A stretch of DNA of 64,000 bases, from assembly GCA_030390025.1 (NCBI GenBank), contig CM059432.1, positions 79,238,001-79,302,000 of the forward strand. Direction: 5' to 3'. Positions 1 through 64,000 of the stretch are shown piece after piece (the stretch's first letter is position 1; every line of letters begins with the position of its first letter). This DNA is from Squalus acanthias (Eukaryota). Under the pieces are notes generated by a model. It made no database searches and had not been told where the DNA came from. It saw only the letters and a list, made by a program, of their open reading frames with translations. The position numbers and the translations under genes were made by a program.

Positions 1-3000
1 ATGTGGAGGTGGAGGCCTCTGCCGACGTGGAGGTCTCCCTCCTTCTGCACCCCTCCGGGAGGAAGAGACGAAGGAGTATCCATGTCCCTCCGTGGAAGAG
101 GAGATGATGCCCGTCGCGGGTCCTGCGGGACCCCCCCCCCCCCCCCCCCCCAGCCACCACGCACAGTCGGCGGGAGTTACCCGTCCCTTGGGAGGGTGAG
201 ACAGATCCGTCTGTCCAGCCTGTGCCTCCTGGGGGTGGGAAGGAAGCCCTACCCATGGGGGGCGCTGCAGATCTGGAGCATCCTGGAGACTAGGGCGGGC
301 AAGGCCGATGATGCTGAGCTCGGCCAGCCACACTCTGACATCTCCCGGGAGTTGCTCGACCTGGTCGACGATTTTAACAGAAACCCCCTGCCCGCTGGGT
401 TGGTGGGTGGCGGCGGGGAAGGGGAAGCCCCCTTCTCCATCTCTCTCTTTTGTGCCAAGTGTGTTGGAGGAACTTTGGATGGTTTTTCCCTGGTTTCGCC
501 ATACAGCCCGGTGTCTGAGGCGGAGGGGGGCCCAAACTGCTGCAGCTCTCCGACCTGAGCCCAGGGAAGACTCCTCTGCCCTCAATCCTGGGGGTGGGAT
601 CGTGACAGAGGTGGGACCGGCTGGTGCGGCCGAGGCGTGCAGTGCACGGGTCGGTCGTTAGCAGCAACCTCCTGGAGGAGGATGGCGACTCGGTGGAGGG
701 CACTGGGGACGATTTGGAGTCTTATCACCAGTGAAGCAGTGGATGCCCTTGTGCCCCCTACTGAGTCTCCCCTCATCCCCTTTGAGAAGCTCCAGGAATT
801 TCTGGTTGGTTGCCTGGGTCGTCGCAATAAAGTCCAGCTGCTCCATCTTTCTGTTCGCCTGGGGGACGTGCTGCTCCACCTAGTGAACATGTATGCTCCC
901 CAGACCGGTGCGCAATAAGTTTGCAGAAGTGTCCGCTATTTTATGCTCCATCAACACCAGCAAGTGCATTATCCTCGGGGTGGGTGGGGGGCGGAGGGAT
1001 TTCAACTGCACTTCGAGGCAAGGGACTGCTCTGGCGATGGGGAACTTCAGGGTCCTTCAACTTGGTGGACGTCTGGCGAAATCTCCATCCCGACTCCAGC
1101 ACCTTCACTCCCGTGAGGTTTGGAGGAGGAAGGTCCAGAAACGACTGCCTTTACATTTCCCAGACGTACGTCTCCTGCATTCTGGCGGCTTCCATGCAGC
1201 CAGTGCCTGGTATGAGCTCACTCCACAGCTCGCACGGGTAGAGTCCGCGTACTGGCATTTTAACAACCTGCTGCTGGAGGGCAAGTGGTTCCGGGATTCG
1301 TTCCGTCGATTCTGGACCGACTGGAGAAGGAAGCAGAGGGGCTTCCCCTCCTTGAGGCAATGGTGGGACGTGGGCAAGGCTCACGTCCATCTCTTCTGTC
1401 AGGGGTATACAAGGGGGCCGACCAAGAGACGGAAGGCCTGGGTCGGGCGGTTGGAGAAGGAGGTGTTCGACCTGGAGACTCGTCTCAAGCAAGTCGTCGA
1501 AGACCCGACCCTGCGGAAGGTGTACGAAGAGAAGATGGGTGAAGGAACTGCAGCTCGTCTGGTCCCGAGGCGGGTACGTGAGGTTGCGGATCCAGTTCCT
1601 CCAGGACCTGGATCACGGCTCCCGCTTCTACTTGCTGGACAAAAGGCAGGGGGTCCGTAAACAGTTCTTGGGGCTGCTGGCTGACGACCGATCCCTGGTC
1701 TCTGATCCAGAGGGCATCAGTGCCAAGGCCCGGGCCTATTACGGGGCTCTGTTCTCTCTGGATCCGTCCAGCGAGGATGCTCGCAGAGTTTTGTGGGAGA
1801 ACCTGCTGAAGGTCAGCCCGGAAAGCTCCGAACAGCTTGATGCTCCGCTAAGCCTAGCGGAGCTGAACAGTGCCATCGACCAGCTCTCTAGGGGCACGTC
1901 CCCGGGGCTGGATGGGCTGACTGTGAAGTTCCACAGGGCGTTCTGGGACGTTCTGGGGGAAAGTCTGGTGACCGGGGAGATGCCCCTTTCTTGGGGCAGG
2001 GCAGTTATCATCTTGCTGCCCAAGAGGGGCGATCTCCACCTACTTAAGAACTGGCGCCCGGTCTCCGTCCTCAGCACGGACTACAAGATCTTTGGCAGGG
2101 CAATGTCTGCTCACCTGGCCCACATGATCCATCCCGAGCTGTCCGACACGGTCCCGGGCCAGACCATCCACGACAACATCCATCTGGTCCGGGACCTGGT
2201 CCACAATTCCCAGACGGCTGGTCTGTCGGTCACCTTCCTTTTCCTGGATCAGGAGAAGGTGTTTGTGGATCACGAGTACCTCTTTGGGACTCTGCGCGCA
2301 TTCGGGTTCAGGGCGCATTTTGTCGCCCGGATCCCACTTCTGTACGCTGCCGCGAAGTGTCTGATTAAGGTAAACGGGTCTGGCCAGTTACATACCATCT
2401 GTGTGGAGCCTTTCCGGCACTTCATGTGGAAGGTGTTGATGGGACTGGCTCTGCAAGGGCCGGGCGTGGACGTCGTCCTCTCGGTTTACATCGATGACAT
2501 GCTCCTCATGGTCACGGATCCAGTTGACTTGCAGAGGATGCGCGAGTGCTAGCAGGTCTACTCTGCTGTGTCCTCTGCGAGGATCAGCTGGGAGAAATGT
2601 TCCGGATTCTTGGTGGACCAGTGGCGGGTAGACTCGCTGCTGGAGGAGTTCGGGCCTTTTTCCTGGAGTACCACTCATCTCCTCTACCTGGGAATCTACC
2701 TTAGCCCTGCCGAGGAAGCCTGGCCGGCGATCTGGCAAGAGCTGGATGCCAAAGTCACCGCTTACCTAGGACGCTGGACAGGATTGCTCCAAATGCTGTC
2801 CGACAGGGGTCGAGCGCTGGTCATAAATCAACTGGTGGCTGCTGTGCTGTGGTACCGGTTGATTACTTAGATCCTTCCCCGAGTTTGTCAACAAGATACA
2901 GAAGAAGCTTGTTGACTTCTTCTGGGACAAAAGGAAGCATTGGGTCTCTGCCGCTATTCTGAGACTCCTGCTTAGGGAGGGCGGTCAGGCGCTGGTGTGC

Positions 3001-4317
3001 ATGCGTACCCAGGCTGCGACTTTCCATCTTCAGACCCTGCAGAGACACATGTACGCTGAGGATCCTCCCAGATGGTGTGCGCTGGCGATGTATTTCTTCC
3101 ACCAGCTGCACGGCCTCAATTACGACACGTAGCTCCTGTTTATAAAACTGGGGTGTAGCCTGTCTGTCTTTTAGCAGGAACTGATCAGGATCTGGAACAT
3201 GGTCACCTCCAGCCGGATATCTCCCCCGTCAGGTGTGGCGGCTATCCGACGGGAGATGCTGCTCAGGAATCCGCACCTCCACGACCACGGTTTCAGGTGG
3301 CTAGCGGAGGGGAGGGCCCTGGCTAGCAAAGTGACCAGAGTCAGGGACATACTGGATCGTAGAGGAGCTGGCACAGCGCGTGTCCTGGCATGGCATCTGG
3401 TTCGCAGTCAAAGCCATCGAGATGCTAAATGAGGCACTCGGCCCCGACTCCACTAGGTGTGTCGAGGCTCAACCATGTGGAGCGATCCCATCCGAACTGA
3501 CCCCTATTCAGACGGAATTTTTCATCGGTGCCAGGCCCCTAAACCTCCCTCGGGAACCGGCGATTCACAGCTTGAGCCGTCTCTCGGAGATCCCTTCCGT
3601 GCCTTTCCACTGTGTACGGAGCGGTGTCCTGTATGGGCAGTTCTTGCACACTCTCCACTTTGTCTTCCTTATCTGCTGTCCGGACCCACCTTGGAGTGAA
3701 ATCTTGCCATCCGGAGGAGGCGGGGGTCCCCAGTGGAGGGCATTCTACGCGGGAGTCCTCCCCTTTTCTATTGAGGACTTGGCGTGGAGGGTGTTGCATG
3801 GAGCAGTCCTGTGCAACAAATTTTTAAGTTGGTTCACGGACTCCCAGGCCACCTGCAATTTCTGCGGCCTGGAGGAGTCAGTGTTCCATGCATAACCGAG
3901 TGTGAGAGGTTGCAGCTTCTCTTCCAATTTTTGAAGGGGCTGCTCCTCAATTTTTTGATGCACTTCTGCCCCACGGATTGGAGTGGGCAGATCGGAGGAC
4001 CTCCTTTTTGGGCTGCTCCTGGGCCTGGCCAAGTTGGCCACTAACCGGTCCAGGCAGAGAGCGGTTGTTCGGCCCGACTGCCTGCCTCTCTTCCGCGACT
4101 ACGTTCACGCCCGGGTGTCCCTGGAGATGGAGCTACGCTTGAGGCCTTCCACGACCGGTGGGCACCGGAGGTATTGCAGTGCTTCATCACCCCCAGAAAC
4201 AAAATTCTGATTTTTTTTTTTTGCATTTCATTTAAATTCTGTTTAATTTACGGTTTATTGGTTGCCCCCTTTAAAAGGGGGCACTTGCTTCGTTTTTTAT
4301 TGGTGATTTCACCAGCC
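1..4317 (+). mobile_element. Tx1-like non-LTR retrotransposon (L1 clade), decayed, 5' part outside the window
   Basis: Frameshifted ORF2: endonuclease remnants (LVDVWRNLHPDSSTFT, YWHFNNLLL), RT motifs SPGLDGLT, KNWRPVSVLSTDYKIF, LDQEK, YIDD (1539-2552), C-terminal WRVLHG...CNFCGLEESVFH zinc motif, T-rich 3' end. GC-rich with many CpGs retained. Confidence 0.88.
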
Positions 4318-4407
4318 TTCAATTACTGAAATCAACAGATAAAAGGTGTAAGTAATTAAAGATTGGGTTCTGGTACTCTTTATCCTGCACCACCTGGCTA
4401 TCTGACA

Positions 4408-4425
4408 TGGTAGCAGAGAATGGTT
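4408..4425 (+). other. Primer binding site complementary to the 3' end of initiator tRNA-Met
   Basis: TGGTAGCAGAGAATGGTT directly after the LTR end ...TATCTGACA; one mismatch to the complement of the vertebrate tRNAi-Met 3' end (TGGTAGCAGAGGATGGTT). Confidence 0.9.
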
Positions 4426-5544
4426 GCCTAAAGGTGGAGGTTGGAAACCAGTATTGTTTTGGGGACATAAAACTTGAAAGCCTAGTGACCATTGTGGAAA
4501 ATGTCAGAAAGCAAGTTTCAATAGTCGAAGTACGACTACCCTCCAATGTTCTCTGAGTCAGAATTGTATGACCAGTAGAAGAATGAAGTTGATATGTGGA
4601 CACGGGTTACTGCTCTACCAAAGAGAAAATAAGGCATGGCCTTGACATTGTTGCTTCCTGAATGAAGTAAAATCAGTCGTTAAGGTATTTTCTGAAATGG
4701 AAGCTGATCAGTTGGATAATGATGAATGTTTTGACTTTCTAATGGATTTCCAGAATGAAATCTACAAAAGATGACCTGTTAAATGTCTATGAGGCCTGGT
4801 CAGAATTTAATAGATTTCGGAAAACGGATGGTTATTCAATGGAAGAGTATATCATGGACTTTAACAAATTGTATAAAAGGTTGGCAAAGTTTAATTTGGG
4901 AATCCCTGGATCGGTACTAGCATTGAAATTACTAGATTGTGCGAAGGTGTCTCGTATGGAGAAGCAACTTGTCCTAACTGGCGTCCAGTTCTCAGAAAAG
5001 GAGACTGTTGGAGCAGATGTCTGCTGCCTTAAAAAAAATTCCTGGGGAGTCAGTCATTCCCTTCAGCCTTCATGGAACAAATGAGGCATTACGCCGTGAC
5101 ACAAAGAATAAAAGATTCAATGGTTACCAGGTTTCAAAATATTCCCAATACCGGACGCAGGCGTCAATATAACAGAAGGATTAAAGACAGACAGAATGGT
5201 GAGGAAAGCACGTATAGAAAATCCGGCTATATCAACAGAAGACGAAATTGGGACAATAATAATGGGCAAATTAATTCCAGGAATGCCCAAGGAAAACTCA
5301 ATAGATGCTTTAGATGTGACTCCAAGTATCATTATGCGGTGAATTGCCCAGAACGAAGATGCAAAGTCTTTGAAATGACACATAAAAAAGTATCTCTGAG
5401 GATGAAGATCATGATTAATATGAACTGATTATTCTGGTCACAAGGAGTTTTAATCCTGTGATGAATGTATTAGTCATGGACTCCTTTAATTGTACGGTAT
5501 TAGTGCATGTACTTCAACTGTATGCGGGGTAGATTGGTTAAAAT

Positions 5545-5782
5545 CTGAAATAAAAACAGAAACTGCTGAAAATACTCAGCATGTCAGGCAGCATCTGTGG
5601 AGAGAGAAACAGAGTTAACGTTTCAGGTCGATGACCCTTTGTCGTTCTGACGAAGGGTCATCGACCTGAAATGTTAACTCTGTTTCTCTCTCCACAGATG
5701 CTGCCTGACATGCTGAGTATTTTCAGCATTTTCTGGTTTTTTTATTTCAGATGTCCAGCATCCGCAGTATTTTGCTTTTGTT
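5545..5782 (+). mobile_element. Fold-back Penelope-like non-autonomous element (family A) with hammerhead motif
   Basis: ~100-bp inverted arms plus a ~30-nt tail, flanked by direct repeat TTGGTTAAAAT (5534-5544, 5783-5793), inserted in the Copia protease region. Confidence 0.8.
5644..5678 (+). ncRNA. Minimal type I hammerhead motif (family A, stem III variant)
   Basis: gtt-CTGACGA-a-GGGTC-atc-GACCT-GAAA-tgtt-aac; the ACGT palindrome of stem III is changed to ATGT in this arm. Confidence 0.6.
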
Positions 5783-6192
5783 TTGGTTAAAATATTATCT
5801 TGATTCACGAATTACTGATGGTTGACGCAAGGTTAAGGAACATAAATGTACGACATGCTTTAGGTTTGGAGATGACAACAATTTGAGGTTACTCGAGTGG
5901 TAATTCCATGTAAAATAGCTGGAGTAAGCCATTTTATAAGTACGGATGTAATCTCTAATGAGATACCTATGCTTTTGAGTAAACCATCCATGAAAAAGGC
6001 ACAAATTAAACTGGTCATGGAACACGATAAGGCAATTATTTTGGGGAAATTGGTTGATCTGCAGTTTAACCAGTCAGGACATTATCTTATTCCCTTAACA
6101 AAACCTGATGTTTCTCATCAACATGTTAGGCAAGTATTAATGGCATCAGGATAAGGATTAGAGAATGAAAAAAAAATTGTCTTAAAGTTACA

Positions 6193-7582
6193 ATTTTTTA
6201 ATTCATTCATGGGATGTGGGCGTTGCTGGCAAAGCCAGCATTTATTGCCCATCCCTCATGGCTCTTCAGAAGGTGGTGGTGAGCCATAGTGCTGATAGGG
6301 AGGGAATTCCAGGATTTTGACTCCGCAACGATGAAGGAACGGTAATATATTTCCAAGTTGGGATGGTGTGTGATTTGGATGGGAACTTGGAGGTGATGGT
6401 GTTCCCATGCACCTGCTGCTCTTGTCCTTCTAGGTGGTAGAGGTCGCGGGTTTGGGAGGTGGTGTTGAAGAAGCCTTGGTACACACTGCAGCCACGGTAC
6501 ACCGGTGGTGGAGTGAATGAATGTTTAAGGTGGTGCATGGGGTGCCAATCAAGTGGGCTGCTTTGTCCTGGATGGTGTTGAGCTTCTTGTGTTGTTGGAG
6601 CTGCACTCATCCAGGCAAGTGGAGAGTATTCCATCACACTCCTTACTTGTGCCTTGTAGATGGTGGAAAGGCTTTGGTGAGTCAGGAGGTGAGACACTCA
6701 CTGTAGAATACCCAGCCTCTGACGTGCTCTTGCAGCCACAGTATTTATGTGGCTGGTCCAGTTAAGTTTCTGGTCAATGGTGACCCCCAGGGTATTGATG
6801 GTGGCAGATTCGGCGATGCTAATGCCGTTGAATGTCAAGGGGCGGTGGTTAGACTCTCTTGTTGGCGATAGTCATTGTCTGGCACGTGTGTGGCGCGAAT
6901 GTTACTTGCCACTTATCAGCCCAAGCCTGAATGTCGTCCAGGTCTTGCTGCATGCGGGCATGGACTGCTTCATTATCTGAGGAGTTGCGAATGGAACTGA
7001 ACACTCTGCAGTCATCAGCGAACATCCCCGATTCTGAACTTTATGATAGAGGGAAGGTCATGGATGGAGCAACTGAAGATGCTTGGGCCTAGGACACTCC
7101 ACTGAGGAATTCCTGCAGCAATATCCTGGGGCTGAGATGATTGACCTCCAACAACCACAACCATCTTCATTTTGTGCAAGGTATGACTCCAGCCAGTGTG
7201 GATTTTTCCCCCTGATTCCCATTGACTTCAATTTTACAGGGGCTCCTTGATGCCACACTCGGTCAAATGCTGCCTTGATATCAAGGGCAGTCACTGTCGC
7301 CTCACCTCTGGAATTCAGCTCTTTTGTCCATGTTTGGGCCAAGGCTGTAATCCGGTCTGGAGACAAGTGGTCCTGGCAGAACCCAAACTGAGCATCAGTG
7401 AGCAGGTTATTGGTGAGTAAGTGCCACTTGATACCATTGTCGACGACCCCTTCCATCACTTTGCTGATGATTGAGAGTAGACTGATGGGGTGATAATTGA
7501 CTGCATTGGAATTTTCCTGCTTTTTGTGGACAGGACATACTGGGCAGTTTTCCACATTGTCAGGTAGACGCCAGTGTTGTAG
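6193..7582 (-). mobile_element. 5'-truncated CR1-clade LINE (a second family) nested in the Copia integrase
   Basis: RT motifs NYHPISLLS, QFGF, ALDIKAAFDRVWH and YKAQVRSVMEYS; splits the Copia KLH..FAHP motif. Confidence 0.85.
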
Positions 7583-8410
7583 CTAATAGATAATTTGCCC
7601 ACCCTACTTGTCAACATTTAAAACTCCTGCTAAAAGATGCAGGTGAAGTTGATGAGGCGTATGCAAGGATAATAGAAGAGATTAGCGAGAACTGTGAAAT
7701 CTGTACAAAGTATAGAAGGACGGCCCCACATCCTATTGTAAGTCTTCCATTGGCACGTGACTTTAACGAGGTAGTTGCCATGGATCTAAAGGTATGGGAC
7801 AAAGACAGAAATGTTTTCTTTACATTTTATTGACCTGGCTACGAGATTTAGTATTTTTAAACTAATATATAGTAAGAAGAAGAAGGTTATTGCAGATTAA
7901 AATTATGGAAAAATGGATAGGGGCTGGACTTGGGACACTAGCAAAGTTTTTGACCGATAATGGAGTTGAATTCGCTAATAAGGAGTTCAGAGATATGTGT
8001 GAGAATATGAATATTGTCATGAATACAACAGCTGAGAGCCCTTTTAGGAATGGTCTTTGTGAAATGGATCATGCTGTGATTGATGACATGGTGCGTAAAA
8101 TTTTGGCTGATCGACCAAAGTTTAAATTGTCAACTGCCCTAGCATAGGCAGTTCACACACACAATTCTCTTCAGATGGTTGGAGGATATAATCCTTACCA
8201 ACTAGTCTATGGACACAATCCCAAATTACCTTCTGTTCTTTGTGATGATCTTCCTGCTCCCGAATGTACTTCAATTAGTGCTAAAAAAAATTCTGAGCAT
8301 TTAATGCAGAGTGACAGGCTTTTACCAAGGCTGAGGTATCCAAGAATATTCGTAGAGCACTGAGGCATCGTATTGGACTGTCTGAGACAGAGTTCAATTC
8401 AGGAGATTTG

Positions 8411-10356
8411 GGGCTGAATTTTGCCGTCGCTCAGAGTGCGGGTTTGGAGGTGGGTCCGCTGTCGAAATAGCAAAGATTGACTGGGTAGGAAACCCGCTGT
8501 TACCCCGCCTCCACACAAGTATCTCGGGTGTCGGGTCTGCCTGCGCAGAACTGGCCCGACACCAAGCGGCGGGGGAGACAATTGAGATCATTAAATGGCT
8601 TGTTTACAGCCAATTTAGTGCTATTTTGAGCCTACCTTCTAATTTTACGTGCTCCCCCACAGGTTACCCGCTGCTCGGGGAACATGCCAGCTCACCCTGG
8701 CGTGAGTTGAGTCTGCTTTGATTTATCTGATAACCTGACAGCTGCAGAAGTGGTATAAAGGATACCATGTTGCAGCTGTTCAGTTTCAGAGCTCAGAAAC
8801 TGTTGTTTACTGCATTTGTAAGACATAGAGAGATTTCTTTAGCTTGCAAGTGTTTAGAGCCAACTGTATATCCAGTGGCACCTCATTGGAACAACCTCAC
8901 TCACCATTGACAGATCGCTTCTGTCATCGCAACTGCAGCTGCCTTCTATTCCAGCAACATCGGTGCCCTTGAACAAAAATCACACCTTGGTCCTCTGAAT
9001 CGTTCCATGATCAGCCCCAGCACCAACATCACCAGGCACACCAACATCACCAACAACACCAACCTTCAACGCCATCACCTGATGCTGCACAGGACACGGG
9101 GCATCAGCAACTGACAGCATTGCTGCCCGGGAGGCCAGCGATGGCATCACCATGGCCAGATTTACTTCACTTGATGCTGTCACATGATGCGCTTGGTTGA
9201 CACCATCGCACACCAGTACCATAAAGCATCCCTATAATGTCCAAGACATTCCTTTCACACTCATCACAATAGCAGAGGGGGGGTGGTTGAGGGGAAGTTA
9301 TGTTTCAACATTCACTGGAACTCACTAAGACACTTCTCAAGGTGCGCACAGATCTGTCCAATAAGGTGAAGTTTTGAAAATATAGATTTCAATGTATGAC
9401 AACACATTACCAGAAACTTCACATGAACATTGGCTAAACCTCTCAAGTGCCTACCCTTGTGTTTTGTGAGTTGGTATGCTTGCAGTAGGATGAGGGTGAG
9501 TGTGAGGGGTGGCTAATGAGATGGGGAAATGATAATGTAGATAGAGGGGGATGGGTGAAGGTGCAAGGTAAGTTGGTGTGAGTAAGGATGTGCAGGAGTA
9601 GGGTATGGAAGGCAGAGTGATGGGGATGTGATGAGTTGCACAGCAGGGTGAGTTTGAGTGTGGCTTTGCAGTAACATTTCGTGATCTACTGAGATCATTG
9701 AAAGGTTGGCGCCACTGCAGCCAGGGGACTCCTGAGGACATCCCTGCTTGTGTCCTCCTGTGCAATGTGCAACCAGTCTGCGCTGATCTCCTGGGGAGGT
9801 CTCTTCCACCCATGAGAATGGAAGATAACCTCCCTGTATGCTGTGACTCCCTCCATAAGCATATGGAGGGAGTCATGCGAGAGCCTGGGTGCAGACGTGC
9901 ACCTTTGTGCAGTGCTTGTCAGTATTTGCAGTACCTCAATGTTGCAGAACACTGACAGCACAACTGTCAAAATCAATGTGGCCGTGGTCCCTTTAAGGAA
10001 ACCGGCTGATGACGCGTCAGCCAATTATGTCATCAGACCCGCTTTCTGTTAATTAGCCAGGAACCCCGCAGGGCGGGCTTAACGAGGCCAATCTACGGAA
10101 AATCATTTTCAGAGAGCGGCTGCAGACAGGAGCGGGACCGGAACCCGCCCACCAGCTCTTCCGCTGTCATCCCGCCTCCCAGGCAGCAATGCTGTCAGGT
10201 ACTGATGTCCTGTGCAGCATCAGGTGATGGCGTTGAAGGTTGGTGGTGATGTTGGTGTGCCTGGTGATGTTGGGGCTGATCGTGGAAGGATTCAGAGGAC
10301 CAAGGTGTGATTTTTTTTTTTTCCCCAAGGGCACCGATGTTGCTGGAATAAATAGC
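8411..10356. mobile_element. PIF/Harbinger-derived element with a Myb/SANT-like ORF remnant, nested in the Copia
   Basis: Begins GGGCTGAATTTT, matching the termini of 18513-19378 and 49535-50356. Minus strand 9680-9900 reads APRLSHDSLHMLMEGV...REVIF...WLHIAQE...WLQWRQPFNDL. Splits Copia FNSGDL/VYYKR. Confidence 0.75.
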
Positions 10357-11768
10357 ATACTACAAAAGAAAGGGTCATAGGGAATGGAAAGCCCCTAGTA
10401 AGGTAATAGGTCATGATGGTAAGACGGTACTTGTCAACCATGGCAATCAAACTTTTAAGGTTCATTCCTCATGACTAATTGGAATTAATTATAATATCTC
10501 AGACTCAGCAATTGATAGAAGTAAATGAGGCACCCTAGACCTCAAATGTTCATGATTTTTTGATGAGGTTCCTGAGGAACAGAATGAGGTAGATCAAGGG
10601 CTGGACAGTGGTAATATGAGTGATGATGACACACACGACATATCTATCACATCCACGGAACAGTTACCCAAAGTGGGGACACAGGTGACATATGTTCCAG
10701 AGGGACTAATGAATAGAGAGATGCGACAATTTTGGGACGTGCAGGAAAAACTACTGGTAGGTTTAAATTTTGGTTGAATGTTCAGGATGATGGGCAAGAA
10801 GCGAGGTCCATGGACTGGCAGAATGGGTGAAAGAGTGGAAAGTAAGAAAGCGCAGTACAAGTAGTGATGGGGAGTCCAGAGGTGACTCTCGTGTCAGAAA
10901 ACGATCATGAACTAGAGAAAGAGCCTCCGATAGTGTAAGAGAGATCGCGCTGTAGTAGTCCCTACAAACATAAAAGTAGAAGTAGAGGCGTTGGCTTGAA
11001 TAGATCAGACAAAGACCTAAAGAGACAGCAATTGCAAAGCTTGAGTGGTCAGTTGAACTAGTTGTGCACTCAGACTTGATGTGTTGGAATTAAGTACTTC
11101 AATGAAACACCCCATAGTAGAGAATGTTTTAAGAGCAAATAAAACATTAAGAAAATTAAATCTGGAAAAATACGTACTTTAGTTCCCATCCTTAGGTGAC
11201 CCAAAAAACATGAAGCTAGTTATCTTTAGCGATGCTTCACATGCTAATCTTCCTGATGCTTATTCTAATGCAGCTGGTTTCAAAGTGTTTCTTATGAGTG
11301 AGAATGGGAAATGTTGTCATTTATCTTGGGAATCTAAAAAAATAAAAAGGGTTGTTAAAAGAACATTGGCTCTTGAGGAGGCAGTAGATATTCTATTTGG
11401 CAAGTATCTTGAGTGATATCCTGTACAATGGGAGTACTGAAGGTAGTATACCCATTGAATGTTCTGTAAACAATCGTTCATTGTGGGATAATGTACACTC
11501 TATGAAAAATGTGAGTGAGAAAAGATTAAGGATTGACCTTGCTAGGTTGAAACAAATGCTTGAGAGAAAGGAAATCTCTAAAATTAAGTGGATGGATTCT
11601 GGATTCAAACCATCAACTGTCTGATTGTTTTGCTAAAAGTATATGTACAAAGAATTTATTAGGGGTCCTGGAGAAGGGTCATTTCACAATGTAGTGCTTT
11701 GTACAAAGTATGAAGTCTTTAATTTGAAACTTAAAAAAAAAAATTATTTAAAGCAAGTGAAGGGAATC

Positions 11769-11996
11769 TGTTAATTGTATTCAAGTGGTGTATAGCAATT
11801 GGGTGTTAATTGTATTCAAGTGGTGGGAATCAATTGCGGATTCTCTTGTGCACATATATGGGAGTAAGCTGAGGAAGGGTTGCAAGCTTATCTTTGGGGT
11901 GCACAGCATGTAATGTGTGTCTCTGTAAATAAAGGCTTGTAAGCAACTAAAGACTAAGTTCTAGTACTCTATCCTTCACTAGCTGGCTATCTGACT
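11769..11996 (+). repeat. 3' LTR of the Copia element
   Basis: Starts TG after purine-rich AAGTGAAGGGAATC, contains AATAAA, and ends CTGGCTATCTGAC matching the 5' LTR remnant at 4337-4407. Internal 22-bp direct repeat at 11769-11790 and 11804-11825. Confidence 0.85.
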
Positions 11997-12004
11997 TTTA
12001 CACC

Positions 12005-12580
12005 CATTTCTCTGCATTGAACTGTATCAGCCAATTCTAATCTCCCTCACAGTTTGCCATGCCCCCTTTTTATTTATATCTATATATATCTATATATATC
12101 TATATATATCTATATATATCTATATATATCATAATCACAGGTACCCTATGTCTATGTGCCTTAATTTTTGTAATCTGTCTCTCATGTGGTACCTTACATA
12201 TGTAGATTGATTGCATTCCCTTTATCTCTCTGTGGTTTCCTAAAAATATTCAATGAACTTAGTCAACCACAACCTGTTTTTACAAATCCATGACTGTTAC
12301 TGGTCAGCCTTTGTCTTTCTAATTGTTCAGTAATTTCATCCCCTATTATGTAATCTAGAAGTTTGCCCACAACCAAGGTAAATCTATCTGGCCTATAATT
12401 TCCTGGCTTTTGTCCTTTCTTGAATAGGGGTGTAACTTTTTCCACTCTCCAGTTATTTGACACATTTACTGTTTCCAAAGAGGTTTGGGAAATTATGGTT
12501 AATACCTCAGCTATTTTTTCCTTAAACTCCTTTTGTATTCTGGAATACATACTCTGGATCTGGTGAATTCTCTATTTTTA
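12005..12580 (-). mobile_element. Old CR1 fragment containing a (TATATATC)n microsatellite at ~12075-12130
   Basis: NWRVEKVTPLFKKG...PGNYRP...LVVGKLL...HGF in ORF 12263..12550. Confidence 0.75.
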
Positions 12581-14409
12581 GTGTCTCTCTTTTTCGAACC
12601 ATGTACTTTTGAATACGATTCTTCAGTTGTGGCTCCTCCACATCATCCTCGGGTACTAATTATTATCTCTACCAATCTCTCATTCTGAAAAACAAGATGG
12701 CTCTCTATCTAGAGTGGACCCATCCTACAGTGTAACTATCTGTTATAGGTCTATATTCAGGATTGTTTCTGAATTACCAGTGTTTTTGTAATTTTTGCTT
12801 GGCTTTTGTTGATTTTTTAGGTTGGCATGTATGCTGCTGGTCCTGGCTGCTGCTCATACCAGGCATTGTTCTGGGATTTCACTCGACGCTGCAAGAGGGA
12901 ATTTCTGATCTTGTGATCAGTCAGGAATTCCCACCTGCAACAGAGTCCAATCTCAATCCTGAAATGAAGCAAAGCACTTGAGTAGGAGCTGCTACCAGAG
13001 CTAGCTGTTAAGTTGCACTTCAGTGAGGTATAAAGTTTCTGTAATTTGAGAGGTGGGGGTATTTGAATAGAGAGACTGCCTCTGCGAACTAGGGTAGGAG
13101 GTTAGAGGGAGACAGTGCCTCTGTGAAGCTAGCAGACTGACTCGCGCTTTCTCGTCTTTGGGAAAGCACTGATCTGGTCTGTTGAATATGGATAAATCCA
13201 GATGTCACTTTTCTTATAATGTTTTAAATCAAAAATCTATCAATTGTGAAGCAAATGTTTTTAAATGAGCCAGAATGTATCATTTGAATGGGAAAATTAA
13301 ACATCTTTTACGGAGCATGGCTACATTGCCCCTCCCTCAAAATGTATGCACTAGTGGCAGTGTGGCAAAGGAGGGAGGTTGGCATTTGGAAGAAGATTGT
13401 AAAATTTAAAATTTGATGCCTACATCCCTGAAAGTGAGGGAGAAAAAAGATGGACAAAAATGAGGGAGAGAACAAAAAAAATGTCAAGGGAGCGAGCAAG
13501 ACATTTTGTTGCAGAATTACCAGTCATTAACTGGAGCAGTGTGAGTGTGAGGTTTTGTGGAGCCAAACAGTTGGAAAAAAAAAGTTTGAGAACTACTGAA
13601 TTGGATAATTTTGTTCAAATTTATTGGCCAGAATGACAACTGTCTGAGCGAGACTGAGCAAAGATTTGTGGGCGGGTCTCCAGTGTCCTATCATTTTGGG
13701 GCTGGTTGCATTAAATAATGATGGCCATACAAAATTTGTAGTCTGAACCATCCCAGCCTGTCAGTTGAAGCAAGATGGATAGCAGAAGTGAAGATCTAAT
13801 GTGGCAATGGAATGCAATTTTTAAAGAACAGCTTGGGGACCTGAAATTTTCCTTTAATGTAAAAACGGATGAATGTCTGTTTTTCACTGTAGTTAAGAAC
13901 CTGCTAACTAAATTGCAGGAATGCGTGCCTTTAAAACATGCAAATTCATATAAATTCAGTTAGTTCAGGAGAAAAGTGAGCATTGTCCTGTTTTTTGTTA
14001 ATCAGAACTTTGACCCATGAATACAATGCTGTGGTCTGAAGTTCCCTCTATAAATAGCCACAATGACTGCAATCTGATTAAACCGTCACTATATAACCTA
14101 ATATTTGAAGGGATAGAGATTTACTAAGGATTTAATCATAGAATCAGGATGCTTCAGTCAGATTTTATATCTTGTTTACTCCTTACATGCTTGCACCTTA
14201 CTCTTTCCAATTAGTATCGTGTGTATCTTTATCATGCACCAGAAAGAAGGAGCAGGATCTGGGCATGAGCTCAACCCATTCCAAAAAAAAAATTAAAGCT
14301 TGAACCAGAGAAAAAGCGCTAACGACTAATGCAAACAAACCCGACATAACAATGCATTTTAATGAGAAGCTACTGCATTCTAGTAAATGTTTATTTCTCT
14401 TTATTTCAG

Positions 14410-14505
14410 TACCTTGCACCAGAAGTGCTCAAAAAGCAACCTTATGATAACACAGTTGACTGGTGGTGTCTTGGCTCTGTTCTGTTTGAAATGCTATATG
14501 GCCTG
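14410..14505 (+). CDS. sgk3: Serum/glucocorticoid-regulated kinase 3, internal coding exon (kinase subdomains VIII-IX)
   Basis: tttcag|...|gtatgt boundaries; 96 nt translating [40 protein letters not shown] is the SGK3-type motif (SGK1 has YDRTV). Confidence 0.95.
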
Positions 14506-14649
14506 GTATGTAATCTAGTTTGTAATTGCATATTTAATTGAGCATTTTTTGTATTTTTTTAATAACCTATTCTTCATTTGAATCTGTTTGAATGATACAA
14601 CAACATTTTTGCTTCACTTGAAGTCCATTGTTCTCAGACTACACAGCAT

Positions 14650-14852
14650 CTTGGGTACAATAGTGTAGTGCTACTGGACTAGCAAACCAGAGGTTGATGG
14701 TTCAAATCCCATCAGGGCACGTTGTGAAATTAGCTAGCACTAGAAAAAATGACAATAAAGCTGCTAGATTGTCATTAAAAATCCCACTTGTTCATTACTT
14801 AATGGAAGGCAACCTGCCCACCCCTACCTGGTCTGGCTACACGTGACTAGTT
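14650..14852 (+). mobile_element. tRNA-derived SINE, 5' portion
   Basis: A-box-like TAGTGTAGTG and B-box GGTTCAAATCCC; probably continues at 20943-21090. Confidence 0.55.
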
Positions 14853-15084
14853 CACTTTTTTTGACGACACTACTTATAGTGCTTTGTGTTACAGGTAGAT
14901 TTTTAATTTCAGTACCCATAACTTAATCTAGATCAAGTAAGTAGTCAAGAAACTGCACTGTAAACTAAGTTACCTAATTACAAATTTAATTACATTTAAT
15001 TAAATAAAACAAGGTCATATAGGGATGGCAGTGCAGGTGGTGTGCCGCAACTGCAGCATGTGGGAGTTTGTGGAGAGCATTGTG

Positions 15085-16275
15085 AACATAAGAAATAGGA
15101 GCAGGAATAGGCCACTTGGCCCCTCAAGCCTGCTCCGCCATTCAATAAGATCATGGCTGATCTTGAGCTCAAAGCCACTTCCCAGCCCGCTCCCCATAAC
15201 CCTTCATTCCCTTATCTTGCAAAAATTTGTCTCTCTCCACTTTAAATGTATTTAATGACTCAGCCTCCACAGCTCTGGGGCAGAGAATTCCACAAATTTA
15301 CGACCCTCTGAGAGAAGTTCCTCCTCATCTCAGTTCTAAAAGGGCGACCCTTTATTCTGAGACTGTGCCCCCGAGTTCTAGATTTCCCCATGAGGGGAAA
15401 CATCCTCTCTGCATCTACCCTGTTGAGCCCCCTCAGTATCTTATATGTTTCGATAAGATCACCTCTCATTCTTCTAAATTCCAATGAGTATAGGCCCAGC
15501 CTGCTCAACCTTTCCTCATAAGTCAAACCCCTCATCTCTGGAATTAACCTCGTGAATCGTCTCTGAACTGCCTCCAATGCAAGTATATCCTTCCTTAAAT
15601 AAGGAGACCAAAACTGAATGCAGTACTCAAGGTGTGGTCTCACCAATACCTTGTACAGTTGTAGCAGGACTTCCCTGCTTTTATATTCCAACCCGCTTGA
15701 AATAAAGGCCAACATTCCATTTGCCTTTTTGATTACTTGCTGTACCTGCATGCTAACTTTTTGTGTTTCATGCACAAGGACCCCCAGGTCCCTCTGAACT
15801 GTAGCATTTTGTAATCTCTCTCCATTTAAATAATAGTTTGCTTTTTTATTTTTCCTGCCAGAGTGGATAACCTCGCACTTTCCCACATTATACTCCATCT
15901 GCCAAATATTTGCCCACTCACCTAGCCTGTCTATATCCCTTTGCAGATTCTTTGAGTCCTCTGCACAAATTGCTTTCCCACCCATCTTTGTATCATCTGC
16001 AAACTTGGCTATATTACACTCGATCCCTTCATCCAAGTCATTAATGTAGATTGTAAATAATTGGGGCCCCAGCACCGATCCTTGTGGCACCCCACTAGTT
16101 ACCATTTGCCAACCAGAAAATTACCCATTTATCCCGACTCTCTGCTTTCTGTTAGTTAGCCAATTCTCTATCCGTGCTAATATATTACCCCCAACTCCTT
16201 GAGCTCTTATCTTATGCAGTAACCTTTTATGTGGCACCTTATCGAATGCCTTCTGGAAATCCAAATACAACCACG
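15085..16275 (-). mobile_element. 5'-truncated CR1 nested in ORF1 of another CR1
   Basis: Open 281-aa RT stretch [10 protein letters not shown]...KFADDTK...RPHLEYC; interrupts the host ORF1 zinc finger. Confidence 0.92.
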
Positions 16276-18512
16276 TTTTCAGTAAATGCCTGCATCTTGA
16301 GCAACTTCAGGTCAGAGTTTTTGAGCTGGAGTCTGAGGTGCAGGCATTGCGGGACATCAGGGTTGGGGAGAGTTACCTGCACACTTTGATCCAGGAAGCA
16401 GTCACACCCCTTAGGTTAGGTAGTGATACAGGTCTGGTTAGTGGTCAGGGACAGGAGGGTGTGACTGCAACTCAGGCAGCTAAGAGGACCCCAGGTACAG
16501 TGCTGGAGGAGCCTCAGCCTTTGCCCTTGTCCAACAGGTATGAGGTTCTTGCTGCCTGTGTGGATGAGGGAAAAGCCTGCAGGATGGATGAGCAAGATCA
16601 CCATGGCGCAGGAGGCCATTCAAGTGGGGGGAGTGAAAGGGAATGTAGTTGTGGTAGGGGACAGTATAGACGGGGATAGATACTGTTCTCTGCAGCCGTG
16701 ACCAAGAGTTCTGAAGGTTGTGTTGCCTGCCCGGTGCCAGAGTTAAAGACATCTCCTCGCGGCTGGAGGAGAACTTGGAGTGGGAGGGGGAGGATCCAGT
16801 TGTCGTGGTCCACATAGGAACCAACGACATAGGTAGAACTAGGAATAAGGTTCTGCTGAGGGAGTTTGAGGAGCTAGGATCCAAATTAAAAAGCAGAACC
16901 TCAAAGGTAATAATCTCTGAATTGTTACCTGAGCCACGCGCAAATTGGCATTGGGACAAACAGATTAGAGGTTTAAATGCGTGGCTCAAAGAGTGGTATG
17001 GGAGGAAGGGGTTTCAGATTATGGGGCACTGGCACCAGTACAGGGGAAAGAGGGAGCTGTTCCGTTGGGACGGGCTCCACTTAAACCGGGCTGGGACCAG
17101 TGTCCTGGCGAACCGAATAACTGGGGCAGCAAGACATGGCTTTAAACTAATGAAGGGACTGTGGGAGGATTCAGGAAAGAGTAAATTTAAAAGCAGCGAG
17201 AGAAATGTCAAGGCTCTGGAGCAGAGTAGAGTTTTGGGTAAAAATAAGCAGAGTGGGTCAGAAAGGGACAGAGAGAGTAACAAAGGTAATAAGGCATCAG
17301 TGACTAAGGTGACATCAGGGAAAAATAGAAATAAGTCAACGCTAAAGGCACTATATCTGAATGCGCAAAGCATTCACAACAAAATAGATGAATTAATAGT
17401 GCAGATAGAAATTAATAGGTTTGATCTAATAGCCATTACGGAGACGTGGTTGCAATGTGGCCAAGGTTGGGAACTAAATATTCCAGGATACTTTAACTTT
17501 TAGAAGAGATAGGCAAAATAGAAAAGGAGGAGGGGTAGCCCTGATAATAAAGGATGGGATAAAGACAACAGAGAGAAAGGATCTTAGCTCTGAAAATCAA
17601 GTAGAATCAGTTTGGGTGGAGCTAAGAAACAGCAAGGGGCAGAAAACATTGGTGGGAGTTGTTTATAGGCCCCCAAACAATAGTTGTAATGCAGGGCAGA
17701 GTATAAATCAGGAAATTAAAGGCGCATGTAACATGGGTAATACAGTAATCATGGGGGACTTCAATCTACATATAGACTGGGCAAACCAAATTTGCAGTAA
17801 TAGTGTGGAGGATGAATTCATGGAATGTATGCAAGATAGTTTTCTAGATCAGTATGTTGAGGAACCAACTAGGGAACAGGCTATTTTAGATCTAGTATTG
17901 TGCAACGAGAAAGGGTTAATTAATAACCTTGTAGTAAAGGGGCCTTTAGGGAACAGTATCCATAATATGATAGAATGTTATATTGAGTTTAAAAGTGATT
18001 TAGTTAAATCCAAAACTAGGGTCTTAAATCTAAACAAAGCAAACTACGTAGGTATGAGGGGTGAGTTGGCTAAGGTAGATTGGGAAACTACATTAAAAGG
18101 TATGATGGTAGAGAAGCAATGGCTAGCATTTAAAGAATTAATACATCATTTACAACAAATATACATTCCTTTTAAGGCACAAAAACCCCACAGGAAAAAT
18201 AGTTCAAACGTGGCTAATGAGAAGTTAAAGATAGTATTAGATCAAAGGAAGAGGCTTATAATGTTGCCAAAAAGAGTAGTAACCCTGAGGATTGGGAGGA
18301 TTTTAGAATTCAGCAAAGGAGGACCAAAAAATTGATAAAGGGAAAATAGAATATGAGAGTAAACTAGTGAGAGACATAAAAACAGATTGTAAAAGCTTCT
18401 GTATGTAAAAAAGAAAAGATTATTGACAGTAAATGTGGGTCCCTTACAGGCTGAGACAGGAGAAATTATAATGGGGAATAAGAAAATGGCAGAGAAATTA
18501 AATAAATACTTT

Positions 18513-19378
18513 GGCTGCGATTTTTCGGTTCGAGGCGGCTTAGGTGCGGGACAGCTGCCTTCTGGGTTCCAGTCCCGCCCCCAACGACATCAGACGCACA
18601 AACGTGATTTTGCGTCAATTAGCCTTAGTAAGCCCGCCCTGCGGGCTTGCCGGCCAATTAAGAGGAAGCCAGTGTCAGATGACGTCGGTTGATGACGCGT
18701 CATCTGCCGCTTTTCTTAAAGGGGCCACGCACTTTTTTTTTGACAGCTGGTTTCTCAGCGTTTGACAGCATTGAGGTGCTGCAAACACTGAGAATCACTG
18801 TACAAAGGTGAGCTCTTGCACCCAGGCTCTCCAGTGACTCCCTCCTTAGGCTAGAACAGATGGCAGCTGCAGGTGAGGTTACAGAAGCGATCTGTCACTG
18901 GTGAGAGAGGTTCTCCCAATGTGGTGGGACTACACATACAAATCAAAACTTGTTACCTACAGAAAAGTGTAAATGCATTAAAAATGATTTTCCCAACATT
19001 ATCTTACCTCTGAAACTCACCAGTGCACCATTGGATCCGTCACACCACTTCTGCAGCTGTCATCAATGCAGAAATATTACACCAGACTCGCAACATGCCA
19101 CACTTACCTAGCGTGGTGTCTGGACGCCGGGAAGCCCGCAGTAGAACTGTCAAAATTGCAAAAAGCCTCTTCACTGCCTGTTAACAAGCAGTTAAGTGGC
19201 TATAATCCTCTTCCCACCGCTAGGTGTCGGGTCCATGCGCAAATCGGGGACCCGACACTTGGGAAGATTGATTGAAGGCGGGTTGACAGCGGGTTTCCGA
19301 CCCGCTGTCAATCTTTACGATTTTTGCCGGATGTCCCGCCTCCAAACCCGCCCCCTGAGCGCCGGCAAAATTCCGGCC
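18513..19378. mobile_element. Harbinger-type non-autonomous element nested in CR1 ORF2
   Basis: Imperfect TIRs GGCTGCGATTTT / AAAATTCCGGCC; colinear with 49535-50356; interrupts CR1 NKYF/SVFTEED. Confidence 0.8.
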
Positions 19379-20942
19379 ACAGTGTCTGTCTTCACGGAAG
19401 AAGACGCAAAAAACTTCCCGGAAATAGTGGAGAACCAAGAGCCTAGCAAGAATGAGGAACTGAAAGAAATTAGTATTAGTAAAAAAAATAGTGCTGGAGA
19501 AATTAATGGGACTGAAAGCCGACAGCTCCCCTGGACCTGATGGCCTACATCCTAGGGTTGTGAAAGAGGTGGCAATAGAGATAGTGGATGCATTGGTTGT
19601 CATTTTCCAAAATTCCATAGATTCTAGAACGTGGTAACAAGGCACTTAGAAAATAATAATAGGATTGGGCAGAGTCAACATGGATTTATGAACGGGAAAT
19701 TGTGTTTGACAGATCTGTTATTGAGGTTGTAACTAGCAGAATAGTTAAGGAGGGAACCAGTGGATGTGGTGTATTTGGATTTTCAGAAGGCATTTGATAA
19801 GGTGCCACACAAGAGGTTATTAAACAAAATTCAGGCTCATGGGATTGGGGGTAATATAATAGCATGGATTGAGGATTGGTTAATGGACAGAACACAGAGT
19901 AGGAATAAACGGGTCATTTTCTGGTTGGCAGGCTGTAACTAGTGGGGTACCACAAGGATCAGTGCTTGGGCCTCGGCTATTCACAATCTATATCAATGAT
20001 TTGGATGAGGGGACCAAATGTAATATATCCAAGTTTGCTGATGATACAAAGCTGGGTGGGAATGTAAGTTGTGAGGAGGATGCAAAGAGGCTTCAAGGGG
20101 ATAGAGACAAGCTAAGTGAGTGGGCAAGAACATGACAAATGGAATATAATGTGGAGAAATGTGAAGTTATCCACTTTGGTAGGAAAAATAGAAAAGCAGA
20201 GTATGTTTTAATTGGTGAGAGATTGGGAAATGTTGGTGTTCAGAGGGACCTGGGTGTCCTTTTACATGAATCACTGAAAGTTAACATGCAGGTACAGCAA
20301 GCAATTAGGACAGCAAATAGTATGTTGGCCTTTATTACAAGAGGATTTGAGTATAAGAGTAAAGACGTCTTACTGCAATTATATAGGGCCCTGGTGAGAC
20401 CACACCTGGAGTATTGTGTATAGTTTTGGTCTCCTTACCTAAGGAAGGATATACTTGCCATAGAGGGAGTGCAACGAAGGTTCACCAGACTGATTCCTGG
20501 GATGGGGGGATTGTCCTGTGAGGACAGATTGAGTAGACTAGGCCAGCATTCTCTAGAGTTTAGAAGAATGAGAGATGATCTCATTCAAACATACAAAATT
20601 CTTACAGGGCTTGACAGGGTAGATGCAGGGAGGATGTTTCCCCTGGCTGGGGAGTCTAGAACCAGGGGTCACAGTCTCAGAATAAGGGGTTGGCCATTTA
20701 GGACTGAGATGAGGAGAAATTTCTTCACTCAGAGGGTGGTGAATGTTTGGAATTCTCTACCCCAGAGGGCTGTGGAGGCTCAGTCGTTGAGTATATTCAA
20801 GACAGAGATTGATGGATTTTTGGATATTAAGGTAATCAAGGGATATGGGGAAAGTGGAGATGAGGTAGAAGATCAGAATGACTGAGCAGGCTCGAGGGGC
20901 CAAAATGCTTACTCCTGCTCCTATTTCTTATGTTATTACTGT

Positions 20943-21090
20943 ACATGGTTGACTCTTAATGCCCTCTGAATTGGCCAAGCAAGTTGTACAATCACTCAAA
21001 AAGGCTCACCACCATTTTCTCAAGGCAACTAGAGATGCCGAATAAATGTGATCTTGCCAGCATCGCCCACATTCTGAGTACAAATAAAGA
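20943..21090 (+). mobile_element. SINE 3' portion with a LINE-derived tail
   Basis: GGCTCACCACCA...AATAAATG...TTGCCAGCATCGCCCACAT matches the reverse complement of the LINE 3' end at 6200-6286. Confidence 0.6.
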
Positions 21091-21263
21091 ATGTTTTAAT
21101 TGTGTCTTTATTCTTATTCTATGGTCTGTAATCTGGAATTGCCCGACTATTATTTCACACAAAAACAAATGTTGGGTTAACATCTTTGTTCCTGAGAGAC
21201 AAACTGCTAACTATTAAGAAATAAATGTTTGCAATTCTCACTGTCAGTCAATGGGCTTAGCTT

Positions 21264-23025
21264 AGAATCATAGAATGGTTACAGTACAGAAGGAGGCCAT
21301 TCAGCCCATCGAGCCTGTGCCAGCTCTCTGCAAGAGCACTTCAGCTAGTCCCACTCCCCCGCCCTTTCCCCGTGACCTTTCAGGTACTAGTCAATTCCCT
21401 TTTGAAAGCCACGATTGAGTCTGCCACCACCATCCTTTCAAGCAGTGCATTCCAGATCCTAACCACTCGCTGCCTAAAAAAGTTTTACCTCATGTCACCT
21501 TTGGTTCTTTTGCCAATCACCTTAAATCTGTGTCCTCTCGTTCTCGACCCTTCCGCCAATGGGAACAGTTGCTCTCTATCTACTCTGTCCAGACCCCTCA
21601 TGACTTTGAACACCTCTATCTAATCTCCTCTCAACTTTCTCTGCTCTAAGGAAAACAACCCCAGCTTCTCCAGTCTATCCACGTAACTGAAGTCATCATC
21701 CCTGGAATAATTCTCGTAAATCTTTTCTGCACCCTCTCTAAGGCCTTCACATCCTTCCTAAAGTGCAGTGCCCAGAATTGGACACAATACTCCAGTTGAG
21801 GCTGAACCAGTGTTTTATAAAGGTTCATCATAACTTTGTTGTGCACATATACCCCCAGGTCTCTCTGTTCATGCCCCCCCTTTAGGATTGTACCCTTTAG
21901 TTTATATTGCCTCTCCTCGTTCTTCCTACCAAAATATATCACTTCGCACTTTTCTGCGTTAAATTTCATCTGCCACGTGTCCGCCCATTTCACCAGCCTG
22001 TCTATGTCCTCTTGAAGTCTATCACTATCCTCCTCACTGTTCACTATACTTCCAAGTTTTGTGTCACCTGCAAATTTTGAAATTATGCCCTGTACACCCA
22101 AGTCCAAGCCATTAATATATATCAAGAAAAGCAGTGGTCCTAGTATCGACCCCTGGGGAACACCATTGTATACTTTCCTCCAGTCCGAAAAACAACCGTT
22201 CACCACTACTCTGTTTCCTGTCACTTAGCCAATTTCATATCCATATTGCCACTGTCCCTTTTCTTCCATGGGCTTCAGCTTTGCTGGCAAAATGCCACCT
22301 AATAGGCTTATCAAACGCCTTTTGGAAGTCCATGTACACCATGTCAACTGCTTTGCCCTCATCAACCCTCTCATTTATCTCATCAAAAAGTTCGAACAAG
22401 TTAGTTGAACACGATTTATCTTTAACAAATCCGTGCTGACTTTCCTTAATTAATCCACACTTGTCCAAGTGACTGTTAATTTTGTCCCTGATTATCGTTT
22501 CTAAAAGCTTCCCCACAACCGAGGTTAAACTGACTGGCCTGTAGTTGCTGGGTTTATCCTTACACCATTTTTTGAACAAGGGTGTAATGTTTGCAATTCT
22601 CCAGTCCTCTGGCACCATCCCCGGATCTAAGGAGGATTGGAAGATTATGGCCAGTATATCCGCGATTTCCTCCTTAACTTCCCTCAGCATCCTAGGATGC
22701 ATCACATCTGGCCCTGGTGACTTATCAGCTTTAAGATCAGACAGCCTTTCTAGTACCTCCTCTCTCAATTTTTATCTCATCCAGTATCTCCACTACTTCC
22801 TCTTTCAGTATGACTTTGGCAGCATCTTCTTCCTTGCTGAAGACAGATGCAAAGTACTTATTTAGTACCTCAGCCATGCCCTCTGCCTCCATGCATAAGT
22901 CTCCTTTTTGGTCCCTCATCAGCTCCACCCCTCCTCTTGCTACCTTTTTACTATTTATATGCCTATAGAAGACTTTTGAATTCCCTTTTATGTTAGCTGC
23001 CAATCTATATTCATACTCTTTGCCC
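21264..23025 (-). mobile_element. 5'-truncated CR1 LINE
   Basis: DKSPGPD, NYRPVSLTS, MDFQKAFD, GVPQGS motifs; 3' tail AACCATTCTATGATTCT. Confidence 0.9.
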
Positions 23026-23932
23026 TTGATCTTGTGGTTTGCTTCCATTTTTTGGTACCTTTTTACCCCTTCATCTTTACCACTGATTGCAATGAATAAA
23101 CAGGTTTTTTTTATGTTCATGCTTTATTTATTTATTCCACGTCAGCATGTAATTCATTTACTTTTTTCCACAACGTCTGGCCATCTGCTGCAGGCTCTGC
23201 TCAGAAACCACTCAATCATTTGGAAGGCATCTTAGTACCTGTGATGCTTTTAATAAGATGAAGTCTTTCTTTTCAGATATACCTGGTTGTTAAAGTAGTG
23301 CCGGTTAATCTGGTAGAGGGCACTTTGATAAGTGAAAGACAGTTTTTCTTGGGTATAAAAAAAAAAGCACTTCAAAGAGCTTCTCCTTAGATGAACGTAT
23401 GCTATTCACTAGAGATATGAACACTTTGTTCAAACACATAAGTGTGCTTTTCTGATCAGCATTCGACCATTGTGTTGAGGCTTCAAATAAAAAAAAAAAT
23501 TCAGACTAGTACCAGTCTTCCATCACCTCCATGTAACAGCAGCAGAACATGCCTCTTGCAGTATTAGTCACTAAATCCTTATCATGTTCCTCTCCCAGTA
23601 TTGAGAAGTTTGCACAAAATGGCACATTCATGCTCATTGCTTCTCACATGTCATGCTCCAATCTAGACATGGTGTTGGAAGTAATGGTGGTACTTGTATT
23701 TTTCCACAGCAAAGTAAATTGTAAGTCACTCTTGGACATAGCCTCATGGCTGACTACAAGTGGCATAGTCCCTATAAGGAGACCATCTGCCTGCCCTAAT
23801 GTCTGGGATATAATGTATAGAGAATGCACAATTATTTGAGAGAAGGAAAAAATTATTTTTTGAATGGGTAACTGCAACTTGATCAAAAATAAAATAAGCA
23901 GTTCACCAAAACCAGTATGTTTGTCCCTGCAG

Positions 23933-24088
23933 CCTCCCTTCTACAGTCGTGATACTGCCGAGATGTACGAATACATCCTTCATAAGCCATTGCAGCTGAG
24001 GCCTGGAGCAAGTAATGAAGCCTGTTCTATCCTGGAAGGACTACTTGAAAAAGAGAGACAGAGAAGACTTGGAGCAAGAGAAGATTTT
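23933..24088 (+). CDS. sgk3: SGK3 internal coding exon
   Basis: ctgcag|...|gtaagt; 156 nt, [52 protein letters not shown], phase 0 with both neighbours. Confidence 0.95.
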
Positions 24089-25570
24089 GTAAGTTCTTGT
24101 AAAATCTCGAAATCCTGCATCATTTACTAGAACTTAGGGTGATAAACAAGGAGTTAAATACCCTTTTAGGAATGTATTTCTTACATAGTCTAACAATTAA
24201 TATTAAAGGACACAGAGAGCAAACCGGAAAATGCAATTAGACTCTGGGTCATGTGGAGAAAAGTACTGGTACAGCTTTGTTGGACCAAATGCCTGTTTTG
24301 GCACTGCAACATTCTATGATTATGTTCTTTCACTCCTTACCTCCTTACCTTCCTAAAATCTTCAGATTTTTAAAGCTCAATCTTTGCACCCAATCACCAC
24401 TCTCTGATTTAATTTGTCTTCTCATTTACCTATGGTGCTGTGCTATGGACTTTGACCCTTCACCTTGATTTCTCAATTTAAAAAAAATAGATTTCCTTTC
24501 CTGGCCTTTGCAGATTTCCAACCAAACTAATTCTGATCATTCTTTATGAAAAATGTAGAGGGTGAGGGGACATTATTCTTTGAAGGAGTACGCTTTAGGA
24601 TAAGCCCTTATGATGGCCATAAAATGTTGTTGGTTCAAGCCCCGCTCCAGAGACTTGAGCACATAATTTAGGCCTACACCATTGCAGTCCTGAGGGAATG
24701 CTATACAATCAGAGGTGCCATCTTTCAGATGACCCTGTTTTTAAAAAATTTAATTAGACTGGTTGCCAGCTGATATTCTGCACTGCAGGCTGAAATTAAG
24801 AAAAGGAAATAACTACCCTTTGTAACCTACCTTGGAAAGCGCAAGTTAACATGAATAAAAACATAATTAGCTTTGCAGCTTGTTGACGCTTGTACTTAGT
24901 ATTTTTCTGTTCATCCAGCAATAATTAACATACAGAAACTGGATCTGTCATACGCAAAAAAAAAACTGCAGACTGTCTCCTGCGCAATATTATTTTTGCG
25001 TTCCATAATTGACATTTTCAAACTAAAGATTGCACGCCGAGACTCTGATTGGGATTACACTAAGTAATCCAGAACTACTATTGTTGAAATTCAATTTTCT
25101 CTTACCTATTTTGAATATTTGATTTGGTTCTTTTAATGAGGCTTCTTCTGAACATGAGCTACTTGGTTTTATGTACAGATGGTGAAAATGGCAAAATATA
25201 CGCTCAAACTGTCTGTTTATCACAAACTTATCCTGAAATAATAATTATGGTCAGCATTATTAATTTTAAAATCTTAATAATGCTGTTATAATGTGTATTT
25301 ACTGAAACTAAAACATTCCTCCCCCCACCCCATTTCTTCAACTGGAAATATATTGGTTTCTTGTTTCCTTGTTCAGGGAAAATGTTTCTTCTGAGAACGC
25401 AGGTCACACTGGGATAGAGGTGTATATTGTGAGGGAAATTAAAAACAACTTGTATTTATATAGAACATTTAATGTAGAAATTATCCCAAGATGCTTTATA
25501 GAGGGGGATTAAAAATAAATAGGAATAGATTAGGAAACTGACATCAAACTATAAAAGAAGTGATTAGGAG

Positions 25571-27260
25571 GCTTCACAGTAGAAGACACACAAAGCATAC
25601 CGAAAATATTGGAGAACCAAGGGGCTAATGAGAGTGATAAACTTAAAAGTAATTAATATCAGTCGAGGAAAAAGTACTAGAGAAACTAATGGGACTAAAA
25701 GCCGACAAATCCCCTGGACCTAATGGCCTACATCCTAGGGTTCTAAAAGAGGTGGCTGCAGAGATAGTGGATGCATTGGTGGTGATTTTCCAAAATTCCC
25801 AAGATTCTAGAATGGTCCCAGTGGATTGGAAGGTAGCAAATGTAACCCCGCTATTCAAGAAAGGAGGGAGAGCGAAAACGGGGAACTACAGGCGAGTTAA
25901 CCTGACATCAGTCACAGGAAAATGCTGAAATCCATTATTAAGAAAGTGGTAAAGGGGCACTTAGAAAATCATAATATGATTAGGCAGAGTCAACATGGTT
26001 TTATGAAAGGGAAATCGTGTTTGACAAATTTATTAATTTTTTGAGGATGTAACTAGCAGGGTAGATAAAGGGGAACCAGTGGATGTAGTATATTTGGATT
26101 TCAAAAATGCATTCGATAAGGTGGCATACAAAAGGTTGCTACGAATGTTAAGGGCTCATGGGGTTGGCGATAATATATTAGCATGGATTGAGGATTGGTT
26201 AACGGACAGAAAACAGAGAGTAGGGACAAACTGGTCATTTGGAAGGCTGTAACTAGTGGGGTGCCGCAAGGATCGGTGCTTGGGCCTTAGCTATTTACAA
26301 TCTATATTAATGATTTTAGATGAAGGGACCAAGTGTAATGTATCCACGTTTGCTGACGATACAAAGCTAGGTGGGAAAGTAAGCTGTGAGGATGACACAA
26401 AGAGCCTGCAAAGAGATATAGAAGGTTAAGTGAGTGGGCAATAAGGTGGTAGATGGAGTATAATGTGGGGAAATGCGAGGATATTTACTTTGGTAGGAAG
26501 AATAGAAAAACAGAATATTTTTTAAATGGTGAGAAACTATTAAATGTTGGTGTTCAGAGAGATTTAGGTGTCCTCATACAAGAAACAGTTAGCATGCAGG
26601 TACAGCAAGCAATTAGGAAGACAAATGGCATGTTGGCCTTTATTGCAAGAGGGTTGGAATACAAGAGTAAGGAAGTTTTGCTACAATTGTGAAGGGCTTT
26701 GGTGAGACCACACCAGGAGTACTGTACACAGTTTTGGTCTCCTTATTGGAGGAAGGATATACTTGCCTTAGAGGTGGTGCAATGAAGGTTCACTAGATTA
26801 ATCCCTGGGATGAGAGGGTTGTCTTATGAGGAGAGATTGAGTAGATTGGGCCGAACACTCGAGTTTAGAAGAATGAGAGGTGCTCTCATTGAAACATACA
26901 AGATTCTGAGGGGGATTGACAAGGTAGATGCTGAGAGGTTGTTTACCCTGGCTGGAGAGTCTAGAACTAGGGGGCATAATCTCAGGATAAGGGGTCGGCC
27001 ATTTAAGACTGGGATGAAGAGGAATGTCTTCATTCAGAGAGTTGTGAATCTTTGGAATTCTCTACCTCAAAGGGCTGTGGATGCTGAATCGTTGAGTATA
27101 TTCAAGGCTGAGATAGATAGATTTTTGGACTCTAGGAGAATCAAGGGATATGGAGATCAGGCGTAAAGTGGAGTTGAGGTCGAAGATCAGGCATGATCTT
27201 ATTGAATGGCGGAGCAGGCTCGAGGGGCTGTATGCTGCTCCTAATTCTTATGTTCTTATG
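25571..27260 (+). mobile_element. 5'-truncated CR1 LINE
   Basis: DKSPGPNGLHP, FADDTKL, RTRGH motifs with frameshifts; ends TTCTTATGTTCTTATG. Confidence 0.9.
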
Positions 27261-28163
27261 AGGCATGACCGAAAGCTTGGTTGTAAAGATTGCTTTTGAG
27301 AATTGATTTTAAAAGGGGAGAGTGAAGAGGAAAGGCAAAGGAGTTTAAGGAAGGAGCTGCAAAAAGGTCCTAAGGCAGTTGAATGCTCAACCACCAATGA
27401 CGGCTGAAGGGAGAGGAGGAAGCTAGAGTTGGAGGACTGAAGGATGCAGGAGGGGCGATAGGGTCAGAGATGGGGAGAGAAATAGGGTGGGGTGGGGCCA
27501 TGAAGAGGTGAAAGAGCAAATCCTTCTTTCCTTAAAAGTAATCAAGAACAGAGTGAGTAACTCGAGGGCACTCTTCAGCATCTCTGAGCAGTTGATTACA
27601 AAGCATCAAAGGTAGAGACCTGGGTGAAAGTCCCTTTCCTGCAGTCATGGCCACTAAATAGTGGATCAAGTTAGGGACAATAAACTGAGGAGGGATAGTT
27701 ATACCGTTCTTTGGTTTTTTTTAAATGTTGGAGTTGATAATTTCACTGCTGTAAAATTATTCTAGTGTTCCTGTATACCTATACTTGTGGCTAGTCAGAG
27801 GCAAGTATGTCGCACCTTAATGCGACACGCTTGAAAGTATACATTACCCTGCTTTTCTCTCCGCCTTTAATATTCTTGAAAACCCATGTTTCTGAGCAAG
27901 CTTTCAGTCTTGTGTCTCAACTCTACCTCCAGAGCCTGATATCTGTCCCGTTATTTTTATTCTGCCTCCTCTGTAAATTGCCTTAGGTGCTTTTCTAATT
28001 TAAAGGTACTCTATAAATGCATGTTGTTGCAATTGCACCTGCACTCTCTCATTAAAATATTATTTTCATAAAATGTTAACAAATCTCAACTGAGATGGTA
28101 TGGGGCATACTGATTAATAAATAGCAAGCAGGAAGGAAAATTACCCATTAAGAAGTACCATGC

Positions 28164-28825
28164 AGCCCCAAATTTAACTTGGGGCAAACTGCAAGTATGG
28201 GACTAGCAGGGTCAAGAGCATTCCGACTTGCTGACATGCGACCTTTGCCATTTTAACACCTCCCCGCGCATCATTTAAGTAGACCAGGCCCGACTCCTAC
28301 TCGAACCTGGCTTTCTATGTCGTCAGGCCATTGGGTGGGAGTTGGGCAAGTGAGACCGAAGCCAGGGCCCTGTGGGTCTGATCCCTGCCAGGGTAAGTGA
28401 TTGGTGGGGTGGGGTCCGATGCGATCGCTGGAAGCCCGTGACAGGGGTAGTCCAAGTATTCCTTGTGGGGCCTGGAGAAACATGCTTATTCCTCCTAGCT
28501 CCCAAGAAAACCTATTAATAAAAATAAATAATAAATAAATATAACTAACCTCTTCTGGGGCTGCTGATCCTCACTGACTGGTTTCCCTGATGAAGCCAGC
28601 ATCAGACGCTGACCTTGCTGCTGCCTGTTAAAATATGGTCTGGTTTTGAATGCAGTCATCAAACCCGGGCTTTTGAATTTCAATGAGGTCCTCTCCTGCC
28701 TGTCCTCGCGCCTCTTAAAATGGCAAGAAACATGTATGCAACATGGCTCTGGTAAGTGCCATGTTGCCAATATTTAAACCTCCTCCCCATGTTCTTGTCA
28801 CGCAGGGGTGGTTAAAATTGGGGCT
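28164..28825. mobile_element. MITE-like element
   Basis: 15-bp TIR with one mismatch, AGCCCCAAATTTAAC / GTTAAAATTGGGGCT; GC-rich interior. Confidence 0.65.
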
Positions 28826-29104
28826 TATGAATTCAGAATCAGCAGTCAGCAAGCAGTACCAAATAAAACAACTACAGGCTGTACCAATTAAATCACAAAA
28901 TATTTTTTTGAAACTGTTTCGGCTACCAGAGGTTTCAAGCATAATAAACAAAATAAAATACATAATTAACATCATTAAACTTTACCAGTAGAGTTGCCTT
29001 TTCTGTGTTTGAAATGCGTTCATGAACATTTCAATTCGGAGACCTATGTCAGAAGCCTCCTAAGTGACGACTGAATCTCAGAGGTAGCATGTCACTCTCA
29101 GACT

Positions 29105-29483
29105 AAAAAGAAGCACTTGCATTTATATAGCGCCTTTTACAACCACCGATGTCCCAAAGCGCTTTACAGCCAATTAAGTACCTTTTGAAGTGTAGTCACT
29201 GCTGTAATGTAGGAAATGCAGCAGCCAATTTGTGCACAGCAAGCTCCCACAAACAGCAATGTGATAATGACCAGATAATCTGTTTTAGTGATGTTAATTG
29301 AGGGATAAATATTGGCCAGGACTCCCCTGCTCTTCTTTGAAATAGTGCCATGGGATCTTTTATGTCTACCTGAGAGAGAGGCCTCGGTTTAATGTCTCAT
29401 CTGAAAGACGGCACCTCCGACAGTGCAGCACTCCCTCAGTACTGCACTGGAGTGTCCGCTTGGATTTTTGTGCTCAAGTCTCT
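29105..29483 (-). mobile_element. Deu-domain SINE (SacSINE1/AmnSINE1-like)
   Basis: Minus strand has GGTGCCGTCTTTCAGATGAGACATTAAACCGAGG, recalled as the Deu core, and tail GCGCTATATAAATGCAAG. Related copies at 24630-24735, 31770-32140, 36770-36975, 45970-46293 and 52330-52760. Confidence 0.7.
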
Positions 29484-29600
29484 AGATTACAACTGTTTGT
29501 GTCTTTTAACCTCTGTCTCTTTCTCTTCTTTCCCTTCCCTTTTCCCTCCCCATCGTTCTCTATTTCTCTTTTTTCTCTATCTATCCCATCTCTTCATATA

Positions 29601-29624
29601 TACACACACACACACACACACACA
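29601..29624. repeat. (CA)n microsatellite
   Basis: About 11 CA units, directly visible. Confidence 0.9.
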
Positions 29625-30245
29625 GTATGTATATTTATTATATATACTGTGTATATATAATTAAAAATTATATTGAACAGGTAATGCAGCGCTTCCTCTT
29701 TGACCAAGCTTTAGGTCCCAATATCTCCTTATGTAGCTTGGTGTGTTTTATAACGCTTCTGTGAAGCGCCCTGGGACGTTTTACTGTTAAATGTGCTATA
29801 TAAATGCAAGTTGTTGTTGTTATGAACAAGAAGCCATGTCCCACACAGTGAATGGTGAGTCTTGCCGGCGGCCATAAAAAAATTCTGGTGCTTTAAACAC
29901 ATATTCCAATTTTTATTTTGCAAATGACACATTTTTGTCCCACGTATAGTCTTCTGACTAAATCAGATCCAGGAAAGTAAAATTCTCAGAATAGCTTCCA
30001 TTATTGTTTGTCGCGTTCCCAGCATCATTAATCATGAATGTACCTATTTCTCTTAAGGTCCAGTGGTTTATAACTTCCACGTTTCTCCATAGCCACTGTT
30101 TCCCATCTCAGTTGTGCCCCTTGGTTCTCCTTTCTCCAGCTCAGAATGAAACCGTGGTAAACATCTCAAAACATGTTCCAGGGCCCACATCACACCTCAA
30201 TGCCACAGGAGATCAGCTAGTAATAGATGTCAGAACTTTCAACTT

Positions 30246-30407
30246 CAATGTTCCCTGTAAGCTGCACTTTGTTCTGCGTGGCCTGTTTCTTTTAATGTGT
30301 GGTCCCTTTAAATTTCTGCGCATGCGTGGTACTTACAATGGAAAAGCTGGTGAACGGCCTGCACGGGACCTTGCAGATTGCGGCCGTGCAGCTTAGAGGG
30401 AACATTG
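30246..30407. mobile_element. 162-bp MITE with 22-bp TIRs (possibly hAT-type)
   Basis: CAATGTTCCCTGTAAGCTGCAC / GTGCAGCTTAGAGGGAACATTG, one mismatch; no TSD visible. Confidence 0.7.
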
Positions 30408-30696
30408 AGTGTATGGGATCTGTTGCCCATCATACACCCCTCCCAATTTTCCTTTCCATTGACTCTGATATCACCCGTTTTATTCCCCAACCGAAGATGA
30501 AAGTTCTGCCCATAGTTTGAGATGCATCTGTCACACCATCACACATGCAAAGTGTTCATTGAGCAAAAAATCCTGATTTTCTAAAATTTCCACGGAATCA
30601 ATGAAGAAAATACTTTCCTACAGTCCTCTTCACTTTCTTTCAACAGTTTCTCCAGTATTAAACTTCTACTATATTCTCTGACTCATTGGAAACAAT

Positions 30697-31445
30697 GGCC
30701 CGAAAATTAAACCTAATACGCGAGAGTACGCACTGTGTACTCTCGCGTATCAGGTCCCGAATTGCCGGTTTCCTGCATGCACTGCGCATGCGCGGGAAAC
30801 CGGCACTTCGTGAATTGCAAAGGGGGCGGTTCCTAAGTGAACCGCGTGCGCACGCAGTGCACTTAGTTTTTTTTTCAGGTTTGAACGCGCAGGTAAGTGG
30901 TGAAGATTTTACACACAAAGAAAGCAGGCGTAGGACCCCCTTTTAACAAGGTAAGTAGTTAATTAAGTGTTGTTTTAAATTTTTTTCAACAGGTTTATCT
31001 TTTTTAGAGACATTAAAGAAAGGTAAGTTTATTTTTATAACTTTTAAAAAGATTTTAAATTTTTTCAAAAATTTAATTTTTTGTTTAAAGTGGTTAATTT
31101 ATTTAACTATACTTATTTTATTAATGTGATGGCTTTTTTTAAAAATTTAATTGAGGTTTAGCTGTTCTTTTGGGGGCTTGTAGTATTCATAGCTTTGACA
31201 GCCCTTGCCGTCAAAACTATGAATGAAAGATGGTGTGCTGCCATTGGCTCTAACTGAATCACGTGATCCCAGAGCTCGCACGAACTAATTGCGCCTCTGG
31301 GATACGCAAGCACTGCACGGTTGCAACAGGGAGAGGCTCTGAAACTAAAGTTCGTGTGGGCCCCAAACAAAAAGGTAGGCGCGGAGTGCGATATCGCGGG
31401 GAATCCTTACCCCCGCGGGAACCATCGATGTTTAATTTCTGGGCC
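30697..31445. mobile_element. Harbinger-type MITE, second family
   Basis: TIRs GGCCCGAAAATTAAAC / GTTTAATTTCTGGGCC; GC-rich hairpin ends and AT-rich centre; colinear with 59796-60558. Confidence 0.8.
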
Positions 31446-32424
31446 ATTAACATAGATCTATTAGTATATAAATAAATAATGACCATCTGGTAAAACATTG
31501 TAAAGAAAATTCTTGTTCTAGCACTACACCACATGAACATTGGCATTTATATGGGGACCCTAAAGATCAAATAATTATCTGGCAAGTGGTTTATAACCTG
31601 GTTTTTGGTGCTAATTTTCTAAAATCTTCTTGAGATACATAAGCTAAATTGTTCACTAAGTGTTGTAGAACGTGAAAGTTTGATATAATTAGTGTGAAAA
31701 TTAAGTGTCTTGAACATTACACCCTTAGGTTCTGAAATAGTTGTTTTCTGTAGTTGACCTTAAGCTCCAAATTAGGTCCTACAAACAGCAATGAGGTGAA
31801 CAACCAGTTCCTTTTTTTAGTGGTGGTGTTTGAAAGGGAATGTTGGCCAGGACGTTGGAAGAACTCCCTGCTTTTTAAATACTGCTATGGTATCTTTAGC
31901 ATCAATATGAACCACCAGAACAGCAAAATGGAGTCTTGTTTTAACATCTCATCTAAAATACAGTGGCCTGGATTTTAGCCCAGAGGTGATTTCCGTGCGG
32001 GGGGCTGTTGTGAGGGCGGGAAACCCGAAAGAGCGGGTTTCCCGAATGTCCTGCAGATTTTAACCCTCTACACTGTACTGACGTATCAGCCTAGATTATG
32101 TACTCGGGTCCTGAAGAGGTGCTTGAACCCACAGCATTCTGACCTACAACCTTTTGAAAATCTGCATCGGGTGTGAATATGATTAAACTCAGCTATAATA
32201 CTCCTCATGGTAAAATAATGTGTAGATACTCAGGCCCAGTTTCTGCCAGACGGGAGCAGTTAAAATCGGAGCTTCACTGTCTGGACTCACATCTTAAAAA
32301 TGGCCAATTGAGCAAGTAACCAAATTTGTATTATTCTGTGTGTTTCGTTCTAATGCGTTTTTTATATAATGTTCCTAAGAATTTCTGCTGTACATTGATT
32401 TGCTGTGGGGTTGCACTCTTGCAG

Positions 32425-32514
32425 GTTGAAATCAAAAGCCATCCTTTTTTTGATGTTATCAACTGGGAAGATCTAGATCGGAAGGAAATTCCTCCACCAT
32501 TTAATCCCAGCGTG
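32425..32514 (+). CDS. sgk3: SGK3 penultimate coding exon (start of AGC C-terminal tail)
   Basis: ttgcag|...|gtatgt; 90 nt, [30 protein letters not shown]. Confidence 0.95.
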
Positions 32515-32618
32515 GTATGTCTTTTCAGTAATCATAAATAGTACTTAATATCTGAATACTGTAAACTCTATATAACATTGGTTTGTGAGTATGTGGTAAC
32601 AATAGCTTTGTGTTTCAG

Positions 32619-32789
32619 GCTGGACCTGAAGACCTACAAAATTTTGATCCAGAATTCACAGAAGAACAGGTTCCACACTCCATTTGTCAATCTCCTGACC
32701 GTTCAAAAGTTAATGCTAGTGTTTTAGAAGCTGATGATGCATTTATTGGCTTTTCTTATGCCCCGCCTATTGAAGATTCATTCTTATAA
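32619..32789 (+). CDS. sgk3: SGK3 terminal coding exon with AGC hydrophobic motif and stop codon
   Basis: tttcag| acceptor after a 104-nt intron; [70 protein letters not shown] is characteristic of SGK3; FxxFSY is the hydrophobic motif. Confidence 0.96.
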
Positions 32790-35200
32790 AGGACATCTTC
32801 AGTGAATAGTTTTTATAGGAAACAAAGTACTTAGCAGGAAATTAAAACACTGTCCAGCTTCAAGCCATCTACATATGGACTTTTGATTTTGCACCACAAC
32901 TATCTGCATGCCTTAAATAAAGCTTGTAGCGATCGGGTGAAGGGCAATGAATGAATGCAGCTTACACCCTAAAAATACTATAAACAAATTGTACATTCCT
33001 TGCACAACTTACAAATGATCCAAATATTTAATTGTTTCACTCTTTTCAAGTCTGAAGATTCCAAAGTGATGCATTTTTAAGGATACTCTACTTGTGATGT
33101 AAGATTTTTTCTGATTGTTGAAACTATAATGAAGTGCTCTACTATATATCTGTTAAATATTGTGGACACAGCTTATTAATGTTGGATAATTAAGTTTGGA
33201 GAAGTATGTAGTATGATGCGTCTTTAAGAATTAATGTATTGTGGTCCAAAAGTGATGATCACATTTCATAACATGACAAATTGCTTATATTTTAAAGTCA
33301 CATTTTCACCCCACTGCCATCTAATTTTTATGTAACATAACTTCACCTCTTTACTAGAAGATCCAATTGAATTGTCACTGTATGTAAAACTGCATTTATG
33401 ATGTAGACATTACTTGAATAATGGAGGGAGAATCGTGGCCACTCAGGTGAGAGATGTGAAGATGTTTTTCAAGTTATTTAACGTTCACTGGCCACCAGTT
33501 ATTAATCATGCCTGTTTTGTTTTACAGAGATATACTGGAAATGTACATATCAGCAAAAACTGTAGCTGAATTAGATGAAACTGATACTTTTATTGTATAC
33601 TGTATTTAACTCCATGCAGTGTGCAGGAGGTGGATATATATTGATACAGTAAAACAACTAAATAGCACATGTTTAAAAATATATATATATATATGTGTAT
33701 ATTCTAAATGGTGACTTGTATTTTTTTTAATAACAAAATATTGTTAGTTTGCTTTTATGTTGTGCTGTTTTAAAAGTAAATAAGGATTCTAGGATAACTC
33801 TAATGAAGGAGTTGGTTCAAAACTCAAACGGGTACTTTTGCCCCTTTACTCCAATGGTACAATATGTTGGTATACTTGCATACTGTCTTGGACTGGGACA
33901 GGTAGGACAAATGTTTGCACATGTGATTTCCCCATGTGGTGAATTATTTTTATTGCCAGATTGTCTGAGGACTTAGTAAACAGATGTAACAGGAAGCCCT
34001 TCTTTTGGGGTGGGGGAGAATATTAGTGTGTGAATTATCTTCTAGTTGTCTCCCACATCAATTGATGTCGGATCAAGCCCCTGTCTGTCCCCTTCGCTGT
34101 AGAATAATGCATAATGGCATGGAGTATATACAGCAATTTAACTTCTATTTTAAAATATGCATAATATAGCTAATGTCCCTTTTATTTATCTGTTTTCTGT
34201 TCTGGACCACAGTTAAAATTGTATCTCCAAGCCCCTTGTAAGTGGCTGTAGTCTATCTATAATAGGTCTGAAGGTCACCCAGGAGAACCTTTTAACAACA
34301 TGCATTCAGATGATTTATGGCAAGTGGAACACCTTTCATTTGCTTTCCTTGCTTAAGAGATTTTCATTTATTCTGTGTAAATGAAAGCACATACCCAAAA
34401 TTGAAGGGAGAATCTCTTAATTATGAAGGAAAATTCAACTCTACTTATATTCGTTACCAGAGAAAAGATGAGTTCCATTTTAGATGCATCATGGGAGCAT
34501 ATGATGTCAATCAAAATGTTCCTCAGTGGACTTTAGATGGTTGCCTGCAGGGAATTGAGTTTTTAAAACATTTTGATTTCCAATCAAGGGAGGAAAGAAA
34601 CCTCTTTATATAATTTTTTCACTGGAGTTTGGCTTCAAGTATCTAGGCCATTAACATTAGAAAAATGTAGTTCAAATCTAGTGGCACTACAACCTGTGAC
34701 ACCAATGTCTTTGTTCCTGCAGCTGATTCTTAACATTTAGAAAAAGTGATGATTCTCTGGCACACAGTAATAGTTCCAAATGGCATGAAAGACATAATAG
34801 TTCAAAGTAATATAAAATGTCAAATAAAACAGCAGCTTTTGAAATACTACTTTACTGTATATTGCTATTTAAATTTACAATACCTCACCATTACTCGCAT
34901 ATACTTTGTTTAGAAATACCCTGTTTTCACTTTTTCTAATTCGCACTTGAGTGCACATAGCCAATCAAATTTTTTGGACTGGTCCGTCTATGAAAAGGGG
35001 ATCTGCAGATGAGGATAAATCTCCATTTGGTATTTGAAAAACAATTGCTTTTTTTCATTAAATGTGATTGACTTCCTCAAACACATTAACTGCTATGCCC
35101 AATTCCTGATTTTCCTTCACTTTGATTATAGCAGTGTAGTGTGAACCCATGGTGAAATAAAACCTAGAAATGGTTAAGTAATGTTAAACAGCAATAAAGT
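32790..35200 (+). other. sgk3: Probable sgk3 3' UTR with candidate polyadenylation signals
   Basis: AT-rich stretch after the stop with no repeat I recognise; AATAAA at 32916, 34823, 35156 and 35193. The true end cannot be determined from sequence. Confidence 0.55.
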
Positions 35201-35625
35201 AATCTGAGACACTGCAGGGAAATAATCTTTACCAAATTCAAGTAAGTCTACTATGGTATGCAGATGTTTCTTCTTTTTACTTTTGAGAAACTAAAGTGAA
35301 GGGCTAAGCTCTAAAAATACAGGACGCTGAGAAAGTTAGTTCTTACATCCAGTTCTTGTAAACTGTACATTATAATAGGATTAGCTGTAGAAGTCATTTC
35401 ACACGATACTCCTAGGAAAGGACTTACAGGCTTTGGGTACTGCTGCCAGAATTAGTTTCAAACCTTGCAATATTATATATAGCATGTCCCTGTAGCCATT
35501 CATCCACTGAGTTTTAAGCACATTTACCCTTCTGTACATTTTGTTCAGCTTCCTAGCTGAAGTGAGTCATTCAATGCAAAGTAAAGCTCTAGCTTTCCCT
35601 CCAAGGCTGGCAATCTGCATAATTA

Positions 35626-36760
35626 AACGGTTGTTTTTCGAACTGGAGGAAGGTATACAATGGTGTTCCCCAGGGGTCAGTACTAGAACCACTGCTTTTC
35701 TTGATCTATATTAGTGACTTAGACTTGGGTGTACAAGGCACAATTTCAAAATTTGCAGATGACACAAAGCTTGGAAGTATAGTGAACAGTGAGGAGGATA
35801 GTGATAGACTTCAAGAAGACATAAAAAGGCTGGTGGAATGGGCGGACACGTGGCAGATGAAATTTAACGCAGAAAAGTGCGAAGTGATACATTTTGGTAG
35901 GAAGAACGAGGAGAGGCAATATCAACTAAAGGGTACAATTCTAAAGGGGGTGCTTTAACATAGAGACCTGGGGGTATATGTGCACAAATCGCTGAAGGTG
36001 ACAGGGCAGGTTGAGAAAGCGGTCAAAAAAGCACATGGGATCCTGGGCTTCATAAATAGAGGCATAGAGTACAAAAGCAAGGAAGTTATGATGAACCTTT
36101 ATAAAACACTGGTTCGGCCTCAACTGGAATATTGTGTCCAATTCTGGGCACCGCACTTTAGGAAGGATGTGAAGGCCTTATGGTGCAGAAAAGATTTACG
36201 AGAATGTTTCCAGGAATGAGGGACTTCAGTTACATGGATAGACTCGAGAAGCTGGGGTTGTTCTCCTTAGAGCAGAGAAGGTTGAGAGGAGATTTGATAG
36301 AGGTGTTCAAAATCATGAGGGTTCTAGACAGAGTAGGTAGAGAGAAACTGTTCTCATTGGCAGAAGGGTCGAGAACCAGAGGACAGATTTAAGGTGATTG
36401 GCAGAAGGACCAAAGGCGACATGAGGAAAAACTTTTTTACGGAGCGAGTGGTTATGATCTGGAATTCACTGCCTGAAAGGGTGGTGGAGGCAGATTCAAT
36501 TGTGGCTTTCAAAAGGGAATTGGATAGTACCTGAAGGAAAAGAATTTGCTGGGCTATGGGGAAACAAAATTGAGAGGTCGCACAACACCAGGTTATAGTC
36601 CAACAGTTTTATTTGAAATCACAAGCTTTCGGAGCTATCGATTGCCCCTTCCTCAGGTGTGGCAGGGGAGTGGGACTAACTGAAGTGCTCTTGCAGAGAG
36701 CTGGCACAGGCTTGACGGGCCGAATGGCCTCCTTCTGTGCTGCAACAGTTCTGATTCTAA
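35626..36760 (+). mobile_element. 5'-truncated CR1 LINE
   Basis: KFADDTKL and RPQLEYC motifs; same subfamily as 21264-23025 and 59495-61716. Confidence 0.9.
36565..36660 (-). mobile_element. Family B single-arm fragment with hammerhead motif (36620-36659), inserted in a CR1 3' UTR
   Basis: Minus strand reads cac-CTGAGGA-a-GGGGC-aatcgata-GCTCC-GAAA-GCTT-gtg. Flanks match the uninterrupted CR1 3' UTR near 61600-61630. Confidence 0.78.
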
Positions 36761-37585
36761 CCAATGAAATGTAATGTAGGGAAATGTGGCAGCCAGTTTG
36801 AACACAAGATCCAAAAAACACTAATGACATAAATAACCAGATGATCTGTTTTTAATGTTGGTTGAGGAATAAATATTGGCCAGGTCACCAGAATTCCCGG
36901 CTCACTTAGTGCCATAGGAACTTTTACGTCCATCTGAGGGGGGAAATAGGGCCTTGGTTTAACATCTCATCCAAAATATGGATGCCATCAACTGTATGCA
37001 TGTAGATAATTTAAATTAGATAGGTTAGGGAGAATGAGGGGACTTGCATATAAGTTACGTAAGCCAAGAACTATGTTGGATGTCGGGAGTTTTTTCTTTT
37101 CAGTGGGTCATAGACCTTTGGAATATGTTGCTAGCTCGTGCAGTGAGTGTGGATTCGCATCAAATGTTCAAGAATCACTATAACTGCCTCTCACTGCTGG
37201 CTTTGACATTCCAACTCTGATTTCGCATCCCTGTGGACCATGCTTACAACTCCCACGTTTTAGCTTCACACTGAACATCTTCAGTTTTTTTCCTACAGAA
37301 ACTTTAAGTGCTTGTGAGCAAGCTGCTCCCATTGTTTTCATCTCTAACTTTCTGCATCAGTTTCTCATCTTTGGCTTCCTTTACCGCATTCATGAACAAC
37401 ACCTCAGACTGTTTTTTTTATTAGTTCACCCACTTTGGCCTCATTTCTTTGCGCACAGAAGTGAGCCATATATTCTAACCACCGTCTCGCCGGTTTCTTT
37501 TTCAGCTTGGCTGTATTAGTGTTTCTGTTTCTGCTGGCGCACGTTCTCCAGTGCCTTCTCAATCACTATCTTTGGCTGTTCTTCT

Positions 37586-40500
37586 AACAGGAACAGGAGT
37601 AGGCCATTTAGCCCCTCGAGCCTGTTCCACCATTCAATGAGATCATGGCTGATCTGTGACCTAACTCCACATACCTGCCTTTGCCCCATATCCCTTAATG
37701 CCTATGGTTAACAAAAATCCATCACTCAAACTTAAAATGAACAGTTGACCTAGCATCAATTACCATTCGTGGAAGAGAGATCCAAACTTTTACCACCCTT
37801 TGCGTGTAGAAGTGTTCCTTAACTTTACTCCTCTAATTTTTAGACTATGCCACCTGGTCCTAGACTCCCCAACCAGCGGAAATAGTTTCTCTATCTACCC
37901 TATCAGTTCCCCTTAATATCTTGAAAACTTTGATCAAATCGCCCCTTAACCTTCCAGGGAATACAGCCCTAGTTTCTGTAATCTTTCCTCGTAATTTAAC
38001 CCTTGGAGTCCGGGTATCATTCTGGTAAATCAACACTGCACTCCCTCCAAGGCCAATATATCCTTCCTAAGGTGTGGTGCCCAGAACATCTCACAGTACT
38101 CCCAGGTGTAGTCTAACCAGGGCTTTGTACAGCTGTAGCATAACTTCTACCCCTTTGTATTCTAGTCCTCTAAATATAAAGGCCAGCATTCCAGTAGCCT
38201 TTTTGATTATTTTCTGTACTTGTCTACGACATTTTAATGATCTATGTACATGGACCCCCCAAGTCTCTTTGGACCTCCACTGTTTCTAGCTTTTCACAAT
38301 TTAGAAAGTACCCTGTTCTATCCTTTTTTAGGTCGAAAGTGGATGATCTCACATTTGCCTACATTGAAATCCATTTGCCAGTTTTGCCCATTCATTTAAT
38401 CTATTAATATCTTTGTAATTTTATGCTTCCATCGACACTGCCTATAATGTCACCTATCTTTGTGTCACCAGCAAACTTGGATATGTGGCTTTCTATCCCA
38501 TCATCTAAGTCGTTAATAAAAATGGTGAATAGTTGAGGCCCCAACACAGATCCTTGCGGACTAGTCACTTCCTGCCATTTAGAGTAACTGCCTATTATCC
38601 CTACTCTCTATCTCCTGCTGCTCAGACCATTTCCTCACCTTGTCAAAAATTTGCCTTCAGTTCCATTAGTTTCAACTTTAGCTAACAGTATCAAATGTCT
38701 TCTGGAAGTCCATATAAATAACATCCATAGACATTCCCCTGTCCACTACTTTAGTCTCCTCTTCAAAAAAAAACAATCAGGTTCATCAGGCATGACCTAC
38801 CCTTTACAAATCCATGCTGGCTCTCTGATCAGCTGAAAATATTCAAGGTGTTTGGTCACTCTATCCTTAATTACAGACTATAGCAATTTCCCGACAACAG
38901 ATGTTGGGCTAACTGGTCTATAATTCCCTGATTTACCCCTCTCCCCTTTCTTAAATAGCGGCGTGATATGTGCAATTTTCCAATCTAAAGGAACAGTTCC
39001 TGAATCAAGAGAACTTTGCAAAATTATAGTTAGGGCATCTGCAATGTTCTCACCTACTTCCTTTAAGACCCTGGGATGGAAATCATCTGGTCCTGGGGAT
39101 TTGTCACTTTAGTGCCATTATTTTTTTCTTTACTGTTAATTTTGCTTACATTAATTATGGTGAGTCCCTGTCCCTGATTCAATATTAGTTTCCTTGGGAT
39201 GTCTGGCATGCTATCCTCTTCCCTACTGTAAATACTGCCACAAAGTAATTATTCAACATGTGCACCATTTCCTTATTATCATTGACTTATCACCATTATC
39301 AGTTTAAGGGGCCAACATTGCTCCTGTCCACCCTCTTTTTCCTAATATTGTAAAAAAATTTGTGTTGATTTTGATATTCCTTGCAAGTTTCTTTTCACGC
39401 TCCCTTTTTATAGCTCTTACTATCTGATTTGTCACCTTTTGTTCTTCTTTGTATCTCTCCCAGTTGCCAGGATCTGTTAGTTTTTGCATTTTTGTATGCT
39501 TTTTCTATTAGTTTTATGTTGTCCCTTACCACTTTAGTCGTCTATGGCTGGTTTTTTTTGGCAAGCCGAGCTCTTGCCCCTTAGGCGTGGTTCTGTATCA
39601 CATTAATCACATTAATTATATTTTGAACGCCTCCCACTGATCTTCTGTCGTGTTACCCATTAACAGATTTGCCTTTTTACTGTGGACAGTCCCTGTCTCA
39701 TCGCATTGAAGTCAGCCTTACTTAAATCTAGAATCTTAATACTGTAGCTGTTTTGCGTTTCTCCCTTTCAAACTCTACATTGAACTCAATCATATTATGA
39801 TTGCTATTAGATAAATGTTCACGCACCATTAGGCTGTTAACTAAATCTGGTTCATTATCACATCTAATGTGGCCTGCCCCCTTGTTGGTTCTGAGACATA
39901 TTGTTGCAGAAAACTATCCTGAACACACTCAAGAAATTCACTACCTTTCTGACATGAGCTAGTCTGCTTATTCAATCTATATGAAAGTTAAAATTTCCCA
40001 TTAAAACCATTCTGCCTTTGCTACATGCTTGTCTAATCTCTGTATTTATACATTCCTCCACTTGGTAAAGCTGCTACCAGGAGGGCCTATACACAACTTC
40101 CACTACAGTCTTAATCCTTTTCTATTAATTCTCACCATAAAGTCTCCACTGCCTGCTTACCTCTCGTTATATCCTCTCATCATTGAAGTGATATCATCCT
40201 TAATCATGAAGGCCACTCCTCCCCCTCTACCATTTCCCTATCTTTCCTATAGACCTTGTAACCTGGTATATTTAGTTCCTAGTTCCTGACTGTCTTGCAG
40301 CCATGTCTCAGTAATGGCTACCATGTCATACCCTGCAAGTTGAATTTGCACCTGCAATTCATTCAATTTGTTCCTTATACTCCGTGCGTTTGTATAAAGA
40401 ACGTTAATTTGGGCCACATACCCTAACCTGTCTTTCTGCTCTAATATTTCACTCACACATTTATTTATTTCTCCTGGTTTAATTTACATCTTTTAGTTTT

Positions 40501-40873
40501 CCCTTTACCTGTAGTGCCAAAAGCACCATTTCTGACTATTACTCTACTCTCTTCCCTTTCGTTTGTTTTAGAACTATTCTTTACACTACCTTTTCCACCT
40601 GAACGCTATCACCAACCCCCCTCCCCCCTCACTAGTTTAAAGTCTTTGTGACTGCCCTATTTATCCTTTCCGCTAGGACCCTGGTCTCAGCCCTGTTCAG
40701 TTGGAGCCTCTCCCAACAGTACAGTTCCTTCCTGTCCCAGTACTGGTGCCCGTGTCCCATGAAATGGAATCCCTCCTTCAGCCACTTGTTCACCTCCCTA
40801 ATCTGCTTATCCCTATGCCAATTTGCACGTGGCTCAGGTAATAATCCAGAGATTATAATCCTTGAGGTCCTGT
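37586..40873 (-). mobile_element. Long decayed CR1 LINE (ORF1 esterase remnant through 3' UTR)
   Basis: YTNARSIRNK...AITETWL (ORF 40247..40456), RT remnants and CR1 3' end; 40640-40870 resembles the ORF1 at 16900-17150. Confidence 0.88.
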
Positions 40874-41133
40874 GGATAACCTACACATCCACTTATCAGC
40901 ATTTGCTTCAAAGGAATCTGACTGATGGTCCTCTACCTGGAACCATTTCTCTCTCCTTGGTAACTTCATCGCTATGTGTTCTTGGATTCCTACTTCCATT
41001 TTATCTTCCACCTGTGATACCCTCCACTCCTCTGCCCAGAAAACCGTGTTTCGGCTAGGACATGGACACCATTTTCACAGGATTCTACACTTTTTGTCTG
41101 ACTATGTCAAGTCCCTGTCCATTCGGGTGCCAC

Positions 41134-41510
41134 TGTAGTGATATAGATGTTCCCGTGAGTCGTGGACCTGAATAGTAGCCAACCAACTAAGTCACAGTAC
41201 TCTGTATGTTAATATATCGAAGTTAACTTTAATGATTTAACATTGCACACAGCATTAAAACAATTTACACAAACGTAACGACAGCATCCAGCAATACATA
41301 CAACCTCTAAACCAAGGAATCAACGTCACGGCAGCAGAGTGATCAGCTCTCACGTGGCACTTGATTCTTCTTCTGGTGGGACGCCCTCCTCTAGGCGGAG
41401 CTTTGTTCAGCTCTCATCGACTGCAGTGCCGGACCTCCCTCAATGTCCCATTTTTATATCTCACTTGGTTTTATGGACGATTGGAATGTGTAGGCCCCAT
41501 CTTATCTACA
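41134..41510 (-). mobile_element. Possible solo LTR
   Basis: TGTAG...CTACA ends; on the minus strand CCAAT, TATAAAA and ATTAAA occur in LTR order. No TSD. Confidence 0.4.
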
Positions 41511-42318
41511 TACATAGAATTACATAGGATATATGGTACATAAACAGGTCATTTGGCCCAACCAGTCTATGGCGACGTTTATGCTCCACTCGAGTCTCCT
41601 CCCGTCTTTCCTCATCTAAATCTATCAGCATAATCCTCTATTCCCTTTTCCCTCATATGCCTGTCTAGCCTTCCCTTAAATGCATCTTTCCTATTTGCTT
41701 CAACCACTCCCTGTGTTAGCGAGTTCCACATTCTTGCCACTCTCTGGGTAAAGAGGTTTCTTCTGAATTCCCTATTGGACTTTGTGGTGACTATCTTATA
41801 TTGATGGCCTCTAGTTATGCTGTTCCCCACAAGTGGAAACATTCTATCCACTCTATCAATTTTTCATAATTTTAAAGATCTCTATTAGGTCACCCCTCAG
41901 CCTTTTTTCAAGAGAAAAGAGACCCAGCCTGTTCATCTTTTCCTGATGTGTATACCCTCTCATTTCTGGTTTCATCCTTGTAAATCTTCTCTGCACCCTC
42001 TCCAGTGCCTCTATATCTTTTTTTATAATATGGCGACCAGAACTGTACGCAGTACTCTTAAGTGTGGTCTAACTAAGGTTTGATACAGGTTTAGCATAAC
42101 TTCCCTACTTTTCAATTCTATACCTCTAGAAGTAAACCCTAGTGGTTGGTTTGCTTTTTTTAATGGCCTTGCTAACCTGTGTCATAACTTTTAGTGATCT
42201 GTGTATTTGTACTCCGAGATCCCTTTGTTCTTCTACCCCACCTAGACATGCACCCTCCAAGTGATAAGTGACCTCCCTGTTCTTCCTACCAAAATGTAAT
42301 ACCTCACATTTATCTGGG
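41511..42318 (-). mobile_element. CR1 3' fragment
   Basis: DKCEVLHFGRKN, RDLGV and FTQRVARMWNSL motifs. Confidence 0.85.
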
Positions 42319-42331
42319 TCCAGACAGACCC

Positions 42332-43258
42332 TGATGTAGGTGAAGAGACCCAAGTTGTCTCTACTTGAGTAGTTGTTGCTTCAGGTTCAGTACCTTTATT
42401 TCTTCAGTCAGTATGCAAAGCACTTTACAAGCAAAGTAGATTAAACAGATACAAGTACAGAAATGTAGACACACACTTCATTATTCCCTCACTGCACTAA
42501 CTTTTCTAAGCACAAAATGTCTTTATATGAATCTTGTCCCCTTACTAAACTTGAATCTGCCTCTTCTCCCTTGATTGGATTCCTTCTGACTTAACATGAC
42601 CCCCCCACCCCCCACCCCCCCCCCCCCCAACACCTTCTCATGGTGTCCATGTTGAACCAAACCCCATATCACATAGCATCCCTTATCTCGTCTGCTTCCA
42701 GAACGTTATCTGTGTGAACAATGAAGTCTTGCTTATTACACTCTCTGCTGCTGCATATCCAATCTGGTTTCCTAGACAACTGTTGTGAAAAGCTCTTTGG
42801 CAAGTTTTTTTAAGGTCCAGACAGTGTCTTTCAATTATGTTTCTGTATGCTAAGTTAACTTTTAATCTCCCAGCAAGCTCTCTGCCAAGTTAGTTCATTT
42901 GACTCATAAGTTAATTGTAATTACCTATTTGAATAAGTTAATTGTAATTACCTATGTGAATATATAAAGAAAATACATGTTAATAAACAAATGTGCACTT
43001 TCTTGTTGTGTTTGCTCCTATACTATATGCTAAGCTAGCCTGAATATCCCATCAAGCTCTCTGCTTCTTCCTTCACCATGTTCCCTGTTTCAACATGTCT
43101 CATGTTCCAAAAAAAAACCTCAAGCCTTTGGGTGTCTCTGATGTGTCCTGTCTTTTCTAACTGCCTCAACAGTCAGAAAGAATCCATTTGGTCTTGTGGA
43201 ATTTGCCTCCTTTCTTCCTTATCAGTTGTTTTTGCAAACCAGAGGCCTACTAGTATCA
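42332..43258 (-). mobile_element. Possible solo LTR
   Basis: TGAT...ATCA ends; minus-strand CCAAT (~42575), TATAAA (~42525), AATAAA (~42395); internal 27-bp tandem duplication at ~42907-42960. No TSD. Confidence 0.35.
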
Positions 43259-43749
43259 AAGCTTCTCTAAGCCTCTTCAGTAATTTCTGAATATTGCTGT
43301 CTTTGCAGTTTAAACTAACAATGTCAACATTTCCAAAAGGGGTAATGAACCTTCAAGAGAGAGCTGGAGGAGACTGATATTATTGCATACACAATGTAGG
43401 TGGGATATTGGGTGATCTACGATGTGGTCACCGTCATCTCCTGGAATTCGTTTGTGATCGCCTTTTGGCAAGGAGGCAATGGAGAGAAGAAAGCTGGCAA
43501 AGCGGGAGAAATGCTGCTGCTTAATTTTGGAGAACTGATTTTTACTGATGTGTTGTTTATGGACTAGGTGAGCCTGCTATATGTCAATTATGCATTTCAC
43601 TGACTCGCAAAAATAAGCACGGCACATTTAAACCAACCAGAACTATCAACCTCACTCACTTTGATTATAAATTTCACTCCTAATAATTATCTTTATTTGA
43701 GAGCCGAAGTGTAATTTCACTCTGAAAATAAATGCAGCTCCATGGGTTT

Positions 43750-43986
43750 GCACAGGTTTCCCAGGCTGCAATTATGCCCGGGTCGGTGCGCGCTTGGGTC
43801 CCACGCGACCAGGAGGCGCGTGCGAGGGGAGGAGGATTACGCCTGCGCATCAGTAGCTGGTCTTGGAAGGCGGCGAGCGGATGGTAGTTGCCGTGCGCGG
43901 GGGAGAGCCTGGTGAACACCGAGGCCCGCCATAGCGCAGCGCTCTGTGGTAAATTCCACACACAGAGGGTGGAGCTGCTGTGTTAA
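43750..43986 (+). promoter_or_regulatory. mcmdc2: CpG-rich promoter / 5' UTR of mcmdc2
   Basis: Abrupt GC- and CpG-rich patch, not matching the repeats in the window, directly upstream of the ATG at 43987. Confidence 0.75.
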
Positions 43987-44086
43987 ATGGCGCCTGAGGA
44001 TCTGGCTCTGAAGGAGATGACCCTAGTTTATTTGGACAGGACTGGAGGGCTGCACAAATTTATCAGTGACTGTAGGCGTTATAATG
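43987..44086 (+). CDS. mcmdc2: MCM domain-containing protein 2, first coding exon
   Basis: ATG...AATG|gtaatg; MAPEDLALKEMTLVYLDRTGGLHKFISDCRRYN resembles the MCMDC2 N-terminus as I recall it (KEAALIYLDRSGGLQKFIDDC); ends in phase 1. Confidence 0.92.
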
Positions 44087-44399
44087 GTAATGTTTAAAAG
44101 GAGAAATATATCTTAATCATTCAAAATTGTATTTATACAGTTGTATTTAAAACAAAGCCGAAGCCAGATTTATATCGTAAGGGGCCGCAACAAGAGGAGT
44201 GACCCTAAAGTCACAGCAATTTTACTACAGCTGGGATCTACAGACCTAAGCATCCCTTGCACCCGCTTGACCACTCGGTATCAAATACATACACATCTCA
44301 TTTACATGACCAACAACCGACAAGGTAGACCATTTGACCCACCTTTATCCATCCAGAAAGAACCTACAGTTCCCCAATCTTGACATCCACCTGCCATTG

Positions 44400-45815
44400 T
44401 TCGGTATCTGCGAATTTGACCAGTTTGCTTTGGACCTTCGGATCCAAATTATGAATGTAAATTAAAAACAGTAGGAATCTCTAATACCAATTCCTGGGGC
44501 ACCCCATTCAGCACTGCCCCCACCTTACATCTTCTCCAATAAGTATCACTGTTTCCTACCCTTCAGCCAATTTCTATCTATACCCTGAATGCCCACAGCT
44601 TTATCCTTAAGTAGTATCTTCTTGCATAACTTTGCCAAATGCTTTTTGAAAGTAAAGGCACACTACCTCATGGGGCTTTCCACAGTAAAAATATGATGGC
44701 TCTTCCTCAAAAATGTCGAGGAAGTTGGTCAGGGAGGATCTTCCCTTTATGAGTATGTTGGCTAATAGGTTGTTATACAGGTAATCCTTAAATTCCTTCT
44801 TGATGACCAATTCCATTATTTTGATGCAAGACTAATGGGTCTGAAGTTGTGCAGGTCTGTTGCCTTTTTTGAAAATAGGCATCACATTAGCCTGTATCCA
44901 ACCTACTGGGACTTCCCCAGAATTTATTGACTGCCTCATTATCACCTCACAAATCTCCCCCCTTAATAGTCAGGGATAAATACAATCCATCCCTCATCAG
45001 TTTTGAGCCTTTTTAACCTGTTTAGGACTTGCCATATCTTTTATGCCAAAGTCATTAATTTTTCTTGAAGCCTTGCTATATTGGGAGTGCATGTTGCTCA
45101 TTTATTCCCTAGTGAATACATGGAAGAAATAATCACTTAATATATTAACTATATTATGCAGATCCTAAGCGTTGTTGAATAAACAACCCCAGTCTGTTTA
45201 TTCAAGCTGTTCCCTGATTTCCTTGAAGCTAGCCTTTTTAAAATTGTATACCTGGTCCTCGGTATTTCTGAATCCCGGATCATGTTCAACTTGATCATTC
45301 TGTGATTGACATTTCTCAAGGGTGCCATGATTTCTATATCCTGCATGTTATCACTTATCATTACCAAGTCAAGATATGTATTCTCATGGCTTCCTTGACA
45401 TATTGGGTCAGGAAATAGTCATGCGTAACATTTATCAATTCAACTTCTGAATCATTTGGATACTCCCATTTTATACTTGGCTGATTAAAGTTTCCATTAA
45501 AATAACCATCCTGTTTGCACCTATTTGTCTTGTCAATAGGCTTCTTGGTAAGTAATCATAGAAAATACAGGATAGAAAGAAGTCAGTGCTAGATCTTCAA
45601 CTGGAGCAATCTACTCTAATTCTAATTACATTTCCCTCGTATTTACTGACATCTACTTTTTTTTTGCCAATTCCACCATCTTATCTATATCCCCTTGCAG
45701 CTTTCTTTGGTCCCCAGAATTATTTACTAGGCCTCCTATTTTAATATCGTCTGCAAATTTGGATACAACTCCTCTAGCTCTATTTGTAAATCATTGATGT
45801 ACACAGTGAACAGAA
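44400..45815 (-). mobile_element. Old CR1 fragments in mcmdc2 intron 1
   Basis: KGRSSLTNFL...YFQKAF in ORF 44607..44816, with degenerate GVPQ and FADD codons nearby. Confidence 0.6.
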
Positions 45816-45969
45816 GGAAAAGAGCAGGCAGGCTGGATGTATGGTTGCTGAGTAATCATGGCTACCTTATAGAGCCCTAGCTATTACTACTGGTTAGGAA
45901 CCCCTGCATCAAGGGAGAGAGAAAGTGCAAAGATATACCTGCAGCCATCCAAATTCTGTTGGGACATAT

Positions 45970-46293
45970 AGAAAGAAAGAACTTGCATTTATATAGCACC
46001 TTTCACAACCTCAGGACGTCCCAAAGCACTTTACAACCAATGAAGTACTTTTTGAAGTGTAGTCACTGTTGTAATGTAGGAAACACGGCAGCCAATTTGC
46101 ACATAGCCAAGTCCCACGAACAGCATTGTGATAATGACCAGATAATCTGTTTTCAATGATGTTGGTTGAGGGTTAAATATTGGCCCAGGACACCAGGGAG
46201 AACGCCGCTGTTTCGAAATAGTGCCTTGGGATCTTTTATGTCCACCTGAGAGGCCAAACGGGGCCTTGGTTTAACGGTTCATCCGAAAGACGG
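45970..46293 (-). mobile_element. Deu-domain SINE, 5'-truncated
   Basis: Colinear with 29105-29410. Confidence 0.7.
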
Positions 46294-49200
46294 ATGTGGC
46301 AGTCAGATTCCCCTGTCTGGACATCTCAAGTGGGATAATGCTCTCTAGATTTGTGCTGGTCTCCAGAGAGGCAACCAATTCAGCAGGAGAAATAGGAAGA
46401 AGGCAGCCTTAGAGGAGGAAAAGGAAGGTGAAATGGCTGAGGTGGGTATGTAGTCTGGCAGACTGATCCATCAATCCTTGATTGACAGGACTTTTCCTAT
46501 TGTCCTATCTGCACTACACAAGCTAGCATTACCAACATGCTGAGCCGAGTCCCCACTGCCTTTACCACCTCTGCATATTTCCTCCCACCAGCAACATTCA
46601 TATGTCCAGGTCTGAGAATAAATCTACACTCTACATTTCAAAGAAGGTGCCATCAGTTTATTTCTCTAACTAAGTTCTGTGCCTCTTCTATAATGTTTAG
46701 TACCCCGGTACTTTCCCTTGCTGAGAGTATAGGCTGTGTATTATCTGCTGCCTAGTCTCATGCTCCTAAGTACCACCTCAGTGGGAGGAGCAAATGTAGT
46801 GGCATGCTGCTGCTCCTCAATGAGGACTTCATGGCTTCTGCTGGGTCCTTAGATAGCCCTGCAGTGATTGTGAGCACCTCGGCTCCTGCACTAGCTGGAT
46901 GCTCATATCTGCTACCTGCCTCTTCTACAGTCCTTAGGGAGTCGGCAGGGGTTCATTACCTTAAGAGGTAAATGTTTCACAGATGTCTCTTCTTGTCATG
47001 TCCATTGTTGATAGCCAGGGATGTATGTGGGGACAGATCCTTGGCCACCACTAAGTAGTGTGAAGTTCCTCTCAAGACTATCCCCTAGCTGCTCGAGGCC
47101 AGAATGAATGCCTTCTGCAAATTGGAGCCCAAGATCACAATAGCAGTAGACACAGTGTTGCCAGCAACACAACTACACTTGCGTTCTTTATCTTGTAGGC
47201 TCCCTTGAAGATAGTTATGGGATTTTTAATTGTTTCATAATGCTCTGCAGAATTCTGAAATCCTCTCGGATATAAGAGCGAGCAGTCCTGCTGCATATTC
47301 TCTGCCATTCCATGCAGAGAGCTCTAAAGTTTCTCAAAAACAGCAAGAAAAGCTTCTGCTGATTAATAAGTGTTGCTCTGTGTGCAAACCCTGTACGGTA
47401 CGAATCCATGGGTCCCATAGCAGCTACACATCAGTTGTTCATCTGTTTCCACTTCAACTTGCTCTTCCTCACCTGTGCTGAATGCTTCCCCCCACCCCAC
47501 TTATTCCGCCCCCACCGGCCCTGTGATTCTCTGTAGCAGATTGAATGTAAGTGAAGTGATGCTTTCGGGGTCTGGAGTGTTTTGGTGCCTGTGCGGGGTA
47601 CCAGCTTCTTGAACATCTGTTGGGAGAGGGATTATTGGTGGGGTGCCCCAAAACAAAGTGAAAAAGAACATGTCTTATCATGAGGTATGTAAGGCAATAT
47701 TCTGTGTACAGTGGTAAGGTAAATATTGTGTTGTACGACTGCTGAGCAGAAGTTCCAATCTGCTACTGAGTGAGTTATCTTGAAAGGAAAGCAAGAAGTT
47801 GAAGATAGCACTTAGCTGGTCCTGCTGCCACAAACCCTTTCAGTTCTCCCTTATCCATTCTCTCTATGGCCTCCAATATGGTTGGACTACCACTAGTGTG
47901 GGTTCACTCAATGGTTGTGGGCGGTTTTCAGTTTTAAAACAGACCAAACTGATGCTTTCAGCATTAGGATGCAACGTGAAGAGCCGCCTCCCTCAATGAC
48001 CACCTTACATTCCACTTGGTGTGATGAGTACAGAACCTGCAAGAGGAGCCATAGTGACTTGGTAGCAAAACATGCAACAGTTATTTGAGTCAAAGGAAGC
48101 CCTACTTTTTCCCTTTCCCAGCCAACAAGTTGTTGCTGCAGCTCACTGAAATGGTAGTTGTGAATAGAAGATGTGAGTGTGGGCTGATTCTTTCCAGCTG
48201 CATTTTTGATGTGACTCCATGTTCTGGGCTAAGTGCTTGGTGCATGTATAAAACAACCATTCTTCTCCTTTTAGTTCAGTGTGGTCACTTTAGACAACCC
48301 TAATTTGGCGTTATTTCTCAGTCGAGAGAACCTTTTCCTCATTTGCTCCCATGACCGTAGATTTAGAAAACTGCATTGATACAACTAACTACTTGCTGCA
48401 CATTGGCTCTGTTGAGACTGTTCCCCTTTGTGCCAAAATTTGCCACCTACCTCTGCTGAACATCCTCCAGCAGCATGAAATGGCCAGCAACAAAACTATA
48501 GCCACAATTTTTATTGGGACTCATTACAATCCATGGAAAAAAGATAATTAACTTTTTTGGGGAAAATATGGCCTTTAGTCTTTTAGTAAAATTCTTTAAA
48601 GAGCAGTTAACAGTAAGGAAGTGAAGTAATTGTTCTCTTATATACACCATTATTTCAGACAGGGAAAGACTATCCAGCCTCCCCATCCAATGATCCTTTT
48701 TCTTTTCTGTAATCTATCTGTTTTGGGATTAAATCATGCTATGCATTAGTAACAAGTGATCATTTTTACACATTCACCGACTAAACGATACCCCTTCTAA
48801 AGTAGAGAGACACATTATTCCAGATGTGGTCTCACCAAAGTCATTTTAAATCAATTCTTTTGATTTATATGTTGTATATCCCCCACAGAATAATCCTCTG
48901 TAGAATCCTGCTGCCCAGTTGTCATATTTTAGAATTTGTGACAATTTTGACCAAAGTGGCATTTTAGGTAACTTGTATTAATATGTTGCTATTAAGTTAA
49001 ATTAAATTAAATCCATAACATACAGCTTCTGGGAATGCGGGTTACATTCATACAAGGCATCTGCACGGAAGGAGCTTCCCGCATAGCACATCAACTTGGG
49101 ACAATGGAGTTTCATTGAATGCATTCCAATAAACATTCATACATAATATGCTGGAATTGCTTCATTCATGTAAGCTCAATAGAGGTTAGCTGCCAAGAGC

Positions 49201-49534
49201 CCAGACCTAAGACGAGAGTAGCAAATTTAATTGACAACTCAACTGCCCAATCCCAGAGCACGGAGCACTGGGAAGGTCAAAGATCATGCTTTTGGTTACC
49301 TGTCCAACTAAGAATGAACACAGTGTTAAGAAAGTCAGGCACAAGAGTGAGAGCTCCCTGCTTGTTAAATGCTGACTAGTTTCAGTGAAATTTATAGTCC
49401 GAGCAGTGTAGTTAGCCTGCTAACAGGGATACTGTCATTTTCTGTTATGAGGAGCATTATGAAATGGATTTAAACTCACTGTAAACATTGTTAATTCGCA
49501 TGTGGAAGTCAGGAGAAGCACCATTGAGATTACA

Positions 49535-50356
49535 GGGCTGGATTTTACTAACTGAGACGAGTTGGGGGCGGGACTGCTGCCTTCCGGGTTCTAGTCCCGC
49601 CCCCAGCGACGTCTGACGAACAGACACTATTTTGCCATGATTGGCCTTGTTAAGCCCGCCCTGCGGGCTTGCCGGCCAATTAAGGGAAAGCTGGTGTCAG
49701 TTGATAACGCTTCATCTGCCGGTTTTCTTAAAGGCATATGCACCACATTTGTTTGACAGGTGATTTGACAGTGTTTGACAGCATTGAGGTGCTGTCAAAC
49801 ACTGTACACAGGTGAGCCCTTGAACCCAGCCTCTCCAATTACTCTCCTTAGCATAAAACAGATGGCAGCTGCAGCTGAGATTGCAGAAGCCATCTGTCAC
49901 TTCTCCCGATGAGATGAGGCTACACAAACACTTCACAGCTTGTCACCTGCAGAAACATCCAACCACATTAAAAATTACTTTCACAACATTTCATTACCTC
50001 TTATACTAACCATTGTCCCATTGCATCCTTCACACCACTTCTGCAGCTGTCATCCAAACACCAACATAACAACAGACCCACAGCACGCCTCACTTACCCC
50101 GGCGGGGTTCCCCGATGTCGGGAAGCACGCAGCAGCAGTCGAAAAATTGGGAAAAGCCTCTTAACTGCCTGTTAACTACCTGTTAACAGGCAGTTAAGTG
50201 GCTATAATCCTCTTCCCGCCGCTAGGAGTCGGGTCCCTGCTCAAATCAGGGACCCGACTCCTGGGAAGATTGGTTGGAGGTGGGTTCAGGACACGCTCCC
50301 ATTCTTTTTGACTTTCCCAGCAGTCCCGCCTCCCTAGGGCTGGTAAAATCCAGCCC
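49535..50356. mobile_element. Harbinger-type non-autonomous element
   Basis: Perfect 14-bp TIR GGGCTGGATTTTAC / GTAAAATCCAGCCC with 3-bp TSD ACA. Confidence 0.88.
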
Positions 50357-50872
50357 ACAATATCTAATGCACCTATCAAGGCACTGTTACAACCCTTGGG
50401 TCACACTATCATATAACATTGGGCAGTAAAGATAACTGCTGAATATAAAGGATTTGGGGTCTATTTATGGGAGAAACTGGTGAGGCTGAACACGAGAGAA
50501 TATCTGGTGCAGACCCCAAATTTGTAACACTGTTCATTAATTGAAATAGTGACATCTGACATGGGCTACCTTGCAAAACACCAGTGTTAACTTTATTGCT
50601 GTATACATGCTGATCAGGAGTAATTGTTTTTTGTTTAGATTTATTGCACTACATTTTGCTGTGTTCATGTTTAAGTTCATACAGTTGTCAGTGTTAATGA
50701 CTAAAATTCAGACCAAATGAGAATTAGTCAGTTATTCCATTTTAAATTATTAGTCTTACACATTAGTATAATGCACTTACCAACCCTGACCTGTATGCAT
50801 GTACATTTATTTCAGCACACATGGAGGGCCAGAGTTTATAAATATTTGGTCTAAAATATATTTATTTTACAG

Positions 50873-51003
50873 ATTCCAAACAGTGTCATGCTGTTTATCG
50901 CTTCATTATTTGTGTGAATCCATCTGACCTGACGGAGTTGGATGCAAGGCTGGGTAACTGTGTTCTTCATCAGCCGATAAGAGCTGCATGTTTGTTTCAG
51001 TCT
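50873..51003 (+). CDS. mcmdc2: MCMDC2 coding exon 2
   Basis: ttacag|...|gtgagt; 131 nt, (D)SKQCHAVYRFIICVNPSDLTELDARLGNCVLHQPIRAACLFQS, frame-compatible with exon 1. Confidence 0.93.
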
Positions 51004-51147
51004 GTGAGTAAAAAAAATCTTGAATGATGCAAGTGGTGCACATAAGTGATGTTTACATTTTTTATTCCAGTTTTCTCAATTCATATTGTCTGATTTAGGA
51101 TTCACATTTTTGGGAAGTTTCTCAGTTTCAGCACATGTGTCTTTCAG

Positions 51148-51207
51148 GTTTGCTTTACATCTATCAAGACATTGTCATTAATTCAACAATTAGAAACAGA
51201 AAACCAG
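51148..51207 (+). CDS. mcmdc2: MCMDC2 coding exon 3
   Basis: tttcag|...|gtaaat; 60 nt, VCFTSIKTLSLIQQLETENQ. Confidence 0.92.
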
Positions 51208-52329
51208 GTAAATAGGTCTATCAAAATTAGATTAAACTTTATCTAGTCCACTGAGCTGTTTGCATCTTAGGTCTTCACATATGGGATGCAGATAATATCT
51301 TTCTGAGTCTGTACCTCGCTCACTTTTCAAGTCAAATTCAACAAGATCCAACATTTCAAAATTTTTACCCCTTGGATGCTGAAAGATTCAAAGAAATAAA
51401 TGTTTCCACGGGCCGATCAGTTTTGTAAGTTTTCAGCTCAGAAAACTGACACTGAAACAAGCAATACTATAATAAATCTATGTAGGTATTAGGAACAGCT
51501 TCATTATTTTAATTAACAACCCAATACTACAAAAATAAGTGGTTAAAACACAATTTTAAACAGAAAGGAAAAAATTAAAAAACAATTGTGCTTGCCCTTT
51601 CAGTCTTTTTTTCCATTCACATCCCTTTCCCATTATTTCGACCTTCACATTCTTTCTCAGTTCTATTTTAAGTTTAATTGTAACTTTTTTCTACCTAATC
51701 GATTTGTTCCATTGTTTATTTATCTAGCAGATTAGCATTAAATGTTTCACTTATCTTTCTGTTCCTTTCTCCTGGGCATGCATCCTTGGAGGAAGGCTGG
51801 CGTGTGTGCATTTTCAAAACATGTAAAACAGTTCCACAAAGGTTGGGACTCCTTGAGCACTTCTGAAACTAGGTTTGGCATCACATTGGAAACTGCTTTG
51901 CAGTGATGCACATGTGGCAGTATAACCACACTCATAAGTGTGCAAATACTTTGTGCAGCATAGAGTTTTCTCCAGATTTTTCACCTGGAAAATATGGCAT
52001 TATTTTCTTTGGTCCTAGATTTATTTATTTTCTTTAATAAAAAATTAAACTGAAAAATTCTCAGGAAAGCAAAAGAAAAACCGAAAGTAAAAAACCCTCT
52101 GCAGTTTTGATCACTGCAAGCTTGGTTTCATACTGGTTTATAATGCCACCAAATGTTAATCTTGGTACTACAATAGAATTATATACTATTTAAATTCATT
52201 AAGAATATAAATGGTGACCTTAGTTAGAAGAGAAGACCATTTAACTTATCCACCTCTCCCACTGGGTTAAGTCTGTGTTCAAGATAAATGGTCTTCGTAG
52301 AGCTGATTCCCTCTCAGTATCAGGTAAGA

Positions 52330-52760
52330 AAGACCTTATCACATATCTCAGAAGTGTGCCAAAGCACTTCACATACAATGAATTACTTTGAATGCAGCAC
52401 TGTTATCATTTAGGCAAACTACTGTCCATTTGCACACAACAGAATCCCACAAACAGCAATTAGACAAATGACCAGCTAATCTGTATTGATGGTGTTGGTT
52501 GAGGAAAGAATGTCGTTCAGGACACCAGGAGAATTCCTCACTCTTCTCAAATAGTGACATGGGGTCTTTAACACCCATCTGAACTACAGGAGCAAGCAGA
52601 TAGGGTCTGGTTTAAGATCCCAACTGAAGGATGGCACCTTCAACAATGCAGCACTCCCTCAGTACTGTCTAGAAGTGCCAGCTCGCATTATGTACTCAAA
52701 TCCTTGAATGCACAACCTTTTGGTTTAGAGGCAAGAGTACTACTAACTGAGCCATACCAA
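52330..52760 (-). mobile_element. Deu-domain SINE, diverged
   Basis: Colinear with 29140-29483; ends about 85 bp before mcmdc2 exon 4. Confidence 0.65.
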
Positions 52761-52844
52761 CACCAACTGAAATCTATTGTCAGTGATAAAACCAAATTGT
52801 TAAAAGCAGCTCTTCCATTGATAACTTCATTTTGTATTTTCAAG

Positions 52845-53040
52845 GTTAATGTTGTGCTAAAGCTGACACACTTACCTCCACTACCGATTTACTCGCTTAA
52901 CCTTTGCCAGTTCCCCCGTGGATACCAGCTGCTGAGGTACTATAAGATAGAAGGGGTGGTGATTGCAATGACAACCATAACAAAGTACACTCAAGGTGCA
53001 AGATTCCTTTGTTCTGAATCAAGCTGCCCCTTTTCAGCAG
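52845..53040 (+). CDS. mcmdc2: MCMDC2 coding exon 4
   Basis: ttcaag|...|gtaaaa; 196 nt, VNVVLKLTHLPPLP...EGVVIAMTTITKYTQGARFLCSESSCPFSA; contains the first Cys pair of the MCM zinc motif. Confidence 0.95.
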
Positions 53041-53396
53041 GTAAAAAAAAGGTCTGACTGGAAACTTATTTTAAGGCAAACTCATGTTTTGAATGTTATT
53101 TATATCCTTTTATACCAGTTACTACTTCACATCTCTGTAATTGTTGTTTGATTTGTTGCCTTGAAGTGTGAATCTGGAAATGTTGTAATTAATTATTTAC
53201 AATTGATAATTGCAATCTGTTTTGTAAACAAGTTACAAAGTTATTTTTCAAAGTGCTTTATTCCTTTTGAAAGTATTCCTACCCTTCCTCATTTTTAAAT
53301 TTTGATTTCCTTCCACGATACCTCTTTCAAATCAAGAAAGCAGGTAGATGACATTTGAGGAATTTTAGGACCACACTCTATGACCTAATACTTGAG

Positions 53397-53611
53397 TGAG
53401 AAGTCGCACAACACCAGGTTATAGTCCAACAGTTTTATTTAAAATTACGAGCTTTCGGAGCTGCTGCTCCTTCGTCAGGTAGAGGTGACCTGACGAAGGA
53501 GCAGCAGCTCCGAAAGCTCGTAATTTTAAATAAAACTGTTGGACTATAACCTGGTGTTGTGCGACTTCTCATTTTTGTCCACCCCAGTCCAACACCGGCA
53601 TCTCCGCATCA
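53397..53611 (+). mobile_element. Fold-back Penelope-like non-autonomous element (family B) with a hammerhead core in each arm
   Basis: Perfect 84-bp inverted repeat (53397-53480, 53488-53571), 7-nt spacer, 40-nt tail, TSD CTAATACTTGAG (53385-53396, 53612-53623). Core CTGACGA-a-GGAGC-agca-GCTCC-GAAA-GCTC. Confidence 0.85.
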
Positions 53612-53777
53612 CTAATACTTGAGCACAGTGCATTAGCACATCAGTGTGGTTCCCCACCAGACTTAGTAAATATGTTTTACGCTGATGTTAAAACTGATCG
53701 TATTTAATAAATACATAATTGTGCAAGAGATTTGAATATTATTTGTTAAAAATGTATAATATCATTGTGTATACTAG

Positions 53778-53900
53778 GCTTTCAGTACATTCGGGTGCAT
53801 ACTGCAGGTGCTACAGAATCGGCAACCGTGCGAAATGACTTCACGTGCACTTTGTGTAACTCTGCACTCAAGGAAGATGTGAAATTCAGAGTGCTGGGTG
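53778..53900 (+). CDS. mcmdc2: MCMDC2 coding exon 5
   Basis: tactag|...|gtatgt; 123 nt, (G)FQYIRVHTAGATESATVRNDFTCTLCNSALKEDVKFRVLG. Confidence 0.95.
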
Positions 53901-54257
53901 GTATGTGTATAATTCCTTACGTTCTTAGTTTAATTTCTTATATTCTTAGTTTAATTGTACATGAAATAATGATGCTTGGGACATATTACTGAGAGACAAT
54001 TCAAAAACAGCAGTAAAATAATTTTCATAAATGTGTAGCTAGAAGAGCTCAGGGCTGAAGAACTGAACCTGCGATAAATGTATTGCTTAATACATGTTGG
54101 AAATACAAATGAGAGTTTCTATCACGATATTCTAATAATGCTTTGAGTGCTTTGTTTGCATTATCAGTAATAGTGTTCAGTACTTTTGAGTATCACTCTA
54201 CAATTAAATTATTTGGGTATAACATAAGGGCATCAAATGGTGCAACTGTAAAATATA

Positions 54258-54660
54258 TTCCCCTATGACTTAGCTGGTTAACTAAATTATTAGTTGCACC
54301 ATATGAGCCAAGAAAGATCCACATTTGATCCCTGCTCTTTGCTGAGTTAGCTTATCTCAGCCTGGGCGTCAACAAGGGCACTACAATTAACTTCATTGAT
54401 CCCCAGATTACAGAGCGGAAAGTAAGCCAGGATTCCTAGTCCTCATTGCTAACCAGAGACTCTTTGTGGAGGTGTTTGTGTGGAGGGAGGGTGGGAGAGA
54501 CCGGATCAGTCTCAAATGTGATAAGTTGTTGGCAAAGAGTCATCACTGTGATCATATAACCTCTCTGTCATGGCCTCATACAAGAAGAACCCTGGCCTAC
54601 TTATCCCTCCTTAGTCTGGTCACTTGGATGAGTTCCTGGGGGATTCTAACACCCTTGAAA
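54258..54660 (+). mobile_element. Old SINE-like repeat with tRNA-like head; related minus-strand copy at ~63630-63860
   Basis: Degenerate A/B boxes (TGACTTAGCTGG, TTTGATCCC) and weak similarity to the reverse complement of 63630-63860. Confidence 0.45.
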
Positions 54661-55020
54661 CTATAGCACAGCAATACCTTCAAGAAGGAAGGAGGGACTT
54701 GGAAAAATTAGTGGAGAAGGAGGGAAAAACATTTTGTAAAACACAACCTGGGCATTTATTTTTAATAGTACAGGGTATGTCAGTTTTTGTTGTTCAGGTT
54801 ATTTTCCCTTGTTACCACCATCCACTTTATTATTCTGTTTGTATTATTTCTGGCAAAAACAAGTATCACCAGTACATGTGGCCATGCCTAGCTCTCAGCT
54901 TGAATTTGTGCATTGTGCGGTCTTTGTAATGGAGATAATATGGAGTCAGAAGCTCAACTCAGGGTCCAACAGGGCGCTGAGATTGCAAACAGTTTGGTTC
55001 AGCTTGAGACAGAGGCCAAG

Positions 55021-55183
55021 AGAGGGAGTTAACGTTTCAGGTCGATGACCCTTCGTCAGAACTTCATCTGAAACGTTAACTCTGTTTCTCTCTCCACAGA
55101 TGCTGCCTGACCTGCTGAGTATTTCCAGCTTTTTCTGTTTTTATTTCAGATTTCCAGCATCTGCAGTATTTTGCTTTTGTATT
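55021..55183 (+). mobile_element. Family A Penelope-like element, short inverted arm plus tail
   Basis: Near-identical to the right arm and tail of 5545-5782, preceded by a short inverted segment; no TSD seen. Confidence 0.78.
55027..55063 (-). ncRNA. Minimal type I hammerhead motif (family A, core intact)
   Basis: Minus strand reads agtt-CTGACGA-a-GGGTC-atc-GACCT-GAAA-CGTT-aact: stem I, conserved core, stem II and palindromic stem III ACGT. Confidence 0.75.
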
Positions 55184-55804
55184 AGTGAATTTTCAGTAAC
55201 TTGGTTTAAGTTTTGTTGTGATGAGAATGTTTTAATTGTTTTTAAACTCTATACTCATGAACACATTGTCAATGAAACTGGTCTTACACATGCCAACTTC
55301 CTACGCGCAAGGGCTGGAAATTCAACAATCTGCAACGCTGCCTCAGTGTCATCTGTGGGATTTAGACGACAAAAATTAGTGAAAAGTATAGTTGTGTTTT
55401 AGAAGGGAGTGTGGAATTCCCCAAGTAAGTAGTAGCTAGGGGTTTTAGGGAAATGTGAAGTGACTTAAAAATATAGTACTTTTAAAAATTAAGCGACCTG
55501 TTTCAACAAACATTTTGGATTATTGCACTTGCATAATTACATTTTTAGAAAAACTATATAAAGTAAAAGATACTTCCTTTTAATTTTCTAGGGTTCTTTA
55601 GGAAAGGTATATAGATTAAATGTCCCATTCATATATATGATAGAATAAATGAAAAATATTAAAATGTGAATGCTCTTTAGAAATCGCACATTTTCCCCTC
55701 TACAACAACATCTTGCATTTGTATAGTGCCCTTAACATAGTAAAACGTCCCAAGGCTCAAGCAAGCCTCTCAGCTGGAAGTTTAAATATTTAATTGTTCA
55801 TGCT

Positions 55805-57030
55805 ATAGGAACAGGAGTAGGCCATTCAGCCCCTCAAGCCCGTTCCGTCATTCAATTAGATCATGGCTGATGTGTACCTCAACTCCATCCTCCTTTACTC
55901 CATATCCCTTGATACCCTTACCTAACAAAAATCTATCAATTTCAGTTTTGAAATATCAATTGACCCAGTATCCACAGCCTCTTCGGGGAGAGTGTCCAGA
56001 TTTCCACTACCCTTTGTGTAGAAAGGTGCTTCCTGATTTCACACCTAAATGACCTAGTTCTAATTTTAAGATTATGTCCTCTTAGGAACATAGGAACAGG
56101 AGTAGGCCATTCAGTCCCTCGAGCCTGCTCCGCCATTCAATGAGATCATGGCTGATCTGCGACCTAACTCCACATACCCACCTTTGGCCCATATCCCTTA
56201 ATACCTTTGGTTAACAGAAAGCTATCAATCTCCGATTTAAAATTAACAATTGATCTAGCATCAATTACCGTTTGCGGTAGAGAGTTCCAAACACCTACCA
56301 CCCTTTGTGTGTACAAGTGTTTCCTAATTTCACTCCTGAAAGGTCTGGCTCTAATTTTTAAACTATGCCCCCTAGTCCTAAACACCCCAACCAGCAGAAA
56401 TAGTTTCTCTCTATCTACCCTATCTGTTCCCCTTAATATCTTGAAAACTTCGATCAAATCACCCCTTATCCTTCTAAATTCAAGGGAATACAACCCTAAT
56501 TTGTGTAATCTCTCCTCGTAACTTAACCCTTGAAGTCTGGGTATCATTCTGGTAAACCTACCCTGCACTTCCTCCAAGGCCAATATATCTTTCCTAAGAT
56601 GTGGTGCCCAGAACTGCTCACAGTAGTCCAGGTGTGGTCTAACCAGGGTTTTGTATAGCTGCAGCATAACTTCTACCCCCTTGTATTCTAGTCCTCTAGA
56701 TATAAAGGCCAACAGCCCATTAGCCTTTTTGATTATTTTCTGTACCTGTTCATGACATTTTAATGATCTATGTTCCTGGACCCCCATGTTTCTTTGGACT
56801 CCACTGTTTTTGGACCTCCTCCTCTTGTTCTGGATTTTCCCACCAAAGGAAATAGTTTCTCTGTATCTACCCTATCGAATCCCTTCATCATTTTAAATAC
56901 CTTGATTAGATCACCCCTCAACCGTCTAATCTCAAGGGAATACAGACCAAATTTTATGCAACCTGTTATCATAATTTAACCCTTTAAGCCCTGGTATCAT
57001 TTTGGTGTATCTGCCCTTCAAGGCCAATAT
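55805..57030 (-). mobile_element. Two nested CR1 3' fragments (younger copy ~56084-56815 inside an older one)
   Basis: Two CR1 3' ends, at 55805 and 56084; CCTCTT is repeated at both junctions; open 207-aa RT C-terminus. Confidence 0.85.
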
Positions 57031-57171
57031 GTACTTAATTGCTTCCATTACATCTCTTTAATTAAAAAAAAGGTGACTTGAAAGCACATAAATATTAATT
57101 CCTGCAAACTCAGAAATAAAACTATATTTGCTAAAATATTATTTTTTGGTTTGTTTATATATTTTCAAAAG

Positions 57172-57279
57172 ACAAACAGCTTATTGAAATGATTGATGCA
57201 GCTGCCCTTGATGTTATTAAAGGAAATCAAGTCAACAGATCATATTCTAGGTACCAGTCTTTCACTGTGTTTTTAAGGG
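57172..57279 (+). CDS. mcmdc2: MCMDC2 coding exon 6 (gene continues beyond the window)
   Basis: caaaag|...|gtaagt; 108 nt, (D)KQLIEMIDAAALDVIKGNQVNRSYSRYQSFTVFLR, phase 1 at both ends. Confidence 0.88.
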
Positions 57280-57781
57280 GTAAGTTTGCTTTTTTATTGT
57301 AACATGGGGCTGAAATTTCTGTTTTCACAATTTTATTGAAATGGTAAACAGTATTTCAAAATTAATAATCTCAGATCATTTAATTCATAAATTCCTCTGT
57401 CGCTGGTAAATGTCTGGTTTGGGTCAGCAGTCTCTTAGAGTGATACCACATCATATTCGTGTTTACTTTTTTCACTCAAGTTAGTGAACAGGAATTTTGA
57501 CCTTTGATGCCTTATTTACACCCGATTCTGTTTATTGTAAGATATATAATGACTTTATACAGTGAAATAAAAGTAAAGGTGATATAGGTTTTGTAAATCA
57601 TACTTAGTAGATTCCCATGTTTGACTGCACAGCTGCCTTACTTGTGTAAAATACATTTCAAATGATTAAAAAAAAATATTCTTAAGGAAACATCCCAGCT
57701 ATCAAAGATGGCTCTATTTGGATGACGTGTCCTCCTCAGTCACAATGTGACACTAGTAAACCAGTGTATTTTAGAGATGTT

Positions 57782-58323
57782 GGGGGGAATTTTAATCCCA
57801 ATGGGTGAGTTGGGGTCGGGTGGAAGGTTAAAAATCTGAATCCCGACCCCAACCTTCCCACTTCTGGTTTTAACAGAGGCGGGACAGGGAGCGGGCAGCC
57901 AACCCACTCCCAGGAAGCGGGTTGGCACTTTAATTATGACAATAAGGCTGGAAGCCTCGGAAGTAACCTTTGCAGGTTTAACTGTGGCTGGCCAGGGTTC
58001 CCAGGCCTCGGAATTCCCGGCAACTGCAGTGAGGCGAGGACAGCCTCGGGGAGCACTCGTTGTGGGCTAAGGAGCAGGAGTGCTTTCCCCCGCCACCCAT
58101 ACAAACTCCTCCCGGGGGTCGGGGACCGAACCCCCATGGGATCGGACCGGCCCCCGGGGTCAGGGTTTGGAGACTCCCCCGGGATCAGAACCCTCCCCTG
58201 TCCCCCGGGGTCAGGGCTTGGACCTACCTGGGGCTGCGGCCTCTTCTCCAGCGTTCCCCGCCCGACTGGAAGCCAAGCCTGTCAATCAGGCTGACCCAGC
58301 AGGTCCAAAAGTTAAAATTCCCC
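57782..58323. mobile_element. MITE-like element inserted in a decayed minus-strand CR1
   Basis: TIR GGGGAATTTTAA / TTAAAATTCCCC; left portion resembles 61732-62481. Confidence 0.7.
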
Positions 58324-59795
58324 TTAGAGTCTCTAGTTGCCCTCTGCTGGATCTTCTCAAGGGCTTTGATATCACTGGCCAAGTGAGGGGACTGAAACTG
58401 GAGACAATATTCTAAATGCAGTTGTACCAAGACCTTGTATAAGCTAAGTATCATATTCTAGTTTATAATGAACTGTCATAGCAATACACCTTAACGCTTT
58501 ATTCACTTTCCCTATGGCCTTGCAACGCTGGACTATCAATATTTTATCCATTCCATCTCCTACTCTAACTTTAAGGGCGTAACCCTGCATGGTACACACA
58601 TCCCTGGAATTACCCAGACACAAATCCGTCACACTGTATACATCTATATTGAAGGACATCTGCCAAACATGGGCTCATTTCCGTAGTGTATATAGATTAC
58701 CCTGTACTCTCTTTATTCTATATTCCTAACTCCCACACACAATTTTGTGTCATCAGGAAAATAGAGAATTGTTCTCTTAACAGTTTCATTGATAAACCCT
58801 CAAAATAAAACTTAGAACATAATAAATTTTAAAAACCAGTAATTTTGAAAAACAAATCCAACAATTTTCCTCCGCACAGTCCTCTCCTCTTCTCTGTTGG
58901 GGCCTTAGGTTTGTCTTCTGCTCTGTTCCCAGAGCTTAGATCCTTGAGCTGGGCTGTTTTCCATGCCTCTCAGTGTTGCTTTTTTGCTCCTCAAAAACCC
59001 TCGCATTCACAGTTGTAGCATTTTCCTATCTTCTGTTTTCTCATCAGCACTTGTGTGACCTCGCAGCTTAGTGCCCTTCAATGTCATGCACCCGCCCCCT
59101 CAAGATAAGAAAACACAGAAAATAACAGATAAGATCAGAAAGAAAAAAGAGGACTAGCATATTCCAAGGTTATTAGAAACCCCAAATGAGACAGGAAAAT
59201 GAAGGAGTGTGAGAGGCATACACTGTAACAGCCATACAGAAAGAAAGAAAGAAAAGGGCATACACAAAAGAAATAGATAGACTGCCACATACATTCTATG
59301 ACAGGTATGCACAGAAAGTGAGAAATAATATAGAAGGTGAAGAGACAGACTTACAGAAAGAAACAGGCAGAAAGAGTGAGAAACACTCAAATGGACAGAT
59401 AACAAGAGAAAGTGTCTCAAAACTAAACACAGAAAAAAATTAAATGGGCGGCAAAGAGTTGAAGACAAACAGAAAGGCAAGGGAGTTTTTTTTTGTTAAA
59501 GGCAAATCGTGTTTCACTAACCTGATTGAGTTTTTTTGATGAAATAACAGAGAGGGTTAATGAGGGCAATGCGGTTGATGTGGTGTACATGGACTTCCAA
59601 AAGCTGCATAATAGGCTTGCCGGCAAAGTTGAAGCCCATGGCATAAAAGGGACAGTGGCAGCATGGATACGAAATTGGCTAAGTGACAGGAAACCGGGAG
59701 TAGTGGTGAACGGTTGATTTTCGGACTGGAGGAAGGTATACAGTGGTGTTCCCCAGGGGTCGGTACTAGGACCACTGCTTTTCTTGACATATATT

Positions 59796-60558
59796 GGGGC
59801 AGAAATTAGGCTCGCCACGGGTGAGTACGCACTATGTACTCACCCCTGGACGGAACGAAAGTGCCGGTTTCTTGCATGCACTGCGCATGCGCAGGAAACC
59901 GGCACTTCCGTTTCCCTGAAGGAAGGGGTTCAGAGGTCGAACGCGCACGCCGGAGGGCCAGCGCGTTCGCCTCGCACTTCGGGTTTTTTTACAGGTTCCT
60001 CCGTGAGGGTAAGCACGGAGAAGATGCACATTGAAAAAGGAGGCGCAAGGCCTTCTTTTAACAAGGTAAGTGTTGATTTTATTAAAATTTAAACTTTTTT
60101 CACAGATTTATCTTTTTTAATTACTTTAAAGAAAGGTAAGTTTAGTTTTAGCCCCGTTAAAAAGTGTAATTAATTTTTTCAAAAATTTAAATTTTTGTTT
60201 AAAATAGTTAATTAATGTAATTTATAGTTATTTTAAAAATGTGATGTTTTTTTTTAATTTATTTGTAGTTTTAGGGATGTTTTGGGACCGATCTGTATTC
60301 ATAGATTTGACAGGTCTTCCTGTCAAATCTATGAATGAAAGATGGTCTGCTGCCATTGGCTCTCCATGGCCCACGTGATCCCACGGGACGCATCGCACTA
60401 ACTACGCCCCTGGGATACGCAAACACTGCGCGCCGGCAGTTGGAGGAGGCCCAGGACCCTAATCCCCCGTGGGCCCAGGGGTCAACGGCAGGCGCGGTAG
60501 GTAGGTGCGCGCGCGATCCTTGCACGTGTTGGAAGCCAGGGAGCCGAATTTCTGGCCC
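59796..60558. mobile_element. Harbinger-type MITE, second family, nested in a CR1 RT
   Basis: TIRs GGGGCAGAAATT / AATTTCTGGCCC with 3-bp TSD ATT; removing it restores CR1 YIND. Confidence 0.85.
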
Positions 60559-60906
60559 ATTAATGACTCAGACTTGGGTGTACAGAGCACAATTTCAAAA
60601 TTTTCAGATGACACTAAACTTGGAAGTATAGTGAACAGTGAGGAGGATAGTGATAGACTTCAAGAAGATATAGACAGGCTGGTGGAATGGGTGGACACGT
60701 GGCAGATGAAATTTAGCACAGAAAAGTGCGAAGTACATTTTGGTAGGAAGAACGAGGAGAGGCAATATAAACTAAAGGGTACAATTCGAAAGTGGGTGCA
60801 TGACCAGAGAGACCTGGGGGTATATGTGCACAAATCGTTGAAGGTGGCAGGGCAGGTTGAGAAAGCGGTTAAAAAAGCATACAGGATCCTTGGCTTCATA
60901 AATAGA

Positions 60907-61092
60907 CATGATGTGGAGATGCCGGTGTTGGACTGGGGTGGACAAATGTGAGAAGTCGCACAACACCAGGTTATAGTTCAACAGTTTTATTTGAAATCAC
61001 AAGCTTTCGGAGCGCTGAAGTGAAGCACTTCACCTGACGAAGGAGCAGCGCTCCGAAAGCTTGTGATTTCAAATAAAACTGTTGTGCGACTT
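60907..61092 (-). mobile_element. Family B Penelope-like fold-back element inserted in a CR1 RT
   Basis: Same sequence family as 53397-53611 in opposite orientation; TSD TTCATAAATAGA (60895-60906, 61093-61104) duplicates CR1 codons FINR. Confidence 0.85.
61030..61066 (+). ncRNA. Minimal type I hammerhead motif (family B, core intact)
   Basis: tcac-CTGACGA-a-GGAGC-agc-GCTCC-GAAA-GCTT-gtga; stem I tcac/gtga, palindromic stem III AGCT, predicted cleavage after 61062. Confidence 0.8.
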
Positions 61093-61731
61093 TTCATAAA
61101 TAGAGGCATAGAGTACAAAAGCAAGGAAGTTATGATGAACCTTTATAAAACACTGGTTCGGCCTCAACTGGAGTATTGTGTCCAACTCTGGGCACCGCAC
61201 TTTAGGAAGGATGTGAAGGTCTTAGAGAGGGTGCAGAAAAGAATTACAAGAATGGTTCCACGGATGAGGGACTTCAGTTACGTGGATAGACTGGAGAAGC
61301 TGGGGTTGTTCTCCTTAGAGCAGAGAAGGTGAGAGGAGATTTGATAGAGGTGTTCAAAATCATGAGGGGTCTAGACAGAGTAGATAGAGAGAAACTGTTC
61401 CCATTGGCAGAAAGGTCGAGTACCAGAGGACACAGATTTAAGGTGATTGGCAGAAGAACCAAAGGCGACATGGTAAAACTTTTTTACGCAGCGAATGGTT
61501 AGGATCTGGAATTCACTGCCTGAAAGGGCGGTGGAGGCAGATTCAATCGTGGCTTTCAAAAGGGAATTGGATAAGTACCTGAAGGAAAATAATTTGCAGA
61601 GCTACGGGGAAAGGGTGGGTGAGTGGGACTAGCTGAAGTGCTCTTGCAGAGAGCCGACACAGGCTCGATGAGCCAAATGGTCTCCTTCTGTGCTGTAACC
61701 ATTCTATGATTCTATGAGTTGTAAACACAAA

Positions 61732-62481
61732 GGGGGTCATTTTAACCTCCCAGGACGGGCTAGTGGGGGGGGGATAAAAATTAAAAAATGGGAAACCTGA
61801 CCCAAGCCCGCCCCAAACTCCAGTTTTAACGGAGGCAGGTTGGGGGTGGGTGACTAACCTGCTATCCGGAGGCGGGTCTCACATTTAAATATTTTAATGA
61901 GGCTGCGTGCCTCACATATTAACTATCTTTCAGATTTAACGCTAGGTTTCCCAGGCAGCTGAAGGGAGGCTGGAATGGCTGGATGGAACAGGTAAGTCGT
62001 TTTCCAGCACAGCTTGTGGGTCAAGAGGAGCAGGAGTGCTTGCCCCCGACCCAACAAGCAAACCTGTTACTCTTCCTGTGATCCACTGCCCCCCCGCCAC
62101 CCCCCCCACGATGGGATCTCCCTCCGCGATCGGACCCCCTCCACAATTTCTGACCTGAGATCTCTGACTAACTCCCCGATGTACGACCCACGATCTCTGA
62201 CTCAACCCCCCCACCATGTCCAACCCATGATCTCTGACTCACCCTCCCCCCCCACCCCCGATGTCTGACCCGTGATCTCTTCCTCCGGTCCGTTCCCTGG
62301 CTGCGGCCTGGTGCCGCAGGCCTACCCACCTGCCTCACATTCTGGCTGGCTGCGGCCAAGAAACAGATTCAAAAAGTTGAAATCGTTAAATTTGGCAGGA
62401 CCTCCGGGAAACCCTTACTTCCAGGTATCCCGGCCATTAAACCTCCCCCGCTGCTCCCTCCCTGCCTCTGGTTATTGGGCC
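61732..62481. mobile_element. MITE-like element related to 57782-58323
   Basis: Starts GGGGGTCATTTTAACC; shares GTTTTAAC.GAGGC and GAGCAGGAGTGCTT blocks; right terminus degenerate. Confidence 0.55.
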
Positions 62482-62728
62482 CAAAGACTTGGACACAAGC
62501 AGAAATGCAGTTACATGAAAAGAAAGAGACATGAATTTTATTTTTATTTTTGCATGTGTTTGTGTTTTAAAAAAACACTTTCCAGTGATTGATTTTCAAG
62601 CTGTAATCTAATTTTGGAGTTCAGATTATTTTTTTTTTTTAACAGTTTGTGTTCTTACTCAAATATCCTTTTTTAAAAAAAAACTACTAATCTCTCCTCT
62701 CCCGAAGGCTGTGAATCATAGAGTCATA

Positions 62729-63607
62729 GGGGGGAAAATTCAGTTGGTTTGCGCCTCCCGTTAGCGCCTTAAGAGGGTGCTAATGGGGCGCAAAGCAACT
62801 AGCGCCCGTGGGTGGCGATGTTTGCACCGCTCACGAATTTAACTAGACATTTTGCGGCGGCGCTAAACACTACGGCCACGATCTCCTGCACCGGCAGATC
62901 GTGACATCAGTCAAGTGTGCAACGCCCCGGACCGGATATTGAGTGGCGCCCCCTGCCTTACCACCTGCCGCTAGCAACGACAGGTTGAGGGGAGCGTTTT
63001 GCAGTCAGGAAGGGACTGGGGGAGCGCTATTTAAAGGCGACCGCTTCCTGCCTTTTTTTGTTGGTGACATTTTTGCACCATGCATTCTTAGAGAGAGAGA
63101 GACTTCTGGATAGATTCAACGCTGTGTGAAGGGGTTTTGGGTACTGAGCAGCACTTTGCAGATTCATTTTGATTTGCCCTTCCTTGTATCGATTTAGAAG
63201 AGATTGTGGGGGCTGCACTCTGAGCTCTTTCCCATGGCCTCTCCATTGTTCTTTCTAGCAGATTTGATGTACAGGTCTCTCTAGGCCGAGATTCAAGGCT
63301 GCAATGAGCAGGATGTGGATGGAGAGCAAGATCAACCCTCCCCTTTAAGAACTGGCCGGCGCCATTGTGTCTGTGTTCCATTGCTGACTGACATCACATG
63401 AGCTTCACCAGCGCTCTGAGGTAGTGCCTCGCTCCTCGGCCTTTGCGCCTTAAGACAGGTGTGTAGTGCCTGATTTAGCTCTCCAATCACCTCCAGGGGC
63501 GATAAAAGCCAAGTTTGCAGTCAGAGGCAATAATTAGCGCCAGGCGCTAATCTTTGCGCCCGGCCGATAATTGCGCCCCAAATGGGGCGATACTGAATTT
63601 CTCCCCC
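62729..63607. mobile_element. Harbinger-type MITE, third family
   Basis: TIRs GGGGGGAAAATTCAGT / ACTGAATTTCTCCCCC with TSD ATA, inserted in a short (CATAGAGT)n tract. Confidence 0.82.
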
Positions 63608-64000
63608 ATAGAGTCATAGTCATAGACTATGCTGAGGTGTAACTCCATGGGCCTCAACAGCCCTCTGGTACCTCTCCCAAATGACCATTCTTCATGTGTC
63701 AGCCTAGAGAGTGAAGCCATTCAATTGTGGGAGTATTGCAGAAAACTCATCCTGTCCTCATCCAATGTGCTCATACATGCACTTCCAGCAGGAATCACTG
63801 GATAGCAATCAAGAGGGAATTAATTTTCTACCTCCCTAGCCTAGTGCAACTAAGGATATTTATGAACACGTGCACCATCATCACTGATTCTGCAATGTTC
63901 CTGATCTTTAAGATTCAGTACCACGATGGGTGTTGCATTTTCCTACTGAGGCATTCCAACATTCTAAATTCCTCAGTGTGAAAGTGCCAAGTAGCACTCT

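Follow-up and report, generated by a model that had tools for sequence, protein, structure and literature searches.

What kind of element left the five insertions, 95–240 bp long, that carry minimal type I hammerhead motifs in the 64-kb stretch of Squalus acanthias DNA analysed here (the window), and what part, if any, did the ribozyme have in making them? A preliminary description of the sequence had read them either as ribozyme-processed non-autonomous retroelements or as extreme truncations, mobilised by a Penelope-like partner.

Hammerhead cores and insertion sites

The whole window was scanned on both strands for CTGANGA followed by a stem II of at least 4 bp and GAAA. Six matches were found, starting at 5647, 53490 and 61034 on the plus strand and at 55059, 53478 and 36656 on the minus strand, and every one lies within the five loci, which are thus present where they had been placed (Table 1). 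Across 200 block shuffles the same pattern gave a mean of 0.39 matches and a maximum of 3, and six or more were never reached (0/200). When a palindromic stem III, an H17 other than G and a stem I were also demanded, five of the six cores passed (shuffle mean 0); the core that fails, at 5647, belongs to the arm with ATGT as its stem III. All six motifs have the layout that had been claimed, with CTGANGA, a bulged A after this core, a 5-bp stem II, GAAA and a loopless stem III, and H17 is U or C throughout. A profile search of the window gave no further copies beyond two matches at E 0.47 and 0.68.

All six motifs also fit the minimal hammerhead consensus of Penelope-like elements (PLEs) as drawn in Fig. 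S3 of PMC4209133, which has a bulged nucleotide after A9, a palindromic 15.2–16.2 and a short helix I. The likeness to the PLE hammerheads described there extends to CUGANGA-H, a helix II that starts with G, GAAA and the lack of a loop 3; the differences are that the family A copies here close stem II with G-U and that ours are putative ribozymes, recognised from their sequence. Among the 56 motifs of that figure there is no cartilaginous fish. The hammerhead model search proposed in the preliminary description gave a different outcome from the pattern scan: none of the 13 Rfam matches up to E 5 was to a hammerhead, and the fold-backs gave only sub-threshold microRNA-hairpin matches. Such hammerhead models would be expected to miss a motif that lacks the helix III they look for.

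Families A and B had been called different in sequence, and indeed profile and sequence comparison found a 10-nt core match as the only sequence common to both. Stems I, II and III differ between the families yet remain paired, and within family B stem I covaries (CAC/GTG versus TAC/GTA). That two families which share only this core keep all three stems, together with the covariation in family B, indicates selection on the parent elements. The comparison of core and flank conservation that had been suggested as a check did not come out in favour of the core: within families, changes amount to 1/83 at core positions versus 30/697 at other positions, and the core is not significantly better conserved than the rest. 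The copies within each family look neutral, and the within-family comparison is uninformative. One of the A1 arms has lost G8, and in its partner the palindrome of stem III is broken.

Target-site duplications (TSDs) of 11–12 bp, as reported for three copies, were confirmed at A1, B2 and B3; of 2000 site pairs drawn at random, 3 had at least 11 bp. At A2 and B1 a TSD was searched for and none was found. Over the five loci, then, the TSD is variable in length or absent, and the target is AT-rich. B3 and B1 lie in CR1-like LINE repeats, paralogues of which supply empty sites in the window: near 36049 the TSD 12-mer of B3 is present once, while the empty site of B1 indicates an insertion without duplication. 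For B2, orthologous contigs from two other organisms (B and D) match exactly from 53612 onwards, and the 112 and 109 letters before that position are unlike the element. Since the match begins only at 53612, we infer that B2 is absent from both organisms, which would hold the empty site. A2 was not counted as bridged in runs X5 and X6, in which 25 and 18 letters fall on the element side.

Table 1. Parts of the five insertions (A1 and A2, family A; B1 to B3, family B), with positions in the window.
Feature	Position	Strand	Remarks
A1 TSD, left	5534..5544		11 bp
A1 tail-less arm	5545..5643	-	stops 2 nt inside core; G8 changed at CpG
A1 tailed arm	5644..5782	+	hammerhead 5644-5678, stem III ATGT; 32-nt tail 5751-5782
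A1 TSD, right	5783..5793		11 bp
B1 single arm	36565..36660	-	core 36656, H17 36623; ends 6 nt into tail
B2 TSD, left	53385..53396		12 bp
B2 tail-less (inverted) arm	53397..53487	-	complete minimal hammerhead, core 53478-53472, H17 53449; reaches 9 nt upstream of C3; unpaired loop of hairpin 53481-53487
B2 tailed arm, paired part	53488..53571	+	core 53490-53496, GAAA 53512-53515, H17 53519; 84 nt, 100% complementary to other arm
B2 unpaired tail	53572..53611	+	40 nt
B2 TSD, right	53612..53623		12 bp
A2 tail-less arm	55026..55063	-	complete hammerhead, core 55059, H17 55031
A2 tailed arm	55064..55180	+	begins inside stem II
B3 TSD, left	60895..60906		12 bp
B3 tailed arm	60907..61017	-	begins in stem II, without core; 3' end 46 nt longer than other arm
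B3 junction	61017..61031		6-bp mini-hairpin, 3-nt loop
B3 tail-less arm	61026..61092	+	complete hammerhead, core 61034, H17 61062; internal deletion between short repeats
B3 TSD, right	61093..61104		12 bp

Arm anatomy and the state of the template

The common layout that had been proposed stands for four of the five loci, which fold back, and not for B1, which is a single arm without a TSD. Nor is it uniform among the four: in A2 and B3 the complete core sits in the tail-less arm and the tailed arm starts in stem II. The A2 locus itself is real, with its bounds moved by loose contig ends from 55021–55183 to about 55026–55180. The tail-less arm ends 32 (A1), 40 (B2) and 46 (B3) nt before the tailed arm. 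A direct partial tandem (pLTR) was sought within the window and found at 0 of 5 loci.

Measured from C3, inner arm ends are found at -3 and +2 in A1, at -4 and +11 or +19 in A2, at -4 in B1, at -2 and -9 in B2, and at -8 and +12 in B3; all nine arms in the window thus have their inner ends within -9 to +19 nt of C3. The predicted cleavage position is near +28. Every one of the nine arms starts at least 9 nt upstream of the cleavage site and none starts at it, which shows that the template RNA was uncut at this hammerhead. These nine starts, and fold-back centres that vary from copy to copy, speak against the notion of a ribozyme-processed non-autonomous element.

Any one strand holds only one sense-strand motif, so no dimer can form in cis. 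Whole fold-backs are predicted to form one long hairpin (-162.9 kcal/mol for B2 and -180.5 kcal/mol for A1), and the pair probability of stem II is 0 in whole B2, A1 and B3 versus 0.99 in the B2 arm alone: by this prediction the ribozyme fold is lost in a fold-back. In two-strand folding, the stem III dimer was not the lowest-energy structure for any of three motifs.

Two of the loci bear on how the arms were made. At A2 and B3 the core is present only in the tail-less arm. With the tail confined to one arm and the core to its partner, neither can have arisen by snap-back copying of the other, and this points to two separately primed cDNAs. B2 probably behaves in the same way, as its loop resembles the upstream letters of B3; A1 would fit snap-back self-priming just as well and does not discriminate. 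The mini-hairpin at the B3 junction, a feature also of the self-priming model in PMC3846280, suggests that brief self-priming may play a part. For inverted PLE ends, that paper proposes self-priming with an antisense molecule as template. The anatomy of A2 and B3 speaks against a snap-back purely from sense-derived cDNA, and some antisense-template models may fit these two loci. The junctions of these stumps record how inverted PLE ends are built, by antisense-template self-priming or by priming from both strands, and copies with arm-specific sequence in each arm favour the latter.

Two details of the arms concern possible reading frames. The family A arm plus tail is open in one frame at 5644–5781 (46 codons) and 55064–55180 (39 codons), which could be the start of a parent ORF or could be chance. 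The B3 tail is two letters longer than that of B2 and ends, on the minus strand at 60907–60909, in ATG; this could be the start of a parent ORF.

The two families in other sequencing runs

Positions 53481–55400 of the window were compared with contigs from four sequencing runs. Summed depth was 10–13 on single-copy flank and 0.3–8 million on the two elements, a quantity that we do not take as copy number; in the three genomic-type runs the element bins stand about five orders of magnitude above the single-copy flank. Both families are very abundant, and the depth agrees with the finding of five loci in 64 kb. Run X19, tentatively taken for RNA, covers 9 of 30 bins, namely the repeats, and was excluded as evidence. 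The joints and loose ends described below are the listed minority of 521 joints and 1688 loose ends, with few family B ends among them.

The 3' ends of family A pile up at 55178–55180 (463, 250 and 410 contigs in X5), behind which the letters are unrelated and AT-rich, and again at 55145 (452 contigs in X6), so that the two end points are about 34 nt apart. Loose ends at 55063 and 55068 are of another kind: upstream of them contigs agree at 0.42–0.65, versus 0.36–0.45 at the 3' ends, and a part of the contigs has upstream sequence in common. It follows from this common sequence that longer parent copies exist. Before family A stem I the upstream sequence ends in a pyrimidine run plus CAG; by analogy this may be reminiscent of the Drosophila virilis Penelope, for which PMC4209133 describes an intron end at helix I.

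Same-strand joints among those listed run from 55050–55062 to 55097–55136 and correspond to many fold-back centres. Some tailed arms among them start 20–60 nt downstream of the cleavage site, and hence the clustering of 5' ends is not absolute. Opposite-strand joints near 55026–55030 were set aside as artefacts of the inverted arms of A2 itself. In organism D, several joints run from 53561–53569 back to 53523–53530 with a depth of up to 1019; they may reflect short tandem repeats of part of the family B end. The repeats at 54313–54376 and 54889–55025, which adjoin the elements, have a depth 30–350 times single-copy in the other runs, and the latter has A2 inserted at its border.

Probable Penelope-like origin and its rivals

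In our judgement two Penelope-like families have, with good probability, left these five loci as 5'-truncated ends made up of pLTR plus tail; they were probably pasted in by an RT/GIY-YIG protein whose gene lies elsewhere in the genome. Of the preliminary description, it is the Penelope-like origin and the extreme-truncation alternative that find support, as the anatomy matches published PLE ends. The hallmarks of EN+ PLEs seen here are a minimal type I hammerhead in the terminal piece, an adjacent inverted 5'-truncated copy at four of five loci, a one-sided tail (32, 40 or 46 nt), and a variable or absent TSD in an AT-rich target. A canonical PLE end is described as a pLTR with an adjacent inverted pLTR and an optional tail (PMC8557442, PMC3846280, PMC8969392). 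As portrayed in PMC3846280 and PMC8557442, the EN+ insertion unit resembles our loci in its head-to-head inverted end copy, its 30–40 bp tail at one end, its TSD of ~8–12 bp or none, its heavy 5' truncation and the palindromes at the inverted junction; unlike that unit, the loci here are without ORF sequence (95–240 bp) and are extremely numerous. The individual figures given are a PLE tail of 30–40 bp (PMC8557442) and a 31-bp tail with TSDs of 9–10 bp (PMC3846280). Most hammerhead motifs in PMC4209133 are single-copy and thought to be truncated PLEs, and some form opposite-strand pairs 100–700 bp apart. By description, the Anolis Poseidon element PAc (PMC11167929) is also alike: its tail is bounded by two 3' end points, its targets are AT-rich and its copies are uncut at the hammerhead.

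On this basis the insertions may be pictured as follows. The RT/GIY-YIG protein would nick both target strands ~11–12 nt apart in AT-rich DNA, and each nick would prime one cDNA on element RNA. A cDNA begun at the distal start would give the tailed arm, and one begun 32–46 nt further in the tail-less arm; both would stop early, near the ribozyme front, and then be joined head to head. The hairpin would be made anew at each insertion, and the ribozyme would be cargo inherited from the parent, which a long hairpin is predicted to sequester in the fold-back copy. The account in PMC11167929 has two RT start sites that bound the tail, AT-rich targets, cutting and extension on both target strands, and a template that is mainly unprocessed RNA; hammerhead cleavage is there described as not needed and protein-assisted.

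The partner protein was looked for in the window. None of the 150 longest of 226 stop-to-stop frames (at least 72 aa; Pfam) is an RT/GIY-YIG ORF, and a six-frame motif scan of the window found no GIY-YIG-like motif and one weak RT-like regex match. Pfam matches in those 150 frames were to RVT_1, AP-endonuclease, esterase and zf-RVT, with one weak integrase and one weak WD40_alt; with its RT, AP-endonuclease and esterase frames this is a LINE-rich, vertebrate-type setting. The 46-codon frame of A1 gave no match to longer proteins and four matches to representative proteins, none with RT or GIY-YIG. Two of these four were rejected as repetitive chance matches, and the other two, short unnamed products, appear to be family A copies read through into flanking sequence. 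Exact-pattern scans found 0 loci of family B in viral and metagenome collections and 0 loci of family A in metagenome, viral and prokaryote genome collections.

The stumps could instead be dedicated non-autonomous PLE derivatives, in which short transcribed masters of pLTR plus tail serve as templates and borrow the PLE protein in SINE-like fashion. Such derivatives have been published (PMC8557442; bioRxiv 10.64898/2026.07.22.740005), and both the very high abundance (about five orders over flank in three runs, five loci in 64 kb) and the stopping of 9/9 window arms within -9 to +19 nt of C3 would suit them. We nevertheless regard this as unlikely: part of the contigs run into common upstream sequence, fold-back centres vary, other copies begin 20–60 nt past the cleavage site, and no head resembling a promoter came to light.

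Still less probable is a retrozyme-like element, from which the hammerhead would excise a unit to be circularised and then reverse-transcribed. Animal non-LTR retrozymes, as described in PMC7229834 and bioRxiv 10.64898/2026.07.22.740005, are likewise non-coding and derived from PLE ends, their type I hammerhead with palindromic stem III is shared by our loci, and the latter source reports them from one chondrichthyan genome and notes that monomers exist. But those elements are head-to-tail tandems with canonical tandem hammerheads (PMC7229834), whereas here the motifs are minimal and the copies solo or head-to-head, spanning the cleavage site. None of the five loci is a head-to-tail tandem, the arm ends are not at the cleavage site, and in folding models the fold-back removes stem II.

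Mutator-like elements have long inverted repeats and TSDs of 9–11 bp, and near-perfect inverted arms of 84–95 nt with TSDs of 11–12 bp might recall a MITE or foldback DNA transposon of this sort, but we give that reading hardly any credence, and the variability of the ends already refutes it for the most part: a 32–46-nt tail lies outside the inverted repeats, so that these do not form the termini, termini and centres differ among copies, B1 is one-armed, TSD length varies or the TSD is absent, and two families with nothing else in common have both kept the hammerhead core.

A bolder proposal is tentative and in our view rather doubtful: instead of random truncations of the 3' end, the stumps might be run-off copies of the transcript 5' end, made because the PLE protein falls off just before the ribozyme. 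Reverse transcription would then start internally, in an upstream tail, from both nicked target strands, and fall-off would occur at the RNA 5' end, or at a splice boundary, just before the ribozyme. If so, one RNA feature would explain the tiny uniform size, the fold-backs and a load of perfect hairpins on the order of 100,000 per genome; in the stumps a strong-stop-like PLE intermediate would be mapped in fossil form.

As a class, such loci are already known: they are likely ordinary PLE end-pieces, copied from RNA uncut at the ribozyme, and their modest interest lies in their abundance and in 5' ends clustered at the ribozyme front. In practice, tools that rely on hairpins will take these highly abundant repeats for MITEs or for precursors of microRNAs. 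For the whale shark, a list of repeats includes Penelope elements (PMC8455134), and the accessible part of PMC6155905 has nothing further on sharks. The literature covered, with Repbase, Dfam and subscription papers outside its scope, has no description by name of these fold-back stumps or of shark PLE hammerheads; both families may already be catalogued.

Other repeats in the window deserve mention beside these insertions. A second palindrome-rich family, at 30700–30870 and 59817–59912, has several 20–22 nt inverted arms and is ~81% alike over 92 nt; the core scan found no hammerhead core in it, and it is possibly a DNA-transposon derivative. A short fold-back pair with a GTTAAC centre, at 50155–50215 and 19164–19213, is 92% alike over 49 nt. 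A CR1-like stretch at 16715–18335 is fairly intact; its esterase-type ORF1 precedes an AP-endonuclease frame. Finally, a frame with a zinc-knuckle-like motif (5033–5425) and another with a weak integrase match (7866–8144) suggest that A1 was inserted into a decayed LTR-type element.
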